64,000 bases of DNA from Ylistrum balloti (taxonomy: Eukaryota): NCBI RefSeq assembly GCF_031769215.1, contig NW_026782212.1, forward strand, positions 620,001-684,000, given 5' to 3'. How positions within the stretch are numbered: the stretch's first letter is position 1; each line of letters opens with the position of its first letter. This document shows, in pieces, positions 1-64,000 of the stretch. Both the position numbers and the translations under genes were made by a program. Under the pieces are notes generated by a model. That model was not told the DNA's origin. It did not search any database and was given only the letters and a program-made list of their open reading frames with translations.

Positions 1-200
1 TCATTTTTTTCTGGAAGATATGATAGAGTTTTCACTTTTAGTGAACATTCTTTCAGGAAGACAAGATTTCACAATCCCGAACAAGTCATTGTTGCAGGAA
101 GACTCGGTAAGACTCGTAATTTACAATATAATAATCTGTCACTCGTACCGCCATACCTCCAATCTCACCTTGAAGGGTGTCAGAGAGACATAATATATCT

Positions 201-738
201 ATCCCCAAGGTAGTCAGTGTTTCAGGGAGACAGGATACAACTATCCCCAAGGTAGTCAGTGTTTCAGGGAGACAGGATACAACTATCCCCAAGGTAGTCA
301 GTGTTTCAGGGAGACAGGATACAACTATCCCCAAGGTAGTCAGTGTTTCAGGGAGACAGGATACAACTATCTCCAAGGTAGTCAGTGTTTCAGGGAGACA
401 GGATACAACTCTCCTCTATTTATTCATTTTTTTAGGGATATGGAATACAACTATCCCCAAGGTAGTCATTGTTTCAGGGAGATTTGGGACAACTATCCCC
501 AAGGTAGTCAGTGTTTCAGGGAGACAGAATACAACTATCCCCAAGATAGTCAGTGTTTTAGGGAGATGGGATACAACTATCCCCAAGGTAGTCAGTGTTT
601 TAGGGAGACGGGATACAACTATCCCCAAGGTAGTCAGTGTTTCAGGGAGACGGGATACAACTATTCCCAAGGTAGTCAGTGTTTCAGGGAGATTTGGGAC
701 AACTATCCCCAAGGTAGTCAGTGTTTTAGGGAGATGTG
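201..738. repeat. 42-bp minisatellite (~13 units)
   Basis: Unit ATCCCCAAGGTAGTCAGTGTTTCAGGGAGACAGGATACAACT recurs at 201, 243, 285, 327, 369, then 453 onward; 411-452 is a diverged unit still in register. Explains the 14-aa-periodic ORFs. Confidence 0.97.
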
Positions 739-2163
739 ATAAAACGTTACTCTAGGTATCCATCGTATCGGGAAGACTGAGGTATTCATTGTTATATAAC
801 GATTAGATGAATATAGACGGGGATAGGGTTATATTGTAAGTAACCGTCGATCAATAGAGAAAGGGTGAATAATATTATAAGCATTCCTTGTTTCCTAGAG
901 GATTGATACATCTATGTTTAGGAAATCGACTCACAGATAAGGAGATGTAGTGTATAGTCATTATTCCATACAGAAGTTATAGATGCCAGTTGTTGCTTTT
1001 AAGACACCAACTTCAACCCTTACTTTCTTGTTTCATTTGAAAAAAAAATATATGATCACATCTGGTTGTGATATAGCTTGATATCAACCAGCAAGTTATA
1101 AACCAAAACGCAATCTGTGCCGTCTAAAAGAGTTACATTCCCTGGGATCTTCCGATTTGGAAACACGTCAGTAGATATATCCTTGAACTATACATTTTCT
1201 AATCTCCTCTTCGACAAATTAATATAAACACAATAATTTCTTTGTATACGGTATCTGCATCTATCCCATTTATGCACATTTGTAACAGTCCTTGATATCG
1301 ACAACATGTATACAATGTGTTTTGATTCATAGAATGCGATTGTGATTTTTACGGAGAAACTTAATATGACACACCAGAGACACAGTGTAAAGCCAATGTG
1401 TGATAAATTGTAAATTGAAACATCGATTGTCAATTTTATGAAGAAATTCTAATTTCGAACACGAATTAGAACCCTTCCACAAAAGGCATTACGAATACTT
1501 TGGAGACTCAGGTGTTTGTATTTAAAGCGATTCTGATTTCTCAGGAGATTTTAGATCGCCGTCTATTTGGCTTCAGATGGAATTTACGCCGTACTTTATG
1601 CGGAACAATGACGGCGTGGACGTCTTCATTCAGCGAACAACCAGTGTTTTTTTTCTATTCACCAAATTTTAAAGAATAAAATAAACGAATGATGATATCA
1701 AATTGCATATATCTTTGTAATAAATTTTCCTACATTTCTTAATGTTTGGCATGTTAACATCATGCATTCTATTCTTACAATGGCGACGTGTTCAAAGGCA
1801 ACACGCTACTACATGTTCCTCGTCTCACTCATCTACTCTGTACTACCATTGTCCTGCAGATGTACCCCCTGTTAGATGACAAAACGAGTGTCCTGTGGGA
1901 TTCGACGTTTGTATAACGAGAAATTAATGATTTGAGATTTGAATGTTGATGTTAAATGTAACTATGTAGTGATCAAAGATGATCATTGTCAAGGAATGGG
2001 ATACGTAAGTTGCTAGTTACGTGTACGTAGGAGATAAATTATTACTTATTACGTAGGAATATAATGTTTATGTTGATCGTTACTGGAGAGTTAAATGTGA
2101 GGTTATTAGTGTTGTTGCGAATAAGTAAAGGGATGCTTGTGTAAATACAGTGTAATTACCAAA

Positions 2164-2260
2164 GACTGAAATATTGGTGATAATCGTTACTTGGGACTGA
2201 ATATTGATGATAATCGTTACTTAGGACTGAAATATTGATGCCAATGCTTACTTGGGACTG
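2164..2260. repeat. ~31-bp tandem repeat, 3 copies
   Basis: GACTGAAATATTG(G/A)TGATAATCGTTACTTGG repeated three times directly before the pentamer microsatellite. Confidence 0.85.
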
Positions 2261-2390
2261 TGGTGTAGCGTAGTGAAGTGTAGTGTAGTGAGGTATGGTG
2301 TGGTGTGGTGTGGTGAAGTGTAGTGGAGTGTAGTGAAGTGTAGTGGAGTGTAGTGAAGTGTAGTGTAGTGTAGTGTAGTGTCGTGTAGTG

Positions 2391-2604
2391 NNNNNNNNNN
2401 NNNNNNNNNNNNNNNNNNNNNNNNNNNNNNNNNNNNNNNNNNNNNNNNNNNNNNNNNNNNNNNNNNNNNNNNNNNNNNNNNNNNNNNNNNNNNNNNNNNN
2501 NNNNNNNNNNNNNNNNNNNNNNNNNNNNNNNNNNNNNNNNNNNNNNNNNNNNNNNNNNNNNNNNNNNNNNNNNNNNNNNNNNNNNNNNNNNNNNNNNNNN
2601 NNNN
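2391..2604. other. assembly gap (N run)
   Basis: Run of N. Confidence 1.
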
Positions 2605-2674
2605 GTATAGTGTAGTGTAGTGAAGTGTAGTGTAGTGTAGTGAAGTGTAGTGAAGTGTAATGTAGTGAAGTGTA

Positions 2675-3131
2675 NNNNNNNNNNNNNNNNNNNNNNNNNN
2701 NNNNNNNNNNNNNNNNNNNNNNNNNNNNNNNNNNNNNNNNNNNNNNNNNNNNNNNNNNNNNNNNNNNNNNNNNNNNNNNNNNNNNNNNNNNNNNNNNNNN
2801 NNNNNNNNNNNNNNNNNNNNNNNNNNNNNNNNNNNNNNNNNNNNNNNNNNNNNNNNNNNNNNNNNNNNNNNNNNNNNNNNNNNNNNNNNNNNNNNNNNNN
2901 NNNNNNNNNNNNNNNNNNNNNNNNNNNNNNNNNNNNNNNNNNNNNNNNNNNNNNNNNNNNNNNNNNNNNNNNNNNNNNNNNNNNNNNNNNNNNNNNNNNN
3001 NNNNNNNNNNNNNNNNNNNNNNNNNNNNNNNNNNNNNNNNNNNNNNNNNNNNNNNNNNNNNNNNNNNNNNNNNNNNNNNNNNNNNNNNNNNNNNNNNNNN
3101 NNNNNNNNNNNNNNNNNNNNNNNNNNNNNNN
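2675..3131. other. assembly gap (N run)
   Basis: Run of N. Confidence 1.
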
Positions 3132-4504
3132 GTAGTGTAGTGACAGTTGTGTAAATCCTTGTTAGTTAACCATTTTTTTATAATTCTTATTATCTCAGAT
3201 CTCAATAATTGATTGATTGTTGTGAACAATTAACAAACGTCTTAATCACGGTTTGGAAATAATGTTTCATAATTAACGGTAAAATGTCCTTCTCAAGGAC
3301 AAATATACATCCTGCTGACCTGTAGTCAGGGCCCATGACCTTGCTGTCTGTCAGATGCTTGCTGACGTGCCTTTACGCCGAAGTTCACGCCATATAGACG
3401 GCAGCAATATCGCCTTTCCGCTTCAGGCACAATTCGAAATACTGATATCTCAAATAAGAGACTCTCTATCAGTATTGGAAACACAACACGAAGACTGGAA
3501 GGAGAAGCTATATCAAATTCAATCATACGGGAAAATAAATGTTTGTCTTCTAGAGAAAATGGGGAATGTCATGTTTGATTTAGCATCAGCGAATTAGTTT
3601 TTATAGAATATCAACTATCAAATTACGAGAGACAGGTTCTTGACAAAATTTGGACTGTCAGTCTGAATACCAAGAGGGCACGCATTACGGTGCTTGCATT
3701 ACATAGAAATAATCGTTAATTTACTCTTGCCATCAGAGAATCAAGTGCAATTTATTTCAATTCATGGACATCGTCTAAAACATAAAACATCAGACTACGT
3801 AGACAGAAGACAATTAGACAATGTGATGTAGTTTTTAGTTCCATTGATATACAGTATTTTTAAGTGTAAAGTAAACATGTGCGCCTCATGAATAATTTTT
3901 CACATTCTGCTTCTTCGCATGCAACCTGGTATAGCATGCCGTTATTTCCTAACATTTTGTTGAACAAGCAGTCAGAAGCAACATATTCATTAACATCTTT
4001 GTCTCGACTTATTTTTGGAACACACGAATCCCTGAATCCCACATCTTATTTTTCTCATTCATAATGTTTAATGGAATATTTGATACACACATATAATTGC
4101 CTACGTATGAACATTAGGCTTGAAAACGTTAACTTAATTTCTCCATGATAAATACACTATATAACAAATCAACAGACAACCAAGTATTGAATCACTTTTA
4201 TCATCATTACATTATTCCACGAACAGTTCGTTATTTGTTGAAGCTTTCTAACAATGTACAGATATAATATGAAATATATAGTAAGTAGTTTGATCAAAAT
4301 AACATTTATATGCCATATAAATCATTTAAGCGACCATAATAATCTAAAATTCATCAGCAGTTAATTCAAGTCGATTGTCAAAGAAACTGTGTCATTATTT
4401 ACACATATATTGAGTAAATAATTTATAAATTAATCTATCATGCTTCGTCCGACGGATGACGTGCAACGCGGGTCTCTTATAGGTCGTTCAGTGATTTAGT
4501 CACC

Positions 4505-4589
4505 AGCTACAACAAGGATCTGATTGGCTGATAAACCCAGTTAACCTTCGCAAGCTACAACAAGGATCTGATTGGCTGATAAACCCAGT
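4505..4589. repeat. 37-bp direct duplication (period 48)
   Basis: AGCTACAACAAGGATCTGATTGGCTGATAAACCCAGT at 4505 and 4553; each copy contains ATTGG (reverse CCAAT). Confidence 0.9.
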
Positions 4590-7500
4590 AAATATACACA
4601 AATTCAATATTCGACTGTTACTTTTTATTAGCGGGATAACGACATGGAATCGATTTTGATTTGCCCGTTAATATTTGTGTCAATACACGTCATGTACAAA
4701 AGAGTAGATACAGTGTACTACATAAGTTAAACTTAAAAATATAAACGTGTACAGAATAACATCAAGGTGAAGCCTTTTCCATCATTGATGTCAAAAGTAT
4801 CAACGGATGATGACTGGGTATGTTTATTCTTAGAAATGATCACTGATATTTATCATGATAATTGCAGTAATGAGTATTACGAAACATGACTAATTCCAAG
4901 CACATGGAATCTACCATTACAATTACGAGCCATTGACTTAAGTACCTTCCTGGTGCAAATCCTGTTACTTTTCAACTTGTTTAATAAGCAGATGTACTTT
5001 AACACAGGTATCGGGGAGATGGAGGATTACTTGAATAAACGTGTTGGAGTAACTTCGTGTAAAGTGTTGCTTTAGTGACGGTAGCACGTGTTTAAATGGT
5101 AGAGAACAGCGTATAGACGTTTAAAACATCAGAAAATTTTCTAGTGGAGACTGGTTTTAATGTTATAGGGATCAGGGATTTGATACCCTAGTCTTCATTC
5201 AATCATCCTTACATTGTTTACGCTTTTGTACAATTTCTACAATAACGTGCCCAAGGAAAACATCTTCGACAGAATTCAGAGATATAACATGACAGATATT
5301 GATCAGCGTGATAACGAGATATAAATCAAACGTTTCAGTGTTACTTTCGCAAATATTAATAACACTTCTGTCGGTATGTCGCTAAGACAAGGTCGACAAC
5401 CATGTACCATTTCATTAACAAAAGCGCATTTTGAAATGAAGTATGTAGCCTAAACTTCAGACTAAATGTGACTGTACAATGTACCAAACTTATCATATTC
5501 TTAGATGTCAAAAACAATATGGTGAGTCCATTTATAATGTAAAAGCTTTCTCATATGGGTGAAATGTTCAAGTTTGAATTTAATTTTTGGCTTTGCAGAT
5601 AACATCATGTGACACAAAATCAAAATATGAAATATTTCAAAATAAATTCCGAGACAAATTTATATTGATTTGTAAGATAAACGTTAACAGACACAAAACT
5701 ATTTTTGAAATTTCAGAAAATTTTCGAAAATTTTTGCTGATTGGTTTGTTAAGTTAAACCGACATAGACCGATATCTCTCCTAAATGTCAAGCTTATCTG
5801 GTCTAGTGAGGCGATCCACCTCTTATTCTTTATTACATTTAGGAGTCTCGTGTCACTCATTTAAATAGGCGTTTTAACGGACGTATTTCTATTATCTCTC
5901 CCGATTATGACCTCTCTGCATTGTCTATATAATACTGGTTTTGTCTTAAAGCCATCAGACTGAACAATAAATCATATGGTAACATGAGAAGGTGCCCAAT
6001 AGTTTAGAATTAGTCTTCAAATGATACTGAAAGTGTGTCTGGCACTTTGTCTGCGACCTTACATGCGTATAATATTCTGATATAGGTATTCTAACAGAAA
6101 ATTGCGAAGCAAGCCAGACATTTTAGAAAAGCTGTTTACCAGATAGGCTAGGACAACTATTTACATCGCTATGTAGGACACATTATATGAGGAGTTTGTT
6201 TCCATTTGGAGTAATGCACTTGCTCGGTGGTATATAGGTGTCAGAGAAGCTTTCCCAATACCATCAGTTCTTGGTGTTCAATGGCTGTTTTGTGTGCAGA
6301 AATCCGTTAAAACATGTTAGACTGTACACCATATAAAGTTGTATTCAGTGCTCGCCGATTAGAAGGAGACAGGATAAAACGCATTTTGAATAGCGGACCT
6401 GCCTTGACGGCGTCGTCTGCGATAAGATTTATGTCCGGAATTGTCGACATTTTGCCAACTATCAATATTTTCTAAATCCGCAATTCTACCTTTAATAGAG
6501 GCTAGTCCTATTCATGGAAATCATGGAAAACTCATTAGAACAGTTAATGTTATGTATGTATATATACGATATATAGGTTCAATTTCATATAAGATGTAGG
6601 AAACGAGTCCGAGGATTGTCAGCGGCTCGCTAATAAAGAAAAAACAAGTTCTAATTGTAACAGAGACCGTTACATAATTCCCTAAAACCAATCTTGTTAT
6701 CGCAAAGAAATATCAATTGAAGTAGGAAATAGTTCGACATAATAGCCAAGCCTCGCTAAAATGAACACTAGGACAAGCTACATGTCCTTTGCTGTACCTT
6801 TCCTGGACCAGCGAGGCAGTCATGCATGCCTCCGGTAAACCAGTAGCCAGTCAGCAGACTCCAGCAGACGACACCGGAAAATAGATACACATAAAGACTT
6901 ATTATAAACAAGGGCAAGAACATTGACATACATTTTATTTATTCTAGTTTCAATGTTTAAACATTTTGGTGACCAGTTTTGTCGCTCATCCAAAAAATTG
7001 ATTGCCATTTTGCGTTCCATATATTAGACCAAACTTTTGTGCAAACTTGGACAACATTTGAATTTCACTTCCTGTGGCGGCCATCTTGAAATTTTGAGAA
7101 AAAAATGTGATATTTTAACCAATCAGAGACTCTGATCGCCATATTTGATGTCCGATCGAAAAAGGAATAATCGAGCTCACAACTGCGCAAAGCCATCTAC
7201 CCTTGATAATAATAATGATAAGAAGGTGAAGAAGAATGTGACGAATTTCATAAATCACTTATTACATGGGAAAGGATATAAGATCCTTAAAATCCCGGGA
7301 ACGCTTAATGATTTCTTCGGCAAAAACATGCGCAAGTCAAGTAAGGCATCATATCTATAGTATCCATTGTGATATCACAATGCCATCTGCGTGTGTGATT
7401 GATCTAATCCTGTGTCATATAACAAGCGTTTTTTATTCGGTGATAACACAACATGGCAAGTATATTGGTTGCCTCTGTGTTTGTTTCAACTCTAATACTG

Positions 7501-9029
7501 GCACGAAATGTAACTTGTTACAGGAAGTAAAACGACACACATTTTGTCTCATAGAGTCAATAGTACAGATGTGTATTTATTGTAATTCAAAATAGGTGCA
7601 TTTCCAGGTTCTTTCGTCCTGCTGCTGAATTTGTTTTCATTTTTATTGAAGAATCCTCCAGAATGATTGCGTCCATCGATGTTGAAGATATCGCATGCCT
7701 ACAACGAGATATATAAGACAGCAGGAAGATAATAAACGTGTACTTCAGTCCAATCAATACCTCGCCTTTTATCCCTGCCTCTTAAAGAAAGTAATGACAT
7801 TTCAATCTTCTTCGCTATTCGGCAAAAATTAACAATTTTCCCGACGTTAATCGAACAACAGCCCAGTGCCCTTATTGTGTGTTTAAGAATATTATGTAAC
7901 ATTTCCTCTGGCTTCCAATTCCCAATTTCATTAGTCGAGGTTTAGTTAATACCACTGTTGACCGAGCTCGTTTGAGTGATGAGTGTGTTCTACTGTATAA
8001 GTGGGACTGATTCCGGCGACCTTTGCGCTGTTAGTGAGATCATTTCCGTCGGTAAGTAAACTTATTCTGAAGTCCATGACAGACATAATACAGGAGGTTG
8101 AATCAATGAAATTGAAAAAAAAATGTGTCATTTACGGATGAAAAATATCCATGTAATCAAGCTGTTACATTTTTGAAATACACTAATATGATTAAACGAA
8201 ACGGCAATGCATTTTGGTATCGAAACTGTGATACCAGACATACGCGAACCATTTATATTCCACAGTAACAATGTTAAATGTAACAGTATTGGATGATATT
8301 GAACTAAGAATGAGATATCGAAATCATAACTTGAGAGCTTTCAAATGAATACTTAATTCCGCTTATTGCATTCTAATTGGGTTTTTAACTGCTTGCTTCT
8401 TTTTAAACCAATTGAAGGTCGGCGGTAAAGTACTGCCTTTTAACTACAGGGAACTCTAGCTAATTTTATGTTATGTGTATTATAACCATATTGAACCACA
8501 CCTAATGTTCAACCCATCACACACTTTGTATTGGAATAACGATTGTTTATAGTGCCAATTTCTTTTACTACATAAGGTTAACGGTATTAGCTTAGATGCT
8601 GTATATTTTCCGTCATGGTCTATAGTTTTTCAACTATAACAATCATTGCGAAGATGCATGGGAAAAGACACCAGCAACGAATAAATATCTGAAAAATGTC
8701 CTGATTTTAAATGTCTATTGTGGAGAAGATCAAATTCTTAATACAGAGTGTGTATATTACTGTATATAGATATTTGAGGTAGATGGGCAGGAGACGCTAC
8801 TCACAAAATTATCTAAAATATTTATAATGATAAATTTCCTGCCAGAATGAGTGTTTTTTAAATACATCAATACAAAACATTTCTTGTTTTATCCACTAGT
8901 TTTAGAAAGAAGTAATCTGGGTACTTCTAGGACCTTCATCTCTTGCTTAAAATTATCTGTTGTATTGGACCTTATGAATTGGTCCTGTATGATACTAACC
9001 GGTGATGGATAATTAGTTTATACATAAAC

Positions 9030-9600
9030 ACTCCTATTGTAAAATAAGCGACAGGGAGTTAGGATACACAAAGTAACAGTGAGTCAGGATTCATAGGGCA
9101 ACAAATGATCAGGAAACTAAAGTAACTGTAAACCAGGATTAGATCAACAGTGAATAAGGACAAATAAAGCAGGGGTGAATTAGGACACAGAGGGCAACAG
9201 CGAATTAGGACATATGAAGTAACAGTGAGTAAGGACCACATAGGCCAACAGCGAATTAGGACACATAAAGTAACAGTGAGTAAGGACACATAAGCCAACA
9301 GCGAATTAGGACACATAAAGTAACAGTGAGTAAGGACACATAAGCCAACAGCGAATTAGGACACATAAAGTAACAGTGAGTAAGGACACATAAGCCAACA
9401 GCGAATTAGGACACATAAAGTAACAGTGAGTAAGGACACATAAGCCAACAGCGAATTAGGATACATAAAGTAACAGTGAGTAAGGACACATAAGCCAACA
9501 GCGAATTAGGACACATAAAGTAACAGTGAGTAAGGACACATAAGCCAACAGCGAATTAGGACACATAAAGTAACAGTGAGTAAGGACACATATATAAAGA
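9030..9600. repeat. 50-bp minisatellite built from two 25-bp subunits
   Basis: GCGAATTAGGACACATAAAGTAACAGTGAGTAAGGACACATAAGCCAACA at 9251, 9301, 9351, 9401, 9451, 9501, 9551, with degenerate units upstream. Confidence 0.96.
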
Positions 9601-9639
9601 CAATTGACAATTGGGATCGTAAGGTTACAGGACACATAA

Positions 9640-10540
9640 AGTAATAATGAAACAGTTATATTGAACCAGTGTACATCGAGTAACAGTGAATTAAGATATA
9701 TAGAGTAACAGTGAATTAAGATATATAGAGTAACAGTGAATTAAGATACATAGAGTAACAGTGAATTAAGATATATAGAGTAACAGTGAATTAAGATATA
9801 GAGTAATAATGAATTAAGATATAGAGTAACAATGAATTAAGATATAGAGTAACAATGAATTAAGATATATAGAGTAACAATGAATTAAGATATATAGGGT
9901 AACAATGAATTAAGATATATAGAGTAACAGTGAATTAAGATATATAAAGTAACAGTGAATTAAGATATATAGAGTAACAGTGAATTAAGATATATAGAGT
10001 AACAGTGAATTAAGATATATAGAGTAACAATGAATTAAGATATATAGAGTAACAGTGAATTAAGATATATAGAGTAACAGTGAATTAAGATATATAGAGT
10101 AACAGTGAATTAAGATATATAGAGTAACAATGAATTAAGATATATAGAGTAAGAATGAATATGGGACTCATAGAGAAACAGTGAATTAAGATATATAGAG
10201 TAACAGTGAATTAAGATATATAGAGTAACAGTGAATTAAGATATATAGAGCAACAGTGAATTAAGATACATAGAGCAACAGTGAATTAAGATATATAGAG
10301 TAACAATGAATTAAGATATATAGAGTAACAATGAATACGGGACACTTAGAGAAACAGTGAATTAATATATATACAGTAACAGTGAATTAATATTTATAGA
10401 GTAACAGTGAATTAATATATATAGAGTAACAGATAATTAAGATATATAGAGTAACAATAAATACGGGACACATAGAGCAACAGAGAATTAAGATATATAG
10501 AGTAACAGGGATTCAGTATACATAGAGAGCAACAGAAAGT
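9640..10540. repeat. 25-bp minisatellite (~35 units)
   Basis: GTAACAGTGAATTAAGATATATAGA with period 25 (e.g. 9730, 9755), with 23-bp variants and decayed edges. Confidence 0.96.
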
Positions 10541-11499
10541 TAGAATACATAAAGAGACACCGAATCAGCATACGTAGAGTTACAGTGCATTAGAATACAC
10601 AAAATTACAGTCAGTCAAGACACAAGAAATGATATACACAGAGAAATCAATTATGTTTTTGCATAAAACCAGAACACATGACATCAGACTTAACCTTAAA
10701 TCGAGCCTTATATCGATATTGAAAAAGTATGTGTGACCCATATCAGGCAGGGTAAAATTGTACATAATTTGATGTGCGGAATGGATTTTTCTGTCAAATT
10801 ACGATCAGGCACCAGTAGATTTCATCAAGATAAACCAATCAATATCATTTTAACGTACATTTATCGTTTCTGTCTTTGACCACACAACTTCATATCTATC
10901 AAAAGTTTATATGTTACAAATGTCTGTCTATTAGCAAATGTTTCGCGTGAACAAAGTTTAGACGTTGTGTAATAAAGTATAGAAATATAATCACGTCTCT
11001 TTAACATTTCGGCGACAGATAAATCAATCCTGTTATTTATGATGTACTGAAATGAGAGGTATACAATATATTACAATTAATGATATTCGATATTTGTGAC
11101 AAATACTATGAACAATTTTGACACACAGAAAGTATATAAACCCACAACAACATTGAACTTAAGTGTACTAAGCCCTTTACTATGAATATCAGTGATTAGA
11201 AGCGATAAACATAAAACGGTGTTGAATCAAATTCGTGTCTTTGTACAAAAGACACACAAGGGAAAAGCACATTCTGATACAATGTGTGTATTCGTGCCAC
11301 TAATCGAATGAAGTGAAATTTGTAATTACTGTTGTCATTGCGACGTCATAGCGTCGTGGTACCATGTGCATTGTGACGTCATCAAAGAAAGTGATATATA
11401 ATGCGACTATAGCCCATGTAAAGTTTGTGTTAATTTGCTGAAAAAACGACAATAAGATACCAATATGTCAAAATGACCGTAATTCAAACTCAAACCTCA

Positions 11500-11790
11500 A
11501 GTCCAGGGAAAAATAAGACCAAAACAAAGACCTGTATGGAGACTTAGGAAAACGTACATGGAGAATAAGGTCAGGATTTTGGGAAAAGTAAGCGTCTTCT
11601 GTTTCATCAACAGCAGCTGTCAGTTGACGATTTCTTTCACGAAAGTCGTGATAATGGGAACAGGCCCTTGAATATCGAATACGATGCTTTCCAGAAACTG
11701 AAAAATTCACTATAAAGAAATTGAAATCATCACGCTCATCAAACAGCTTGGTTGAAAGCTGTCCCTGTTAGTTTAGTTGTTGGAAAAAAT
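11500..11790 (-). mobile_element. Penelope-like element (Naiad/Chlamys-type RT) 3' fragment, internally deleted
   Basis: Minus strand translates TKLFDERDDFNFFIVNF...IRYSRACSHYHDFRERNRQLT, matching the PLE RT thumb motif (LYDKRDDFNFPIVNF...LIRYSRACS). It is joined directly to the family 3' module GATGAAACAGAAGACGCTTACTTTTCCCA. Confidence 0.8.
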
Positions 11791-13129
11791 CAAGATAAGC
11801 CGAAAATGCAGATGAAAAGAATTTTAGATGACGTTATTGGTTAAAAGTTCTTTGGGGTTGTTTAAAATCCACATTCTCTTAATTCCACATCTTCAGTAAA
11901 CACTGTAAAAGACTGTAACCCAAATTTGATAGTGCTAAGAATAGCAGTTAGTAGGTTGACGATGGTATGGTTGAACAGCTACACGAGCCAGCAATAAAAT
12001 GAGTCCAATATAAACGCGAAAGTCCGTATCCATATCCCTAATAGGAAATCGAAATAATTGTATGACCGAAAGCCAGAATTTCGTTTTGGAAAGCATGCAT
12101 AGTGTGTTGTTGGGGTTTCCTTCGTAATCAAGCTTGCCTTGTTCTTTCTGTATGTAGGAAATGTGATAATGGCTGCAGACACGAATCAAGTTAAGAGAAA
12201 ATGGTTTCCATGAATGTTGCTTTCATTTCGTCATACTTATTTAAGTGGAAGTAATATAAGATTATAATGTGGTATGGTCATGCCTTATTTCTCTTGTATA
12301 TATTCGATGGTTTTATTGGGTGAACTTGGAGACTCGTTCAGCGCGAATTCATCATGTCAGATGTATATGTGGAATGAAGGCATGTAATTCGTTTCACATT
12401 TAGAAGAAAATAGGATATTTACAATATGGATATGTCTTTATTAAGCAACACTCATTATAAACATACATGTGTCGGTACAATAACATGTCATTTACTCATA
12501 TTTCAAGTCAATAAAAAAAAAAAAAAAACCAGCCAGCTACTGTCTTTTTGGGCTGGAGCAGGGTTCGTTCTCATTCGTCAGCAATCACATGTAAACTGCT
12601 TGAAATATATCAAAGTATTACCTTAACTGACTGTATAGCAGAGTTTATAAATCAAATAGGGAAGCCATTCATTTTCTTTGGGTATTATTTTCTAATGCTT
12701 TCATTTATTACAGCAAGGGAAATAACTCAAACGTGTTTTATTTATTCATGGAGGAAACAGTTGTTATTATATCAACAACGTGAAATATGAAATGTCAGTT
12801 TTTTTTATGTTTAGTTTTGTGCTTCAGGAAAAAATATAAAACTAATGTGTTCTCACGTCCGGATGAATTATGTAAACTTGCATTTTAAACAATCCTAAAA
12901 TGATGTAGAAAGCACACATAACTACATGGAGACTGATTTCAACACGCATAAATAAAAGCTAGAAAACATTTGAAAAGGTAATAGAAAATCTATTTTAGAT
13001 CATTTGTCATAAACAATGTCTTCTTTCTGCTGAAGCTACAATTGTACTTGTGTCCCTCGCTGTTTTATGATTGATACTGCAAAACAAAATCAGAAAATAA
13101 CAGCATGTCAGTAGAATTATAATCCAAAC

Positions 13130-13320
13130 AAAAATTCAATATAAACTTAGGCAAAATATGAACAAATGAAAGAAAGATTTACACGGAGACTCATGAAAAA
13201 ATACAAGGAGAATAAGACCAGGTGGTCCGGGAAAGTAAGCGTCTTCTGCATCGTCGAGGACATACGCCATTGGTCAATCCAAGTGAGTATTGTCACGTTC
13301 GCAAAAGAGAACAATACATA
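13130..13320 (-). mobile_element. Penelope-like family 3' non-coding module
   Basis: GGAGAATAAGACCAGGTGGTCCGGGAAAGTAAGCGTCTTCTGCATCGTCGA matches the module at 11560, 42635 and 60195. Confidence 0.7.
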
Positions 13321-14659
13321 CAATAACAAAGTATAGAAAGCTTGGGATTTTTAACAAAATACGTTTCTGACTCATTTTATATAGAATAAATAAATTAGTC
13401 CTCTAAGGGAAAATGGAATTATACACTAAAATATTATGACCAAGGCAACACTCTAGATCTGTTAGTTTCTAAAGTCTATAAACTATAGTAATTTAAGCCA
13501 GATTGAAGACATCCATTCGCAGGGAAGGTTCGCTACATTATTTTCGTTTTTGTCCGATTGAACAGGATAGATGGTGAATGTCCTTCATTATAATTATTTT
13601 ATTTACTGTCCCAGGATTATAGCACTTTTTCTTTAAGTTGTTCTTTCGCGTCGTTTTTTCTACTTATGTAAAATGTTTGATTGCCTTTGCTCTCAACTAA
13701 CGAGAGATATATAACCCAGTTACACTATCCTAATGTAAATATTCTTCCTAATATGAAGTTGACTTTTGTCGTATGTGGATAAAACAAAAAAACTATGAAA
13801 TTGTACATAGAGGTTATTGATGTCTAAGTCCCCATGGCCGACCTTTATTTTACTAATTGTCATTTTGTGCGCGCGCGTGTGTGTGCTTGTGCTTGTTTTT
13901 GTGCTTCTGATGTCCTGTTTTGTGTTGGTTGATTGAGGTTCCTTGTTCTTCTTCAAAGGAAAACAAATGGTTAATTGTTCAGTTGCATTTTAGTTTCTAA
14001 GTAACGCGTAGAGAAACTGATGGATACGCCGCCTACCCATAAATGTGTCAGGCTCTTATGATTTATAAAACATGGTTGGCCACCGATCTTCCTTGACGGG
14101 CACCGTTATTCTCATCGATAACAATAAATGGTTTTACCAAAATGCTTGGAGAAAATTAATAAACACATTCATTACAATCAAAATCTAAAAACTTAATCAT
14201 TATTAAATCGCTGGAATAGTACGTCAACTGATGAACCTGCACTCCTCCCCATGAAACAGGACAGTGTTGAAATTAACTGAAACATCTTTCACATCATATG
14301 GGCAACAGGTTCAGATTCACTGAAACTGACATTGCGCATTAGATGGACAGAGTAAAGTTCACAAAGCGCACCTGATACTAGTACCACACGGAAGTGTTAA
14401 TGATCTCATCTTGGACTACATAAATGTATCTCGGTTCATAAACAACTTGCGTATGAGACTTGTACTTCATGGAAAATAGACATTTGAAAAGCATACCTAT
14501 TATAGAAATACACATTCCTTCTTTGATACGTAATATATATTCCGTATTCAGCATATATATATCACCACACATGTTTACGGTGACATAAGTTCTACCAATT
14601 CATGTCGATAACGCTGGAGATTCCTATGTTTAGATAATTAAATAAAAAAACAAATCGTC

Positions 14660-14788
14660 TTACCAAGTGTAACTATCACAAGGAAAATCCTCGTACTAAG
14701 TGTAAACATTAAAAGGAAAACTCTCGTAACAAGTGTACACATTCAAAGACAAATCCTTGTACCAAGTATAAACATTAAAAGGAAATCA
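14660..14788. repeat. degenerate ~32-bp tandem repeat, ~4 copies
   Basis: Recurrent AAGTGTAAACATTAAAAGGAAAATCCTCGTAC-like unit. Confidence 0.7.
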
Positions 14789-16727
14789 GTGATAACTGAA
14801 GTCGTTATTTCTGAGTTTACATTCATAATGATGTAATTAAACTGTTGGCTTGTTTATTCTTTAGCTGATCACGTCATCAAGTTAATTTATCAGAACAGAA
14901 CTGTGCATGTATGTTTTACGAGTCCCGATGATAGAAAAACTAAATATCCAAATCGTAAAAAAAAAAACCCAAAAAATACAAAACAAACAAAACAAAAAGC
15001 TCCTGTCAAATGAGCACATCAGTGAGGAGGATCGAGGCGGATCAGACATGGATGTTGTTTGTTGTCATGTTTTACCCAATAGATTGCAATGATGTTTAGA
15101 ATCGTTCTCTAAGGCGATAATTACTTTCATATTTCTTTAATGAATGAACAGAATGCTGTTGAACTTCAAAAGAACCGTAATATAGCATGTTCAGTTTATT
15201 ACTTTGAGAATACATATTTGACATCCGTGCTTTGTGCTGTCTGTTTTATTGATGTGTTGTTACGTGTTTTTTAAAAATAAAAATAACACTTCTTTGAAAT
15301 TCTTTCATTTGTCAAAGAAAATGATAACAATATTCAGACGATCAATGGGAACAAGTTCCATGAAATTTTGTATGGAACGAAATCTTGGATCGAACAAATA
15401 AAGAATACAAAAAGTATGATGTGTTTATTGGCCTTATAAAAGTTGTTTGTATTCGTGTCTAGATTAACTGATCGATGCTCATTATAACTATCAAGCTGTG
15501 AATATGGAGCTTTAGTCTTTAGTCATAATCCAATCTCAAAGTCAATCAAACTAGGGGGAAATATGAAAAAAAGATACACTCCTGGAAAAGTACCAACAGA
15601 TTAAGATCAGGTGTGATGGAAGACAGGGAGCAAATTATTCAAAATTGAAGACTTCTCTGGTACGGATGAGTTATATAAGTGAAATAAGATGTATCCCGTG
15701 ATAATTCGTTACCTAATGGAATGGAAGTGATTATGAACAGACAAAAAAGCTTATGTATCCTTAACGGAATATTACGAAAAAAATAACATTTTTTGAGACA
15801 TTAAACCGTTTTACTTGCTTCTTTGTTATAGCATTCCTAACTTTTCATCAATAGTTTCTACTGATCTTTATGTTAACTTAATCAATATTATTGTCAACCT
15901 ACAAAGTGTCAAGTAAAATTAAATTCTAGCTTAATTTAAATTTATTCGCTTATTCGCTTGTACAGTACGGACCCTCAGCAGTGAGCAAAACACTTATCTA
16001 CATTAGATTTTATATCTATGAGACATAACGTGCCACGGCATTGAAAGTGAGGGAGCGCTCAGTCACAAAAGTTAGAGATATAACATGTTTCTTTTAGAAT
16101 TCCAAATTAAACACAAAGCCCGTCCATTCTACATTTTACTACGTCTTTATTCATAGTAACGAAAACATCGCGTTGTCACCGTTTTTATGATACTATGATG
16201 CTGTTCCCACTGATGGCTGGTATATTGTGGTAAGTTATAATGCGAGATTAACTACTGTCTGGCGCTTTTACCAGATAAAATACAAACACATAACACGATC
16301 GATCTCCTCTCCTTGTGTGGAACTCATTACGTTTTTCAGTAGAAAGCACGTGTTCACCAATTAAAACAACTTTTAGGACATCGTATAGATGTCCGCCGAG
16401 ATATTTATGTACAGTAGGATGACGTCATGGTGGCAGTGTTATTGAGACACGGTTTGAAATAAGTGTCTGCACTACAAGGCTATCAGCCTGTGCCCATTAA
16501 GCACCAATGGCCACAAATAGATTCGTTAGCGCGAATCCTACACCAAATGTTGTAATATCAACCTACATAAAACCTCGTGACAGTAATACTAATGTAGCCG
16601 GCCCTATTCTACACTTTAACCAAACCGACCACCAGAGGAATACAAGTATTTGTTTATTACTTAGGTCCAGTTCTATCCAACGTTTTGTTGAAAGTTTACA
16701 ACAGCCCACAGAACTACCGTCGTACCC

Positions 16728-18390
16728 ATGTTCGATTGTACAAGGTTGTTTTGCGTGAACAATCACAAAAGGCTCTTTTCTCTGTGTACAGGAGTATTAA
16801 AAATCAACATCTTCCAATTGATTTACAGCTCAAATTATTTGACATCTTACTTAAGCCTATATTACTTTATGGATCAGAAATATGGGGCTCTTGAAATAGA
16901 TATTAAACTCAGAATGGTTAATTTTTACAACTCGTTAATAATGCATGAGTCAAAGTTAAGTAGTCTTATGTACAGACTGATATACAAACTTCATGTCAAC
17001 AATTTGTGTAAGTTTAAATGGGTAGAATTTATTAAATCTTGCTTTGATGATGTAGGACAGAGCGCTGTATTCCAGAATCAGGGCCCAATTAGTAAATACT
17101 ATATAAGAACCAGTATTAAACAAACTTTAATAGATCAATTTACACAGAAATGGAGAAACGAAACAGAAAATTCATCTAGAGGCTTATTCTATAATAGTTT
17201 TAAAAATTCTTTACTGCTTGAGCCATACCTGACTCAACTCTCTGTTAAAAACAGACGGATTTTATGCAAATTAGATGTTGTAATATGAAATTTCCCATTG
17301 AAACTGGAAGATGGCGCAATATTCAGAGACAGGATAGGAAATGTTCTCTATGTAATACCTCAGTAGGTGACGAATTCCATTACTTATTTCAGTGCACTGA
17401 TATAAGATTGATTGAACCGAGACAGAAATTCTTACCTTCATATTACTGGAGAAATCCAAACGTGTTCAAAATGTACGGATTGCTCTCAGTTTGTTATAAA
17501 AAAGTTCTATATGCCTTTTGTTTATTTTCAAACAGTCTTGACAAAATATTGTAAGAAAGATAATGTTTTCATTATATAAGTGATTTTATGAAACCCAAGT
17601 ATATCAGCTTTATATAAAAAAAACTACCAGAAGCTATGCATTTACTTTAAAACAATCTTAATCAAATATTTTGAAGAAACACTACGTTATCATTATATAA
17701 TACCAAAGGGTATTTAGATGTACTAATTGATATCAGTCTTTTACATATACTCCTGATGCCCTCTGTTTATTTTAAACAGCGTTGTGTTATAATAGCAAAG
17801 TGTATATAATGTGCAAATTGCTATCAATTTGATATAAATACTTAATACCCCATTTTATTTCAAAGGCTAAATAAAATACTATGTTATCCTTAAATAATGT
17901 GGTTTAATGAAACAAATTTGATATACATAAGTACATAATGCCCTTTGGTTATCTTGAACAGCTGTCAGAAAATATTGTGAAGCAATACTGTGTTATCATT
18001 ATATAATGTGGTGTTATATTAAAGTGTATTTGAATGTACTAATTGCAATCAATATGAAAATTGAAAGTACTAAATGCATCCTGTTTATTTTAAAGTCTTA
18101 ACAAAATATTTTGAAGTAACACTATGGTATCCTTATATAGCGTGATGTTATGCTACCATTTTTATTGATATAAGTAAATCGTATTGTTCTAGTTGTTATC
18201 AGTCTGATCTATGAAAGTACTGTGTACTTTGAATAGTCCTAACAAAATACAGTGAAGCGTTACGACTTTCAGTTACCATCCATTTTGTCACGTATCTATT
18301 GATATAGTATTGTTTTATCTCATGTTATACATTTTCATGTATCTGAGGATCCAATAAACTTGAAACATGAAACTTGAAACTTGAAACTTG
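16728..18390 (+). mobile_element. 5'-truncated non-LTR retrotransposon, RTE-X-like (ORF2 C-terminus, 3' UTR, tail); frameshifted
   Basis: ORF pieces LREQSQKALFSVY..LPIDLQLKLFD..PILLYGSEIWG, then LEIDIKLRM..KW..IKQTLIDQFTQKW, then FPIETGRW..RKCSLC..GDEFHYLFQC (C-terminal CCHC knuckle). AATAAA at 18353 is followed by an (ACTTGAA)n-type tail ending at 18390. LINE call is firm; clade and attachment of the tail are inferred. Confidence 0.85.
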
Positions 18391-21388
18391 TATACGAGCC
18401 AGGGAATACTGTTTATAAGCTGAACTATTTAAATATGTGATATTCTACAACACAATCGCCACCGATAACATAAGATGGTCACAAGACTGAGTCAAGGACT
18501 CCTTCCATGAATTTGCCCCTGAAATTTCTGTGGAGGCGAGCTTAATTATTACAAAATAATTTCATTTTTTTCAGCTTGATATGTTACTTTCCAAATTAGT
18601 ATACAAATTAACATATATATGGAAATGAATTAGGTAATTTTGTTATTTTGTTTTTATTTTGAACCACTCAGAAGTTATGTAAACATGATACCTAACGAAA
18701 GCTGTTCTACAAAGGCACGGATACACTGATACAGTACATGTTTGAGGAAAGTTCATTCTCTCTCTGACTTTTCGATGAGGAGCAGGCGCGACATACATCG
18801 GTCTTAAAATAAGGATATAATAGGTCCGAAATATGTTTATCAAGAGATGTAGATGAAATTCAAATCTCCAAATTTCATAATATCCCGTAATACACACTCT
18901 ATCTCGTCTTTTCACGAGAAGTAAGACGTGGATACAACTAGAATACAGATTACTTTACAACGCGTAAGGTTACGGCAACATTAGGGTGGTGAACAGTCTT
19001 CTAAAACAATATACCACCAGACTTATTACAGAAGGTTCTATCCGTAAGAGGGTGCAGGCCACCTCCTTACGTCGACAGAATGTGGCAAACATCTTAGTCA
19101 AATGAAGAGTCACAGAGACAGTAGCTTAAAATATACCATGTGCAAATACCCAAGTAAGTAACTAATTATTTTGTTAAGTTGCGTCACATGAAGTTTCAAA
19201 CTAGCGAGGCTATTTTATTCAACCGGTCGCCATTGTTTAAACACAATAAAATTCATGAAGCGTTTAAGTTCTCGTGTTGATAATGTGTTAACAACGACAA
19301 TAAAAATAGCTGACGGAATGAAGTATTTTGTTTCTGTATAATTTGTTGTTGCATATTATGTGTTTCTATTGATATTGCGACAAGAAACCGGTAAAACAGA
19401 GGAAAGGGTTGTCTTTATGCTGCAATAACTGTGCGGTATGGAGATTGTAGAGGAAATGAAGCCAGTTCTTATGAATTTGGTGAGATAATAGTAATAAAGG
19501 AGTGTTATCTCCTTCCATGTCTGTACAGAAATGAAATGACAAATGAAATTATTGCAGATGACACGAAAGTCAAGAGATAAAATATCTCACTAGGAACATC
19601 TTTGTCTTCTCTTTTCGTGTTCAAAACACGGGCTCCATTCAAAATATATAAAATGTTGATACATTTGTAGCCTATGTTTAAAACAAAGTAGAAATCAACG
19701 TCAACTAGAAAGACGGCATTGTGATATTGACGAGATAATCCAAGACAAACAACCGTTTGCTAATTTGATGTGAAACCTCTTTGCCATATTCAGGATGTAC
19801 ATATTTATTTGTGCAAATTCAATTAGTGAAATGATAATCGAAACCTTTCCTGCTGACAATATATCTGAAAAAAACACATTTTACTGAGGATAATGGAGAC
19901 AGTAGAGACATTAATACTGATACATTTTGAAACAAAACAAAAAACGTTTTCATTTCGAAGCTACATGTACATAACGAACAGGATCATCAGTTTGTTTCGT
20001 GAATTTATCAGATGACGAACACTCATCACCATAGATCTTCACGACTATATTTTTTTTCAATTTTTAACTCATAATTGAAAAGAACTCTGAAACGCAGAAC
20101 GGATATAAAATTTGCTGAAGTTGAAGAGGCGTTCAGAAATCTTTTCCACTCAACTAATATTTGCTTTAACTTGCATCGCCGATTTTTCAGCCATGCTTTC
20201 TAAATGATTAATATTTCCTTTGTATTATTGTAAACCAACTACCAATACGTCCTGTATAAAATTGGAATTTTCACTGAAGAGTTTCAAAAACTAAACGAAA
20301 GGCCATTTGTATTACCACTTTTAGATTTCATATTTCTAATATAGTTTGTCGCCGTCAATCAGTGAACCCCTAGAATGTACATGTACAGCAAATGACTTGT
20401 TCATCTGTTCCATCCAATCGACCGGTCTGCTCCATTCCAAACTCAGAAATATTTGTTTCTAAGAGAGAGTATTCCCTTTACCAACCGTGTAACATTATTT
20501 CTGTGGTTATCTCCACAACAGACCATTGTATTCAAGTGCTTCCCCTCGAGAACTACGTTTTTCACCTTAACGTCAAGCTATTGTAATAACGTGTGGCTTC
20601 CCATATGGGTACTAACGTCTCGGAGTCTACTATTCAGACTATTTCTATTGTTATATCCGCGGTCCCTGGACGACAGACTGCCTTATCTTTTTCTTTGACT
20701 TCTGCGAATGTAAATGATATTTTGCGAATAAAGTAGCCAATTCTACTGCATCTAGGTATATGAAATGCAATATCTCTAACCAAGGATAATGAATTCGTGG
20801 TCAGAACTAAGACGAAGGCCTTTCTCTAATTTTTTAATCGGATTCCAAAAAGCATTGGCAAAAACATTTCGGAAGTACCAATAATAATGTACAGTTAACT
20901 GAAGATGATATTTGAAAGAGCTAACATTTTTTTTTTTTTTTTTTTTTTCAAATCCTAACTCTCTTTGGCATAACAACAAATGTAGTGAATTTAAAATCCG
21001 AAATGCTTCAAGGTTGGCGAAACCAGCCCAGACTTTCTTTGAAATGTAGAGTATGCAGTATCAAAATTAGACATTCTGTCTAAGAATATAGCGACTTCAT
21101 TTGGCGACAGTCCGCCTGCTGTTTCCCTATCTCCGGCGTCTGTTTCCCCATAACTGTATTTGTGTCCTTGGCATCCTAGCCTACACATATTGATATCCAT
21201 CAACCGAAGACTGTCCACTAACAACAAAGTTACTTTTATTGTATCAGTGCCATCGCAACTACCGTGTTTTTGTGTTCACATCAAGGGTCAATTTCCCAAT
21301 AACTTTAGAATCTTTATCATCCTAACGTCCATGTTTTGTCTCCATCCACCACAGACTAAACCCTTGTTTTATTTTATATCCATGTCAT

Positions 21389-22664
21389 CACAGGCACTCG
21401 AGGCCAGGATATTATTTTTTAAACATTGATTTTTGTTTTAGCACTCATGACTGACGTTATTTAAACGAAATATCAGCAGAATTCAAGTTTATGTGCCGGT
21501 TGACAAATCCGAGGTCCACGGTCATTAAAAATACACAAGGCAAGCAACTCCAGATTTTAAAAAATCGACCCCTCGCTTGGAAACTGGCTCAAAAAAAGTA
21601 GTTATGATAAGTTCCTTGTAAAACAATATGTATCCGTAGGTAGTGTGTATATTTACCTTTTATTTGGTGCATAACATTACAGGCAACGAGAAATTCACAA
21701 TACGTACATGAGATTAACATCTCAATAACCGGAGATTTTATCGTCCATGTAATTATCTTTGACGGAAGTAACATGCCATTTCAAGGGCGGTCACTCCGAC
21801 TTTTTGGGAGAGGAGTTCCGGATAGCACTATACCAGTGAACAGGTAAGAAAGGTTCCGATGTCATTACGCGCGTAACTTCAAAATAAAAAAAAAATAGAA
21901 AAAAAATCATTTAATTTCCAATTTCTAAGTTAATATATTTCCCCCACGATATTTTTCATAAATTGCGCCCTTTTTTCATTATCTGCATGATTTTTTTCTA
22001 TTTTTTTTTTGAAAAAAAATTCTCATTACCGCCAGCTTGATTGAAAGTTGATGCATTCTGTATAATCCCTTACCATGATATTGTATCCGAGTTGGCAACT
22101 GTGGACTTTCTTTGCCCAGCCATTATTTTTCCATCCCCGCAAATGTATTTGTAGAAATAAGAATATCTATTTTGAAGTTACGCGCGTAATGACATCGGAA
22201 CCTTTCTTACCTGTTCACTGGTATAGTGCTATCCGGAACTCCTCTCCCAAAAAGTCGGAGTGACCGCCCTTGAAATGGCATGTTACTTCCGTCAAAGATA
22301 ATTACATGGACGATAAAATCTCCGGTTATTGAGATGTTAATCTCATGTACGTATTGTGAATTTCTCGTTGCCTGTAATGTTATGCACCAAATAAAAGGTA
22401 AATATACACGCTACCTACGGATACATATTGTTTTACAAGGAACTTATCATAACTACTTTTTTGAGCCAGTTTCCAAGCGAGGGGTCGATTTTTTAAAATC
22501 TGGAGTTGCTTGCCTTGTGTATTTTTAATGACCGTGGACCTCGGATTTGTCAACCGGCACATAAACTTGAATTCTGCTGATATTTCGTTTAAATAACGTC
22601 AGTCATGAGTGCTAAAACAAAAATCAATGTTTAAAAAATAATATCCTGGCCTCGAGTGCCTGTG
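21389..22664. mobile_element. non-autonomous foldback/MITE-like DNA transposon, 1,276 bp, ~498-bp TIRs, 8-bp TSD
   Basis: Left arm 21389-21886 (CACAGGCACTCGAGG...) is the reverse complement of 22168-22664 (...CCTCGAGTGCCTGTG); I saw only one substitution and one 1-bp indel. CATGTCAT flanks both sides (21381-21388, 22665-22672). The 281-bp spacer shows no transposase. Confidence 0.95.
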
Positions 22665-22849
22665 CATGTCATCTTATCTTATTTGTCTATCGCATGATAC
22701 GACAAATTGTCCTCCGATGAGATTTTTTTTTAACCCGTCACAAGAATATGTCTGCTTGCCTATGTCAAAATGAGCTCTTCTAGTTCACCCAGACATTATA
22801 TTCCATATATGAATTTGCTAAATATTTTCTTAAATTCGATATTTACATA

Positions 22850-23966
22850 TAACAGGACGATTTTCGGTATGCAACCATTTCTCCGATTTTCAGAAGAAAT
22901 CGTTTTCAGATATGAATCAGTGTTTTAAATCTTCGGGACAAAAACATTATACAATGAATACGTTCCATATAATCTTGCAAAAGGCTGCTTAAATTGTTTT
23001 TAAAAGCAACTTACAAACTGTTACAGGTGATAGCCATTTCATTTATCTATCAGAAAGAAAATTTATTTTTTTAAAACACAAGATGAATCCTATGGATTCC
23101 AGCTACCGAACAACGCCTCAATATTCTCGGCGGAAACGCGAGCTATCTACCTTGCCCTTGAATATATTCAAAGAAACAAAGTAATTAGAGCTGTTATCCA
23201 TTCAGACTCTCTTTCTGTTCTGCAGAGTCTTACCAATAGAAATATCGAAAATATTTTCATTCGCAATACATTAATACTATATCATGAACATGCCTTTATC
23301 TTTCGTATTGCTTTTTGCCGGGTTTTCGGGCACATGGAATACCAGGCAATGAAAGAGCAGATCGTGCCGCAATGGAAGCTTTATCGCTACCACCTGTTGT
23401 TTTTAAACTTCATTTTACCGATTTTAAACCGTTTATTAAATAAATAAAAAGCTCAGTGTTAGGAGGAATGGATTACATATACCAATAACAAATTGCACCC
23501 CGTTAAACCTGTTATCGGTGAATGGTCTCCAGGCTATAGAAACAACAACCGAGTCGAAGTTGTCATAGCCCGTCTTCGAATGGGTCATACATACCTTACA
23601 CCTTCATATATGTTGAAAGGCGAAGATCCTTGGTGCATAGGATGTTTTGAGCCATTCACCCTTAACATTTTTTATTGGACTGCATATACCTTCTGTCTAC
23701 TCGAGAATGTTTTTTATCGTAACATTACATATCTAAAATCCCTTTTTTGAAACTGTTCAGATTTGTAGAATTCTACATTACCTGAAAGATGTTGGTCTAT
23801 ATAATAGACTATGACGTGCTAAGATACCCATTTAAGATTTTTAACATTTGTCTTTTACCTTTAGGCTTGTTTGATGTTATTTCCTTTTGGATCGCTGTGC
23901 GTTTTACCATTTGATGGCCCTAATGACCTTTTATGTGTTGACGGGCCGTTAAAAATGTAATAATAA
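22850..23966 (+). mobile_element. 5'-truncated I-superfamily (Nimb/I-like) LINE with RNase H domain, degenerate
   Basis: From ~23097: FQLPNNASIFSAETRAIYLAL..VIHSDSLSVLQSL..GH..(fs)PGNERADRAA (RNase H E/D/D residues); then EVVIARLRMGHTYLT.SY.LKGED..C..C (CCHC region). 3' end has a GGCCC..GGGCC stem (23916-23947) and a TAA-rich tail. 5' boundary approximate. Confidence 0.88.
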
Positions 23967-25806
23967 CAGTGATAGTTATAATAATCTTTTTAAAAAGGGG
24001 GCAAAAATATCAAGAAAGTACTAATACAGTACCATAATCGGAAGTCAAATTCCATAAACTATGGTAAAATATGATCAAAAGATGTTTCTTTACCGTAGAT
24101 CGGCAACAGTTTGTATCATCAGATTAACATTCTAGATGTTTTAACACAAAGTGTTAATGGACATGGTATAGGTATTCAACTACTTTCATATTCGAGTCAA
24201 AGTCAACAAAAATGACTCGAATATGACTGCAGCTAATGATTTGATATTTAACATGCAATGTTACGAAAAACGTCTGGGACTAAAAATATTCTACACAACA
24301 AACTTTACCATTTTACAAACTATTTTTAAATTAACATTTTCAATTCTTAGTAAAGAATATGTTCGGCTTAAAATTCCCTTTTTCCTGTATTTCTATGTCC
24401 AGGTTTGTTAACCCCTGTCGACCTTTGTTTTGTTTCCCAAATCATGCTAAACATTAACACACGTATGTTGTGCTATACTTAGAGTTGTTGTATAACTAGA
24501 TATTTAACACAACATACGGTGTTAATGTATTTGAATCTTAACCACTGTTACCGTCTAGAAGCTACAGATATGACACTAAACCGTTCTTAACTCTGGGTTG
24601 TTTCATGTATCAGGCAACGTTACTGCAAACACCTCTCAATTCCACGACAATATGTACATTTATCACGGAGGAAAACTAAACAATCCATTTAATGAGATTA
24701 CTTTCGTCGCATCTTTCGGATTCGAATTCGCTCCTGCGAAGACAGACTTTATATAATGTTTCAGATCAATACGGCTCTATCTCAGGGGATTCTGCTGTAT
24801 ATATATATTCACTACGCTTTGGTTTGATAAAATTTCAACCTAGGCGATAAGGCTTGAACAGATTAATTTACTCTATAGTTTATTAAGTGTTTAGTTCCCC
24901 AGACCAGCATAGATTTAAAGAAGCATAATGATTTGTGTTTGAGACACAAGACCAATAGATATAGCGCTTCTGACTTTTATCCATGTCAAAGACAATGCTC
25001 TCCAGAAAAAAAGTATTTTCTATCGTATCAATATTATACAACCATATATGATACAGAATAAGCTGATATATTCGTTTTAGAATTGGTAACTGTTCTCCTG
25101 AGGAAATCTAGTATCACCAACCGAACGGGAGACGAAACATTGCCAAGACTCAGATCAGTCTATCATCTGTAAGCTGCAGGCTAGAGCCCGTTTCGGTAAT
25201 TCATATTGTTAACTTTCAGGTATTGTTTTAAGAACGTAGTGCTAAAGACTGATTTTACATATTTCTATGAAACATTTTGAAGAATGAAATGTAATAATTG
25301 TGAAAGTTGCTGTCGGTAGAGACATTAAAACTATGTAAAACATTTAGTTAGTAAAAAGGAATGAGAATGGAATGAATGGGTCAATGAAAGGGAATTCGCT
25401 TTTAAATTGTTGTCCTTTCCTCGCTTTATTGCAAAATAAATTTATCATTCGTTCATGAAAAAGTGATCCGTGTGTGGTATATTATATAGCAAACGTCAGT
25501 CCGATCTCTACAAGAAACAGATGTTTCAAGGTCAATATGTAGGTTTATCCTCAGTATCACATATTTGATCATTTGAAGAAGTATATCCATGTATCTTTTT
25601 ATTGTTTTATCACGTTTGCAATATACCGTGACTAACTTTCCGTCACCTCAACCACAGGAGTTTAATTCATAAGTTTAAGACGTAACGTCACACAAGTTCT
25701 TTGTTCCATGAGGCAACATTTCGGAGCTGGAAAAAACGTGGTAATATTTATGGTAATTCAACAATGTAAACAAGCAGACCTAGCTGTAAGAGTTGTCTCA
25801 AAGGAG

Positions 25807-25906
25807 GGCCGCGCTGGCCGAGTGGTTAATGCGCCGGACCGTCTTTGTCGCGGGCTCGAGACCTCGAGGCCTCGAGGCCGGGAACTCTGAATTCCCTCCG
25901 CCACCA
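25807..25906 (+). mobile_element. tRNA-derived SINE head or tRNA pseudogene remnant
   Basis: A-box TGGCCGAGTGGTTAA (25815) resembling tRNA-Ser/Leu D arm; B-box-like GGCTCGAGACC (25853); GGCCGCG/CGAGGCC acceptor-like pairing. No intact anticodon arm; CTCGAGGC duplicated. Confidence 0.55.
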
Positions 25907-28900
25907 AAACCTAGCACGTCTTTTCATAAACAGGGTAGCTTTGTAATGTACATTATTCGTTTGATAATAGAGGTATAAATGTATACTAATAAAGACGGCA
26001 GTTCGTACACTTTAATGTGTATGAACTTATGTGTGAGTAAATCATACGTTGGATCATTATGTATAACGTTATACCATAAAACAACTGTCGCTTTTTTAAC
26101 CTTTTCTACAGGAATATGAAATGATACTTGATTTTCATTTTAAACAATTCGATTTGTTATATGTATAATGAATCGAAATACCGTGAAATACAAAAAGCAA
26201 AAGCTAAAATCAGTTTTTGATATTTCATTTTCTTCAAAAAACACATCGCAATTTGAAAGGTGTTTTGAAATTTCTGGGGTTTTTTTTTCATTTTATGATC
26301 AAGAGTTAGATTTCCCTTGAGATATCAATTTCACAATATTGCTCCTTATAATCACCACACAAGTACACGTGATACCAGGATTTCATTCATACCGCAATAG
26401 AAAGTGATCTCTCCGATGCCATTAAGTATTATTGTTAAAAGCAACAAAACGCACAATGTTCGCGAGTTTAAGGTGATCGACAGTGCAGGCTTTGTCATTT
26501 AATATTTCTATATTAGAAAAATTGTAATTAGGATGATCGACAAGACAATATCAGGAAGTTATAATATTGAGGATATCAGTACTGTAAGGAGTATAAAGAC
26601 AACTGAATGCCCCCAGACTATTGTTTGTATTTCTAATCTTTAACACATTCACTCAATCAAGACATTTTCCAAACACCTTTCGGCACTCATGTTTTCTCTC
26701 AACATTTTCCATCATCAATATCCTTTGCTGAGCACCGTCTCATATAACTCTTTAACGTAGCCACCTTCTGTCGATTTTACTAAACGTTTCACTTGCTTAC
26801 GCATGTGTTGCACTAAATCAGTATACCCCACCATCCTAAATGCTTACATTTAGCTGTTTAATATGCCAGATTCAAACAGCTTTAAATTGAAATCATATGA
26901 AAGCATATTTATTGCCAACTGTTGCGTCAACAATAATTCATCGATTTTATACTAAAACAAAATAACATTTAGGACAACTTCCGTTACTTTCTTTTCGACG
27001 CTATAGTACCATTTATTTTTTTGATTTTGGTCATACCGTTTCTCTCCTGATCACCAGTTGTCCCATCATTGGGAAGTTGGATAGAAAATACTAACTGCTC
27101 TTATTTCCGATTTTAGTGTTTCTTTCTTTCTTATGTCTTGTTATTTACTCAAAGAACAGAATATGCATGGGATGGTTATTTCCACACGTTCGACTTCCAT
27201 GGGTCGCAGTCACTATACAATCGCCTATTGAAGGAGTAGATGCAGTCCCTGAACACATTATTATGATAAAAAGTTTCAAGGGAACTGTTTTATTGAGGAA
27301 AAGCATTGCTTTACTTTCCAATACAAATCGCATTGCTCTTGGTTATGGTCTTGCAATTGTTGTCCTGGGAATACTGACAGATACAACGACTCAGAAATCT
27401 TTTATGAAACTAGACATTGGAAACAGAAACATTATACCAAATAGGCCGTCGATGTTGTCTCCTGTCAAGTAATTTATGTGCATTTTGCGAGATTTTGTGA
27501 CGTTATAGAAGGATGTTTAAGGCTATATGAAGCATTTCCAGTCGGCTCCGCATTACCTCCGATGCGTGATGTTGCATGACAACTGACGCCCCAAAACAAA
27601 TCTCCATTTTCCAAAATTAAAACACATGCAAAAGAAACCTCATTCATATGCAGAAAAATTTGGAAGCGGAACGTTTTCTTCATGCACACTGTCTCTTAAG
27701 GGTTTCTACTATCTATTTATATGTAATAGGTAAGAAGGCAATGTGGGCTTCCACGTGATGCATACTACGGAGTAGACTACTGGATTTGCATATATAACGA
27801 GATTTGACTAGGGCACGTTTATTGTTAGTATACATACACAATACGTCAGGATGTCTGTTTCCGTTAGTAGGAAGTTCTATCGTCATGAGGAATTAGTTTA
27901 AGAATCAATGAGACACTGTTTTACAGAGTTTTACCTCCAGATATATACACATGTATCCAGACATATTCTACACTACAAAAGTATAAACTTAATGTTTTCA
28001 CTCAATATTTCTGATAGATAACTTACAAATAGAAATCTGATTTTGAAACTATCAGGATATCATCATTATCTCGACATAACTGATGCATGAACATTTAGAT
28101 ACGATGTATGTCATGCAAGCATACACCACACACTCACGCGCCCTCATTAATCACTCTGTATCAAGCCTATAGCATGTACCAATGTAAAGGAGGTGTATGG
28201 AAACAGAAGATTTAACTGTGAAAATAATTAGATATCATCATCATTGAGAGAACAGAAACAGGGAAGGGTGCGCGGATATATAGGTGGTGACGAGGAGAGG
28301 TGAGCGGGAGGCAGTGTCATAAGAAAAAACATGAAAATTCGTCGAGTCCAACGTTGTAATTCGAGGGAAAGACTCTTGCATCCATGCCAATTAGAAGTCA
28401 AAGTACAACCACAAAGTAGATTTTCCTACTTACCAGGAAAACCTTATATACTTCGTCAAATACTTTCAGAACACTACACCATAACCTTTTAACGGGTTAT
28501 CAATATCTATATTTTACAAAATTTATTTTCATTATACTGATAGTACGGTCAATGAGAGTATGAATATGTGTACAACGACCAATAACATGTGTAACCAAAA
28601 GGAAATAATAGATAGACATTGAAGTCATGTGCAGCCATTAGCAAATTGATGTTTCAGATAATTAAAAATTAATGGAAGTGCATTAACATTTACTAGAAAA
28701 GGGACACAGGTTTTAACGTTGCGCCTTTAAAATGTTGCTTCCGTGTACAACACTCTTATTTGAGCCTATATATGGATTGCAATGAAAATTACTATTTATA
28801 TACGTAAAGACAAATTCCAAAACTATTCGACTGGTGATGGACATAATTTCATAAAACATAGCTCTTCCTGAAGTTACTACGACGGTTCGACAACGATTGC

Positions 28901-30479
28901 ACGAATGCTTTGATGATTTGTTTCGATCTCAGTGCCATTTGTTGGTTTAGGTAGGCGACCAACGTGTCTCATCGGCAGTGGTGTCATTTGTCTGCATTTA
29001 AATTACAAATGGTTGATAATTTATAATGCACTGCAAAATGTCTGTCGATACCAGTTCGCCTGTAGCCATACAAAATCATTGAGATTGCTTGCCTTCTTGG
29101 ATATTTAGTAATGTATAGAATTTAAAGCATGCTTTGATTTTTTTTAAGTCTTAGAAAAGTGTTTGATTTGCTTGGTTTTCAATTTTTTTTCCGTTTATGG
29201 ATGTTTAAGACATTATTCAATTTATGGTATTGAGCGACTTGAGAAAATACACTTTCATATGCTAGGCAGATGTCGTATTTATGAAATAAGACATATATCA
29301 TATTATATCAAATTCTTAGAACATATACCTTGATAATAATGACAAATCGTTTAAGTTTTATACCAATACATCAGTTTTCATTTTTTGAGGAAAAAAAAAA
29401 AATAAGAAAAATCAAAGCATACATACCAAGAAAATAATATGGTATTTTAAGAAAATTAAATGGAAACTTGACTACCTACCTTTAGGATTTCAACAAGTGT
29501 GATGCATTCCTATGATATTGCTATACTTATAGCAAATTATCGCACATTAAAGGCCTGTGATATCCTTCCAGTACTAGAAACAGTCGACTGCTAGTGTGCA
29601 CCGAGTACTGGATACCACCATCGATCCGCCTGGCGCCGGATTCTCGGCATGGAAACACTTGCCGATCACTAACATCTTGTTATCCGCAGGTACTTGAGAA
29701 AAATGACAGTTTTTCGATACTTCTTTGTCAATATCCTCTCAGAAAAATCAGTAGTTGTTTACCCTTTAAATAACGGAGGAGGAAACAAGATAACTGGCGT
29801 GGTATCTAGAAACATTGATTGATAATATTTGATCTAATCTAATTTATATCGATTATATGTCAAATCACTGTATTTGTTCATAAATGGTATCGCAGTCAAT
29901 TATAATAAATTCAATTAACGAAAATAGCTTGTTAGTTATCTGCTAGATGCCGCGGTGAAGACGCATCAGTTTAGAGAGGAAATGTCTTTATTAACCAAAA
30001 ACCCAGTTAGATCAGTAAGTACCGTGACTACTTTCGGACTTTAGCGGGTTTCTAACGTTAGTCCTTGCCTTATGAATACGGTACGAACGAGATGGACGTT
30101 ATTGAATGGAACGGTCCGGTATTTTGTCTCGACTGGCCATTTACCCAGAAGTAATTCGATCAGCACCGGGAATGTGCTACTTCGCTGTAGATAGAGTGTC
30201 CACTCTTATTCGTTAATGTAAATGTTGAAGTTAATGCCTCGCAAACTACAAATAAAGCTTTCACAGTTTTGTCGCTATTAAACCCTCAGTTTGCTATTTT
30301 GTTGTCATGATTAGATTGGAGCAGGAATGCTTTTTGTTCTAGACACATTTACTGGTAAACCATATCTTTTGATATGACAAAAATTGTTTACATTGGAGAC
30401 TTTTTGTGCATTTGTATCGATACAGTTGATATTATGACAAGTATGAGTTACGATTAAACGATTCCCGGAAAGGATGTGA

Positions 30480-30650
30480 AAAGTTTGAGATCACCTGCCC
30501 GACCACGTGGGATTTACCCGTGTACAACGGTTTCCTTCCACGGTAAAACCCCTCGCACTCATCCATCCTGGCCAACAAGAGTGATTATTTTAAGCTGGAA
30601 AAACTTGTTTCGCAATTGTTGTAAAATAAACAAAGTTTATTTGTTTAAGT
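30480..30650 (+). mobile_element. degenerate SINE body and 3' end (V/Meta-domain-like)
   Basis: GGATTTACCCGTGTACAACGGTTTCCTTCCAC resembles the conserved GGTTTTCTCCGGGTACTCCGGTTTCCTCCCAC SINE domain; followed by AACTTGTTTCGCAATTGTTGTAAAATAAACAAAGTTT tail. Recognised from memory, not aligned. Confidence 0.5.
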
Positions 30651-32754
30651 ACGTAAGCGGATGATATAAACAACATTAGAAACGAAAAGAGAAAAAAAGA
30701 TATGACAAAAATGCGTAAACTGTCTCATTGGATAAGTCATCTTGATAGAATTTTAGACTTTAATAACATGACAAGTGAATCAGGAAGCAATTATTTTAAT
30801 ACCTCTCAATCCTCCTGCAAAGAGAACAAGTAGTTCTTGCCGTTTTAGTGTAATTATGGATTCGAGCTTCACAGCGTGTTAACAACAAGCGTATTTGATA
30901 GAGCAGGTCTCCAAACACGGACAGGTCTTTTCGTTTTCTTTCGATCAACGAAGTCAGCTTGCCGTGCAGTCTCGTCAGTGAGCGGATGCTGAATATCTCG
31001 GGAATTGTCTGTACAGATACTTCCTATTTAGTCTGCAATAAAAAAAAACATGCGGGGTTTTCTTTCATCACAGTACAGAATAGAATAGATAATAGAAAAA
31101 ACAATATACTATAGGTTACAATACAAGGTCTGTCATACCACCAAGTAAACAAACATGATAGAAGACACAAATAGAACAGACAAGGCTTAAAATAGCACAA
31201 AGTCCACACACACGAACAAAAAATGGAAAGAATTGAAACAAAAATATCAGCACAGTTTTTACACAAGGGTGAAATAGCATGGAGTCTAACCTCTGGGACA
31301 ACACAAAAGGAACCAAAACAAAAACAAACAAAACACAGCACCAACGTCCACATACACGAACAAAAGTAGGAAAGAATGAAAACTAACACAAAGACAAATA
31401 TAACCGTTTCGCACATGGAAACCATGGCACAGAGTCGAAACATTGGAAAAAATTAGCTCGTTCAACACACAAGACCGAACAGAGCACAGCACCAGCACAA
31501 AGGGTGAGTTAAGTAGGCGTGTTTTTTTACCGTTATGGTATTCATAGATTCAGCCCTAGTAAGTGAGCCATGGATGTTCCACTTCATGTATCAAAGCTCG
31601 GAATCCAAATTCTATATTCGGGGTAGAATATCAATTATCCACCGATCATATATAAGCTCGACTCTGTCGGCTTATTTAAAGGGTTTTTCCCCTTTGGTCT
31701 GACTTATCAAACAATTCTTCATTAAAGTGTGACGTTTTCTATTTCTAAATATCAGTTTAAGCGTAATTAACACAGAGATATGTAATTCCTTCAGAGAATG
31801 CGCCATGTTGGATAACCGACACTCTTTATTCCTTTGAGATTTCAAATTTACATATATTTACTTCAACACTTCTATAGTACATGTAGCTAGATGTATAATG
31901 TTCGTCGTCTTTCGCGATGACGCAGACCTTCACATTCCCATAATTCTTATTATAATGAACACATTGAAGATGAAGATGTTTTAATATTGAATGTTTTCTT
32001 TTGTCATTAATTTCCGTTGTCTGGTATGTAGTATAGGTATTCACCTTTAAATTTATATTTCAGAAAATATTCATTCTCCTAAATTGTTTTGAAATGCATC
32101 GATAACTATTATTTTACAGGGCATGTAGGAACTATAAAGAAATAGTGATAGAAGCTGTAAACGGAAACAAAGTTAGGTGTCAGTCGACCCTATCCGACCT
32201 GTTAAGGAAATGCTGTACAGCCTTTGCAATTTTTACATTGTCATTTGATGATATATTTGGATCACCGTTACATAAAATATCAACAGTAATAGTTTCTTAG
32301 TACCATGCTAATTCTGTTATTAGAGTTCGTCGCAGATTTGTATGAATAGGACAGATAAGGAAAAAGTGATAGGAATCTTCACAGGGGTGCCCACATCGAC
32401 ACTCAGTGTTATCAAGGAGATTGGCTCAAAAAAAAAAACGGCAGAAACCGGCATTTGATAGAGAGAAACCGAGTCTATTAGAACCGAGATAAACTGAATT
32501 CTCTAACATCATTTAATAACATTTCTGTCACTATTTGTTTAAGGTTGTCTGTCAAATGCTTAGTGTACCCGTTTTTACACCCTAGATAATCAGTAATACA
32601 TTAAAAAAACCTAACTGTAACATCTAACATGCTGTATTTGTAGTGAGATATGTCTTTTTTAATATCGCGAAACTATTTCAGATTTTGTTGTAAATTCTGT
32701 TCATATAAAAACCGACATGCCAGAACTTCAATTTTAAGTTTATACATTCTTAAA

Positions 32755-33088
32755 TGGGTATGCTATAAGTTAAATTTATACTCTGTTAAATAGAGTATGG
32801 GTATGCTATAAGTTAAAGTTATACTCTGTTAAATAGTGATAAAAAGGTTAAAGCTATACACACTTAATTACGTAAATTAAGTATATACATTTTTAACTAG
32901 GAATTATATAAGGTTATCATATTTCACATTCTTGACTAGGTATAATAAGTTAAGACTATACATTTTTTAAATAGAAATGATTTAAGTTAATCGTATTTTT
33001 CATTCTTAACTAGGTATAAGTTAAAGTTATACATTTTTAACTAAGAACGATATAAGTTACTCGTATTTTTCATTCTTAACTAAGTATA
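32755..33088. repeat. 43-bp duplication followed by degenerate ~65-bp tandem repeats
   Basis: TGGGTATGCTATAAGTTAAA.TTATACTCTGTTAAATAG at 32755 and 32798; downstream TAAGTTA...CATTCTTAACTA(G/A)GTATAA units recur about three times. Confidence 0.8.
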
Positions 33089-33593
33089 AAAATATATAGG
33101 TCACTACCTTGCACTTGGAATGATAATGTCAATCTACGATAATAGGTGAGAAATGGAGACTGATGTTTGTAATTCAAATTCCCTGCCATAGGCTAGTTCT
33201 GTTTTAAATTAAATTGAAGAACTGCTACTGTCAATATTTTCTTCTGAATACCCTCTGTTTGTGCTTTTAATCAAATTGCAGCACGGCAATTTTAGAAAAG
33301 GTCGTTCGCTCTGTATTAACACACTAATGCTTTAAAGGTGTTTTAACGCTTTAATAGGATTAAGGTCTCTGCTTGTGCTCTTTACAGTGTCTTGTAAATA
33401 ACATCATAGCCCTGCAAAGTGTCTATCTTGCCAATGCACCATCACGTTTTACTGAATTTGTCACCAAGTTCACTAACAAGAATCCATCATATTTTTTTTT
33501 CAGGTATTTACCATTCACTTTATCATGGGTTACCATGTTACCAGTAGTACTTGTCCTGAAATATATAGGAAATATAATTAGATAATAGGAAAT

Positions 33594-33654
33594 GGGGGGG
33601 GGGGGGGTGTGGTCGGGTGGGGTGGGGGTGGGAGGGTTGGTGTGGTGGGGGGAG
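33594..33654 (+). other. G-rich tract, potential G-quadruplex
   Basis: G14 followed by several G3-G6 runs with 1-3-nt loops (GGG T GGGG T GGGGG T GGG A GGG). Confidence 0.75.
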
Positions 33655-34149
33655 TTGTTAACGGCAGTTGATTTAATAAGTTAATATTTTACCAACAACA
33701 AAATGTTTTTCATCAGATAGTTTTTAATCGACATATCGGAATTTTAATTGTATAACTGTACCTTTTCCCTTTCTAAAATATACATCTTAACCTTAAATCG
33801 TTTATCAGATAAATAAATAAATATAGTTACATATGTATACTTATATCACTGTCTCCTTCAAGTGCAGTCTTTCATAGAAATATGAATATAGTAATTTGAT
33901 TATAAAATTCACAGGCCGAGTTAACCTTATAAGGCTTCCAAATTTATTGTATAAGGAAAACATGTACACTGTATATTCAGCAGCAAAGCCCGCATAACGT
34001 TGCGTGTTTAGAGCGTAGAATAGCAGCATTGTCATTATGCTCTAGTAGCAAAAACAGTTTGTAATTTCATATCTGCTGTGTCTGCATATTTTGTTGGTTG
34101 CTCACTCTTTGGTTTACAGTATACCAGTTCCACATACAATTAGGTCAGA

Positions 34150-36305
34150 ACACGACTTTATCTATCATAACACAATGATATATATCATAATACAACACTT
34201 CGATCTACGTATCCTCTATCACAACACTTTGGTGTAAACTTTCTCTATCACATTCGGCGTACGTTTCTTATCACAACATCTCATATATTTTCACTCACAA
34301 CACCTCGGTGTATACATTTTCTTTCTCAAGATATCGATGGGTTTTTTTAATCAAAACTTCTTGGTTTACATTCTCTAAGAGCACAATTCGGTTTGTATTC
34401 TCTATCAAAACACCTCGATACATATATATCCATCACAGTTTATATATGTGTGTAATCTCTACCACAACACCTCGGTTGATATTCTCTACCACAACACCTC
34501 GGATTATATTCTCTCACACAACACCTCGGATTAGATTCCCTACCAAAACACTTCGGATTAGATTCTCTACCACAACACCTCGCATTATATTCTCTACCAC
34601 AACACCTCGGTTATCTTCTATCACAACTCCTCAGTTTATCTTCTCTATCACAACACCTTAGTTTATCTTCTCTATCACAACACTTCGTTTATATTCTCTA
34701 CCACAACACCTCGGTTTATCTTCTCTATCACAACACCTCAGTTTATCTTCTCTATCACAACACTTCGGTTATATTCTCTACCACAACACTTCAGTTTATC
34801 TTCTCTATCACAACACCTCGGTTATATTCTCTATCACAACACCTCAGTTTATCTTCTCTGTCACAACACTTCGGTTATATTCTCTACCACAACACCTCAG
34901 TTTATCTTCTCTATCACAACACCTCAGTTTATCTTCTCTATCACAACACTTCGGTTATATTCTCTACCACAACACCTCAGTTTATCTTCTCTATCACAAC
35001 ACCTCGGTTATATTCTCTATCACAACACCTCAGTTTATCTTCTCTGTCACAACACTTCGGTTATATTCTCTACCACAACACCTCGGTTTATCTTCTCTAT
35101 CACAACACCTCAGTTTATTTTCTCTATCACAACACCTCAGTTTATCTTCTCTATCACAACACCTCAGTTTATTTTCTCTATCACAACACTTCGGTTATAT
35201 TCTCTATCAAAACACCTCAGTTTATCTTCTCTATCACAACACCTCAGTTTATCTTCTCTATCACAACACCTCAGTTTATCTTCTCTATCACAACACCTCG
35301 GTTTATCTTCTCTATCACAACACTTCAGTTTATTTTCTCTATCACAACACCTCAGTTTATCTTCTCTATCACAACACCTCAGTTTATCTTCTCTGTCACA
35401 ACACTTCGGTTATATTCTCTACCACAACACCTCGGTTTATCTTCTCTATCACAACACCTCAGTTTATTTTCTCTATCACAACACCTCAGTTTATCTTCTC
35501 TATCACAACACCTCAGTTTATTTTCTCTATCACAACACTTCGGTTATATTCTCTATCAAAACACCTCAGTTTATCTTCTCTATCACAACACCTCAGTTTA
35601 TCTTCTCTATCACAACACCTCAGTTTATCTTCTCTATCACAACACCTCGGTTTATCTTCTCTATCACAACACCTCAGTTTATTTTCTCTATCACAACACC
35701 TCAGTTTATCTTCTCTATCACAACACCTCAGTTTATCTTCTCTATCACAACACCTCAGTTTATCTTCTCTATCACAACACTTCGGTTATATTCTCTATCA
35801 CAACACCTCAGTTTATCTTCTCTATCACAACACCTCAGTGTATCTTCTCTATCACAACACCTCGGTTTATCTTCTCTATCACAACACCTCAGTTTATTTT
35901 CTCTATCACAACACCTCAGTTTATCTTCTCTATCACAACACCTCAGTTTATCTTCTCTATCACAACACCTCAGTTTATATTCTCTATCACAACACCACGC
36001 ATTATATTCTCCAACACAACACCTTGGTTTCTATTCTGTATCACAAAACCTTAGATTATCTTTTCCATCACAACACCTCGGTTTATATTCTCTATCACAA
36101 CACCTCGGATTATATTTTCCATCACAACACCTCGGTTTATCTTCTCTATCACAACACCTCGGATTATATTCTCTATCACAACATCTCGGTTTATATTCTC
36201 CAACACAACACCTCAGATTATATTTTCCATCACAACATCTCAGTTTATATTCTCCAACACAACACCTCGGATTATTATCTCTATCACAACACCTCGGTTT
36301 ATATT
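34150..36305. repeat. 27-bp minisatellite (~75 units) with higher-order repeats
   Basis: TTCTCTATCACAACACCTCAGTTTATC, period 27 (35221, 35248); 26-bp variants interspersed; degenerate at both edges. Confidence 0.97.
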
Positions 36306-37364
36306 TTGTCTCGAGTTATATTCCCTACCTATGTGTAATCATACGTAGATTTATGTTATTTATATTTTTTAAGAAATAAAGACATCAGTATCACTCGATC
36401 ACGTTAGTGATTCATTTCATCAATCGTAGATGTGTTACACAATATAAATATCAATTTAGGTAGAGTATACAGATAATACAGGTAAAACAAAGCACTGTTA
36501 TTATCCAAGACTGTATCCAAAATGGAATGCTAGGCTTTAATAAGCAAAAACATGTGCGTGTCTTATCTGTACCCATTCAGCATCATACATTTGTATATTT
36601 ATAAACCTTTTAGAACCTGTGATTCCCATAGGTCTTTGTGGGTCTTTGTGAGTCTTTGTGGTAAGTCTTGTCCAATAACTTAAAGGTGTCTCGAAGATCG
36701 TCATGAAGAACAAATATGAAGATAATTGATTGATAGGGAAAACCAATATCGTGTTGTTATCTTTTAAGATTTCAGAGTATGGAGATTTTACAAAAAAAGA
36801 CATAAGGATAGAGAAAAGACGAGGCATCTTTTTATGAAAATGGAAAATATAAAGGAAAATAAGTGTTTAATAATTTTCATTCACTGGGAACAATTGGAAA
36901 ATAGGAAAAATGTATATGTTATACAAAACTCAAACTTGGTGTGAAATATAAACCAAATACAATATTACACGCATAAACAGACACAAAAACACCATCGATT
37001 AGATGCAGTGATGTTGCTTCCTAGAAAAGATACATCTTGCTGAAAAGCTTCATTTTGAGAAAAGATCTAGGGAAATGACTGATGTGGAAGTGAGTGACCT
37101 GTCCTTGCTTTCCTATTCCGATGGACTGTACGATAGACAATAAACAATGGCCTAATCATGATACTGATAGAAACGATTAATACGAATATCACTAGAAATT
37201 ACCTAATTATCATGATGACAGACAATCGGTAGTCGAACTATCAGAATATTATGAGATCTACCCGTACATTAACAGTAATACGGTTGAGTTGTCCATATAT
37301 CAAGGTATATCAGGTCAAGGTAAGTCATAATTGATAATAAAAAATTGATGGAGTGAGCGGAATA

Positions 37365-37985
37365 TTTACAGTGATGAGGTCAAATTATTTTGTATTTTCA
37401 CAGTGATGTGGTCGACTTATGTTGGATTTTCACAGTGATGTGGTCGACTTATTTTTGATATTAAAAGTGATGTGGTCGACTTATTTTGGATTTTCACAGT
37501 GATGTGGTCGACTTATTTTGGATTTTCACAGTGATGTGGTCGACTTATTTTGGATTTTCACAGTGATGTGGTCGACTTATTTTTGATATTAAAAGTGATG
37601 TGGTCGACTTATTTTGGATTTTCACAGTGATGTGGTCGACTTATTTTTGATATTAAAAGTGATGTGGTCGACTTATTTTGGATTTTCACAGTGATGTGGT
37701 CGACTTATTTTTGATATTAAAAGTGATGTGGTCGAGTTATTTCGGTGTTTACAGTGATGTGGTCGAGTTATGTGGGTGTTTACGGTAATGTGGTCGAGTT
37801 ATTTGGGTGTTTACAGTAATGTGGTCGAGCTATTTGGATGCTCACTCTGAAGTGGTCGAAGTATTGTGGGTGTTTACATTGATGTGGTCGAAGTATTAGA
37901 ATATTTACGGGTTATTAAGGCATCCACAGTGATGTGGTCGACTTATTTGGGTGTTTACAGTGATGTGGTCAAGTTAGTTGGATAT
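37365..37985. repeat. 32-bp minisatellite (~18 units) with three unit variants
   Basis: (C/A)AGTGATGTGGTCGACTTATTTT followed by GGATTTTCA or TGATATTAA; GTCGAG variants in the 3' part. Confidence 0.95.
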
Positions 37986-38039
37986 TCACAGATCAGCCTG
38001 ACTTGATGCCGACATAAAACGGAAATTCAGTGAATTTAT

Positions 38040-38135
38040 TTGTACGTTATTGACAGTCGTCTAGTTGCCGTGCGTTAACAGTTACCCTGGTCGGAGAGTT
38101 TGTCTGACGTGTTTCGAATCCTCAAGTGCCCGTAC
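38040..38135 (+). mobile_element. possible very degraded Penelope-like 3' fragment
   Basis: TTTGTCTGACGTGTTTC resembles the end of the PLE ORF as seen at 56915; a similar motif lies on the minus strand near 1160. Confidence 0.3.
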
Positions 38136-38359
38136 CACTGGTTATGAAGATTTTCAATCAATACTGCTTACAGTAACACAACGTACACTTGTAGACGACC
38201 ACGAGATCATGTATGTGGCTATTTGATCATTGTCTAAAACTTCACAGTTTGACAAACTATTTTGAAACTCCAATACCTTCTTGTCACGCAAAATTTGGAT
38301 AAAATGGAATCACAGCACAATATGGTCTGCCCAAAGCACGCATGTAGAACTGCTGTGAT

Positions 38360-38745
38360 AGGTTGAGTGTGACAAGTTTTTCCATTCCGTGTCCGTGTCC
38401 CTCCACTTCCGCTCGCGTCCCTTTCAGTTTTTAATGCGTTTGCGCTCAACCATTACTCCTCATTCCACAGATTCCATTCTATTCTTTGTCCAAGTTCCTC
38501 ACTCTTTTTCCATACTGCTTCTCTCCACTTTCTTTCCTTCATTTCGTACTGTGCCAATCCCAGTCCAATATCATATCTAATTCTTTTCTATTTCGTCCCT
38601 GTTTTCCATCTGCCGTCTTTTCGATGTCAGTGTCCCATACTTTCCATTCGTTCTATACCTCTTGCCTTCCACTCCCTTTAAATCACTTATTCTTTCTTTC
38701 CATTATGTGCTAATTTCCTTCCACTTATATCCAATCCCATGTCCC
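38360..38745. repeat. low-complexity pyrimidine (CT)-rich tract
   Basis: Strong C/T skew with TTCCA/TTCTT motifs and no clean period. Confidence 0.7.
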
Positions 38746-39659
38746 CATGTTCCATTGCCATTCCGTGACTCGGATGGTGGACATCATTCGTGCTGGGAAA
38801 TTTATCAATGACGAGTCCAGTTTTCGTCATATCAAATTAGCTAGGAGACATATCGGTATAATATGGCCTTGTTACATAGAGTTAGCATTGATGTATTTGA
38901 AATTGAGGCCATCAAAGTCTACCCGTCGCCGAACGACTATTATTTGGAATAATGTAGATGATACATTAAAGCAAAGCATGTCTGCTACCAGACAATTAAA
39001 TCTGGGGTTCAATATCATATCCCTAAGTATACATGACTTTAAGTTTTATCTCACATCCACTCTAGTCTAACAACCATTCTAGTTGAAGGCAAGTATCGCT
39101 TATTGTAAATGATCGAAAAATCAAAATAGTTTTGGTTCACTTACAGATAAATTCGATTGTTAATTTTCATGAGTGAAATACGAGACGAGTTTCGGTATCT
39201 CAGTATAACGTGCCAGCGGGTTGATGTTTAACATTTCCACCCACATAATTGGACGGAAAATCTGTATCTAAATCGGAGTACCCAAAGTGGTTAACATCAG
39301 AACTCGAAAATACATTTAATCTATTTAAGATATAATCATTTATTGTCCTTTGTGGAACTTTTACGTCTTTCGTTCAAATAATAAGTGTACTCTCTGAACA
39401 TTATGATAAATAGAAATGAACGTTTTTATTTCATAACTCTCCAGTTATCAGTGTAATAAAACCCATTACAGGAATTATGGCCATATATGTACTTACACCT
39501 AACGGAGCAGTTTTTGGCTAAATGTTCCCGTAGTTTGAATCTTGACGTCATACCTTTGTGACGCCAAATGCATTATGACTTCACGAACCAGAGAGATATG
39601 GCATGATACTTTCAAATATTAAGATTAAATGAGTCTATGTTATGAATGACGTTTCAATA

Positions 39660-39894
39660 AGTACATGCTACACTTAAAAGATATTCATTAATGAACATAA
39701 AATGGAAATGTTTGATTCTGGATGAGTAAGATACACATGTAGTTGACGTCCTTCTAACATGATCAGATATACGATATACACGAAATGTACTGAATTATGG
39801 GTCAAGTGCACCTCCCCAACTAGGTTCTGTCATTGTTTTTCTATAACATTGGGTTTTCATCAGTCGCTTCATAGGTTAGGGATTTGTGTCCATA
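39660..39894 (+). mobile_element. hammerhead-bearing repeat family, copy A, 5' body
   Basis: TGGAT..ATACACATGTAGTTGACG (39719-39748) and TTGGGTTTTCATCAGTCGCTTC (39849-39870) match copy B on the minus strand (the latter 17/22). Confidence 0.7.
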
Positions 39895-40164
39895 ATATCA
39901 CTATCGAGTCCTGGAAGGACGAAACAACTATATGATGTAACATCACTGTCGAGTCCTGGAAGAACGAAACAGCTGTGTGATGTAGCATCACTGTCGAGTC
40001 CTGGAAGGGCGAAACAACTGTATTGATGTAGCATCACTGTCGAGTCCTGGAAGGGCGAAACAACTGCATGATGTAGCATCACTGTCGAGTCCTGGAAGGG
40101 CGAAACAACTGCATGATGTAGCATCACTGTCGAGTCCTGAAAGGACGAAACAACTGTATGATAT
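39895..40164 (+). ncRNA. tandem array of six 45-bp minimal type I hammerhead ribozyme-like motifs (core variant, probably inactive)
   Basis: Unit GCATCA-CTGTCGA-GTCC-TGGAA-GG(A/G)C-GAAAC-A(A/G)CT-GTA-TGATGT gives stem I 5', core, stem II, GAAA, stem III, NUH and stem I 3'. All units have A6U; cores start at 39901, 39946, 39991, 40037, 40082, 40127. Confidence 0.8.
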
Positions 40165-42227
40165 ATTAAATTCATTCAATGGCACTACAACACATTATTT
40201 TAATTTATATTTTCCAAATATGCTATTCAGTTGTGTGTCTTTTATACAAACTTGTATGTTTACAGTTCGTCTTTAAGACTAAGGTGTATGCATTATGCCA
40301 ACTTTTAACACGAAACTTTCATGTTTTGCTTTCCTAATGTTATCGAATTGTTATTTTTTTACAGTCTGTATTGTGTGTCCCCTTCTAAACCACTAAACTG
40401 CATGTGTTAAGCCTGAACAAGAACATGTATTAAACTATGAAAACTTAAAACGAAACAAAGTTTAAGAAAATTGGTAACTTAGTCTTTATACGTAAATATT
40501 TAAAATACAGTAGTGAATGAACAATCCGTACTAGCAAAATTCTTTAAACTTTTTATAAATATAACATTCACGCACTCAGTTCGATCGACCTAAGAGGTCT
40601 TGAGAAATAGCTTCTCTCTACAGCCAACAATTATTTCAATTTCTGTGGTTCCATTTAGGTAGCCATTTTTATAGTATGACAATGGCCTTTGTAACTTACG
40701 ATTGCAACTACTCGAAGACACCTCTTGGATAGTAATTAATCTGGTTTGCCAAACCATTCTGGGATATTTTAGCTTAGAGCAAGGCACTGATCAGCATTTG
40801 GGTGTCGTTAGCAGTCAATATCTCAAGGTATTACACGTGACCAAGTTATATTGATAGAGGCCAGGCCCTTGGCGGTAGTTTGGCCTTCATTTGGTGAGAT
40901 ATAGCCTGTTAATGAGAATATAATCAACAGTTTTATTACCAAAATAATCATGACTGTTATAGGAAAGTGCACCACTGACCAGAATAAAGAGACAACGTAC
41001 AGTAAAGATTTTGTACAAAAAGTATATGTGATGACAACTATTGCAACTAAGTCAGCCTCTTAGGAAAATCTGACACTGTACACGAAAACGACGCGTCAAC
41101 AAGGACCACAACACATTAATGATAGATTATTATCGGTTAAGATGACTATTCTAAGATAAACATTCATGTAAAGATACAAGGGTGATATATGAGAGACATG
41201 CAAACTGTTCAATTAACTAAACTATACACATGAGCATACATGAATCACTATACAAGTCATTAAATTACTGAAGATATTCATACATGCTTTAAGTAAAGAT
41301 ATCAAAAATAGTCATTTCAATACTTAAAAAAGATTCAAATCACGAAAATATTGTATCATACGAATCAATGAATCTGTGATGCACATTGATGTCAATGATA
41401 ATATTTCATTGTTAAGTTCTTGTCGAAACGCATTGATCTTTAGGGAAATTTAAACAAGATGGTTTTGAATCGATGCATAAAACTTGACAGAGTTTTCTAT
41501 GTGTGACAATTCTTCACTTTTATCAAACACAATTTTATCCGAATTCAAAAATGTTTTCTCGCAAACGTATACATGCTGTTTTCACGCATGGAGCCTAAGT
41601 AATTACAATATGCATATCTGAATGTGTTATAAGTGCTGTATAGGATACAAATTAATACGAAAAGATGAATAGTTACAATGTGTATGTTCTCATTTAAAGA
41701 AAATGAAAATGTTGTGCTTGGTGCGAGGAGGCGAGATCATACCCTAACATTCGACAATAAGCTCGAGAACTGGATATATTCATCATTCTTGCTCTTTATC
41801 CCATGTGAATTATAATGCGAACATGTTTGATGAAAAACAAAGTACATATTGCCCGAAATTTCCTGAAATGTGTATTAAACCTCGACTAATATTTTTTTTT
41901 TATCACAACTCGTCCCTTCGATATGTCAAAAAGAAAGACCAATATCAGAGAGGAGAAATTGACATTTCAATTCTTTTTTTTCTGCTCTGAATTAATGCTA
42001 AAAATAGCTACGCATTCGTTCAAGATTACCGTATTTCGATTAACTCAAACCCTCTTACTCTCAAAGCAAGCATTCAAGAAGACCTATTAAGCATTCTACA
42101 CCTCGAACAATGTACTTCTTAAATTAATATAACAATATTCGATCTTTAGGGGATTTATTTCAGGAGAAGTATTGCTATCTGAACGCATCTTATCATCGAT
42201 ACGTGGGATACCTATCTTTTGTAAACT

Positions 42228-42271
42228 GCGTCATACAGCTGTTTTGTCCTTCTAGGACTCGTCAGTGATAC
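42228..42271 (-). ncRNA. minimal type I hammerhead ribozyme motif, copy B (G12A lesion)
   Basis: Minus strand: GTATCA-CTGACGA-GTCC-TAGAA-GGAC-AAAAC-AGCT-GTA-TGACGC; palindromic helix III ACAGCTGT and GUA site. Confidence 0.82.
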
Positions 42272-42480
42272 TAAGGGACTGAAGTTTCAAAGTGTAGGAG
42301 GCGACCAAGGAAAATCCAAATTAATGGAAAGAAAAGTTAAAATTGCCATACACCGAGTTTATAACAGCGTCAAGTGCATGTGTATATTCGGATCCATTCG
42401 ACTATTGACATGAATGAAAACGTGGCGTGCAGGTTACGGCAAACCTCCGCTTAGTTATATCCAACAAGACACGATTAAGG
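42272..42480 (-). mobile_element. hammerhead-bearing repeat family, copy B, 5' body
   Basis: AAACGTGGCGTGCAGGTTACGGCA (42418-42441) matches 55634-55657 at 20/24; two other blocks match copy A. Confidence 0.72.
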
Positions 42481-42559
42481 TTTTTGATGGTCATAGCAAA
42501 GTGATTTTTAATTTAATGTAATCTGTAATCCGTTTTTTAATGTATCTATATTCTACAAA

Positions 42560-42710
42560 ATCAAGAAAATACCAACATGGCAACATTATCATAATTCAAA
42601 TATATAAAAAAAAAATTACTCGGAGACTCCTGAAGAAGAATAAGACCAGGTGTTCTGGAAGGGTAAGCGTCTTCCATTTCATCCACATCCGTCGTGTTAA
42701 CCAATCCGGC
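42560..42710 (-). mobile_element. Penelope-like family 3' non-coding module
   Basis: GAATAAGACCAGGTGTTCTGGAAGGGTAAGCGTCTTC..CATCCGTCGTGTTAA plus AAGAAAATACCAAC tail, shared with the 60090-60270 copy. Confidence 0.72.
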
Positions 42711-42729
42711 AAAATCATCCCGATTTAAT

Positions 42730-44135
42730 TCGCAACATTATTATCTTAATCCAATATATTCCCTTTTGATACTCCAAGAGATCCTGCTATCAGTTCCATT
42801 TTATCTTACACAGGTTCCCAATGTCATATTCTTTTCCTAATCAAAACAATTTCTCTTTTCAGCTTCGGTAAACACTGCAGTTTTCTTCGTTTGGATCTTG
42901 TTATTCCACTCTCACTTATCGAGTGGATCCTGCTGTATCATTCCAATGGATGTTGCCGTGTCTCTTCTGTGGATCCTCCTTCCTAATTCCAAACGAGATT
43001 ACCTTGTTTCTCTAGTGGGTCCTCCTTCCCAATTCCAAACGAGATTACCTTGTTTCTCTAGTGGGTCCTCCTTCCCAATTCCAAACGAGATTACCTTGTT
43101 TCTCTAGTGGGTCCTCCTTCCCAATTCCAAACGAGATTACCTTGTTTCTCTAGTGAGTCCTCCTTCCCAGTTCCAAACGAGATTACCTTGTTTCTCTAGT
43201 GGGTCCTCCTTCCTAATTCCAAACGAGATTACCTTGTTTCTCTAGTGGGTCCTCCTTCCCAATTCCAAACGAGATTACCTTGTTTCTCCAGTGGGTCCTC
43301 CTTCCAAATTCCAAACGAGATTACCTTGTTTCTCCCATGGATCCTTCTGTCAAATTCCAAACGAGATTACTTTGTTTCTCTAGTGGATCCTCCTTCCCAG
43401 TTCCAAACGAGATTACCTTGTTTCTCTAGTGGGTCCTCCTTCCCAATTCCAAACGAGATTACCTTGTTTCTCCCATGGATCCTTCTGTCAAATTCCAAAC
43501 GAGATTACCTTGTTTCTCTAATGGGTCCTCCTGTCAAATTCCAAACGAGATTGCTGTGTCTCTGCTGTGAATCCTCTGCCCAATTCGGATGAAGATTGCC
43601 GTGTTTCCCCTGCTGATCCCACCCGCCAAATTGCGATGGAGATTGCCTTGTCTCTCCTGTAGATCTGCCTGTCTAATTTCATTGGAGATTGCCTTGTCTC
43701 TATTGTAGATCTGCCTGTCTAATTTCATTGGAGATTGCCTTGTCTCTCCTGTAGATCTGCCTGTCTAATTTCATTGGAGATTGCCTTGTCTCTCCTGTGG
43801 ATCTGCCTGTCTAATTCCATTGGAGATTGCCTTGTCTCTCCTCTCTCCTGAGGATCTTCTTGTCCAATTCCGATTGAGATTGCCTTGTTTCCCCTGTATA
43901 TCCTCCTGTCCAATTCCGATTGAGATTGCCTTGTTTCCCCTGTATATCCTCCTGTCCAATTCCGATTGAGATTGCCTTGTTTCCCCTGTGGATCCTCCTG
44001 TCCAATTCCGATTGAGATTGCCTTGTTTCCCCTGTGGATCCTCCTGTCCAATTCCAATGGAGATTACCTTGTCTCTCCCTTGGATCCTCATTTCTAATTC
44101 CGAAAGGAGATTGCCTTGTCTCTCCTGTGGGATCA
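42730..44135. repeat. 46-bp minisatellite (~28 units) with three sequence domains
   Basis: AATTCCAAACGAGATTACCTTGTTTCTCTAGTGGGTCCTCCTTCCC (43031, 43077) grading into AATTCCGATTGAGATTGCCTTGTTTCCCCTGTATATCCTCCTGTCC (43866, 43912). Confidence 0.96.
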
Positions 44136-46994
44136 TATGCTAACTTGTAGCAGCTATCAGTCTGAAGACAAAAGAAAAAGGTCTACTATCAAGAAATTGG
44201 CATAAATAGGTATCGCACTGAAGTGATTCTCTCATTCCCTTTATAGGTTCATACTCTTTTTTTCTGTCATAAGGATTCGTTCGATAATTTCATTTGTCAC
44301 TCATATGCCCTACGCTTAATGAAACAGAACGATAACACAATCTTACTGGTGTATTGACACTGAAATAGATTGACGTCCTTCCCATGCTTCGCATAAAATA
44401 GTAAATATAAGAGTTGACAGACACTACTATTAACAATCCCTAGTGTCTGTTAGTATCATAAATCATCCATTCATCCTTGCTTCCTTCAGATATTTACCCA
44501 ATACGACATTGTCTGACCCGCCGTGGCTTGCACAGAATTGTCTTTTCTTTTAAGTTCAGCTTTAGATTAATTCGTTGAATGTAATTCAAGGAAAGTGATT
44601 GCTAAACTTTCTGTCTGGAGTAATCTGTCGACTCTCCCTTTGATAGTATTTGTCAGTACCGAAGAAAAAAGTAGAACAATGTTAAGGGTTACTGTAATTG
44701 GGACAGTATAATTTTTCATTACAACGTTTATCATGACATCGATAACCGGAGTCAAAATAAAACATAAATTGTACAGTATCGCATCGCTGACCTGTTTCGT
44801 CATTATAAGAGGTGTGAGTCGAGTCTTATATTAAACCTGAAAGGCGAATTCTTAAAATCAATATTGATGACAGGATGACTGAATCTAGATTAGAAGGTGT
44901 ATTAGTCTCAAAGTTAAAAAAAATCATAATTTTAAATATCGCGTGATGCAGCTGATCCTCAATTAGGTAAGTAAGCTTCGGCCCATTGCAATAACCATTG
45001 TCCAAATTCTTTTTCCATCCAATGTGTAGTAGCAATATCGGAAGGAACCATTCACACGATTGTTTATATAGTCACGTGCTGTTATAGGGACTCTTTCGCA
45101 ACACCTGGCCAGACATCATCGCGAGACAAAGGATCCCAAAGGAAATGACTGAAATAAATTACTAGGCGATAAGGGACTGTGAAGTTGAAAGATCTTCAAG
45201 TTAGTACCTATTTTAGTTACATGACGTCACAAGGCTATCAGACTGCAGAAAATCTACCACAGAGTGTAGTATTGTGATCGATTAAGGAAATAGATAATAC
45301 AATCTGTAGCTACAAATGTTCATCCTCTCAATTATTTTAAGAAGTCGATATTGTATTTTAAGGATAATTGAACTAATATAGACTTTTCGAGGATTTCTTA
45401 ACGTTTTACGTCGTTGTAGTATCAGTACAACATAAAAAAGGTATAGACAAAACAGACCATTTATCAGAATCAAGAGTCCTCTTAATATGCTTTAGAAAAA
45501 ATCTCTGCTTTTGTATCTCAGATATGGTTGGGGCAATACTGCAAAATAAAAACGGTAAGACTTGCTAAATTAGGTATCAGTTTACGAGGGAATTGGTGCT
45601 TATTTTTCCGCCTTTGACATGTATTTCGACAAAGGGAAGCAACACAATAGAAATATTTAAATTAATTCAAAGCCTCATTAAATTGAACATAGTTTTAAAC
45701 GTTATTCAAAATACAAAGAAATGATTTACTTCATGGCAGCTAACAAAACATGTCAACTTTTAGATGTAAGTACACGTTAGTGTGGACAAGTGAGAAAAAG
45801 TCGATATATTGCCACACTGTAGAGTGTATTTGTCGGTTAGATGAGCAGCAAAGAAAACACGATCATTTGTCACAACCCCGAGCCAAAACTGTCAAAAACA
45901 ATAACACATACTAGTAATATAGCAATGTCTTGTTTTTACTTTGTATATATTAAAGTTTGAATCGATATTTAACGGTTCGGAAATGGAATGTTAGAAACCG
46001 TTCTGCACTGCATGTAAGTTATAAATGTGTCTCATTCACTGAGTTTTATAACGCATCTGCATAAATATCATAACGTTTCCAAGTCATGTAGAGCATACAT
46101 ATTGCGCACTGCAAACATTTGTTTTCAGCATGTAATGGACATTAGTTTACTGTATTTAAAGTGGTAGATAAAATTACAACAATGATTGCCAAAAAGAAAT
46201 CTTAAGTTGTTCGGTTTTATTGACTTCTTAAGAAGTTTCATTCAATTTTGTTTACTTTATTATTTAATAAACCCAATAGAACACGACGTAATTAATAAAC
46301 GTTTTATATTAAGCTTACCATGTGTTATATAGTTTCATTGCGTAACAAAATAAACAAACAAAAAATTATGAATTAAGATTTTCACCATATATCATTTTGA
46401 AAAAGAGGTAATATGTGCATCTGTCATATAGATGTCTTTACCTTGTGTGTAGTTTATGAATTTTTCGTTTTTCTGACGTCAATGCATATTTTTCAATAAT
46501 CATTAAAAGACAGAAAGACTCTGTCTACATAAATAAAGTTACCAAGGAGAAACACAATCACTAGCGAAATACTTGTCGAATCATATTTCTCTTACGATAA
46601 TTGAATATTATCCATCCTACAGAGAAGCTAGTATTTAACATAAATTGCGTTTCACGTTATCTCTGTTGTCTAATTACACAAATAACAACATGGTCATGAC
46701 ATATATACTTGTGTGACGATAGATGTGGCAGCATTTTTGGCTTGACCTCCTCCCATCCCCTCTGCGCAAGAACTAGTTCGTTGATCCCCAATGATATGCC
46801 GACTAAGACAACATTGACCCGCATCAACGTCCATTATGAATAAATAACAATGACAGGAATTCACACGCTCTGTTGTCTGCCCTGGTTCGCATCACATCTA
46901 CTTGACAGGGAACCTTTTATGTACTTAAACAGCGGAAACAGACACCTGCGTTTTCTGCACTTTTTACAAAATAATTAAGCCCTGTAACTTTACT

Positions 46995-47270
46995 ATGTTA
47001 TATCCTACCACTTCACTTTTGCTATTTTGTCTCTCATGTTCCACATCAGTTATGTCACTTAATCTCTGTTGCGCTCTACCAGTTCACCTCTGTATTTTCT
47101 TCTCAAACGTTCCACACAAGTTAAGCTCTTCCAATTCATCTGTGTTGTATCCGGCCACCTCACTTCTGCTATTTTATCTCTCACGTTCCACTGCAATTAA
47201 GCTCTTTGAGTTCATCTGTTTGTTTCCTACCACTTCACTCTGTCATTTCCCCTTTCACGTTCCATAAAAA
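46995..47270. repeat. degenerate pyrimidine-rich repeat
   Basis: CCTACCACTTCACT..GCTATTTT.TCTCTCA.GTTCCAC recurs near 47003, 47155 and partly 47226. Confidence 0.55.
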
Positions 47271-50200
47271 TTAGCTCTGTTATACCTTGCATTGTCTCTT
47301 TGCATTTGCTATGTCTATCTTTCTGCCATTCCCTCACACTATGACCTCTTCTTTGGTGTCCGCCTTTAAATTTAAACTTGTAATTACGGTAAAGTTGTTT
47401 TGTTACTTATTTGTTTTTGAACGTCATTATCTAACTGATAACACTAAAGAAATACAACACATATGGATGGTTGATTAATGTATGTAATGCAGTAATGGAA
47501 TTTAATGGTTAATCTTCTTGTTACATATGTAAAATGCACATGATATTGATATCTTCTATTTTTCTCAAAAAATATTTAATTTTTTTCTGTAATTGTCAAT
47601 ATCACTTTTTTTCTTTCAGTTATATTGTTGACTAGTCCCATTAGTTTCATATTTTGACCAAAGTGCTTGTAAATATTTTTTGAAAGTTTGTCATACCAAT
47701 TTGCACCGAATACTATTTGTTTATTCCTCATGGGAGCCCCCTACACCGAGTAAGGCCGGCAAGACAGACCTCTTTAGAAGAATATTAAACCTATATTTGT
47801 AGCCGCTGGGAGCCACTTGTGTCATATATCCTTGTATATCTATGAATACTGGTCGGCAAATAGACCGATATGATATATGGGCTTGGTTTCCTTAGCAACA
47901 GTGATAGATCCTTGTATTAAAGCATTGATATTCTATTTAAGATTGTAACATCTTTTGCAATTAATACTATACATTACTTTAATTGTGCAAATGTAACTCG
48001 GTTTTGTATCCAGTACAAAAAACTAAATCTACACGGAAAAACATTCCTGAATTTTGAAACAACATAGTAAAGTGTACTTCAAATACATTTTTAAAAAATC
48101 TTTTGAACTCGTTTTCTAGTATTTTAATTCTTTATTTGAGGTTCTATTTGTGTAATGTGTTCATTGAAAGGAGCTATATTCTCTGGTTTCTACGCTCTTT
48201 AAGGACAATACTCTCGATACTCATTCATGATTTGGAAATATAGTCATTATATCTACAGGATTGATATTAGAAGATTACCATACAGAGCATGCCAAGCTCA
48301 TTAATATACAGACAGCCATCCATTATAGACAGTTAAGCATATGTGTTAGGCATTGTCATTTGGAGTTTTGATTTATTGCAGAATCAAAAACGGGGTAAGG
48401 TTCGTGATAAATTCTCCACAGAAGAATCGTTTTCATTGTCAAATACTATTGATTTAGTGTATATTGAGCGTTCTTTAATTTGATATCTTTCTGATCAATT
48501 TCTAAAAAGCCTTCCCATATTCTGAAAGATAAAACAAATCATTTGTGGAATGTATCGGAACTGTTAAATAATCTAATATACAACTGTACTACAGTTCTCC
48601 AAGGAAAGTCAATAATTCTATATTTATTTATGGAGTTTGCTCGGTAAGGCACATATACTAATTGACATATCAGATGACACAGTCGAGGTTTACAGCCAAG
48701 ACGAATATAGTAATGAATTCAAAGCCGTATGTATATACTGTACCTATATTGTATAAACTAATACACACTAATTTTTTTTTTACCATTTACTTGTCCAGAA
48801 ATTATTTAAATTATTTCAGTGACTTGTAAATACGTGTACAGATGTATTTAGATACGAGGATGGCATGCAAAATCATAATGTAAAGTAAAAGACCTTGGGA
48901 GTACTGAATGCAATTTGTATGCGACTGTAGCTAATTTGTTATTTGCATGGTGATATATTTGAAGGCAGCATTTTGATCTCCGCAGTAGCAGAGTAACATA
49001 AATGCATGTCGTTTTGCAAGGCCACTAATTACCGTGTCTACAGTAAGACCAATACTGTCTGACGCCGACAGTCATTTACAGGATCTCACGAGCAGCAAGT
49101 GGACGTGTTTTAACATTTCTATGGATAACGTACGTCTGTGGGAAAGTTAACGCACAGACGGAGGGAATATGAATAATATTAATGCAATTGCTCCGTACTT
49201 TTCTTGTAATCAACCATTTTGTGTTATTGTCTGGGGCTATGATAAACGGTTCACGATTTATTTTATTGGACGACAGTTTGGAAATGTCGAGTAGGTCTCT
49301 TGCTACATAGAATGGATTAGCTAGCAAGCATATGCCTTCTCTTTTCAATATATTTTCATGGCTTGTAAAGCTATACTTTGGCGTTTCCAGCCCAAGGTGT
49401 GTGCATGAATATTGAAGTTAATGTGGAATACTTCTAAGCCACTATACGTTATGAACAGAAAAGCAGATTAGGACAATAAAACTGTCAACATTCTGTCGCT
49501 CATATGTACAATATGGTGTAATTTGTTCGGGACGAAAATCAAATATCGTTGCCGTTTAGGCAGCAACTATATATGATACACACTTGGTTGTTAACCTTGC
49601 ACAACCTCGTGATCAAATTGAAAAAAAAAGAAGAAAAAAAGAGAAAGTCAAATCGGCTCAGTATCATTCTTGTAATATTCACCTTGGCAATAAACGTGTG
49701 ATGAATAATGTTCTATCCAATTGTACTATACAAACACAGTACCATCAACATGCCGACTTTGCAACCTGAACTAAATGTTACATTTCCTTTGCTCGTAAAT
49801 CTTTCTGAAAAACTCCATTTGTTGGCTACATAATGTTCATAGTTCGAGTGTTAACCTATTTCAGATAAGTAAGTGCTGTTGAATCAAAGTTGTTTGATAT
49901 AAAATATAGTTTCTCAGAACTGGGAAAATAGAGCAACGCTTTTCTGACAAATACTATCGATAATATCATAATTCTGAAAGCAGCGATGTAATTTGCACTT
50001 GAATAAATAACAGTATTTCTATGAGATTTATCATTATTATTATTTATTTGATATACAATATGACATAAAATATGTCAATAATACATATACAATAGGTTGT
50101 CTAAATCGAAAAATTTGTGTTGTGTATTCAGTCGTCAAACTATCGCTTATAACTGCAGTATCTCCAAGAGGGAACTTATTTGTTATTCTACAATGTATGT

Positions 50201-50309
50201 ATAGTCAGAGCAATACAAATTGATTTCTAGCTGTAGCTCTGTTTTTTCACACCTAGCTAAATTAATAACTTATACAAAAGATCAATTCTTTTCATTTACA
50301 GTTAAACTA

Positions 50310-51230
50310 TCGTTACATTGTCTTTGGTTGGGAATGAATTGGTAAGTATCTCCAACAAAATTAAATCCACATGGGAACCAAATGTGCACCGTGAATAGAA
50401 CGAATGTCATGACGAAGCTTGCTTTTTCAAGCAATGCAATTTGATGTTAACTGAAGGACATTTGTACGGTTGCCATAACAATTTTATTGTTTGATATCTT
50501 ATTCCCTGATGCTAAATCAAATTGTTTTCATACGAGACTGAATTTTCGAAGAGTTTATAGATACATATCACAAAGATCTTGCAAAGTCGTTTAATTTCAC
50601 TTCCAGATATATTGATAACGTCTTGTCTTTAAAATAACATTTTGATAACATTATTGACCGAGTCCATCCTATATACCCATCATAATTGGAAATCAAGCAC
50701 TCGAGACTCTTCTATATCAGCTGTTTATCTCAATTTTTCCTACAACGAAAACAATATGGACAGCTTTTCATTAAGCTATATGATAGGCGTGATGGTTTCA
50801 ATTTCCCTATTGTTAATTTTCCATTTCTTTATAACAATATTTCTTCATTTCAAGCCTATGGTGCCCACAATTCATTCGATATTGAAATGCTCCCATTTTC
50901 ACGATTTTTGTGCAAGATGCCATCAGTTGACTGACAAAACTTGTAACACAGAGATTTATTTTTAATTTCTGCATGTGATATGAAGCTGTACATGCCATGT
51001 TCTCATTAAAAATATGACTTGGATTGAGTGAGGTTTAAATGGCGGATGACGTCGATGAAACAGAAGATGCAAACTCTTCTGGAACACTTGGTCTTACTCT
51101 GCTCGTTCTTTCCCGAGGAACTCCATGTAAAACGTTTTTTAAGTATAATGCTTGGCCCTAGTTTTATCAAATTCTAGTTTGGATTATGATTATGTTGATA
51201 TTTTCTTGTTGCTATTGGCTCCGTTGCTAT
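50310..51230 (+). mobile_element. Penelope-like element (Naiad/Chlamys-type), RT core to 3' end, pseudogenised
   Basis: Ordered motifs: QQ..IHMGTKCAP (cf. GIPMGTNCAP, ~50353-50390); LFSYE; LAKSFNFTSRYIDNVLSL (cf. RYIDD, ~50578-50632); KLYDRRDGFNFPIVNFPFL..NI..FQAYG; FHDF..QLTDK; then the 3' module at 51045-51110. Confidence 0.88.
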
Positions 51231-54200
51231 AAGATTGGCACTAATTTAATAATGTCACATTCCGTTGTTCAAGTAAAACTACAAAGGTAATGTAAGATGA
51301 CAAACACATACCATCTCGGAGTAATTTTCGAGGGTCCACATATACATTTTTCGCTCTTGTTTTGTCCTGTTTATATTGATTTATTGATGAAATGATATGT
51401 TGGTATTGTTTGTTATTTATGTTTGTAACATAATATTGTATATGATGTACCTTCAACATTGATTAACAACCCTCTTGAATCACAAAATTACGTTGACTGT
51501 TCCTCCAACAGTTTGTCAACAAACTATTCCAAATAACACTTATTCAGAATATTACTTTATACATTCTTCCTAGTATAGCTACCACTTTTAATGTCACAAT
51601 CATAATCCTTATACATACCACAGCAGAGTACTTAAACAATTCTTAAGTTTAACAAAAACGTGATGACTATAATCATAAAGATAAGTAACATTGTAAGCAA
51701 TGCTCAATCAATAAAAATAAATTAATACTTTTAGCTGAATTTTCGATACTAAATCTTACTCGTTGTACTAAAAGGACAGAGTAGCTGAATAACGCTTCAA
51801 AATACTGGTATTTGAATTGTGTGTTGCTAAACTGCTTCCTAGTTAAACTGTACATTCTATATTAGCATGAAGGTACACTAACTATACATAACGTGATTTA
51901 AATGATTCTAGATTCACGTTATAACAACAGACAAGTTCAATGTAATTTGTTTTATTTTACATGATTGCGTTCTAACTAGATAACGCAAAACTCGTTTGCC
52001 GCTATTTAACGCTAATTACACGTACAACAACTGTAAATTATAGTAAATAATAGCACCACATGCAACATTGTTACACCATGATAACCATGTGCTTCAAACT
52101 TGGCACCAAGGCTGTCGTAAGTTTTGCAGTTTCCTTTTGCGAATATCACTTACATTTAAGATTTAAAACGTTCTTATGTTTTATTACAGATAGTAATAAA
52201 ACGCTTGGCACCACAAGATGCGCCATTGCTTTGTTATTTAAAACGCTCGAGGGATTCTCCACGCGACACCCATGCACTCTGTAGGAAATTTAATCTATCT
52301 GGCGAAAAGCTAGAAATGCGACGTTTTACAGTGACGCACTCATCATCATATTTTAATCACTGCAAGTATTGTGTTCACGCCGAGCAGAGCCAAATCGATG
52401 GTAGAAAATACTTTATATGAAATAAGAAATTCACATTTAAAAATCTATAAACAAGCTCTTTCATGGTTATATCTAAGCTAACGTCCTCGTCTACTGTTAA
52501 GTACCGTTACAATTAGTATTATAAAATACAATCAACGACTCATAAGTAAAGAGTAGATAAACACTGCTATATATACACTGCTGGAAGGAATCGCTTCAAT
52601 CGGCTACACTCCTGGAGACTATGTCTGTTGGATATGAAGCAGGGAACGATTTTTCCCAGGATCTTGTGGTGGAGTTTGATATAGTGCGGGATGGGGTACC
52701 AGTCGGGATTAGAAGCTTGCTGCATGAAATCAAATTACTGTATCTGTGAAATATTTCATCTGATTTATCAAACGTATGCCTGCGTTCTTTATTACATGGA
52801 TGTCGTTCTATTCTGTGAATTGTTTCATCTGACATAAATTACTGTGACTAAAGTGACTTCATGATAAAACAATTAGATGACATCACACATTCAGAGATTA
52901 TATGACAATGGAAATCATATATATGTAGCCGCGAGGGTGTGAAATGTAATATGGAAAAAAAATATTATTACAATATTTGCATACATGTTTTCTCATGTGA
53001 TATAAATGATCCTAGATCCATTTCCATTACATTTGTGGTTTATTTAATTAGTTGCAAATATTTTATATTCGATCTCCTTAAATGAACATTGTTTATGGTC
53101 GTTTATCTAATTTTGCTCTTTACTGGCAGCTCATGTATTTGCATTCAGTATTAAAGCTAGCATACTGTTATCAGAGACTGCCTGTACCACAGTGTTAAAA
53201 ACACAAGACAAAACATACACTATTTGTTTGGCTCGCCAGATTATTTGCATTCTAAATATAACATTCTAAAACGGTCTTGATCATTGATCGGAAGAAGAAA
53301 GAATGACAATTTTTAAGAATCCACCAGAGGTAGAAACCAACAAGCACAGAGCTTTTATCCAGAAAGGCACAGAAACCTAAGAATTATACAAACATCGCTA
53401 CACCTAAATGTCCAACTTTGAACATCTTGTGTGATGAATATGATTTTTAAACAATATAATCAATTAACGAAAACATCAATGCTAATTGCGATTCAAACTT
53501 ATAAACTTTTCTAAGTAGTAATCAATATCTGTATTAGGTTAAGTTCGAGTGGCACGTTAATACCAGTCTCTCAAATGGTCTCCCTTTGTAAAGATTTCAT
53601 AACAAAGTGGCATTTGCTTTTTATTCATGGAAGCGCACATGATGATAAAAACCATGGGAAACATCCATACCATAGGTGTTTGATAATGGTAACCAAGCCT
53701 CGTTAATCTTCCAAAACCAAGTTCTGTCAGATGTCACTGGAGGAGGTAACATGTACTAAGTAGCACGATGCACCCTTCCTTGTTGAATTCAGTGATCAAA
53801 TTGACAGAGAATCAATGTTGCATGCGAATGATCAGGTGAACGATGTTACCTTCCTGTAATTACTAAGACCGATTACAATACCATACCATCACATCTGCCA
53901 GCAGATTCCTGGGTCATGTGCCTGCTGGCAACGTACAATGTCGCAATTCACTCATGAAAGTGAAGCTGATTTTATCATTAACGTATAAAACAGTGTATTG
54001 AAAAATGTGCATAAATCTTTGCATACGTTTTAACATATAAGCGACAAACTGGAGTCAACTTTCCTTGAAAAAATCATCACCGCCACTCCTGTCACCTCGA
54101 GTTAATGCCTTATAAAACATCTTATTTTTGTTTGGTTTGTATTATTTTAGTTTGAATGTTGTAATGCTTTTAGTAAAATCACGCTTTTATTTAGTTCAAG

Positions 54201-55406
54201 AATGTTTTGTGTGCAATATGTAATACAAAGCAAGTGATTTAAAGTGTATCTTTGGTTTTAAAACATTAATCGCGTAATGAATGTATACACCAGCAAAGAA
54301 AAATGACTGTTAGGTTGGAAATAAACCCTCGAAAATATGCGCCAATTTTGATGTTGAATAGACAGTGCTTTTAGATAATAGTAACTTGCTAGTTCATTGA
54401 ACTTTTCTATTTCATTGCAAATGAAAATGGATTATTGCGACTGTCGATCAAATGATAAGGTAAAAGAATGTCACAAATGTAAAAAAAAAATGAAACATGG
54501 ATTAAAAAATCAATATAGACAAAAGCTGCATTTAATCTTATGATAACATTTCTATATGTGACATTTGAAAATAATAATATTTTGAGAAGGTGTTGCGATC
54601 TATGAGAAACGCCTGTTTCATTCATCAAGCAAGTAACAGTGAACTTTTCTCGAAAATGATTGTAGCTTAAATGATAGCAGTCGGGAGGACTTATAGAATA
54701 TCAAAACAAATAAATGTTCAGTATGAATTCAGGGTTTTTTTATCAAGCTGGTACATCATATTACATTGGTGATTGGTGTTTGGAGCGATATTAAGCTATA
54801 TTGAAAATGGACCAAATGAATGACATTCAGTCGGCGTAGTCTTACTTTTGACAAGCTAGAGCCTGCAAAACAGTTATCGAATTTCTCATTTTTCATCTGT
54901 ATCCTTTTCAAAGTATGTCTATCAACTCACAATAATGACGCTCTAATAACTGAGTGTACATGCCATGTCATTTTCCTTTGTTTTATTATATACTACCTTG
55001 ATGTATATTTTGATCGTAATGACAGTTTTGATATAACAGTGCCGTTGATATGTGGTATCAATAAACAATCCATGTTTAGTTGTGAAATTTGTATTCCTTG
55101 TGTTTGTTCTAAGTGATAATTTATATACAATCGAAAAGGCTCTACAAGGCTTTGTCCTAATACCAAATTAATGTATTGGGTTGAACAACGTAATAATGTT
55201 ATTGAAAACGTATTCCAAAATTATTTATTTATTCATCTATTCACTTATCCAGAATTATTTCGAATATTAACAAGTGGTAAACGTTTTTACATTTTGATTC
55301 AAATTCATAAAATTTGTACGGATGGCAAAAGAGACATACAATTGAAAAGCATCTATCAAAAAACTTTAGATCAAAAAAACAGTAGCGACAAACAGTGAAC
55401 GAAACT

Positions 55407-55450
55407 GCAACATAGAGCGGTTTCGTCCTTCAAGGACACTTCAGTGACGC
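55407..55450 (-). ncRNA. minimal type I hammerhead ribozyme motif, copy C (A9U and G16.2C lesions)
   Basis: Minus strand: GCGTCA-CTGAAGT-GTCC-TTGAA-GGAC-GAAAC-CGCT-CTA-TGTTGC. Confidence 0.72.
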
Positions 55451-55690
55451 TTAAGGGCCTGGATATTGATACCTTGAAGGCAACATTCAAAGTCATCGGA
55501 AGAAAATCAAGATTGGGAGATGCCCTGGCCCTATTATTCAATAATTTTCATACTTTGCTATGTATCGGATAATGTAAGAACATCATCTTGAGCATGTTAA
55601 TATTTTGAACGATGCAACTATTTTAATGAATTGAAACGTAGTATGTAGGTTACGGCATGCCTCGAGGACTAAATGTCCAACAGTGGTGTC
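55451..55690 (-). mobile_element. hammerhead-bearing repeat family, copy C, 5' body
   Basis: TAAGGG immediately flanks the ribozyme as in copy B; AGGTTACGGCA block and a downstream ATCCAACA/GTCCAACA block are shared with copy B. Confidence 0.68.
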
Positions 55691-56559
55691 TACCTCATTC
55701 AATCTCGAAATACACAACTGAATAGCACTTTTTGATAAAACTTTAAAGCTAGACACAATATAAAATCACCAGTAATTACGTTACAAAAGTAATACACTAC
55801 TTGAATAGTATTTGCTGTCTCCACATCGCATATGTTAATTGGTTAAAACGTATAGGTCATATAGAATTGCAACTTGTGGGGATGGACCGCTGATTATATT
55901 GATGTTTCCTTGCCATGGTTTATTTATGCTTTACTAGTGCAGTATACTTTGTCTAGTTACATTAATTGAAGCGGATACATACAGAGACCGCCCTATGTAA
56001 AAAGACATACAAGTAAGATTATTGGAACGGTTCGGGTAACAAATCATAAAACTTCTATTTTTGACGACGTTTGCAATGCATGCTGTTTACAAGAAACAAT
56101 GATCTTTGCCACAATGCTTTTATTTTCTATTCTCTATTAGATTAACTGGTATTTCATACCTTCAGAACACAATGTATATGACATTCACATGATGATGATT
56201 TACATGATGTGAAGGCTAAATTATAGCACCATAACCAGCAAGCACCGACTATAGTTTCCAATATTAATGTAGTAAAGTTTGATAATTTGATAAAGAAATT
56301 ACGCCTTGACTGACTTTTTATTTGTCATAACGCATAGCTTGAATATCGCAAATACAGACCCCAATATAGTGTTGAGATATTTCTTTCATGTACATACAAG
56401 GATTGGTTGATAAGTTGTGAGCCTTGTATTGAAGAAATTAAGAAAGAATGTCCATTTCCATCACTACTATTCCCTGACTATTTAAGGATGTGTACCCAAA
56501 GACTTGTCATTTGGTCAGTTTATGTCGATGAGGTAGCAATTTAAAGTAAACACCGCAAG

Positions 56560-56858
56560 TGACTTTAGGAAAAAAGTCAAAATCAGCAGTGATCCAATAC
56601 CAATATAGGTATAGCAGCTATCCATACTGATATGGCAGCAACACTAGGGAACGATGCCCCTTTATATGCTGCAGTGAAAAGGTGGATGGCGGAATTTAAG
56701 CGTGGCAGACAGACCCTTGGGGATGACGCAAGTCCTAGAAGGCCTATCACTGTTTCATCCTCAAAAACAGTTTTTTTTTTAAATTCCATGATATTGTTAT
56801 GACTGACAGATAGATTACCTACAGCGAAATATATAACCAACACAGTTAAGATTTTGGA
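56560..56858 (+). mobile_element. Tc1/mariner transposase N-terminal (HTH) fragment, pseudogene
   Basis: + strand reads IHTDMAATLGNDAPLYAAVKRWMAEFKRGRQTLGDDASPRRPITV, then MTDR..TAKYITNTVKI, matching mariner IH.DM...LGDDAP...VKKW.AEFKRGR.SLEDD.RSGRP. No TIR or DDD domain seen. Confidence 0.87.
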
Positions 56859-57150
56859 CAAGTTTTAAGGTCGTCATAACGATCTCATTGGACAGTACGT
56901 CCGTGTGAGATATGAAGTTCGACGTGTTTGATGGTCGTCAACATTTCTAATGCTCCTGTTGTTTATGACCGTGTTCTCACGTGAGAAAATCGCATTACTT
57001 TCTGAGATTGACCAGGATTTACATGGCATGTGTCAACGAGAAACAAAAAGCGCGCCTCGTTCTGAGCACCTGATCATAGTCTTCTTGATATTTTTTCAGT
57101 GGTTTCCGTGTATATACTTCAGCGCTATGTTCATCAAAATGGAGTTTTGA
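56859..57150 (+). mobile_element. Penelope-like element 3' fragment
   Basis: KF*GRHNDLIGQY (cf. KFYGRHHDLVDRY) followed by a degenerate 3' module (GAAACAAAAAGCGC..TTCTGAGCACCTGATC). Confidence 0.68.
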
Positions 57151-57724
57151 TAAAAATATATCGTCATAACGTATTTTCTTAATGTTTTTTTATTATTATT
57201 ATTCACTTGCCGTTCCTTAAACTTTACTTTGTTAACTGCTCCCTTCAATAGTATATGCATCTAGTTATTTATTGTCATGGAATAGCAATGCGGCGGTCTC
57301 ACGTTAACCAAAGTAAGTGCTGGCTGGCGGAATGATACTAAGCACCATACAAAACGTTATTTAGACATAGCGTTGACAATTAGACTATTACGACTGCACT
57401 GGAGACAAATTGTACCAGAAAATATTGAGATCAAATAGACAGAGTGGTCATTAGTGCCAGTGCTGTTTGTTGTTTAGCAGAGGTGATCGATTGTTTTGTA
57501 CCGTATATATAACTTATTTACTGAGTAAGCAGACATTCCCGACAGACATACCATTGACTCTTTATGATATGTTACGTTACGTATATTTACGTAAATGTTA
57601 TATACAGTTTGTCGATTACCTCTAACTTAAAAGGTATAATGAAAGGCACATAAGCCAAATCGGTATTCCTTGATAGGTCACCACTAAAGGTACTTGTATT
57701 AAACACGTGACCCTACCACAAAAA

Positions 57725-57869
57725 NNNNNNNNNNNNNNNNNNNNNNNNNNNNNNNNNNNNNNNNNNNNNNNNNNNNNNNNNNNNNNNNNNNNNNNNNNNN
57801 NNNNNNNNNNNNNNNNNNNNNNNNNNNNNNNNNNNNNNNNNNNNNNNNNNNNNNNNNNNNNNNNNNNNN
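57725..57869. other. assembly gap (N run)
   Basis: Run of N. Confidence 1.
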
Positions 57870-57989
57870 TTATGTATTCATCATACTGCATCATATCGTC
57901 ATTTCGTTTTGTAAGGTTGTGTTATGCTAGTCTTTTTAACTGTGGAACATAGTCTTTCAAGGATCTTATTTATTTCTTTCTACAGCAAT

Positions 57990-58365
57990 CCAGTGCCCCT
58001 GACATACCCTGTAGTGTCAGATACGTCAGATACCTGTTATATATAGTTGTAAAGTAAAATACAGTATCCTAACATACTCTGTAGTGTCAGATACCAGTTA
58101 TATATAGTTGTAAAGTAGAATACAGTGTCCTGACAAACCCTGTAGTGTTAGATACGTCAGATACCTGTTATATATAGTACTAAAGTAGAATACAGTCTCT
58201 GACATACCCTGTAGTGTCAGATACCTGTTATATACAGTTGTAAAGTAGAATACAGTGCCTCAAACATACTCCGTAGTGTCAGATACGTCAGATACGAGTT
58301 ATATATAGTTGTAAAGTAGAATACAGTGTCTTTTACATACTCTGTAGCGTCAGATACCAGTTGTA
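57990..58365. repeat. minisatellite with alternating ~70/~61-bp units
   Basis: GTAG(T/C)GT(C/T)AGATAC anchors at 58011, 58081, 58142, 58211, 58273, 58344. Confidence 0.92.
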
Positions 58366-60089
58366 TGAAGTCATCATCGGTATCTTCATTGATCGTGGTA
58401 TTTCAGATCGTTACTGTGTGTGTAAGACCTACACGTATCCTTACCACAATACAGTTACTCCTGCTACCAACAGAAAACACAAACTACATTAAGACATTCA
58501 TACATTATTTCAGATATCAGCTGAAACGTTAGACATCATTGTATTATAAGGAAACATTGTTTACCTTCAGCGTCATATGCTGACATCTGCTGGTACACAA
58601 AACCATTATTACATCCATAGACGGAAGTCCAAAAATTATATTATTAAGTCAAAACACAAAAATCGTTATCGTGCAGCTCTCTTGTACCGTATTTATTACT
58701 TGTTATGTGATACCAACGACCATGAAGAGTTCTGTACTCCGACGGGATTACGAAGTGTCAAATTAAGACTTCAGAAAAAATTATAGTTACATTACTTCTA
58801 TGCAGGATCCATTGTTTTTGCCTCAGGACACAGTAAATTTGTTCAGTTGACAGTATGGCGCAGGTGTTTGTCTAACGTCATCATATTTGTAAAATTGTGT
58901 TTCTTATCAGTTGTCTCTGATAGGAAAAGACGAGTGTTAAGATATATTTGGTGGATATCATTATACAAACTCCACATTGCATAACAATGAGGACAAATCA
59001 TGTTAAACGACACATGCACAGTCTAAAATAGATTCTGATGCCAAACAACAGATGCACAGTATTAGACAGAATGTGCTACACGGAATGACTGATGTACAGT
59101 ACGACAGTATAACACATAAATTCAGACAATATTTTAAGAATAAACTATATGTACTTATATACAGTGAGACAGACATACAGTTTAAGACAGAATTTGAAGA
59201 TTAAACTATTGCTGTACAGTATAAACACATGATCTTGACGACAGATGAATAGTATAAGGCAGATTCTGATGACAAAACAATGGATGTGTGTACAGTGTAA
59301 AACACTATGAAATCGATTCAGAGGATGAAATGGCAGACCTAAGACAAAACCTCGGATATCACATGTATGAGAAACAGTAGCAGCACTTAACATGTTTTTA
59401 ATGAATATCAATCATATGTGCGGATCATACATTATGGAAACTGTGTTTGTCAAGGAAAGCAAACAATTTATGAATGCATACGGAAACCGAAAAAGGACAA
59501 TTTTGGTCAACGATTATTCAAAGTGCAAAAAGTTCACAACCTTCACATATATACACACCTTACATTATATACAAGCTTAATTATGCTGAAAAAAGGCGAC
59601 TGAACAAACAGAATTATACTAATAAAGTGTTCGGTTTTGTTTCTGGAAAGTGTAAATAAGCAGTGGAGATGGTCATATGCCCCTGGCTAATCAGCTGTAA
59701 TGATGTTAGTGTAGTCTGTGGTTTGACGGGACCAACATGGTGACCTGACGGCTATACTAATCCGTATTGATAGCCAAGATCTTAAAGTGCAACTTAAAAG
59801 GCTTTAACGGATAACCTGTCATTATTGTTGGTTTCCTCATGTCTTTAACAGGTAGGGTCCTCAACGATTGTCTTTAAAACGTGTCAACATATGGTACATT
59901 TTATTGTGACGTCAATGCTGACTCTATTACAGCTCCCAAAACGTCTCTGCAGACACCAGTTAAAGTATTTGTTTTTCCTTGCCATCTTTCGGTAAAAAAT
60001 TAAATTGCCCTTTTCTGCCTTTTTGTTATATTCGTGACCATATTGGTAATGGCCATTCCTTCAATACGTTAGTACATTAATTCTATAAA

Positions 60090-60590
60090 ACACAGAAATA
60101 AAGAAAATACCAACTTATCAATACAACTATAATGAAAATTCAAGTTTCAGAAAAATAAGGCAAAGATTCACACGGAGGCTACTGAAAAAGAAGAAGGAGA
60201 ATAAAACCAGGTGTTCCGGAAGAGTAAGAGTCTTCTGTTTCATCGACGACACCCGTCATGTAAACCATGGTCTATCCAAATAAGTATGTAATGTCGCGTT
60301 CTTAACTTAGAACATGTATACAACAACGGAACCATCAGGCAAACTAACAAGCATGGAATACATCCAGTGTCATATCGCACCAGGAAATAGTATATTTATC
60401 AATGATATCACTATGGCGACCATAAAACTTTCCCTAAAGTAGTGACTCTGACGTTAATGTACTTGATGTTAGGCACTCCCTTCAACAAAAGCATTTTCTT
60501 GTACAGTTACCAACAGCTATACGGCCACAAACTGACTCTTCTTCAGATGTCCTGATGATTTGTCCTCTTATGAAATACATGTATCCATAA
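60090..60590 (-). mobile_element. Penelope-like element 3' fragment with the best-preserved 3' module
   Basis: Minus strand reads ..FYGRHSDIIDKYTISWCDMTLDVF, then GACGGGTGTCGTCGATGAAACAGAAGACTCTTACTCTTCCGGAACACCTGG and a GTTGGTATTTTCTT tail. Confidence 0.8.
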
Positions 60591-61729
60591 TTAAATTCAG
60601 ACTATCTAATTACACTCGTAAAACTCTGGTAGTTGGTAAACAATTGTGCATCACAATTTCAGTTTAAATCATAAATATGGCTTTGAATAATTGGGATACT
60701 TAAATGCTTTGGATAGAGCACTAACTATGGAAACAACGAGGACCGATTGGTCGTATCATAGCAACATTTCATAGAAACAGAAAACCTTATTTTACTAACT
60801 GACGTTAATGTCTTATTCCGTCCTAGATCAGTTACTCACAGAAACGGTAGACGTGTTTATACCCCAGTTTAGGAATAATTACAGAAACCACAATCACTCA
60901 AACCAAATTATCATGCCTTTTTATACTGAGGTACTTGTACGTTAACGTTTGTGTTATTTCTCTGCAAATATTAAGACCAGTAATTAGTTAAGAGCTCCTC
61001 GTCAATACCATTTATTAAATAGTACATATATCGAATGGATCAGATAATCAAATTTCATTAAGAATTTTTAACAGCAAAAATACTAGAAAGGTATTCAATC
61101 AGTTATTTTTAAAGGCCTCTTCAAAATGAGTCTATGAAAAAGATGATATTCCAAAATATTCTGGGCAACCACGTATGTACCAGGATTTTTTTACCCTTAA
61201 AATCACGTGAACGTTGCACTTTCGTTTGAGATAGTAAAACCCATTACATTAGCCCTATGAAGCTCAGTGAACCGTGTGTTGATACAATGATGTATGATTA
61301 TTGTGCATATGTAGATGTCAATGGAAAAGCCAATAAAATGGCAAAACTAAATAAAAAATAATCTGGCAAAGCGCTTCCATTCTCGAAAACATGTGGTCAA
61401 CAAATTTACGTAATAAACGATAACTTCACTTACATAAATCCAAGGTCGATATTTTGCTTTCGTAATGGGACCGGTCGAGTTTTTCATGATTACAATATCA
61501 AATAATGTGTGGCACTTGTGAGAGATGCAGAGACCTTTGGTTAGTCATGACAACAAAATATTTTGAAATATAAAATGGCGACCTTAAGATAAACGTACAC
61601 CTATCACCCTTTTCAATCTGCATTTGTCGGAATCAAGTTTTGTGTGTTTGTTAATTTTTTAATGACTAATGGTCTTATTCGTAAAACAGCTCTTTTGATG
61701 GTGTCTCCGTGCCGTCACTGATATTGAAA

Positions 61730-61925
61730 AGGTGATGTCACCCAAGGACATATTACCAATTCTTTATGGTGATATCACTCACGTAGTTACATCCATTTAT
61801 TCTGCATTAATGATATCAATATAACAACTTGGAGATTTAACTATAAAATTTGTGATATCACCGATTGGAAATAGATTGATGATATCAGCAATTTAAAATG
61901 AATAATTGGTGATATCATGTAATCA
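61730..61925. repeat. cluster of TGATATCA palindromes (degenerate repeat)
   Basis: GGTGATATCAC/TGATATCA occurs five to six times at 30-45-bp spacing. Confidence 0.5.
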
Positions 61926-62789
61926 TTTGAGTGATGTCATATAAGTGGATTTAAAAGTAAAACGGCACCCAATAAATGTGTTCATGATCATGCAATGGTT
62001 AACTACACACAACACCTTAAGAAACTTCTTTATCGTGTAAGGCCATAAAGAGTTTTTGTCGTAAATAGAAATAAGTTTGAAATTAAGTCCAGAATACCTC
62101 AACCAGGGGTTGCAATTTCAATGTTCTATTGCGAGCAATTTCTTCCCCCAAAATCCATGATGAATGCGACCGAAATTGCAGCCTGTAAATTTAAACAAAC
62201 ACAAAAAAATGAAATGACTGATTCAGCAAAGACAGAAAACAAAAGTTATTATTTTAGAGCCGCAATCTTGCTTTTAATTTGAAATTAAATTCCTCGGATC
62301 AATTGCATGGAGGTAATTATGGAACCGCTTGGGAAATCCGGAATCTCGTATTTTGTTCTCAGTAGACTCCTTCTCCGGTTTCTAAAATCAATATTGCATG
62401 TTACATTGCTCTAAACATGAGCACTGGTTTATTAAAATCTGTCACAACCCATACATATAATTTCAGTTTCAGATATCATCACAGTGTCATGTCTTGTCCT
62501 AATTCACATAAAAAATTATGACGTTGACGTAAGGGGGATATAATGATAATAACTGAAACCTGACAACAACCAAAAGATAAATAGTACAGCAATGTAACCT
62601 ACACCTCCAGAAGGTACTAATGAAAACTAAAGAATACATATTCAAGAGAATGTATTTTAAAAAGCTGCATTTAGTTTTTATTCCCCTATATATTTTATCG
62701 AAGATCTGACCCAAACAGGTCAAAAAGACCTTGCAAAGTACATCAGATTCACTTCAGATATACTGACATCTTGTCTTGACATTCTTTTT

Positions 62790-63250
62790 ATGAAATTTCC
62801 ATTTCAGGTTAGAAACATTTCTGTATATTCAATTTGTGGTGTTACCATGTCAGAGATGATTTGATATTCAAAGGCGTGTTCCTACTTTCGGTTTTCACGA
62901 TTTTCGTGCAAGACGTTGACAACTGACTGACAAACTTGCAACAAATAGTTTCGAGAGGTTCATGTTAATTTTACGGTCGTCGTAGTGATCTATAAAAATG
63001 TTCTATTTTTTTGTAAGGAACGAAGTTGTACTTGTTTGATGCTCCTTAACTTGTGTTTTGGATCCGGTTTTGCATACTTTTCATTTCGCAACGTAACAGT
63101 ACTTACTTTATGACCAAATTTAAACGGCAGTTGTCGTCGATAAAGCAGAAGCCGCTTACTCCTCCGGAATACCTGGCTCTATTCTCCTTGTCCTTTTTCC
63201 AATGTATCAGCGTAAATCTTTCATTTGTTCGATGTTTTGCCTAGTTTTTT
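62790..63250 (+). mobile_element. Penelope-like element 3' fragment (RT thumb plus 3' module)
   Basis: FPFQVRNI...SEMI*YSKACS; FHDFRARR*QLTDKL; FYGRRSDL; then GTCGTCGATAAAGCAGAAGCCGCTTACTCCTCCGGAATACCTGG at 63136-63180. Confidence 0.82.
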
Positions 63251-64000
63251 TTTCAGTTTGAGATTTTTCATAGATATATATATATTAAATAGCTAACAGA
63301 TTAGATTAGCAATCGCTACAAGTTTCATAATGGGTGGAATGCTCATCAGCAGAAAATTTGAGGTGTAGGAGTTTCTTTATGGGAGGATTAACTGGAATAA
63401 AAAGCATACTTAGCAAATTCTATCTCGACACATTTTGGATGAAACTCCTCATCTATAATATATATAATGGGTCTAAGGCGACCGAGCGAAATTATCAAAT
63501 GGATAGAGTTTCTAATCGACCATCTGAGATTAAAACGCTAACAGTTACAGGAGAATAGCCTTAGTAAGGAATAATATTGTGTATGCCGCATGTAGACACA
63601 CATTCAGATCTGGATATAAAATCTGCAGTATGAAATTGCATTTGATTTTAGGAAAAAGAAAATCAGATACCACGAACGAAGGAGAAATTTGTCATTATCT
63701 CCAGTTGCCATCGTTGCTTGCGGTTGCAAAAGGCAACATAATCGGATTTTTTTTATAAAAAAAGGCTGTGGGTTTCTAATAGTTTTTTTTATGTTTTTGA
63801 TGAAGATCAAATGCATAAACCTTTAAAGATAAATCCATAACATTGAAAATAAGTTATAGTATCTCCCTTTGGCAAGGAACAATATTCATCACAATTCAAT
63901 AGACATAGCTAGGGTGGAAATAAAAATAGAAAATAAGTTTTCTTTTTTGGACTGGGCTTAGGTGTTTGCTTCTCACAAATTGGAATCAAAATGCTCGTTA

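What the first reader, a model, noticed from the sequence alone, without database searches (positions are those of the whole stretch)
39895..40164. A minisatellite whose 45-bp unit is a complete minimal hammerhead ribozyme motif
Seen: six tandem units, each in type I hammerhead order: stem I GCAUCA/UGAUGU (6 bp), core CUGUCGA, stem II GUCC/GG(A/G)C, GAAA, stem III AC/GU around a 4-nt loop, then NUH. Established: the canonical core is CUGANGA...GAAA...NUH; minimal hammerheads with a palindromic helix III occur in Penelope-like elements and metazoan retrozymes, where neighbouring copies can fold as dimers. Here the ribozyme itself is the repeat unit, with no spacer. All units share A6U. Unit 1 also has G5A, unit 2 has GUG, units 4-5 have GCA, and unit 6 (GUCC/GGAC, GUA) deviates only at A6. 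Inference: either a dead ribozyme amplified by slippage, or a multimeric self-processing RNA that would release ~45-nt monomers if A6U is tolerated.
Basis: partly seen in the sequence, partly recalled or inferred. Interest (0 to 1): 0.85.

Follow-up and report, generated by a model that had tools for sequence, protein, structure and literature searches.

The report
Decayed hammerhead-ribozyme minisatellite, 45-bp unit
Six head-to-tail copies of a 45-base hammerhead (self-cutting RNA) motif really are here, but every copy carries a change in the catalytic core and most carry a second one, so this is most likely a mobile element's ribozyme multiplied as plain DNA, one small dead example of a repeat already seen many times in this genome.

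Summary
Window 39895-40165 (+) holds 5.9 tandem units of 45 bp (one of 46). Each unit has the full type I hammerhead (HHR) order, with a single linker base between units. Rfam Hammerhead_1 matches three units below its gathering score (best 29.1 vs 34 bits).

All six units have U at core position 6. Four carry further damage: G5A, G17, and C16.1 twice. Five have lost the palindromic loop 3 that dimer folding needs.

The array replaces the single HHR at the 3' end of an old dispersed repeat of about 300 bp. Two other copies lie in the window (42227-42271 and 55406-55450, minus strand); each has one HHR, broken at a different place.

- **Growth without catalysis.** Units 4 and 5 are identical and both carry the uncleavable GCA site, so the latest duplication copied a dead unit.
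- **No sign of selection.** Core columns vary as often as the rest.
- **Abundance.** An independent DNA run shows the unit is massively repeated, and U6 appears to mark a whole subfamily.
- **Expression.** No RNA data were available.

Verdict: an HHR-derived minisatellite that grew at the DNA level. This scan already found 45-bp HHR arrays on other DNA of this genome, several better preserved. Published HHR repeats are 150-450 bp, so the spacer-less layout is a variant of a known kind.

The parts
39895..40165 (+). Six tandem hammerhead-like units (45, 45, 46, 45, 45, 45 nt), all with CUGUCGA or CUAUCGA (U6)
   Evidence: TRF; unit parse; Rfam RF00163 sub-threshold hits at 39940-39983, 40121-40164 and 39985-40029; model R1 hits
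39640..39894 (+). Upstream body of an old dispersed repeat copy whose terminal HHR became unit 1 of the array. Similarity to the other copies is weak.
   Evidence: MAFFT alignment A1. Local alignment to the 55.4-kb copy scores above all 300 shuffles (z=4.0); to the 42.2-kb copy only z=2.4. Bins 39769-39850 are 8-16 times deeper than the flanks in run X1.
40031..40120 (+). Units 4 and 5: identical, both with C16.1 (GCA, no A15.1-U16.1 pair). This is the most recent duplication.
   Evidence: Pairwise difference matrix, 0 differences
42227..42271 (-). Single HHR of a second copy of the dispersed repeat: intact CUGACGA and palindromic ACAGCUGU, but G12>A (GGACAAAAC)
   Evidence: R1 66.7 bits
42272..42520 (-). 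Upstream body of the second copy
   Evidence: 85-nt direct repeat at 72% with the third copy (family D7); local alignment z=6.3
55406..55450 (-). Single HHR of a third copy: CUGAAGU (A9>U), with the helix III palindrome broken
   Evidence: (I1, I2); R1 58.6 bits
55451..55740 (-). Upstream body of the third copy

Best explanation
This is a hammerhead-derived minisatellite. A non-autonomous dispersed repeat of about 300 bp, of the retrozyme or Penelope pseudo-LTR kind, ends in one minimal type I hammerhead: 6-bp helix I, 4-bp helix II, and a 2-bp helix III with a palindromic loop. That design works only as a dimer.

In this copy the 45-bp ribozyme segment, already carrying the A6-to-U change, was duplicated head to tail at the DNA level by replication slippage or unequal exchange. 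The array kept growing after its units were catalytically dead. It now drifts as neutral repeat DNA and most likely does nothing as a ribozyme.

Shown: the anatomy, the shared U6, the second hits, the duplication of a dead unit, the link to the dispersed family, and the abundance of the unit in an independent DNA run.

Inferred: the DNA-level mechanism, the loss of activity, and the U6 subfamily being amplified genome-wide.
For: - **Structure.** TRF finds a 45-bp array and Rfam type I hammerhead alignments cover the full model.
- **Damage in the core and cleavage site.** All six units have U6, and four also have G5A, G17 or C16.1.
- **Growth without catalysis.** Units 4 and 5 are identical and both have the non-NUH site GCA. 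Units 3-5 share G11.2. Shared derived changes therefore sit in adjacent blocks, as expected for stepwise duplication in place.
- **No purifying selection.** 3 of 13 core columns vary against 8 of 32 others.
- **Folding.** The active double-hammerhead fold of real neighbouring units is 9-14 kcal/mol above the minimum free energy fold. It is only 2.4 above for an A6 + AGCU consensus-like dimer. U6 adds a competing U4-G5-U6: A15.1-C15.2-A pairing.
- **Family link.** Unit 1 aligns with the single HHR of two other element copies, whose defects lie elsewhere (G12A; A9U), so the family ancestor was intact.
- **Repeat-prone genome.** At least seven other minisatellites of 25-71 bp lie in the same window.
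- **Non-autonomous.** Fourteen ORFs had no Pfam hit, so there is no reverse transcriptase nearby.
- **Literature.** Mutants of the CUGA U-turn had low activity in comprehensive mutagenesis (PMC9901934). A natural A6C hammerhead had kobs under 0.1 per min (PMC3088659). Minimal Penelope-type hammerheads cleave poorly even when intact and dimeric (PMC4209133).
Against: - No RNA data could be obtained. The only run found is DNA contigs, so transcription and cleavage are untested.
- Changes at position 6 reduce activity but do not always abolish it (A6C).
- In run X1 none of the six U6 positions shows another letter at 10% or more of laid depth, while depth over the units is 10^3-10^4 times the flanks. 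U6 units therefore seem very numerous. That abundance could also mean U6 is tolerated.
- Units 3 and 6 have no core defect other than U6.
- The nearest-neighbour energy model ignores hammerhead tertiary contacts.
Confidence: 0.8

Rival explanations
1. The array was born at the RNA level. A 45-nt monomer, or a short multimer, was released by self-cleavage and circularised. It was then copied by rolling-circle reverse transcription into a tandem cDNA that integrated here, an ultra-small retrozyme. The ribozyme has since decayed.
For: Retrozyme tandem repeats are proposed to arise this way (PMC7229834; bioRxiv 10.64898/2026.07.22.740005). Earlier scan notes report 45-bp arrays at many other loci of this genome. 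Many different flanks are attached to the unit in run X1.
Against: - Unit 1 continues the upstream element body exactly where the other copies have their single HHR, as expected for expansion in place and not for insertion of a foreign multimer.
- Shared mutations lie in adjacent blocks, and the newest duplication copied a unit with a dead cleavage site.
- U6 is shared by all units, so the founding unit would itself have needed to cleave with U6.
- Published retrozyme circles are 170-400 nt.
Confidence: 0.1
2. The U6 hammerhead is a working, or weakly working, variant. Array transcripts fold with neighbouring units into double hammerheads: helix III forms between adjacent ACAxCUGU segments and helix I forms as the junction hairpin UGAUG-UAG-CAUCA. 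Cleavage then releases monomers of about 45 nt.
For: U6 appears to be the majority letter among thousands of similar contigs in an independent DNA run. A natural A6C variant keeps low activity. Units 3 and 6 are otherwise intact. The junction hairpin and helix II have helix lengths typical of loop-loop stabilised hammerheads (sequence).
Against: - Four of six units have additional disabling changes, and core columns vary as often as others.
- Five of six units lost the loop 3 palindrome, leaving a 3+3 bp helix III with two central mismatches.
- The active fold is 9-14 kcal/mol above the minimum free energy fold.
- U-turn mutants are low-activity.
- There is no expression evidence.
Confidence: 0.07
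3. The resemblance to a hammerhead is coincidental, and the repeat is an ordinary minisatellite with no ribozyme ancestry.
For: All Rfam scores are below the gathering threshold. No unit has a canonical core.
Against: Full-length alignment to RF00163 with E down to 5e-5. Two dispersed relatives carry the canonical CUGACGA or an intact GAAAC, so the family consensus is a complete hammerhead. The same core plus helix II string with A6 occurs in bona fide hammerheads of unrelated metagenome contigs.
Confidence: 0.02

Closest known systems
Metazoan non-LTR retrozymes (tandem genomic repeats carrying type I hammerheads; coral, mussel, axolotl)
   Same: Same hammerhead design: type I, 6-bp helix I, 4-bp helix II, very short helix III with a palindromic loop. 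Both are tandem in the genome, non-coding, AT-rich and found in invertebrates, with links to dispersed monomer copies (PMC7229834; PMC4209133).
   Different: Retrozyme units are 150-450 bp and carry a long, highly paired spacer that forms the 170-400-nt circle. Here the unit is the 45-nt ribozyme alone with one linker base. Here the core is mutated in every unit, and no RNA evidence exists.
Minimal hammerheads of Penelope-like element pseudo-LTRs
   Same: Small type I motifs with a diminished, palindromic helix III that are expected to act as dimers. They are extremely numerous and variable within a genome, and have low activity in vitro (PMC4209133; PMC6765202).
   Different: No reverse transcriptase or GIY-YIG ORF was found within the window. 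The PLE motifs described have longer helix II (6-8 bp) and shorter helix I. They are not reported as spacer-less 45-bp arrays.
Hammerhead-bearing satellite DNAs (newt satellite 2, Schistosoma Sm-alpha, cave cricket pDo500)
   Same: Tandem DNA repeats whose transcripts contain a type I hammerhead with a weak helix III, active as dimers (Forster 1988 and Ferbeyre 1998 as cited; my own knowledge for the cricket).
   Different: Those monomers are about 330 bp or more, and the hammerhead is a small part of the unit. Their ribozymes are active.
Natural core variant A6C hammerhead of phage Bcep176
   Same: Substitution at core position 6 in a natural sequence (PMC3088659).
   Different: That one is a different base in a single tertiary-stabilised ribozyme. 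It was assayed, with kobs under 0.1 per min. U6 here is untested and sits in a minimal motif.

Membership tests
Hammerhead ribozyme, type I (Rfam RF00163) | Order stem I / CUGANGA / stem II / GAAA / stem III / H17 / stem I around a three-way junction | tested here: met
   Parse of all six units; cmscan alignments cover model positions 1-45
Hammerhead ribozyme, type I (Rfam RF00163) | Conserved core C3 U4 G5 A6 N7 G8 A9 | tested here: not met
   U6 in all six units; unit 1 also has A5
Hammerhead ribozyme, type I (Rfam RF00163) | G12 A13 A14, the A15.1-U16.1 pair, and H17 not G | tested here: inconclusive
   GAA is intact in all six. The pair and H17 are intact in units 1, 3 and 6, but unit 2 has G17 and units 4-5 have C16.1.
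Hammerhead ribozyme, type I (Rfam RF00163) | Score at or above Rfam's gathering threshold (34 bits) | tested here: not met
   Best scores 29.1, 27.3 and 16.8 bits; no hit at gathering in the window
Hammerhead ribozyme, type I (Rfam RF00163) | Self-cleavage after position 17 | not testable with these tools
   Needs an in vitro transcription and cleavage assay
Metazoan non-LTR retrozyme | Tandem repeat unit of about 150-450 bp containing one type I hammerhead plus a structured spacer | tested here: not met
   The unit is 45-46 bp: ribozyme plus 1 nt. Size range from PMC7229834.
Metazoan non-LTR retrozyme | Expression as linear and circular RNAs of monomer size | not testable with these tools
   No RNA run holds the stretch; the only run is DNA contigs
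Metazoan non-LTR retrozyme | Non-coding and non-autonomous, with related dispersed monomers in the same genome | tested here: met
   No Pfam hit in 14 ORFs; two further single-HHR copies in the window
Penelope-like element pseudo-LTR | Hammerhead lies in a repeat flanking an RT / GIY-YIG ORF | tested here: not met
   No ORF of 120 aa or more near the array. ORFs of 75 aa or more in 36.5-58 kb have no Pfam match. A heavily decayed ORF could escape this test.

The most novel reading that the evidence does not exclude
Hammerheads with U at core position 6 form a large, still-propagating subfamily in this bivalve genome. Spacer-less 45-nt arrays are transcribed, fold pairwise into double hammerheads across unit junctions, and release monomers of about 45 nt (possibly circles). 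These would be the smallest retrozyme-like replicons known, and they would show that position 6 is not strictly required in vivo.
Probability: 0.06. Interest if true: 0.75.

Novelty: new variant of a known kind. Interest (0 to 1): 0.3.

Why it matters
Hammerhead-bearing tandem repeats in animals are described with units of 150-450 bp. In the current model they spread through circular RNAs that need the ribozyme. This locus shows that the 45-nt ribozyme alone can become a repeat unit, and that such an array keeps growing after the ribozyme is dead. That supports DNA-level satellite formation from mobile-element parts. It also warns that counts of hammerhead motifs in invertebrate genomes include many dead minisatellite units.

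As a single locus it adds little. The array is short and decayed, and the scan already holds better preserved arrays from the same genome. The one point worth following genome-wide is whether U6 marks a large amplified subfamily.

Tried and rejected
- **Rfam at gathering, whole window:** nothing. The canonical pattern CTGANGA...CGAAAC gave one match at 25098, at chance level and unrelated.
- **Coding reading:** two frames are open within a unit, but the 46-nt unit shifts the frame. The 99-aa ORF is a repeat artefact and no long ORF exists.
- **Bacterial-type promoter and terminator scan:** uninformative, fewer sites than in shuffles.
- **Reverse transcriptase relics:** 14 ORFs had no Pfam hit.
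- **More decayed copies:** my covariance model R1 with filters off found only the 8 known motifs; the next best hit was 13 bits.
- **A 34-nt BLAST hit of the downstream flank at 11240-11273:** no hammerhead next to it, so I dropped it.
- **Metagenome scan for the core plus helix II string with A or T at position 6:** two unrelated canonical A6 hammerheads and no U6 copy.
- **Expression:** the run search returned one DNA contig run and no RNA run, so expression could not be addressed.
- **Earlier findings:** word look-ups for A6U and CUGUCGA, and a look-up by sequence, returned nothing.
- **Literature:** Lunse et al. 2016 (PMC5785218) is not held. Searches for hammerhead with scallop or with minisatellite found no description of a spacer-less array.
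- **Upstream homology:** stringent BLAST and Smith-Waterman scoring did not support upstream homology of the array copy to the other two copies. Softer scoring supported it for one of them.

Full report
**What is there**

Window 39895-40165 on the + strand holds a tandem array. Tandem Repeats Finder reports period 45, 5.9 copies, 92% matches and no indels. In hammerhead register the units start at 39895, 39940, 39985, 40031, 40076 and 40121.

Each unit reads: six bases of stem I (GCAUCA), CUGUCGA, GUCC, a 5-nt loop, GGNC, GAA, A15.1 C15.2, a 4-nt loop, G16.2 U16.1, position 17, six bases of stem I (UGAUGU), and one linker A. The unit is therefore a complete minimal type I hammerhead plus one base.

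Rfam's Hammerhead_1 model aligns over its full length to three units, at 29.1, 27.3 and 16.8 bits. E-values are 5e-5, 1.9e-4 and 0.56 in a 701-nt search, and all are below the gathering score of 34. Nothing in the window reaches gathering. A 25-nt core pattern with up to three mismatches gives 7 matches against none in 100 shuffles.

**State of the units**

The full picture is below.

| Unit | Start | Length | Differences from the canonical hammerhead core and helices, and from the family's loop sequences |
|---|---|---|---|
| 1 | 39895 | 45 | U6; G5A; A at 16.2 (C.A mismatch in helix III); loop 3 AACU |
| 2 | 39940 | 45 | U6; G at position 17 (GUG); C.A mismatch in helix II (GAAC); keeps loop 3 AGCU |
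| 3 | 39985 | 46 | U6 only in the core; extra U after position 17; loop 3 AACU |
| 4 | 40031 | 45 | U6; C at 16.1 (GCA); loop 3 AACU |
| 5 | 40076 | 45 | U6; C at 16.1 (GCA); loop 3 AACU; identical to unit 4 |
| 6 | 40121 | 45 | U6 only in the core; C.A mismatch in stem I; loop 2 G to A; loop 3 AACU |

Five of six units thus have loop 3 AACU where the family has AGCU, the form that makes A-C-A-G-C-U-G-U a perfect palindrome.

Eleven of 45 columns vary among the units: 3 of 13 core or cleavage-site columns and 8 of 32 others. The core is not protected.

**Where it comes from**

Two further motifs lie on the minus strand.
- 42227-42271 has an intact CUGACGA and the perfect palindrome ACAGCUGU, but G12 has become A.
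- 55406-55450 has CUGAAGU (A9 to U) and a broken helix III.

A covariance model built from the eight motifs and run without filters finds no others in the 64 kb.

The two single copies share about 250-300 nt of upstream sequence: 85 nt at 72% without gaps, and a local alignment z of 6.3. The array's upstream flank aligns collinearly with them but weakly. Against the 55-kb copy it gives z=4.0, above all 300 shuffles. Against the 42-kb copy it gives only z=2.4.

The array therefore occupies the place of the single terminal hammerhead of an old dispersed repeat. Each of the three copies is broken at a different core position, so the ancestor was an intact hammerhead. No reverse transcriptase relic was found in 14 ORFs, so the element is non-autonomous.

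**How the array grew**

Units 4 and 5 are identical, and unit 3 differs from them by one substitution and one inserted base. Units 3-5 share G at 11.2, and units 4-5 share C16.1. Shared derived changes thus lie in adjacent blocks, which is the signature of stepwise local duplication.

The youngest duplication copied a unit that has U6 and also lacks both the A15.1-U16.1 pair and a cleavable NUH site. Growth therefore did not depend on catalysis.

The same window holds at least seven other minisatellites with periods of 25 to 71 bp, so this genome makes such arrays readily. The 2026 preprint on animal retrozymes describes the general route from Penelope pseudo-LTR to retrozyme to local tandem amplification by unequal crossover.

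**Would it work as a ribozyme?**

The design matches what Cervera and de la Pena call the canonical metazoan type I hammerhead: helix I of 6 bp, helix II of 4 bp, and helix III of 1-2 bp with a small palindromic loop. That design needs a second copy nearby to form an extended helix III (PMC4209133).

In a spacer-less array two neighbouring units can in principle form a nested double hammerhead. Helix III would form between the two ACAxCUGU segments. The inner helix I would be the junction hairpin UGAUG-UAG-CAUCA.

I evaluated that fold with ViennaRNA.

| Dimer | Active double-hammerhead fold above the minimum free energy fold |
|---|---|
| The five real neighbouring pairs | 9-14 kcal/mol |
| Array consensus | 7.8 kcal/mol |
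| Consensus-like dimer with A6 and AGCU | 2.4 kcal/mol |

Both array-specific changes hurt. AACU costs about 10 kcal/mol of helix III. U6 creates a competing U4-G5-U6: A15.1-C15.2-A pairing worth about 3.6 kcal/mol. These are model energies and ignore tertiary contacts.

On position 6 itself, comprehensive mutagenesis found low activity for single and double mutants of the CUGA U-turn, with no rescue except the C3-G8 swap (PMC9901934). A natural A6C hammerhead cleaved at less than 0.1 per min (PMC3088659). So U6 is expected to cripple the ribozyme, though not necessarily to abolish it completely. Even intact minimal Penelope-type hammerheads cleave poorly as dimers.

**Evidence from another data set**

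One public run (X1, DNA contigs, organism coded) holds the locus. Its contigs cover both flanks at depth 8-9 with about 1-2% differences. They break inside the array, and one 75-nt contig matches 39979-40053 exactly.

Over the units, 2342 contigs were laid at 88% identity or more. Summed depth there is 6e3 to 4e5, so the unit is extremely repeated in that genome. Only four array positions show another letter in at least 10% of depth. Two of them restore canonical features: 39963 A>G gives GGAC, and 40067 C>T gives GUA.

None of the six U6 positions is listed. Among close relatives of this unit U6 therefore appears to be the rule. A6 copies do exist, in clipped ends such as CATCACTGACGAGTCC. 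I read this as U6 marking an amplified subfamily. The tool warns that depth is not copy number, and clipping could hide some A6 copies, so this remains an inference.

No RNA run was found, so expression is unknown.

**Relation to earlier findings of the scan**

The scan has reported 45-bp hammerhead arrays on other pieces of this genome many times, with 8 to about 54 units. Some have mostly intact cores and others are mostly dead. Follow-up notes call the organism a bivalve or scallop, and one names Ylistrum balloti. I did not verify the organism.

One note reports three intronic copies without the canonical A6 (s1-244250). Another reports a 53-unit array in which nearly all units share a mutated catalytic base (s1-258766). 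Both fit the idea of abundant position-6 or other core variants, but I could not test them.

**Comparison with what is known**

Published hammerhead repeats in animals are 150-450 bp, with circular RNAs of 170-400 nt (PMC7229834). My literature searches found no spacer-less 45-bp hammerhead array. The layout is therefore a variant of a known kind, a retrozyme- or PLE-derived hammerhead satellite.

This instance fails the hammerhead core test (U6) and the Rfam threshold, so I file it as hammerhead-derived rather than as a hammerhead ribozyme.

A metagenome scan for the core plus helix II string, allowing A or T at position 6, found only two unrelated canonical A6 hammerheads.

**Verdict**

An RNA-level rolling-circle origin gets about 0.1. 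A working U6 ribozyme gets about 0.07.

Interest is low to moderate: a small, decayed example of a phenomenon already logged elsewhere in this genome. Whether U6 defines a large subfamily remains open.

Noticed in passing
window 180-734, 9145-10579, 34456-36302, 37368-37891, 42959-44130, 47088-47278, 57987-58366: The window is unusually rich in minisatellites: 42 bp x13, 25/50 bp x34, 27 bp x69, 32 bp x16, 46 bp x25, 76 bp x2.6 and 71/131 bp x5. None matched an Rfam family at gathering. The 27-bp array causes a GC skew of -0.6 in 34-36 kb.
   Followed up: partly
window 42824-44188: A 46-bp x25 array lies about 550 bp from the single hammerhead copy at 42227-42271. Its consensus has no hammerhead core, and my model R1 gave no hit there.
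   Followed up: partly
window 40220-40260: In run X1 this stretch is about 75 times deeper than the flanks, and several contigs join the end of a hammerhead unit directly to about 40221-40224. In other copies of the family the hammerhead is therefore followed at once by this sequence. The 56 nt at 40165-40220 may be an insertion or a decayed unit specific to this locus.
   Followed up: no
L001 1823-1847 and about 2127-2160 (metagenome contig Ga0233413_10000534): Two canonical hammerheads about 300 nt apart have the same helix II and loop 2 string (GUCC UGGAA GGAC) as the array unit. They flank a small ORF in what looks like a phage-like contig and are unrelated to the animal family. L002 holds a third in a GC-rich contig.
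   Followed up: no
window 39895-40165, unit junctions: Each junction UGAUG-UAG-CAUCA is a perfect 5-bp hairpin with a triloop. In DNA it forms a 13-bp near-palindrome every 45 bp, which might itself favour slippage.
   Followed up: no
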